From assembly GCF_003334405.1 (NCBI RefSeq), contig NZ_QOWM01000003.1: a stretch of DNA of 64,000 nucleotides, one strand, 5' to 3'. Numbering within the stretch: position 1 is the stretch's first letter; every line of letters begins with the position of its first letter. This DNA comes from Escherichia coli. Its GTDB lineage: Bacteria > Pseudomonadota > Gammaproteobacteria > Enterobacterales > Enterobacteriaceae. Under the pieces are notes generated by a model. That model ran no database searches. It saw nothing but the letters and a program-made list of their open reading frames with translations, and had not been told where the DNA came from. This document shows, piece by piece, positions 1-64,000 of the stretch. The translations under genes and the position numbers were made by a program.

Positions 1-26380: not shown

Positions 26381-28642
26381 TCAGGCAGGAATTTTGTCAA
26401 TCTTAGGAATGCGTGACCACACGCGGTGTGCTGCCATCAGCGTTAGCAGTTCATCCATAAAACTACCGTCAGCGCTGTCAGCTTCCACAATCCCTTCTTC
26501 ACCCTGGTCAGCGACCTTGATTGTTGCTTTAAACTTGCGCGCGTCACCCGCCAGCGCAATCGGTTTAAGGTGTTTGTAGGCTTCCATCAGGTAGTAGTTG
26601 GCATCGCCGTTGTCAGCGATATCCGCGATATTGCCGCAAGGGACAATGACCGCATCGACCGTCAGCGAAGGTGCACCGGCAAAGGTAGCGGCTATAGGCA
26701 ACACCGTACCGTCATCCGCAGTCACTTCACCCATTCGGGAGTAGAGCAGTTTGGCATGAACGCCTTTGGCCTTCAGCGCCTTGAGAATGGCCAGAAGGTC
26801 TGCCGATCTCACTTCATCATTAAGTAAAATCGCTACCACGCGACCTTTCACATCACCGTCAGGAATGGCGTACAAACTTAAGGATGGATCCTTTTTCAGA
26901 CCGTTGACGTCCGGAGGTGGGGTGATATTCAGCTGGTCGTCAGTCAGTTCGATACCGAGATTTTTCGCCACCGCCTGGGCCAGAGTGAGATCAATATGCG
27001 CCAGCTGGTCAACAACGCGCTCACGAATATACGGACGAACGACTTTGCTTAACTCAAAACTGAAACCATCGACAATATGGCGCTGCTCAAATGGCGTCTG
27101 ACTTAGCCAGAACAGACGCGGATGGGAATAATATTCGCCAAACGATGGGCTGCGCTCGCGAACTTTATTGCCTTCCACGCGCTCCTGGTATGATTCAAAA
27201 CCGCCGCGTTTCGGCCCCGGCGGTGTTTCGCGCGGCCAGTTATCGTTAATCGAGTTCGGTTCGTAATTCGCCGGGTTAGTGTCGATCCCCATGCGATGCA
27301 TGCCGTCACGCTGGAAATTATGGTAAGGGCAGGTCGGACGGTTAATCGGAATCTCATGGAAATTCGGCCCACCAAGACGACTGATTTGTGTATCGGTATA
27401 GGAGAACAAACGTCCCTGCAACAGCGGATCGTTGGTGAAGTCCAGTCCCGGCACGATATGCCCAGGATGGAAAGCCGCCTGTTCGTTTTCAGCAAAGAAG
27501 TTATCCGGGTTGCGATTGAGCACCATTTTGCCGACACGCTGAACGGGCACCAGTTCTTCCGGGATAAGTTTGGTTGGATCGAGAAGATCGAAGTCGAACT
27601 TGAATTCATCTTCTTCAGGAATCAACTGGAAGCCCAGTTCGTATTCCGGAAAATCGCCTGCTTCAATGGCTTCCCACAACTCGCGGCGGTGGAAGTCCGG
27701 GTCACGTCCGGTGAGTTTTTGTGCTTCATCCCAAACGAGTGAGGCTTTACCTGCCAGTGGTTTCCAGTGGAAACGTACAAACGTTGCCTTCCCTTCGGCA
27801 TTAATCAGGCGGAAGGTGTGAATACCGAAGCCTTCCATGGTGCGGTAACTGCGGGGGATGCCGCGATCCGACATCGCCCACATCACGTTGTGCAGAGTTT
27901 CAGGTTGCAGAGAAACATAATCCCAGAAAGTATCGTGGGCACTTTGCCCTTGTGGAATTGCCCAGTGCGGTTCTGGTTTTACCGCATGAACAAAATCGGG
28001 GAATTTATGCGCATCCTGGATAAAGAAGATTGGCGTGTTATTGCCAACGAGGTCAAAAATACCCTCTTCGGTATAGAACTTGGTGGCAAAGCCACGGATA
28101 TCACGCACGGTATCAGCAGAGCCAGCACCACCCTGAACGGTAGAGAAACGTACAAATACTGGGGTGATTTTGTTCGGATCTGAGAGGAAATCCGCTTTGG
28201 TAATATCGCTTAAGCTTTTATATGGCTGGAAATAACCGTGAGCGGCTGATCCGCGTGCATGAACAATACGTTCCGGAATGCGCTCATGGTCAAAGTGGGT
28301 GATTTTCTCGCGCAGAATAAAATCTTCCAGCAGCGTTGGACCACGGCTACCGGCACGCAGTGAGTTTTGATCGTCGGCGATGCGCACGCCCTGATTAGTG
28401 GTCAGCGCATAATTTTCACTGCCTTTGCGTACGTCTTCCAGAGAATTAAGTTTTTCGTTACGCGTATCAGGGGCTTTCAGGCTCCCTGGGGCGGTAGGTT
28501 GTGCACCTGGCGGTGTTGGTTCAGCCGCTGGACGATGAGAGCCGTCCTCAGGTGCCAGTGAGTCCATCCCCGGTTTCGCTTCGCTGGAATCGTGTAGTGG
28601 TGACTGGTGCTGATGTGGGTTCTTTTCGTTATGTTGCGACAT
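26381..28642 (-). CDS. katE: catalase HPII (large-subunit monofunctional catalase)
   Basis: 753 aa; catalase signature region [22 protein letters not shown]. Confidence 0.95.
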
Positions 28643-28845
28643 TGAACTCGTCTCCTTAATTTATTACTGAAAGGGCCGCTGTTTTGGTCAAAAAACTCTC
28701 TAACTATAGACCACCAGCCAGATCCCGCTTCGGAGACTATTCTGGAAACGGTGTTATGAAATACACGCAAAGCGGGACGTACAGGGGCTAAATCGGCTAA
28801 ACTACAGTTTTTCTGATTTTTAATATGCGTTTAGTGAAGCCAGTA

Positions 28846-29088
28846 ATGAAGAAACCGCTCCGCCAGCAAAACCGCCAGATTATTAGCTATGTCCCACGCA
28901 CGGAACCCGCGCCGCCAGAACATGCGATAAAGATGGATTCGTTTCGTGATGTCTGGATGCTGCGTGGCAAATATGTTGCGTTTGTACTGATGGGAGAGTC
29001 ATTACTGCGCTCACCGGCGTTTACTGTGCCTGAATCTGCCCAACGTTGGGCAAATCAGATCCGCCAGGAAGGGGAAGTGACTGAGTAA
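28846..29088 (+). CDS. cedA: cell division modulator CedA
   Basis: 80 aa from ATG 28846 (MKKPLRQQNRQ); the 87 aa ORF-track version from ATG 28825 is an alternative start. Confidence 0.8.
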   Translation: MKKPLRQQNRQIISYVPRTEPAPPEHAIKMDSFRDVWMLRGKYVAFVLMGESLLRSPAFTVPESAQRWANQIRQEGEVTE

Positions 29089-29376
29089 GGATTACATACC
29101 TCCCGGTTTTGCCGGGAGTTACATGACCTGAAATTCTGTATTTCGTTGCTACATTCATTCAAACCACCTGTAACAAAAAGCTGCCTTTGACGATCTATTG
29201 CTATAAATAAGTGATCTTTTTTCTTTAATTGTTTATTTATTTTAAAATGGTTAAGTTTTGCTAATCATGATGAGCTATTTTTGATAGTTCATCCTGTGGC
29301 GTCGCTCTTAAACTTATATTGTAAATGACTTAGATTTAAATGAGATAATAATTTTGTTAACAATATGAGGCGGGAG

Positions 29377-30180
29377 ATGTTTTCTACAAACTTAATACAG
29401 AGTAATTATGGTGATTTAAATATTAAAAGCCTGGCTTTCGACTCTTTTAAAGAAAGGCTGCAGTCTACTATGACAGCACTCACTTTCTTTATATCAACGG
29501 GTCAATGTGACTGCGATGAAATAGCAGAATCAAACTTTAATTATATGATTGCCTATATGTCTAACATTAACTATGATGCCTCAAAGCCAGGAGCGCCAGC
29601 ACTTAGTTTTGATACATATCTGCAGGACAATGTTAAATATAGAGTAATAATTAATAATCTTTATGGTAGTGAAATTCGGATAAGAGGTATAAATAAAGAT
29701 TTTATTGGAATGGATGTCACTTCTGTATTTCGCCCAGAAAAAATGACCAATTTGATCAGTATAAAAAACAGGTTGGTTATTCACTATTTAAGGACTATAT
29801 ACTATGAACAAAATTATATACATCCTGTCGGGAGCATTTTTGCTGCGATTCAAAAAAATGAGAGTCTCCTAAAGTTTCCTTCGATAATATCAATGCTTAA
29901 TATCAATCTTCTTTTTAATCCACTAAATCTTCCGGGAATGGGAAGTGGTGTGCTTGAAGATATTATGAGTATTCCAGATAGTTCACTTAGAAAACGTCTC
30001 GGGTATGAGGTTTTAAGCTTCTCGCTACAGGCACATTCATTGAGCCAGGAATGTATTGATAAGTTGGACATTTTTTTCGCTGACGATCTGTTTAAATATG
30101 AGTCAGTATGCATCGCCGCGATGGAACATTTAAAAAGTAAGGCAACGGCCCCTATACAAAACGGACCGTTGCCAGCATAA
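29377..30180 (+). CDS. ydjO: uncharacterised protein, AT-rich gene
   Basis: 267 aa from ATG 29377 (GAGG-type RBS upstream); visibly AT-rich coding and upstream region; recognised as YdjO. Confidence 0.75.
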   Translation: MFSTNLIQSNYGDLNIKSLAFDSFKERLQSTMTALTFFISTGQCDCDEIAESNFNYMIAYMSNINYDASKPGAPALSFDTYLQDNVKYRVIINNLYGSEIRIRGINKDFIGMDVTSVFRPEKMTNLISIKNRLVIHYLRTIYYEQNYIHPVGSIFAAIQKNESLLKFPSIISMLNINLLFNPLNLPGMGSGVLEDIMSIPDSSLRKRLGYEVLSFSLQAHSLSQECIDKLDIFFADDLFKYESVCIAAMEHLKSKATAPIQNGPLPA

Positions 30181-30183
30181 GAA

Positions 30184-31575
30184 TTAATGGTGTGCCAGTT
30201 CGGCGTCGTCTTCGCTATCCAGAATGGCTTTATCGGTTTGCTTCAGCCACTGGCTGGTCAGCGTGCCAGCTGTCATCGAGCCACTAACGTTTAACGCCGT
30301 ACGGCCCATGTCGATAAGCGGTTCAACGGAGATTAACAGCGCCACCAGGGTTACTGGCAGGCCCATCGCAGGCAGTACAATCAGTGCGGCGAAAGTTGCA
30401 CCACCACCGACACCGGCAACGCCTGCGGAACTAACGGTAACAATACCGACCAGCGTCGCAATCCACATCGGGTCCAGCGGGTTAATGCCAACCGTAGGCG
30501 CAACCATCACCGCCAGCATTGCCGGATACAAACCGGCGCAGCCGTTCTGACCAATGGTTGCACCGAAAGAGGCGGCGAAACTGGCGATGGATTCAGGAAC
30601 GCCCAGACGACGCGTTTGTGCTTCCACATTCAGTGGGATAGACGCAGCACTGGAACGGCTGGTAAAGGCAAACGTCAGCACAGGCCATACCTTACGGAAG
30701 TACTTCAGCGGACTCACGCCATTAATGCCCAGCAGAATGCCATGCACTGCAAACATAATCAGCAGACCGAGGTAGGACGCGACAACGAAACTTCCCAGTT
30801 TGATGATGTCTTGCAAGTTAGAACCTGCAACCACTTTGGTCATTAGAGCCAGAACGCCGTAAGGGGTCAACTGCATGACCAGGCGAACCAGTTTCATCAC
30901 CCAGCTTTGTAGGGTATCGATAGCGGCTAAGACGCGTTCACCTTTCGGCGCATCATCCTTCAGCAGTTTCAATGCAGCTACGCCGAGGAATGCGGCAAAA
31001 ATTACCACGCTGATAATTGACGTCGGATTGGCTCCGGTAAGATCGGCAAACGGGTTTTTCGGGATAAAGGACAAGACCAGCTGCGGAACGCTCAGATCAG
31101 AGACTTTACCAACATAGTTACTTTCAATGGCGTTCAGACGTGCAGTTTCTGCACCACCCTGAACCAGACCTTCAGCCGTCAAACCAAACAGGTTGGTGAC
31201 CAGCACACCGACCAGCGCCGCAATCAGCGTGGTAAACAAAAGCGTACCGATGGTCAGAAAACTGATTTTGCCTAACTGAGATGCGTTATGCAGACGGGCA
31301 ACCGCGCTCAGAATAGAGGCGAAGACTAACGGCATAACGATCATTTGCAGCAGTTGAACATAGCCGTTACCAACGATGTTAAACCACTGTACAGAATCTT
31401 TAAGTACCTGGCTGTCAGAACCATAAATGGTATGCAGGGCAAGGCCAAAAACCACACCCATCACCAGACCCACCAGCACTTTTTTCGCCAGACTCCACTG
31501 TTTATGGCGGGTCTGAGCCAGCGCAAACAGCAGTACAACGAACACCACGATGTTCGCAATTAATGGAAAGTTCAT
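30184..31575 (-). CDS. tcyP: L-cystine transporter (dicarboxylate/amino acid:cation symporter family)
   Basis: 463 aa polytopic membrane protein (formerly ydjN). Confidence 0.9.
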
Positions 31576-31707
31576 CCCCGTTCTCCTGATCTTATTATTT
31601 CTATCACTGCGTAGCAGTCATAGTGTTGGCGCAAGATTAACAGAACTGTGAGCTGGCTCTTATATTCAAATGGAATTGCTTATTCCAGAAAGGTGATTTT
31701 TGCCTTT

Positions 31708-32298
31708 TTAGTATTCAACCTGATGCTTAATAAGCCGATGAAACTGGATCTGCAAGGTATTGATCATTTGCGATGACCAACGAACAGCGCTGTTCTCGGG
31801 TAATGAATGGGGCATCCATACCGACCAGACAAATAATGCCATGCAGATAAAACGTTCCAGTTGGTTGCCCTTTTGGGGAACCAGGATAGGCAAGCGGAAA
31901 CGCCAGCGGCATGGCCAGAGCAGGGGAACACCGGCGGGTGTCAGCATATCGGCAAGTATGTGGCTCAAATAACCCAGCACCATTCCTTGTAGCGCATCAG
32001 CCGGAATGAACCAGCCTTCCGGAACCTTAAGGTAAAAGGTTGCCAGCAGCGCAAATACCGCCAGCAGACTGTGGGTAAAACCACGATGCCCAAAAGCGCG
32101 GGCGATCGGTTTTGATATCCATTTTAATCGCTGCCCAAGAAACGACTTTGGGTGATCGATGTCCGGTAACAAACACGTTAGGATTGCGGAAGGGACAATA
32201 TGCCACCAGTCACCCTGTGCCAGCACGGGCGTCAGCTCGGCATTTTTGGCAAATACCGCACAAGCAATAGAAAAGAGAAGGTGACCTTCCGCCGTCAT
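31708..32298 (-). CDS. ydjM: LexA-regulated inner membrane protein (YdjM family)
   Basis: 196 aa from ATG complement 32296..32298; LexA box 17 nt upstream. Confidence 0.85.
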   Translation of the reverse strand: MTAEGHLLFSIACAVFAKNAELTPVLAQGDWWHIVPSAILTCLLPDIDHPKSFLGQRLKWISKPIARAFGHRGFTHSLLAVFALLATFYLKVPEGWFIPADALQGMVLGYLSHILADMLTPAGVPLLWPCRWRFRLPILVPQKGNQLERFICMALFVWSVWMPHSLPENSAVRWSSQMINTLQIQFHRLIKHQVEY

Positions 32299-32314
32299 GA
32301 TAAAACTCACTAAA

Positions 32315-32330
32315 CTGTCGATACGTACAG
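32315..32330. promoter_or_regulatory. LexA (SOS) box upstream of ydjM
   Basis: CTGTCGATACGTACAG = CTG-N10-CAG, flanked by TA; an adjacent degenerate second box-like element (TATACAGTA) lies at about 32327..32350. Confidence 0.7.
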
Positions 32331-32460
32331 TATAGGATTTTTATACAGTACACGGAAGTGGTGACGGTGTAACTCTTTCTCTTAAATTGACGATTAATCC
32401 GTCAGTTGAATGCAATTTCAGATAAAGAACCAGGGGCAGCGAGATCACTGCCCCTGGTCA

Positions 32461-33129
32461 TTAACCGAGAAGGTCTTTTGCGGTGAGTTCTGTCAGCGAT
32501 GAGAGTTTGACGTCTGCTAATACAAAACGTGGATCATTTTGCGCTTCTGGCGCAGGAACGACGATGGAACGCATGCGGGCTGCTTTAGAGGCGATCATGC
32601 CATTTACCGAATCTTCCAGCGCTACGCAGGTCAGAGGGTCAACGCCCAGTTTTGCTGCGCAGTCGAGATATACTTGCGGATGCGGCTTGCTGTAAGGCAG
32701 TTTTTCGGCCGAGGCGAGGGCATCGAAACTGTCGCGTAAGTCAAACATGGTCAACACTTTTTCCAGCATATGTAGTGGTGACGCGGAGGCCAGTCCCACC
32801 AATAAACCTTGTTCTTTGCATAACGCAACGGCTTCGCGCACGCCTGGTAATAATGGACGTGTCTCTTCAACCAGTGAAATGGCACGGGCAATAACCCGTT
32901 CTACTACTTCCTGACGGCTTGGCCCATTCCACGGTTGCCGGGCGTACCAAAGATCGACCACCATATCGATGCGTAAACCTAAGGTGTCCGGCAGCTCGTT
33001 ACGACGGGAGATATCCACCCCCAGGCTTGCCATCACATCCAGTTCGGCTCGATCCCATAAAGGTTCTGAGTCGATAAGTAATCCATCCATATCAAAAATT
33101 GCAGCAAGAATCTGACGCGGGGTTGACAT
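32461..33129 (-). CDS. hxpB: HAD-family sugar/hexitol phosphatase
   Basis: 222 aa; HAD motif I DMDGLLIDSE (formerly yniC). Confidence 0.9.
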   Translation of the reverse strand: MSTPRQILAAIFDMDGLLIDSEPLWDRAELDVMASLGVDISRRNELPDTLGLRIDMVVDLWYARQPWNGPSRQEVVERVIARAISLVEETRPLLPGVREAVALCKEQGLLVGLASASPLHMLEKVLTMFDLRDSFDALASAEKLPYSKPHPQVYLDCAAKLGVDPLTCVALEDSVNGMIASKAARMRSIVVPAPEAQNDPRFVLADVKLSSLTELTAKDLLG

Positions 33130-33275
33130 TACAACCTCTCCTTTAGAGCATTATGTGTAAGGTATTAAGCCGTGCTTATGATTAAGCGCCTATCATATCG
33201 CCTTTAAAGAATGGGCGAAAACAGATATCTACAGGTAAACTAAGTGAAACGACGCGTCTTAATCAAGGAGAACTC

Positions 33276-33812
33276 ATGACGTATCAACAAGCTGGACGCA
33301 TTGCTGTTTTGAAAAGGATTTTGGGTTGGGTGATTTTTATACCTGCATTGATCTCTACATTGATTTCTTTGCTGAAATTTATGAATACCCGGCAGGAAAA
33401 CAAGGAAGGCATTAATGCGGTCATGCTCGACTTTACTCATGTCATGATCGATATGATGCAGGCGAATACGCCTTTTTTGAATTTATTCTGGTATAACTCC
33501 CCGACGCCCAATTTTAATGGTGGCGTGAACGTTATGTTCTGGGTGATTTTCATCCTGATTTTTGTCGGACTGGCGTTGCAGGATTCCGGTGCCCGGATGA
33601 GTCGCCAGGCGCGCTTCTTGCGGGAAGGTGTTGAAGATCAACTCATTCTGGAAAAAGCCAAAGGGGAAGAGGGGCTAACGCGTGAACAAATTGAGTCCCG
33701 TATTGTTGTTCCGCACCATACTATTTTCCTGCAGTTTTTCTCACTGTATATCCTGCCGGTTATTTGTATTGCTGCAGGTTATGTGTTCTTTTCTCTGCTT
33801 GGGTTTATTTAA
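33276..33812 (+). CDS. yniB: inner membrane protein of unknown function
   Basis: 178 aa with several hydrophobic helices. Confidence 0.8.
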   Translation: MTYQQAGRIAVLKRILGWVIFIPALISTLISLLKFMNTRQENKEGINAVMLDFTHVMIDMMQANTPFLNLFWYNSPTPNFNGGVNVMFWVIFILIFVGLALQDSGARMSRQARFLREGVEDQLILEKAKGEEGLTREQIESRIVVPHHTIFLQFFSLYILPVICIAAGYVFFSLLGFI

Positions 33813-33852
33813 TCAAAAGGCCGCACGGAGCGGCCATTATCCTCAACCCATA

Positions 33853-34713
33853 TCATGCTGCTAATAATCTATCCAATGACTGCTGAGCAATAACCAAATG
33901 CTGACCGCCAAATAACCTTGCACGATTTAACAGCGTGTAGAGTTGGTAAACCGGTTGACGTTCAAGGAAATCGGCAGGTAGCGGGGATACTGACTGATAG
34001 CCGTCATAGATTTGTGGCGGCTGTTCAGTATGCAGCGGTAACATCGCCAGGTCGCACTCTCGGTCACCCCAGTAGCAGGCCGGGTCGAAAATGTACGGGC
34101 CATCCGGACCCAGTGCACAGTTGCCGGACCATAAATCGCCGTGCAACAGAGAAGGCTGCGGTTGATGTGAGGCCAGACGCTGCTGAATATGCTCGACGAT
34201 GGCGTCGATATTGCCGAAAGCGATCCCTTTTTCTGCAGCCAGTTCCAACTGCCAGCCAATCCGTTGTTCAGCAAAAAACGTTGACCAGCGACGTTGCCAG
34301 GTGTTGGGCTGTGGAGTTGTGGAGAGCGCGTTATCGAAATCAAGGCCAAATTGTGGTTGGTCGCTCCATTGATGTAAACGCGCAATTTGCTGACCAAGAA
34401 TAAATGCGCTATGCGCATCCAGCGGACGAGGTGGGAGATAATCCATCACCAGAAAACTGTAGTCACGGTCAGCGCCAACTGCCCAAACCTTAGGCACGGT
34501 GACGGTTTTACTACGCGACAGTAACTCCAGTTGGTCGGCTTCGGCGGTAAAACCGGGAAGCAGTTCCCTTTCATCACATTTGACGAAAAAATCATGTCCT
34601 GCATAGCGCAAATGCCATGCGGCATGGACTTCTCCGCCAGGCAGTTCATTACGCAGTTCGATTTCGCCTTCACCTAACTGCTCGCTCAAAAGACGACTGA
34701 TTGCCTGCCACAT
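33853..34713 (-). CDS. yniA: fructosamine/ketosamine kinase family protein
   Basis: 286 aa; kinase-like HGDLWSGN motif. Confidence 0.85.
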   Translation of the reverse strand: MWQAISRLLSEQLGEGEIELRNELPGGEVHAAWHLRYAGHDFFVKCDERELLPGFTAEADQLELLSRSKTVTVPKVWAVGADRDYSFLVMDYLPPRPLDAHSAFILGQQIARLHQWSDQPQFGLDFDNALSTTPQPNTWQRRWSTFFAEQRIGWQLELAAEKGIAFGNIDAIVEHIQQRLASHQPQPSLLHGDLWSGNCALGPDGPYIFDPACYWGDRECDLAMLPLHTEQPPQIYDGYQSVSPLPADFLERQPVYQLYTLLNRARLFGGQHLVIAQQSLDRLLAA

Positions 34714-34818
34714 GATGTCTCTCCCATGTTGTCTGCCAGATCATAAGGTTAGCGCAAGAATGCGGTGTAAAAACACGAGCTAACGCACACCACAGACTGA
34801 TTATTGCCCAAAAACCAT

Positions 34819-35109
34819 TTATTTTCTGTTGCTATTCCATTCCTCCCAGGTCGTGATGGTGATTTCAGGATCTTTGCCGGTTGCACTTTGGGTAAGCCCC
34901 GAAACCAGTTCTCTAATTTCTTCTTCACTTTGGGTACTGATAAGTCCAAAAGTGTTAGTTCCCAGCTCATGGATATTTCCCTCATCATCCGTCATAGTGA
35001 GCAAAAAACCGTCGCGAGTCAGGTAATTATTCAACTCGTTAATTTCAGTCAATGTATCCTCATGCAACATGACGGTTATGACATAACGGACAAGATCGCC
35101 ACTGGCCAT
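34819..35109 (-). CDS. ydiZ: uncharacterised protein, 96 aa
   Basis: ORF 96 aa recognised as YdiZ. Confidence 0.75.
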   Translation of the reverse strand: MASGDLVRYVITVMLHEDTLTEINELNNYLTRDGFLLTMTDDEGNIHELGTNTFGLISTQSEEEIRELVSGLTQSATGKDPEITITTWEEWNSNRK

Positions 35110-35209
35110 AGTTCACCCCTTTGTTATCACATGACTTTTGAGCATAGTCGGAGAAACGCGTTGCCGACAGGTTGGTGATGATTCCCCCAATGCTGGGGGA
35201 ATGTTTTTG

Positions 35210-36139
35210 TTAGCGGGAAAGGTAAGCGTAAATTTTTTGCGTATCGTCATGGGAGCACAGACGTGTTCCCTGATTGAGTGTGGCTGCACTCCCCGCAGCT
35301 ACGCCAAAACGAACCATCTCTTCAAGAGAGGCATTTTCTGCCAGTTTCAGTGTCATCGCGCCGACCATGCTGTCACCAGCGCCAACGGTACTCTGGCTTT
35401 TCACCGGTGGTGGCACCACCTGAATACAGTTTTCACTATCAACACCCAGCGCTCCTTGTGGACCCAGGGAAACGACAACCCGTTTGGCCTTGCCGCTATT
35501 AACGATTTCCTGCGCGGCTTTGCGGACATCGTCCGGCTGGGTGAGTTCGCGATTCACCAGCGCACTGAGTTCTTTTTGGTTAGGCTTAACCAACTCGATG
35601 TTACCAATTGCCAGTGCTGCACTTAACGCTTCGCCAGAACTGTCGACGATGCAGCGGATCCCTTGTTTTTGCGCAGCGGAAATCAGTTGGGTTAATTTTT
35701 CCAGCTTCACACCTGGCGGCAGGCTTCCGCTTATGACCAGGATGGCCCCGGATTCAATTTCCAGAACTTGCTCTTCAAGCTGGCGAAACTCATCTTCATT
35801 TAATGCCGCGCCTGGCATAACAAAACGATACTGCTCACCGCTTGCTTCCACATGTACGTGTAAATTCTGCCGGGTCCAGTCTTTGGCTTCTACAGTAGCG
35901 ACGGGGACATTTTCATCCGCCAACAGTGAAACCAGGTGTTCGCCGGTCGCGCCACCCGCCGGGAAGATCGCTGTGGCACTGCCTCCAAGATGGGCAATGG
36001 CGCGGGCGACGTTGATGCCGCCGCCCCCGGGTTCGAACACCGGTGCGGTACAGCGCAGTTTTCCTTCGGGATAAATTTGCGGGGTAATTGTTGCGCTATC
36101 GAGAGAGGGCGCAAGTGTCAACGTATAGATACGTACCAT
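35210..36139 (-). CDS. pfkB: 6-phosphofructokinase II (ribokinase family)
   Basis: 309 aa from second ATG (AGGAGGA RBS 4 nt upstream); ribokinase-family motif VGAGDSMVGA. Confidence 0.95.
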   Translation of the reverse strand: MVRIYTLTLAPSLDSATITPQIYPEGKLRCTAPVFEPGGGGINVARAIAHLGGSATAIFPAGGATGEHLVSLLADENVPVATVEAKDWTRQNLHVHVEASGEQYRFVMPGAALNEDEFRQLEEQVLEIESGAILVISGSLPPGVKLEKLTQLISAAQKQGIRCIVDSSGEALSAALAIGNIELVKPNQKELSALVNRELTQPDDVRKAAQEIVNSGKAKRVVVSLGPQGALGVDSENCIQVVPPPVKSQSTVGAGDSMVGAMTLKLAENASLEEMVRFGVAAGSAATLNQGTRLCSHDDTQKIYAYLSR

Positions 36140-36425
36140 CATTTCCTCCTATAGGCTGATTTCAGTCTGGCACCGAATCAGCGGAAAGTGAAGAAATTAA
36201 CAATATGATTTATTGGAGCTTTATTTAAAATTTTGCAGATAAATATATATAAATAAAAATCTGTTTTCGCCACATGCTTATTCAAAAAATGAAATAAGAA
36301 TACATTGCTAAGTTATTCGCGCCTTTTTATAATTCGTTACCTTTCCAGGGACGCTAATCTTTGATCCTTAAGAAAGTTTCCGGGACCGCGATGGTCTCTT
36401 TTTTTGTTGTACGGACTCTTGATAA

Positions 36426-37184
36426 ATGAAGCTTTTGAAGACAGTTCCTGCCATCGTTATGTTGGCGGGGGGCATGTTTGCGTCACTGAATGCAGCTGCC
36501 GATGATTCCGTTTTTACTGTCATGGATGATCCTGCCAGCGCTAAAAAACCTTTCGAAGGTAATCTGAACGCAGGATATCTTGCACAATCAGGCAATACGA
36601 AAAGCTCCTCACTTACGGCTGACACCACCATGACCTGGTATGGACACACCACTGCCTGGTCGCTGTGGGGGAACGCCAGTAATACTTCTTCTAATGATGA
36701 GCGTTCTTCAGAAAAATATGCGGCGGGCGGGCGTAGCCGTTTTAATTTAACTGATTATGACTATTTATTTGGTCAGGCAAGCTGGCTGACAGACCGTTAT
36801 AACGGCTATCGAGAGCGCGATGTGTTGACCGCGGGTTATGGGCGTCAGTTTTTGAATGGCCCGGTACACAGTTTCCGCTTTGAATTCGGTCCAGGTGTGC
36901 GTTACGACAAATATACCGACAATGCCAGTGAAACCCAGCCGCTGGGCTATGCCTCCGGGGCTTATGCATGGCAGTTGACTGACAACGCTAAATTTACGCA
37001 GGGTGTTTCGGTCTTTGGCGCGGAAGACACAACGCTGAACTCCGAAAGCGCATTAAATGTTGCTATTAATGAACATTTTGGACTGAAGGTGGCTTACAAC
37101 GTCACATGGAACTCTGAACCTCCAGAGTCTGCACCGGAACATACCGACCGTCGGACAACCTTATCGCTGGGCTACAGCATGTAA
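36426..37184 (+). CDS. ydiY: putative outer membrane beta-barrel protein
   Basis: 252 aa with signal peptide and C-terminal aromatic residue pattern (LGYSM). Confidence 0.85.
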   Translation: MKLLKTVPAIVMLAGGMFASLNAAADDSVFTVMDDPASAKKPFEGNLNAGYLAQSGNTKSSSLTADTTMTWYGHTTAWSLWGNASNTSSNDERSSEKYAAGGRSRFNLTDYDYLFGQASWLTDRYNGYRERDVLTAGYGRQFLNGPVHSFRFEFGPGVRYDKYTDNASETQPLGYASGAYAWQLTDNAKFTQGVSVFGAEDTTLNSESALNVAINEHFGLKVAYNVTWNSEPPESAPEHTDRRTTLSLGYSM

Positions 37185-37236
37185 AATTATCTGCCGGACC
37201 GTGTTATGCGGTCTGGCTGTCTTCGTTTGTCACTGC

Positions 37237-37344
37237 TCAGCCCCAAATCATTGCTGCCCAACGTAGCAACAACATAGCGCCACAGATTGCCAGTAGCACC
37301 ACCACCATCTTCCAGTGTTTTTTATCAAAGCGTTTAGTCGGCAT
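37237..37344 (-). CDS. yniD: small single-TM membrane protein, 35 aa
   Basis: MPTKRFDKKHWKMVVVLLAICGAMLLLRWAAMIWG from ATG complement 37342..37344 with AGGA upstream; ORF track shows a 72 aa in-frame extension from a GTG. Confidence 0.75.
   Translation of the reverse strand: MPTKRFDKKHWKMVVVLLAICGAMLLLRWAAMIWG

Positions 37345-64000: not shown

What the first reader, a model, noticed from the sequence alone, without database searches (positions are those of the whole stretch)
29100..30180. AT-rich ydjO and its upstream region look like a silenced, horizontally acquired gene
From about 29100 to 30180 the sequence is conspicuously AT-rich (long runs of A/T, TTTAAA and ATAAAT motifs) compared with flanking katE/cedA and tcyP. 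The ydjO product is Asn/Ile/Lys/Ser-rich with no recognisable catalytic motif, typical of H-NS-silenced acquired genes.
Basis: inference. Interest (0 to 1): 0.3.

Follow-up and report, generated by a model that had tools for sequence, protein, structure and literature searches.

The report
AT-rich foreign ydjO island in E. coli
This is the known E. coli orphan gene ydjO: a 1.1-kb AT-rich piece of foreign DNA wedged between two conserved genes, bound by the silencing protein H-NS, barely expressed, and missing or broken in many strains. It is real but ordinary.

Summary
Window 29100-30180 has 34.4% GC against 50.1% for the window. That is the lowest 1081-bp stretch in 64 kb (z = -3.5).

The window is almost identical to E. 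coli K-12 MG1655, and the ORF is ydjO (b1730).

**Foreign origin is supported.**
- About 75 other Enterobacteriaceae species keep katE-cedA-tcyP-ydjM. In most, cedA and tcyP are only 52-150 bp apart, and where read that spacer is one bidirectional terminator.
- The same empty site survives in 1124 of 5426 complete E. coli genomes.
- 4257 genomes carry the roughly 1.1-kb insert.
- E. albertii has a very divergent copy (33-40% identity) at the same junction.
- No relative turned up outside Escherichia, on plasmids or in phages, so the donor is unknown.

**Silencing is supported mainly by published work.**
- The ydjO/cedA spacer is a listed H-NS-bound "promoter island".
- RNA polymerase and H-NS both bind it in genomic SELEX.
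- ydjO rises only 2.6-fold in a Δhns strain, from very low counts.

**Additions from this study.**
- dN/dS of about 0.2 shows that ydjO encodes, or encoded, a real protein.
- Four of eight sampled carriers have it inactivated by homopolymer frameshifts or a nonsense codon. IS1 insertions were seen in two other genomes.

The core interpretation is already in the literature. Interest is low.

The parts
28825..29088 (+). cedA (87 codons), the left flank. Its last codons (about 29071-29088, ...QEGEVTE*) carry a derived sequence found only in ydjO-bearing alleles and in E. albertii. Empty-site alleles and other genera read ...QENEVEE* or similar.
   Evidence: ORF list; RefSeq annotation; junction comparison; E. 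albertii
29089..30183 (.). The inserted AT-rich island, about 1.1 kb. It replaces the roughly 50-bp ancestral cedA/tcyP bidirectional-terminator spacer. The left edge may lie about 18 bp earlier, inside the cedA 3' end.
   Evidence: Composition; empty site in 1124 E. coli genomes and in other Escherichia and Enterobacteriaceae
29100..29118 (+). GC-rich hairpin CTCCCGG-TTTTG-CCGGGAG just after the cedA stop. It is a candidate cedA terminator but has no good T-run.
   Evidence: RNA fold -17.9 kcal/mol, z = -3.0
29161..29480 (.). Published "promoter island" 1811053_320 (ydjO/cedA), mapped onto the window. It is the AT-richest stretch (GC 0.25-0.30), is reported as H-NS-bound, and overlaps an RpoS-holoenzyme SELEX peak at about 29483.
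   Evidence: PMC3661553 Table 1; PMC5493296; coordinate map. The map assumes the 1976-bp offset between U00096.2 and U00096.3, which is from my own knowledge.
29325..29352 (+). Sigma-70 promoter ATGACT-16-AATAAT for ydjO. It is the RpoD-holoenzyme genomic-SELEX "constitutive promoter", in a spacer that also holds an H-NS SELEX site.
   Evidence: Consensus scan; PMC3946193 Table 2
29377..30180 (+). ydjO CDS (b1730, 267 aa). A GAGG Shine-Dalgarno sequence lies at 29367-29370. An in-frame ATG at 29365 would give 271 aa. The product is soluble (no transmembrane segment) and is an orphan.
   Evidence: homology searches; dN/dS
29852..29858 (+). A7 homopolymer inside ydjO. A8 alleles give ...IQKK* and A6 alleles give ...IQKMRVS*, each splitting the gene.
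30071..30077 (+). T7 homopolymer inside ydjO. Loss of one T frameshifts the gene in strain 134 (L089).
29188..29199 (+). Left copy of the direct repeat TGACGATCT(A/G)TT. The right copy is at 30081-30092. Recombination between the two copies removed the gene in Escherichia sp. MOD1-EC7003 (L002).
30129..30173 (-). Intrinsic terminator of tcyP, embedded in the last codons of ydjO. The stem is 30141-30173 and is followed on the minus strand by TTACTTTTTAAA.
   Evidence: RNA fold -22.4 kcal/mol, z = -4.4; inverted repeat I10
30184..31575 (-). tcyP (ydjN), the right flank. It converges on ydjO, and only 3 bp separate the two stop codons.

Best explanation
**What it is.** The stretch is a roughly 1.1-kb AT-rich island of foreign origin. 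It was inserted into, and replaced, the short bidirectional-terminator spacer between the convergent core genes cedA and tcyP, in an ancestor within the genus Escherichia. It carries one orphan protein gene, ydjO, its sigma-70 promoter, and a new tcyP terminator.

**How it works.** Because the DNA is about 66% AT, it is coated by the nucleoid protein H-NS. This is xenogeneic silencing. H-NS filaments nucleate on the AT-rich spacer and 5' end of ydjO (the "promoter island"). They occlude or trap RNA polymerase at the ydjO promoter and at promoter-like sites inside the island, which keeps transcription very low.

**What has happened since.** The gene did encode a protein under purifying selection, but it is dispensable. 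It is absent from about a fifth of complete E. coli genomes, which keep the ancestral empty site. In many carriers it is inactivated by homopolymer frameshifts, a nonsense codon, IS1 insertion or deletion.

**Shown versus inferred.**
- Shown here: the composition, the insertion relative to the ancestral synteny, orphan status, selection and decay.
- Taken from published experiments: H-NS and RNA polymerase binding, and the Δhns effect.
- Inferred: the occlusion mechanism at this particular promoter, and the single-acquisition history.
For: **Composition.** GC is 0.344 against 0.501, and GC3 is 0.32 against 0.52-0.57.

**Ancestral state.**
- Of the 80 CedA-anchored loci from other species, 75 carry both cedA and tcyP, and 74 of those lack any YdjO similarity. 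Most have a cedA-tcyP gap of 52-150 bp.
- Where read, that gap is an A-run/hairpin/T-run terminator.
- The same terminator spacer is the empty site in 1124 of 5426 complete E. coli genomes, including O25:H4 strains, and in E. whittamii and other Escherichia lineages.
- 4257 of 5426 genomes carry the island.

**Shared junction.** ydjO-bearing E. coli and E. albertii share the derived cedA 3' end and a homologous AT-rich (32% GC) downstream region. The E. albertii ORF is 33-40% identical.

**Orphan status.**
- Only E. coli proteins of 74% identity or more were found among 5.8 billion clusters.
- Nothing genuine beyond E. coli was found among 1.84 billion representatives.
- There are no Pfam, NCBIfam, PADLOC or PDB hits, and nothing significant in PHROGs.
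- There are no phage, plasmid or viral-contig relatives.

**A real coding gene.** dN/dS is 0.13-0.43 across seven alleles. The ORF length is kept at 267 codons even at dS = 0.44-0.80.

**Decay.**
- Four of eight sampled carriers are annotated as pseudogenes.
- IS1 insertions were seen in two other genomes.
- A repeat-mediated deletion removed the gene in one lineage.

**H-NS, from the literature.**
- The spacer is a promoter island, bound by H-NS in the Kahramanoglou and Oshima data sets and called foreign by two predictors (PMC3661553).
- It holds an RpoD SELEX promoter, ATGACT-16-AATAAT, plus an H-NS SELEX site (PMC3946193). I located that promoter at 29325-29352.
- ydjO is up 2.6-fold in Δhns at logCPM 1.8 (PMC8894471).
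Against: - Derepression in Δhns is small (2.6-fold). The same study did not class ydjO as horizontally acquired.
- Table 1 of PMC3661553 lists H-NS binding here from two of the three data sets and not from Grainger et al..
- The island is marked by neither of the two genomic-island predictors, IslandViewer and GIST.
- My strict sigma-70 consensus scan found no more promoter-like sites than in composition-matched shuffles (5 against 4.6).
- No donor, mobility gene, tRNA or target-site duplication was found, so the route of acquisition is unknown.
- The patchy distribution within Escherichia cannot be explained by one insertion plus simple deletions. A deletion cannot restore the ancestral terminator, so homologous recombination of alleles or an old polymorphism must be invoked.
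Confidence: 0.8

Rival explanations
1. ydjO is not a functional gene in present-day E. coli. It is a decaying remnant, and the island now matters only as non-coding AT-rich DNA: an H-NS nucleation site or promoter island, a trap for insertion sequences, and the carrier of the tcyP terminator.
For: - Four of eight sampled ydjO-bearing genomes are annotated as frameshifted or with an internal stop. At least three independent lesions are involved: loss of a T in the T7 tract, R119 to TGA, and gain of an A in the A7 tract on two different allele backgrounds.
- Large clusters of truncated products exist (P0011, 2273 member sequences).
- IS1 insertions are present in H1 and H16.
- The whole gene was deleted in L002.
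- The gene is absent from 20.7% of complete genomes.
- Expression is very low even in Δhns.
Against: - dN/dS is consistently 0.13-0.43, well below 1, between alleles with dS up to 0.5.
- The full 267-codon frame is preserved in the 76%-identity allele (P0006), and a 257-aa ORF exists in E. albertii.
- K-12 and four of the eight sampled genomes keep an intact frame.
Confidence: 0.3
2. The region is native DNA and was not acquired. On this view an old Enterobacteriaceae gene became AT-rich through mutational bias under low expression, and was lost everywhere except Escherichia.
For: No donor or mobility signature was found. The Ozoline group proposes local AT enrichment after transfer (PMC7054387 abstract).
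Against: - 74 loci from other species, across many genera, carry both cedA and tcyP and none has any trace of YdjO. Most have only a 52-150-bp terminator spacer between the two genes. This would require dozens of clean, identical losses.
- GC3 of 0.32 and the amino-acid skew affect the whole ORF.
- The derived cedA 3' end is linked to presence of the island.
Confidence: 0.03
3. ydjO is a phase-variable contingency gene. Slippage in the A7 tract (29852-29858) and the T7 tract (30071-30077) would switch the protein on and off reversibly.
For: A6, A7 and A8 variants of the same tract all occur. A8 appears on two different allele backgrounds (L087 and L095). A T7-to-T6 variant also occurs.
Against: - Tracts of 7 nt are short for efficient slippage.
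- Such tracts are expected by chance in 66% AT DNA (A5/T5 tracts run at 15.7 per kb).
- Frameshift alleles co-occur with nonsense mutations (L095), which looks like irreversible decay.
- No within-strain heterogeneity was examined.
Confidence: 0.05

Closest known systems
H-NS xenogeneic silencing of AT-rich acquired genes in E. coli and Salmonella (for example bgl, the yahL region, LEE and SPI islands)
   Same: - AT content is about 15 points above the genome average.
- H-NS binding has been reported by ChIP and by SELEX.
- Basal expression is very low.
- Taxonomic distribution is restricted.
- The island was inserted into conserved synteny.
   Different: - The island is very small (1.1 kb, one gene).
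- It carries no mobility genes.
- Derepression in Δhns is weak (2.6-fold, against about 21-fold for yahL in the same data set).
"Promoter islands" of E. coli K-12 (Ozoline laboratory; 78 loci, PMC3661553)
   Same: The ydjO/cedA spacer is itself on the published list as 1811053_320. It is marked as associated with predicted foreign genes and as H-NS-bound.
   Different: It is one of the shortest islands on the list (320 bp). It lies outside the IslandViewer and GIST islands. My strict -35/-10 consensus scan does not show an excess over composition-matched shuffles. The published definition uses a different scoring tool.
Taxonomically restricted (orphan) genes used as E. coli/Shigella markers: YahL, YdjO, YjfZ (PMC11057252)
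   Same: YdjO has no detectable relatives outside Escherichia. It is already used as an E. coli-specific qPCR target.
   Different: - It is not universal in E. coli: 20.7% of complete genomes have the empty site.
- E. albertii has a distant homologue.
- The three marker proteins are not related to one another by BLASTP.

Membership tests
H-NS-silenced xenogeneic DNA | AT content clearly above the host genome average | tested here: met
   GC 0.344 against 0.501, z = -3.5, the lowest stretch in the window
H-NS-silenced xenogeneic DNA | Acquired: absent from related taxa, and interrupting conserved synteny | tested here: met
   74 other species carry cedA and tcyP with no YdjO similarity, most of them 52-150 bp apart. 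The ancestral empty site is also kept in 1124 E. coli genomes.
H-NS-silenced xenogeneic DNA | H-NS occupancy in vivo or in vitro | not testable with these tools
   Literature only. ChIP data (Kahramanoglou, Oshima) are summarised in PMC3661553 Table 1. There is a genomic-SELEX H-NS site in the spacer (PMC3946193). The site is not listed from the Grainger data set.
H-NS-silenced xenogeneic DNA | Derepression when hns is deleted | not testable with these tools
   Literature only: logFC 1.38, P = 0.0034, logCPM 1.77 in Δhns (PMC8894471 Supplementary Data 2). The effect is modest. No Δhns ΔstpA data were found; the one supplement searched had been cut when stored.
Promoter island | Unusually dense promoter-like sites with RNA polymerase binding but little productive transcription | tested here: inconclusive
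   The locus is listed as island 1811053_320, and RpoD and RpoS holoenzyme SELEX peaks fall there. My strict consensus scan gave 5 sites against 4.6 expected from shuffles.
Classical genomic island or mobile element | Integrase or transposase, tRNA target, flanking direct repeats or terminal inverted repeats | tested here: not met
   The island holds a single ORF with no mobility gene. There are no junction repeats and no phage, plasmid or viral relatives.
YjfZ (DUF2686) or YahL families | Detectable sequence similarity | tested here: not met
   BLASTP E = 0.22 and 2.1. No Pfam hit even at E <= 10.
Phase-variable contingency locus | Reversible length changes in a simple repeat that switch the reading frame | tested here: inconclusive
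   A6, A7 and A8 variants and T6/T7 variants exist between strains. Reversibility and within-strain heterogeneity were not tested.

The most novel reading that the evidence does not exclude
YdjO could be a genuinely new, Escherichia-restricted protein fold: an N-terminal helix / five-strand sheet / helix domain followed by a helical bundle, with no structural relative. It evolves very fast. The E. coli and E. albertii copies are 33-40% identical next to a 90%-identical CedA, and deep allelic lineages inside E. coli reach dS = 0.8. Yet it stays under purifying selection and is repeatedly lost. That pattern is typical of conflict or niche genes, such as phage defence, toxin-like proteins or host-interaction factors, rather than of inert cargo.
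Probability: 0.12. Interest if true: 0.45.

Novelty: already known. Interest (0 to 1): 0.15.

Why it matters
The finding matters little beyond housekeeping. It is a clean, small textbook example of xenogeneic silencing, because the ancestral empty site is still segregating in the species.

Two practical points follow.
- ydjO is promoted as a universal E. coli/Shigella qPCR marker (PMC11057252). About a fifth of complete E. coli genomes, including O25:H4 strains, lack it. The qPCR primers lie inside the island, so that assay should miss those lineages.
- The locus would serve as a compact natural system for studying how a silenced orphan gene is kept in some lineages and lost in others.

Tried and rejected
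1. **Distant homologue P0034** (299 aa, 26% identity, E = 1.5e-36). Rejected as an artefact. Its contig L084 is E. coli cedA-ydjO-tcyP DNA with essentially every A and G interchanged: 588 A>G and 450 G>A against 11 other differences.
2. **Paralogy of YdjO with YahL and YjfZ**, the other "E. coli-specific" proteins of similar length. No BLASTP similarity.
3. **Phage or plasmid origin.** tblastn against the phage collection found nothing. The three "plasmid" hits are 4.8-4.9-Mb records, which are mislabelled chromosomes. The viral-contig scan found nothing. PHROGs and PADLOC were negative.
4. **Function from structure.** The AlphaFold2 model is mediocre (pLDDT 65, pTM 0.56, five-sequence alignment).
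   - Foldseek against AFDB50 found only E. coli/Shigella YdjO proteins, an E. albertii protein, and weak hits to E. coli YhiS fragments.
   - No fold assignment was made.
5. **Non-coding RNA.** Rfam returned nothing credible; the best match was a nematode snoRNA model at E = 0.096.
6. **Getting the full E. albertii gene.** The contig ends inside it (L004). A protein search with the fragment returned only one 79-aa fragment.
7. **Expression data for Δhns ΔstpA.** The supplement of PMC4288151 was cut when stored and held no ydjO entry. The supplements of PMC3923964 and PMC11335895 gave nothing.
8. **Junction repeats or a target-site duplication.** None were found. Only internal chance-level repeats turned up, and one of them mediated the L002 deletion.

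Full report
**Observation.** The window around the finding is almost identical to E. coli K-12 MG1655, with 4 mismatches in 5001 bases. The ORFs are chbF, chbG, katE (-), cedA (+, 28825-29088), ydjO (+, 29377-30180; an upstream in-frame ATG lies at 29365), tcyP (-, 30184-31575), ydjM and hxpB.

The stretch 29100-30180 has 34.4% GC against 50.1% for the window. It is the most AT-rich 1081-bp stretch in the 64 kb (z = -3.5). GC drops to 25% in 100-bp steps and recovers sharply at both ends. Third-position GC of ydjO is 0.32, against 0.52-0.57 in its neighbours.

TTTAAA, ATAAAT and A/T tracts are over-represented. The protein is enriched in Asn, Ile, Ser and Tyr, but only marginally in Lys.

**Is it foreign?** I anchored on CedA and fetched 80 loci from one-genome-per-species collections. 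Seventy-five of them carry both cedA and tcyP. Across Salmonella, Citrobacter, Enterobacter, Klebsiella, Raoultella, Kluyvera, Kosakonia, Leclercia, Pluralibacter, Atlantibacter and others, the order katE-cedA-tcyP-ydjM is conserved. In most species cedA and tcyP are only 52-150 bp apart, and none has any YdjO similarity.

Where I read it, that spacer is a classic bidirectional intrinsic terminator: an A-run, a GC hairpin and a T-run. The same architecture, almost base for base, is found in several Escherichia groups:
- E. whittamii;
- three other divergent Escherichia lineages (L005-L007);
- 1124 of 5426 complete E. coli genomes, including O25:H4 strains. From my own knowledge O25:H4 is ST131, phylogroup B2.

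By contrast, 4257 of 5426 genomes carry the full island. The empty site is therefore ancestral, and the 1.1-kb AT-rich segment replaced it.

The replacement extends into the last codons of cedA. Island-bearing alleles end ...QEGEVTE*, whereas empty alleles and other genera end ...QENEVEE* or similar.

The island supplies two new hairpins.
- One lies after cedA at 29100-29118.
- The other is a strong tcyP terminator embedded in the last codons of ydjO. Its stem is 30141-30173, followed by a T-run on the minus strand.

No integrase, transposase, tRNA or junction repeat is present.

**Relatives.** YdjO has no Pfam, NCBIfam, PADLOC or PDB-sequence match, and only an insignificant PHROGs match at E = 0.37.
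- A search of 5.8 billion protein clusters found only E. coli proteins of 74% identity or more.
- An exhaustive phmmer scan of 1.84 billion representatives found only fragments of the same protein plus one apparent 26%-identity relative, P0034. That relative is an artefact. Its contig is E. coli DNA with A and G swapped throughout (588 A>G, 450 G>A).
- Phage, plasmid and viral-contig searches were negative.

The only genuine distant relative is in E. albertii. Directly after cedA, which there has the same derived ...QEGEVAE* end, lies a 32%-GC region with alignable upstream DNA. It holds an ORF that is 39-40% identical over the 111-119 residues available before the contig ends. The AlphaFold database holds a 257-aa E. 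albertii protein at 33% identity.

So the island predates, or has been exchanged across, the E. coli/E. albertii split. It evolves far faster than its flanks, where CedA is 90% identical.

A deletion cannot recreate the ancestral terminator. The patchy distribution inside Escherichia therefore implies either a long-lived presence/absence polymorphism or allele replacement by homologous recombination through the conserved flanks. This is inference.

**Is it a gene?** Seven alleles were compared pairwise.
- dN/dS is 0.13-0.43.
- Against a deeply divergent E. coli allele (P0006, 76% identity, same locus), dS is 0.44, and 0.80 in the N-terminal half. dN/dS is 0.27, and the frame is kept at exactly 267 codons.
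- Neighbouring genes in the same genome pair have dS of 0.05-0.21 and dN/dS of 0.01-0.10.

That is the signature of a translated protein under relaxed purifying selection, with unusually old allelic lineages.

**Decay.** Eight island-bearing genomes were taken at even steps down the identity ranking. Four have ydjO annotated as a pseudogene. This sample is small and is not random.

The lesions are independent:
- loss of one T in a T7 tract (30071-30077);
- a nonsense codon at residue 119, shared by three genomes;
- gain of one A in the A7 tract (29852-29858), seen on two different allele backgrounds.

Other evidence points the same way.
- Truncated products ending exactly at the A7 tract form large clusters: A8 gives IQKK* and A6 gives IQKMRVS*.
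- IS1 elements interrupt the gene in two of the twenty genomes listed.
- In-frame internal deletions occur (P0005, P0010).
- In Escherichia sp. MOD1-EC7003 the gene was excised between the direct repeats TGACGATCT(A/G)TT at 29188-29199 and 30081-30092.

**Silencing.** I could not measure this, so the evidence is from the literature.
- PMC3661553 Table 1 lists the ydjO/cedA spacer as one of 78 "promoter islands" (1811053_320, which maps to window 29161-29480). It is associated with genes predicted foreign by Nakamura et al. and by Lawrence and Ochman. It is bound by H-NS in the Kahramanoglou and Oshima data sets.
- PMC3946193 Table 2 reports an RpoD-holoenzyme genomic-SELEX site with promoter ATGACT-16-AATAAT for ydjO, and an H-NS SELEX site in the same spacer. 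I located that promoter at 29325-29352. It sits upstream of the GAGG Shine-Dalgarno sequence and the annotated ATG at 29377.
- PMC5493296 reports an RpoS-holoenzyme peak just inside the 5' end of ydjO.
- In PMC8894471 Supplementary Data 2, ydjO is 2.6-fold higher in Δhns (logFC 1.38, P = 0.0034) at a very low count level (logCPM 1.77). In the same table yahL has logFC 4.39.

Binding is therefore well supported. The measured silencing effect in a single hns mutant is modest, and StpA compensation is a possible reason (inference).

In an ExPEC strain, ydjO and the convergent tcyP (ydjN) fall together in serum. With only 3 bp between the two stop codons, that may reflect transcription across both genes rather than ydjO regulation (inference).

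**Verdict.** This study adds five points.
- The exact ancestral empty site and the insertion boundaries.
- The presence/absence polymorphism: 78.5% of genomes carry the island and 20.7% have the empty site.
- The divergent E. albertii homologue.
- Evidence that ydjO is a real but dispensable coding gene, now decaying in many lineages.
- Exposure of one database artefact that would otherwise pass as a distant homologue.

The best-supported mechanism is ordinary xenogeneic silencing of a small AT-rich orphan-gene island. Novelty is rated "already known", and interest is low.

Noticed in passing
L084 (Logan SRR33321306 contig 56313), protein P0034: A public assembly contig is E. coli cedA-ydjO-tcyP DNA with A and G interchanged at essentially every position (588 A>G, 450 G>A, 11 other differences). 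Its translated "protein" scores E = 1.5e-36 against YdjO and looks like a 26%-identity homologue. It is a base-calling or channel-swap artefact in the protein databases.
   Followed up: yes
window 29852-29858 (A7) and 30071-30077 (T7): Homopolymer tracts inside ydjO are recurrent frameshift sites between strains. A6, A7 and A8 variants and T6/T7 variants occur, and A8 arose on two allele backgrounds. Whether this is phase variation or simple decay is untested.
   Followed up: partly
E. coli genome hits H1 (NZ_CP184155.1) and H16 (NZ_CM166342.1), inside ydjO: IS1 elements are inserted in ydjO in two of the twenty genomes listed. This fits the published idea that H-NS-bound AT-rich DNA captures transposons (PMC11335895 abstract), but no statistics were done.
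   Followed up: no
window 29377-30180 versus PMC11057252: ydjO is published as an E. coli/Shigella-wide qPCR marker, but 1124 of 5426 complete genomes (20.7%), including O25:H4 strains, have the empty cedA-tcyP site. The published qPCR primers lie inside the island, so the assay should miss these lineages.
   Followed up: partly
L033 (Enterobacter wuhouensis), L075 (Siccibacter colletis), L078 (Kosakonia sacchari): the cedA-tcyP spacer: Three other species have unrelated insertions of 0.9-1.9 kb (GC 0.46-0.55) at the same cedA/tcyP terminator spacer. The site may be a recurrent landing place. The contents were not examined.
   Followed up: no
L082 4001-4804 (GCA_025283635.1), protein P0006: This is a mosaic ydjO allele. 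The N-terminal half is very divergent from K-12 (dS 0.80) and the C-terminal half is close (dS 0.16), in otherwise typical E. coli flanks. That points to intragenic recombination with an unsampled deep lineage.
   Followed up: partly
window 37516-39415 (-): The second AT-rich stretch of the window (GC 0.39) coincides with the arpB pseudogene of K-12 (b4494). 1081-bp windows starting at 36951-39181 fall to 0.37 GC.
   Followed up: partly
fold search, ranks 10 and 49: The YdjO model gives weak structural matches to E. coli YhiS fragments (probability 0.99-1.00, TM 0.32-0.51, 10% identity). YhiS is another AT-rich orphan next to a published promoter island. With a pLDDT-65 model this is only a lead.
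   Followed up: no
L004 (E. albertii NBRC 107761), 6 kb upstream of cedA: No katE match was found upstream of cedA in the E. albertii type strain, unlike nearly all other species examined. The contig also ends inside the ydjO-like gene.
   Followed up: no

Follow-up and report, generated by a model that had tools for sequence, protein, structure and literature searches.

Adjacent LexA boxes at the ydjM promoter of Escherichia coli: probable tandem operators and their conservation

Two adjacent elements upstream of ydjM, an established member of the Escherichia coli SOS regulon, are very probably the tandem LexA operators of the ydjM promoter. They lie in a 64,000-nucleotide stretch of E. coli DNA that was analysed as a whole and is referred to here as the window. 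The tandem operators are already known, having been described in 2000; their identity rests on the sequence of the two sites, their rank among matrix matches, and the conservation of both the sites and the spacing between them, all computed in the window and in orthologous sequences. The result is mainly confirmatory: ydjM is already listed in textbooks as an SOS gene, and no new question is opened. The comparative addition is an 18-bp offset with a degenerate half at the junction, which is stable across two families and mirrors the arrangement at recN. The comparison also suggests that the weak half-site is held in its form by an overlapping -10 hexamer. Residual novelty is confined to this possible overlap and to a conserved upstream core, GTTACAnCGTCAC. 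A possible use of the system is in modelling graded occupancy of SOS promoters.

Sequence, strength and SOS control of the two boxes

The window comes from the E. coli chromosome, and the gene order at the locus is tcyP-ydjM-hxpB-yniB. The interval 31600-32560 is matched by 5424 of 5426 complete E. coli genomes, in which ydjM and hxpB (yniC) are annotated. The regulated gene, ydjM (31708..32298, minus strand), encodes a 196-aa membrane metal-dependent hydrolase of family PF04307; its annotated ATG is at 32298 on the minus strand, and a longer, GTG-initiated open reading frame is a mechanical extension. On the ydjM strand, the region before the gene reads ...CCGTG TACTGTATAAAAATCCTATA CTGTACGTATCGACAG TTTAGTGAGTTTTATC ATG. 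Box 1, the primary operator (32313..32332, minus strand), is the 20-mer TACTGTACGTATCGACAGTT with a 16-mer core at 32315-32330, and box 2, the secondary operator (32331..32350, minus strand), is the 20-mer TACTGTATAAAAATCCTATA with its core at 32333-32348. Between the cores lie 2 bp, and the box centres are offset by 18 bp, the two 20-mers overlapping in a shared TA; relative to the ATG in K-12, the boxes start at -34 (box 1) and -52 (box 2). The preliminary description had given CTGTCGATACGTACAG at 32315-32330 and TATACAGTA at 32342-32350 on the plus strand, and both sequences are found there; its distance of 17 nt to the ydjM start is in line with the 16 nt between the box 1 core and the ATG.

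The two boxes depart from the LexA consensus in different ways. Box 1 has CTG and CAG at exactly the spacing of the SOS-box criterion, CTG-N10-CAG, and to this extent deserves the word 'perfect' used for it in the preliminary description. The word does not extend to the whole operator: the spacer, TCGATACGTA, has G/C at four of its ten bases where the consensus is (TA)5, the matrix score lies at the weak end of the known range, and the published heterology index (HI) of the E. coli box is 9.0 (PMC11228462). Box 1 is a moderately weak operator. The distal half-site of box 2, TACTGTAT, matches the consensus half-site at 8 of 8 positions, and the half adjoining box 1 is degenerate, with CTA in place of CAG. 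Box 2 is hence not a full palindrome (CTG...CTA), and the CTG-N10-CAG pattern is present on one half only.

Counting the bare CTG-N10-CAG pattern says little about LexA. It occurs 24 times in the window, mostly inside genes, compared with 12.8 +/- 3.9 times in dinucleotide shuffles, 1 of 100 of which reached the count of 24. The excess probably stems from the common codons CTG (Leu) and CAG (Gln) rather than from LexA sites. Because the pattern is so common and uninformative, a symmetrised LexA weight matrix was built from 18 independent E. coli operators (PMC3009722), with ydjM excluded. Scoring with such a matrix, proposed in the preliminary description, ranks box 2 (32331-32350; about 15.8 bits) second and box 1 (32313-32332; 15.0 bits) third in the 64-kb window, the next match after the boxes having 11.4 bits. 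The adjacent element, which had been thought to resemble a second pair of half-sites, is thus a LexA-like site abutting box 1. The training operators span 13.4-28.2 bits, so that both ydjM boxes fall inside this range, at its weak end. By heterology index box 2 is borderline, its published value of about 12.9 (for the Salmonella equivalent) being near the usual cut-off, and the additive matrix probably overrates it, since one of its half-sites lacks CAG.

Could both matches be a chance trinucleotide pattern with no regulatory role? The abundance of CTG-N10-CAG in the window speaks for this, as does the exact score distribution, by which a score of at least 15 bits has a probability of 2.4e-6 per position and chance alone would place 0.2-0.3 sites of about 15 bits in 64 kb. 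For another site this strong to lie within +/-40 nt of a first, however, the chance probability is only 3e-4 to 1e-3, and the two top matches from outside the training set are adjacent to each other and directly upstream of a LexA-dependent gene (PMC11228462). Both boxes are, moreover, conserved in more than 80 species. The conservation and the expression data effectively refute chance as the explanation, leaving it a negligible probability.

Other matches in the window differ in kind. The top match, CACTGGATAGATAACCAGCA (19008-19027, minus strand; 20.8 bits), lies just upstream of a GTG start and is the operator of cho (ydjQ), a member of the training set. A near-copy of part of box 2, AGCTGTATAAAAATCCTGAG at 24892-24911 (10.9 bits), has 15 consecutive bases (CTGTATAAAAATCCT) in common with it. 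The near-copy is inside a 450-aa open reading frame, presumably chbF from the K-12 gene order, where it encodes ...ELYKNPEL..., and because of this position inside coding sequence it was set aside as a LexA site and treated as most likely a coincidence. Two weak LexA-like matches fall in intergenic DNA, at 16630-16649 and 55168-55187 (11.4 and 11.2 bits); about 2.5 matches of about 11-bit strength are expected by chance per 64 kb.

The LexA dependence of ydjM, its induction by DNA damage and the tandem binding in vitro are taken from the literature. A passage of PMC4951493 cites Fernandez de Henestrosa 2000 for experimentally reported tandem LexA sites at E. coli ydjM, and CACTGTATAAAAATCCTATA at -52 of b1728, which is box 2 in its K-12 form (CACTG...), is listed as a LexA site (PMC4576408). 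In Salmonella, the ATG of ydjM is preceded, at distances of 14 and 32 nt, by two SOS boxes with HI values of 9.12 and 12.85 (PMC8072944, Table 1). The comparison with reported tandem sites that had been suggested therefore leads back to the E. coli ydjM pair itself and to the same geometry in Salmonella, and the reading as tandem operators agrees with both sources (PMC4951493, PMC8072944) as well as with the 18-bp pair found in most orthologues. SOS control of the gene is likewise documented: AZT induces ydjM 2.5-fold and the lexA dependence is 8.6-fold (PMC11228462), while another study gives induction of as much as log2 2.6 (PMC11002266). Salmonella ydjM is induced 2.11-fold with nalidixic acid, its gfp fusion being too weak to detect (PMC8072944). 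It is plausible that two boxes make repression 'tight', as had been proposed; induction is modest, at 2.1-2.5-fold in two studies. A YdjM-family gene is LexA-regulated in Staphylococcus aureus too (PMC11442139).

Conservation across relatives and the allele of the window

A genome scan with YdjM yielded 80 Enterobacteriaceae loci, from genera including Escherichia, Citrobacter, Salmonella, Enterobacter, Kosakonia, Raoultella, Leclercia, Atlantibacter and Cedecea, which together with the window make 81 sequences. In 78 of the 81, each box reaches 8 bits or more and the two starts are offset by exactly 18 bp; the tandem arrangement is also present in Klebsiella and Shimwellia. The CTG and CAG of box 1 are invariant (81/81), variation being confined to positions 6, 8-11, 13-14 and 19-20. 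In box 2, ACTGTA is found in 78-79 of the 81 sequences, the AAA of positions 9-11 never varies, and all 81 have CCTATA. The exceptions are Citrobacter amalonaticus (L012) and Intestinirhabdus (L026), which are without the distal half-site of box 2, and a Leclercia locus (L060), in which a 1-nt insertion moves the half-site to an offset of 19 bp. Among the Erwiniaceae sampled, both boxes are kept in Erwinia amylovora, Paramixta and Pantoea BAV3049; in E. tracheiphila a [TC]ACTGTA half-site lies 18 bp upstream of box 1 and box 2 as a whole scores below 6 bits, and in one Pantoea the half-site offset is 17 bp. Box 2 is absent from Apirhabdus, where a single near-consensus box, 33 nt before ydjM, scores 24.1 bits.

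How far this conservation reflects LexA is a separate issue, because the whole block of 75 nt, from about 32384 to 32313, is conserved. Across the 81 orthologues, per-position entropy has no significant correlation with LexA information content (rho -0.37 for box 1 and -0.05 for box 2), a null result attributable to the conservation of the entire block. From conservation alone it consequently cannot be concluded that LexA is what constrains box 2. In its strictest form, this objection holds that only box 1 works, and that box 2 is a promoter spacer with a -10-proximal part, or the site of another factor, whose likeness to a LexA site is incidental. The degenerate half of box 2 never drifts towards CAG, reading CTA in all 81 sequences; the upstream block is as conserved as the box; C. 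amalonaticus and Intestinirhabdus have lost the box 2 half-site with the gene intact; and a passage of PMC4576408 credits RegPrecise with only one ydjM site. Against these points, the half that is retained is an exact 8/8 consensus half-site across two families, the tandem binding is cited as experimentally reported (in the passage of PMC4951493 mentioned above), and recN has the same 18-bp geometry of a strong box plus a degenerate one. In Apirhabdus the spacer has been replaced wholesale by an unrelated, GC-rich sequence, so the sequence of box 2 would not be required for promoter function, and it is there that box 1 is near-consensus. Taken together, the retained half-site and the Apirhabdus replacement would favour a constraint by LexA on this box, and a system in which box 1 alone works is improbable.

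Box 1 tends to be stronger in loci in which box 2 is lost or weak: it scores 24.1 bits in Apirhabdus apintestini (L090), 21.1 bits in C. amalonaticus and 21.4 bits in E. tracheiphila (L089). The median for box 1 is 18.2 bits, and the Spearman correlation is -0.20 (p = 0.07, for sequences that are not independent). This weak trend hints that one strong operator may compensate for two weak ones.

A comparison of 29000-35500 with K-12 MG1655 gives five differences, and only one of these, at 32350, is in the intergenic region, which is otherwise identical to that of the K-12 ydjM locus. Position 32350 opens the 20-mer of box 2. On the plus strand it is A in the window and G in both K-12 and the best-matching genome, that is, T versus C on the gene strand; the allele of the window, like a perfect match to 32320-32380, is found in none of 5421 complete E. 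coli genomes. The gene-strand base is C in all five other Escherichia loci, T being frequent in other genera. With T, box 2 scores about 15.7 bits instead of 13.4 and is closer to the LexA consensus. The window also departs from both K-12 and the best match at 32179, inside the ydjM coding sequence.

Promoter geometry and the degenerate half of box 2

The position of the promoter, any cooperativity between LexA dimers and the constraint of a -10 hexamer on box 2 are matters that we infer from the DNA sequence. A strict consensus scan of 32200-32520 found no sigma-70 promoter, and a softer, home-made matrix was used for this reason; its scores are weak and indicative only. With this matrix, the best sigma-70-type combination upstream of ydjM is TTCCGT-17-TATACT (6.5 bits; -10 at 32334-32329), followed by GTTACA-17-TACTGT (4.9 bits) and CTGAAA-17-ATTAAT (2.1 bits). 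In the best combination, the candidate -10 hexamer TATACT (32329..32334, minus strand) spans the junction of the two boxes, the putative weak -35 element is TTCCGT (32352..32357, minus strand), and the predicted start is near 32322. CTTCCG is at least 95% conserved in Enterobacteriaceae, and TATACTG is present in 89 of 89 orthologous promoters examined. The pair TTTATT-17-TATACT occurs in both Apirhabdus and Erwinia, although the spacers between the two hexamers are entirely different. On this evidence, TATACT across the box junction is somewhat favoured as the -10 hexamer. The table of transcription start sites of Kim 2012 has no ydjM entry. CTATACT resembles a sigma-S-type -10; a reading in terms of RpoS was dropped after a literature search on ydjM with RpoS gave no support.

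With a start near 32322, box 1 would occupy -10 to +10 and box 2 -28 to -9. The best promoter models would put the boxes either across -28 to +10 or across the -10 together with the early transcript. Repression can then be pictured as follows. A LexA dimer would bind box 1 with moderate affinity, through correct CTG and CAG triplets flanking a G/C-containing spacer, and a second dimer would bind box 2 immediately upstream, anchored by the consensus half-site TACTGTAT. The two 20-mers would together cover about -28 to +10 and so are predicted to exclude RNA polymerase. RecA-stimulated self-cleavage of LexA is the established SOS mechanism; upon DNA damage, cleavage of LexA would free the promoter and ydjM would be induced. 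With an offset of 18 bp, neighbouring dimers are about 100 degrees apart in helical phase, so a cooperativity like that at lexA is not to be taken for granted.

An alternative arrangement has both boxes binding LexA with the promoter further upstream, either GTTACA-17-TACTGT (start at about 32338) or CTGAAA-17-ATTAAT (start at about 32386). LexA would then act as a roadblock on or downstream of the start instead of covering the spacer between -35 and -10. Genomic SELEX with RpoD holoenzyme does place a constitutive promoter in the yniC-ydjM spacer, for which CTGAAA-17-ATTAAT was proposed, about 65 nt upstream of the candidate -10 hexamer (PMC3946193), and GTTACA-17-[TC]ACTGT is both the second-best model and built on a GTTACA that is near-invariant, Erwinia included. 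The orthologues are less accommodating. In C. amalonaticus and Intestinirhabdus, AGATGG and AGCCTG replace TACTGT, which would abolish the upstream -10, and TATACT is kept; one Pantoea has TACTGG at the same position; and Apirhabdus is without GTTACA yet has TTTATT-17-TATACT. The combination CTGAAA-17-ATTAAT not only scores low but lies in a stretch that is unalignable outside Escherichia. An upstream promoter is therefore unlikely.

The placement of TATACT across the junction offers a rationale for the form of box 2. If TATACT is the -10 hexamer, the inner half of box 2 would be expected to stay CCTATA rather than become CCAGTA. Box 2 may thus be a deliberately half-canonical operator and not a decayed palindrome: with CCTATA fixed by its role in the -10 hexamer, promoter and operator would be physically the same DNA. 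If so, a half-canonical design has been held across Enterobacteriaceae and Erwiniaceae. Together with a second regulator acting at GTTACAnCGTCAC, this proposal is tentative and rather less likely than not.

Comparison with other operators and the conserved upstream block

In tandem LexA promoters such as those of lexA, recN and the colicins, two LexA sites 1-10 bp apart at a conserved spacing are expected, and the 2 bp between the ydjM cores is within this range. The lexA, recN and ydjM operators of K-12 were scored with the same LexA matrix. The geometry has a precedent in recN, with boxes at -68, -46 and -28, and thus offsets of 22 and 18 bp. Its boxes 2 and 3 are like the ydjM pair: they are 18 bp apart, have a shared TA, and have a degenerate half on the side of the junction (TAATGG, in box 3). 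Unlike ydjM, recN possesses an additional strong box, placed 22 bp upstream of this pair, and it is induced 19-fold as against 2.5-fold (PMC11228462). The lexA gene also has two adjacent boxes before one gene, an arrangement conserved across many phyla (PMC4951493). Its boxes, at -47 and -26 (20.7 and 18.2 bits), both have full CTG and CAG triplets and, in contrast with ydjM, are offset by 21 bp, with the dimers on the same helical face. In the colicin double operators (Gillor 2008, as described in a passage of PMC4951493) the sites overlap at terminal positions, whereas the ydjM cores are 2 bp apart. The nalidixic acid-induced ydjM of Salmonella combines the same 18-bp offset with one stronger and one weaker box (PMC8072944); in the two Salmonella loci examined, from subsp. 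diarizonae and arizonae, box 1 has the spacer TACTGTATGAATTGACAGTT and scores 19.5 bits, compared with 15.0 in Escherichia.

Upstream of the boxes, a core GTTACACCGTCAC (32361..32373, minus strand) is near-invariant in Enterobacteriaceae. It reads GTTACAGCGTCAC in four of six Erwiniaceae loci and GTTACAACGTAAC in one more, and is absent from Apirhabdus. The core could serve as another -35 element or be bound by a second regulator; in the latter case, ydjM would integrate the SOS response with another signal. The wider block, 32361-32384, is as conserved as the boxes, reading TTTGTGACAAAGAGTTACACCGTCACC in most Enterobacteriaceae, and the core GTTACAnCGTCAC is also found in Erwiniaceae. In most genera the block is an imperfect palindrome, TGTGAC-N5-GTTACA, and in K-12-like E. 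coli, the window included, the left arm of the palindrome is TAAGAG. Sites of the CRP, UvrY, OmpR and PhoB types were considered for this block by eye, and its spacing fits none of them.

An Rfam scan of the ydjM intergenic region gave no match above threshold. A strong terminator-like hairpin at 32428..32459 (minus strand), with a 14-pair stem that includes 9 GC pairs and is followed by a T-rich tail, lies directly past the stop codon of hxpB (yniC), between hxpB and the ydjM promoter. This hairpin would insulate ydjM from upstream transcription. Most other genera lack it and have another gene at this place, whose end is about 95 nt before ydjM.

Follow-up and report, generated by a model that had tools for sequence, protein, structure and literature searches.

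The hairpin located shortly upstream of ydiY in Escherichia coli K-12 was found to belong to a genuine, conserved and so far unannotated element, probably an attenuator, in the leader of this gene. We propose, with a probability of roughly 0.6, that the stem-loop (SL2) and the seven uridines that follow it (U7) form a weak, leaky Rho-independent terminator within the 87-nt ydiY leader, and that read-through is tuned by a trans-acting factor. The observations made directly are a promoter-proximal transcription start site (TSS), an RNA 3′ end within the U-tract, transcripts that read through to full length and the strong conservation of the module.

The window, which is the whole 64,000-nt stretch of DNA that was analysed, is E. 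coli K-12 DNA. It is 100% identical to strain RV308 and has the reverse orientation relative to MG1655; published MG1655 coordinates were mapped onto it by anchoring on the ydiY ATG (1806083 = 36426). The genes pfkB (35210-36139/36142, minus strand) and ydiY (36426-37184, plus strand) are divergent, and the 283-bp spacer between them is empty in the RefSeq annotation. According to the open reading frame (ORF) list and RefSeq, the ydiY coding sequence downstream of the attenuator encodes a DUF481 outer-membrane protein. Beyond the two divergent genes, RefSeq (PGAP) names ydiZ of K-12 (34819-35109, minus strand) as 'ghoS, type V toxin-antitoxin system endoribonuclease antitoxin', and no ghoT-like partner is annotated beside it in the window. 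The large ORF at 37516-38931 (minus strand) and beyond is annotated by RefSeq as a frameshifted espL1 (arpB) type III effector pseudogene.

SL2 (GGGACC-gcgau-GGUCUC) occupies positions 36382-36398 on the plus strand and was identified from the sequence, folding, a consensus scan and pairing across species. The initial annotation had described GGACC-gcgat-GGTCT followed by T7 about 20 nt before the ydiY ATG, and both its sequence and its coordinates were exact: GGACC lies at 36383-36387, the gcgat loop at 36388-36392 and GGTCT at 36393-36397, followed by a C at 36398. The stem consists of 6 bp (36382-36387 with 36393-36398), including four G-C pairs and one G.U pair, and closes a loop of 5 nt. 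The U7 tract extends over 36399-36405 (plus strand) and was delineated by a published RNA 3′ end and by the T content across loci; a G follows at 36406, and the ATG at 36426 is 20 nt past the last T. The order of elements in the leader is read as ...GAAAG UUUCC GGGACC gcgau GGUCUC UUUUUUU G UUGUACGGACUC UUGAUAA AUG. The same annotation had called the hairpin weak. The folding energy of the 6-bp stem-loop (-8.7 kcal/mol; z = -1.44) was matched by 17 of 200 shuffles and is not significant by itself. The minus-strand version of SL2 folds worse, at -4.8 kcal/mol.

Runs of seven T occur in the window at the rate expected by chance (29 observed vs 27 expected). The composite motif, a stem of at least 6 bp with at least four G-C pairs that is directly followed by at least six T, was observed four times vs 0.22 expected in shuffles (64 kb, both strands = 128 kb), and the consensus scan called SL2 with T7 terminator-like. 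The other three sites of the composite motif within the 64 kb, at 43333-43348 (plus strand), 47274-47288 (plus strand) and 4457-4436 (minus strand), are presumably ordinary terminators. That SL2 with U7 is no chance match follows from its conservation and from the published transcript-end data.

A near-consensus sigma70-type promoter was identified upstream of the leader (36305-36333, plus strand), with a -35 hexamer TTGCTA (36305-36310) and a -10 hexamer TATAAT (36328-36333) that are separated by a 17-bp spacer and score 10/12 in the consensus scan. Both hexamers were invariant among 60 distinct orthologous sequences, and transcription starts 6 nt beyond the -10 hexamer. SMRT-Cappable-seq (Yan et al., 2018; PMC6131387) places the TSS of ydiY (b1722) at 1806170 and 1806167 on the MG1655 reverse strand, which correspond to an A at position 36339 (+1, plus strand) and to a minor start at 36342. 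Given the TSS at 36339, SL2 spans +44 to +60 of the 87-nt ydiY 5′ UTR. The capped full-length transcript in this dataset spans 1805286-1806170 and ends at approximately window position 37223 (PMC6131387), while a search of the Cappable-seq 2016 supplements for ydiY gave no entry. A pfkB-b1724-b1725 transcript, flagged as 'novel' in the SMRT-Cappable-seq data (PMC6131387), starts at MG1655 1806351(+), which is window position 36158 on the minus strand. This start precedes the annotated pfkB start by 19 nt, and 181 bp separate it from the divergent ydiY TSS. An AT-rich block (36180-36300) sits between the two promoters. As the pfkB operon TSS points away from ydiY at a distance of 181 bp, SL2 lies outside the pfkB transcript.

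Within the U-tract, Term-seq (Adams et al., 2021; PMC7815308) lists an RNA 3′ end at MG1655 1806107(-), which corresponds to position 36402, the fourth U (+64). This end was classed as 'orphan' and 'upstream ORF', 24 nt before ydiY, and the flank printed with it is the SL2 sequence (PMC7815308). It occurs once per supplementary file and was called in one of the three Term-seq conditions, which we read as M63 glucose from its place on the third tab in the stated file order and from its neighbours, the thiC, thiM, hisG, entD and cirA leaders. The read count of 31,086 compares with 35,983 for the trpE attenuator on the same tab, whose end is listed at -25, and is near the detection floor, given the lowest minus-strand counts of ~24-25 thousand on that tab (PMC7815308). 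The Rho and intrinsic-terminator scores of the study cover the LB 0.4 tab only, from which the ydiY leader end is absent (PMC7815308), and an RNAtag-seq-based 3′-end catalogue (TRS) lists for ydiY the primary terminator only, with no leader end. The leader 3′ end is real enough for curation, yet weak. Since full-length capped transcripts also exist, the leader terminator must be leaky.

These start and end positions bear on what had been suggested from the sequence. The initial annotation had regarded a lack of 3′ ends at 36400-36410 and a ydiY start downstream of the hairpin as adverse to its reading; an end was recorded at 36402, in a single condition of one dataset and close to the detection limit (PMC7815308), and both starts, 36339 and the minor 36342, are upstream of the hairpin. 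The position of the 3′ end between the TSS and the ATG at 36426 supports the leader attenuator that had been suggested. A short unannotated transcript from the spacer had been offered as another option, and this held in part: a short RNA does end at the hairpin, but it starts at the ydiY promoter and not at a separate promoter in the spacer. The short transcript and the attenuator are one and the same thing.

A protein-guided scan of Enterobacteriaceae genomes yielded 80 ydiY loci, 78 of which were usable, and the same promoter and leader were found upstream of ydiY in 72 of the 78. Regional identities were calculated between the E. coli reference and 17 other genera. The third codon positions of ydiY showed 53% identity to E. 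coli and the spacer upstream of the -35 hexamer 62%, compared with 89% for the promoter, 78% for the leader from +1 to +64 (~84% without the variable core of the first stem-loop, SL1) and 91% for the 23 nt from the terminator to the ATG. Over about 75 Enterobacteriaceae species, conservation of the promoter, SL1, SL2, the U-run and the 13 nt that follow (78-91%) greatly exceeds that of synonymous sites (53%). The block after the terminator, GUUGUACGGACUC (36406-36418, plus strand), consists mostly of invariant or at least 90% conserved columns in a MAFFT alignment (A1). It carries the only Shine-Dalgarno-like element of the leader, a GGA that stands 10-14 nt from the ydiY ATG. The single-stranded linker UUUCC (36377-36381, plus strand) is likewise conserved; in an anchor-based alignment (A2), neither C 36380 nor C 36381 varies, and two of the three U positions reach a conservation of at least 90%.

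Of 5426 complete E. coli genomes, 5421 carry the leader in a single copy, and a covariance model built for it gave one match per locus, always upstream of ydiY, with a single match in the window (36339-36407). A repeated or mobile element was rejected on the basis of this one copy per E. coli genome and one match per locus. A search with the Rfam 15 covariance models, which include riboswitches and known leaders, gave no match over 36339-36425 even at an E-value limit of 10.

Several loci depart from the common arrangement. In K. pneumoniae (1346-1414 of the locus), ~68 extra nt separate the leader from the ATG. Three Raoultella-type loci are without the promoter and the 5′ arm of SL1 and keep GAUCC...GAAAG and the hairpin, and the loci of C. 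amalonaticus S646, Phytobacter massiliensis and one metagenome-assembled genome carry a ydiY homologue whose upstream region is unrelated. At the other border of the leader, the first 20 nt of the ydiY ORF (ATGAAGCTTTTGAAGACAGT, 36426-36445, plus strand) showed 97% identity to E. coli across the 17 genera, synonymous positions included, and the identity of the following 20 nt fell to 58%. Given this drop, the conserved regulatory module may reach into the coding region.

Independent minimum free energy (MFE) folds of the predicted short RNA recovered the same architecture in ~42 of 49 species: SL1, with GGA-N/N-UCC as its inner helix, is joined by a linker of 5 nt to the terminator hairpin, which the U-tract follows. 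The noted hairpin is thus present as described, but it is merely the 3′ half of a larger conserved leader with two hairpins. SL1 (36341-36376, plus strand; +3 to +38) is supported by these folds and by pairing and covariation, and is built of an outer CUUUC/GAAAG helix, an internal loop, an inner AGGGA/UCCUU helix and an apical loop. Alignment A1 mis-registered SL1, and RNAalifold run on it detected the terminator hairpin only; A2 and a model-based alignment that leans towards structure (A3) were used instead. In A2, 84% of the cells held standard pairs vs 35-56% when the partners were slid, and six pairs changed on both sides vs 3.4 in shuffles, a number reached by 4 of 500 shuffles. In A3, 86.5% of the cells were paired, and the covariation score and both-side changes lay above 500 of 500 shuffles. 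Taken together, the two alignments gave 84-86.5% paired cells vs 32-62% after sliding, with both-side changes and a covariation score above 484-500 of 500 shuffles. The covariation was located mostly in SL1, as in UCAGGAU/AUCCUGA, CUACGAA/UUCGUAG and GCGG/CCGC; SL1 cells were paired at 77-80%, and 5 of its 13 pairs changed on both sides.

SL2 showed a different pattern, with 99% of its cells paired and three of its six pairs never varying. One compensatory double change from G-C to A-U was observed (Pseudescherichia), and one pair alternates between G.U (43), A-U (15) and G-C (1). The switch between G.U and A-U pairs in the plus-strand RNA, breaks the DNA palindrome and produces a C/A mismatch in the minus-strand RNA, which favours a function as RNA on the ydiY strand. 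No conserved antiterminator was detected in the folds of the 49 species, where SL1 and SL2 formed independent hairpins, or in an RNAalifold check for competitors. A possible 1:3 pairing was read from the sequences in Citrobacter only. Two antiterminator candidates, the direct repeat UUUCCAGGGAC / UUUCCGGGACC of E. coli and a copy of GGUCU within SL1 of Citrobacter, were rejected as lineage-specific.

The leader hairpin is both weak and frozen. A 6-bp, occasionally 7-bp, SL2 stem of -6 to -9.4 kcal/mol was present in 75 of 76 loci, and the 8 nt after the stem contained at least seven T in 59 of the 76 and six in 11 more, giving at least six in 70 (~92%). In the K. oxytoca group (three loci), the U-tract is lost (CUUAUAGG) while the hairpin and the downstream block GUUGUACGGAC are kept, and the hairpin must therefore do something beyond termination. 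The primary 3′ terminator of ydiY behaves otherwise. In the window its hairpin is located at 37193-37217 (plus strand), with full-length 3′ ends at ~37223-37225, as supported by the consensus scan, the SMRT-Cappable-seq end at 1805286 and the TRS end at 1805284/5, the latter with a hairpin of -18.8 kcal/mol. Across the same genomes, the 3′ terminators of ydiY have unrelated sequences and are much stronger, with stems of 8-11 bp. That the leader hairpin is frozen and weak, while an ordinary terminator may drift, argues for an additional, sequence-specific constraint on the former. The similarity between the two in Escherichia, which share GGACCG...GGUCU in this genus only, was dismissed as a coincidence, as the 3′ terminators of other genera are unrelated. 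The primary terminator, GCCGGACCG...CGGUCUGGC (37193-37225, plus strand), lies between the convergent ydiY and yniD and has an A/T-rich 5′ flank, and it may serve both directions.

In the mechanism that we propose, RNA polymerase would start at 36339 from the near-consensus promoter and transcribe SL1, the UUUCC linker, the 6-bp hairpin and U7. A fraction of the polymerases would release at +62 to +68, giving a ~64-nt RNA with two hairpins that ends in the U-tract, and the remaining polymerases would continue across the final 20-odd bases into ydiY, as far as the strong 3′ terminator. The features expected of an intrinsic terminator are present in the form of a G+C-rich stem followed by a U-tract, and of an in vivo 3′ end within this tract in one condition and near the detection floor. 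The terminator is situated between the TSS and the ATG, and terminated and read-through transcripts have both been recorded, as in an attenuator; a mutually exclusive antiterminator, or another defined switch, was not found. We infer that the leader 3′ end is made by termination and not by trimming, and the terminated fraction would then set or limit the output of ydiY. More than 70 species keep the hairpin at only about -7 to -9 kcal/mol, and its sequence is as frozen as that of the linker and of the 13 nt beyond the U-tract; together, these observations point to a trans-acting factor, either a protein or a small RNA. Such a factor would recognise or melt the hairpin, and an RNA-only switch or a leader peptide would be disfavoured.

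Four other explanations were weighed, which in decreasing order of weight are a post-transcriptional element, a trans-acting small RNA, a leader peptide and a DNA operator. The first is unlikely. Term-seq cannot separate termination from exonuclease trimming back to a hairpin. In a post-transcriptional element, SL2 and the U-tract would act in the full-length ydiY mRNA, the hairpin as a stability or protein-binding structure and the U-tract as a landing site for ribosomal protein S1, Hfq or members of the CspA family near a weak ribosome-binding site, and the 3′ end would be a decay product trimmed to the hairpin. The K. oxytoca group, which keeps the hairpin and GUUGUACGGAC but no U-tract, is consistent with this explanation, as are the 3′ end placed just 4 nt past the stem in one dataset and the frozen sequence of the stem, which suggests specific recognition. 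With a sole Shine-Dalgarno-like GGA, located 10-14 nt before the ATG, translation may depend on a U-rich enhancer, and cold-shock proteins bind heptathymidine with nanomolar affinity (PMC1636342). However, U7 abuts a G-C-closed stem in ~92% of the loci, the composite motif is statistically terminator-like, and the 3′ end falls inside the U-tract like those of bona fide attenuators in the same Term-seq table; a post-transcriptional element and termination are, moreover, not mutually exclusive. The ~64-nt RNA could instead be a functional 5′-UTR-derived small RNA acting in trans, with a seed in the UUGAUCC of SL1 or in CU-rich segments and with the attenuation of ydiY as a secondary matter. This appears quite improbable. 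Its layout (5′ stem-loop, linker, terminator hairpin and U-tail) and its strong, invariant promoter would fit, but the mapped 3′ end leaves only four U, which is poor for Hfq, the abundance is low, no target has been identified, and the supplements of one RIL-seq-based study of small RNA prediction hold no ydiY entry. UUGAUCC is more conserved than its pairing partner, yet it is mostly paired within SL1, and conservation past the terminator equals that within the RNA, which points to a role in cis.

Ribosome-mediated attenuation by a leader peptide has very little probability. It would involve a 22-codon ORF that starts at TTG 36361 (or at the ATG in the loop, 36391) and ends at TGA 36427-36429, and its translation would control the hairpin or be coupled to that of ydiY. 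In E. coli and many other genera, the frame is indeed open and its stop overlaps the ydiY ATG as ATGA, but this persistence is explained by the nucleotide conservation of the leader. In E. albertii, Pseudenterobacter, Enterobacter L030, Yokenella, Silvania and Siccibacter, one-base indels in the loop or the T-run garble the peptide or move its stop codon, and no ORF starts in the leader in the K. oxytoca group (K. grimontii, K. michiganensis and K. oxytoca) or in K. spallanzanii. The loop ATG is not conserved and no consistent Shine-Dalgarno sequence was found. A leader peptide or upstream ORF was therefore rejected on account of the tolerated indels, the losses in Klebsiella and the missing Shine-Dalgarno sequence. 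An equally slender chance was given to the inverted repeat being a DNA operator, to which a transcription factor would bind downstream of the start of ydiY. A perfect 6-5-6 palindrome, GAGACC-N5-GGTCTC, occupies +44 to +60 in Citrobacter and Enterobacter, and GAAAGTTTC just upstream is also palindromic. The repeat is imperfect as DNA in 43 of the 60 distinct sequences (GGGACC vs GGTCTC), however, in a manner that the G.U pair permits in RNA; the double change from G-C to A-U in one lineage keeps the pairing and alters both half-sites, and an operator would leave the U-tract and the mapped RNA 3′ end unaccounted for.

To our knowledge, no post-initiation control of the outer-membrane protein gene ydiY has been described, and we know of no regulator of it. 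SraG was rejected as one, as a published test showed no effect on ydiY. The gene has been described as acid-inducible, and it belongs to an uncharacterised iModulon that is linked to ppGpp and translation and is responsive to altered pH. Acid pH and the ppGpp or translation status are therefore named here as candidate inputs to the leader, as leads only. A bolder proposal, which we consider rather unlikely, is that the leader represents a sequence-specific regulatory RNA family of the Enterobacteriaceae. The hairpin, UUUCC and GUUGUACGGAC would then bind a dedicated protein or small RNA, or fold in response to a ligand or to pH, and so switch both termination and translation of an acid-inducible outer-membrane protein, and the ~64-nt RNA might also act in trans.

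As for the weak leaky terminator, its stem, U-tract and invariant block provide a mutable handle for finding how ydiY is regulated. The map of E. coli K-12 gains an unannotated cis-regulatory RNA and possibly a 5′-UTR-derived small RNA too. The presence of a frozen, weak terminator in the leader and of a freely drifting one at the 3′ end suggests a specific partner still to be found. The results further illustrate that 'orphan' Term-seq 3′ ends can be upgraded to conserved elements through comparative analysis alone.

The ydiY leader resembles the premature intrinsic terminators in E. coli 5′ UTRs that were obtained by Term-seq (PMC7815308), in that a hairpin and U-tract follow the TSS and precede the start codon, with the 3′ end inside the tract. 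The ydiY end is itself in the tables of that study (PMC7815308), but it was not singled out there, was seen in one condition and has no regulator or phenotype attached. As with trpL, pheL, hisL and pyrL, the distance from the terminator to the first structural gene is a few tens of bases, and terminated RNAs occur alongside read-through ones; unlike these leaders, that of ydiY is without a conserved translated peptide and a 2:3 antiterminator, and its stem is much weaker. The short RNA is also comparable to ChiZ and IspZ, which appear as overexpression plasmids in the strain table of PMC7815308, being short and structured, with its end at a leader terminator and a promoter in common with the gene downstream. 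Unlike small RNAs of the ChiZ and IspZ type, the short ydiY RNA has a short U-tail at its mapped end and is without an entry in the supplements of the one RIL-seq-based study. SroA and SroG are riboswitch-derived 5′-UTR small RNAs of the same kind as ChiZ and IspZ.

Two further systems concern possible inputs. In the pH-responsive leader of alx (PRE), pause-directed refolding reportedly affects translation at alkaline pH. The ydiY leader is likewise a structured 5′ leader of a pH-responsive envelope gene, but it has no sequence or Rfam similarity to PRE. What we take to be the cold box of cspA, UGACGUACAGAC, matches the invariant block GUUGUACGGACUC (36406-36418, with GUUGUACGGAC) at 8 of 11 positions; a match of this quality somewhere in a 90-nt leader has a chance expectation of ~10% and serves as a lead only. 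We know of no link between ydiY and cold shock. Proteins of the CspA family antiterminate at weak Rho-independent terminators (Bae et al., 2000; Phadtare et al., 2002, both as cited in PMC1636342). A weak hairpin beside U7, as found in the ydiY leader, is the kind of substrate that is melted or bound in CspA-family antitermination.
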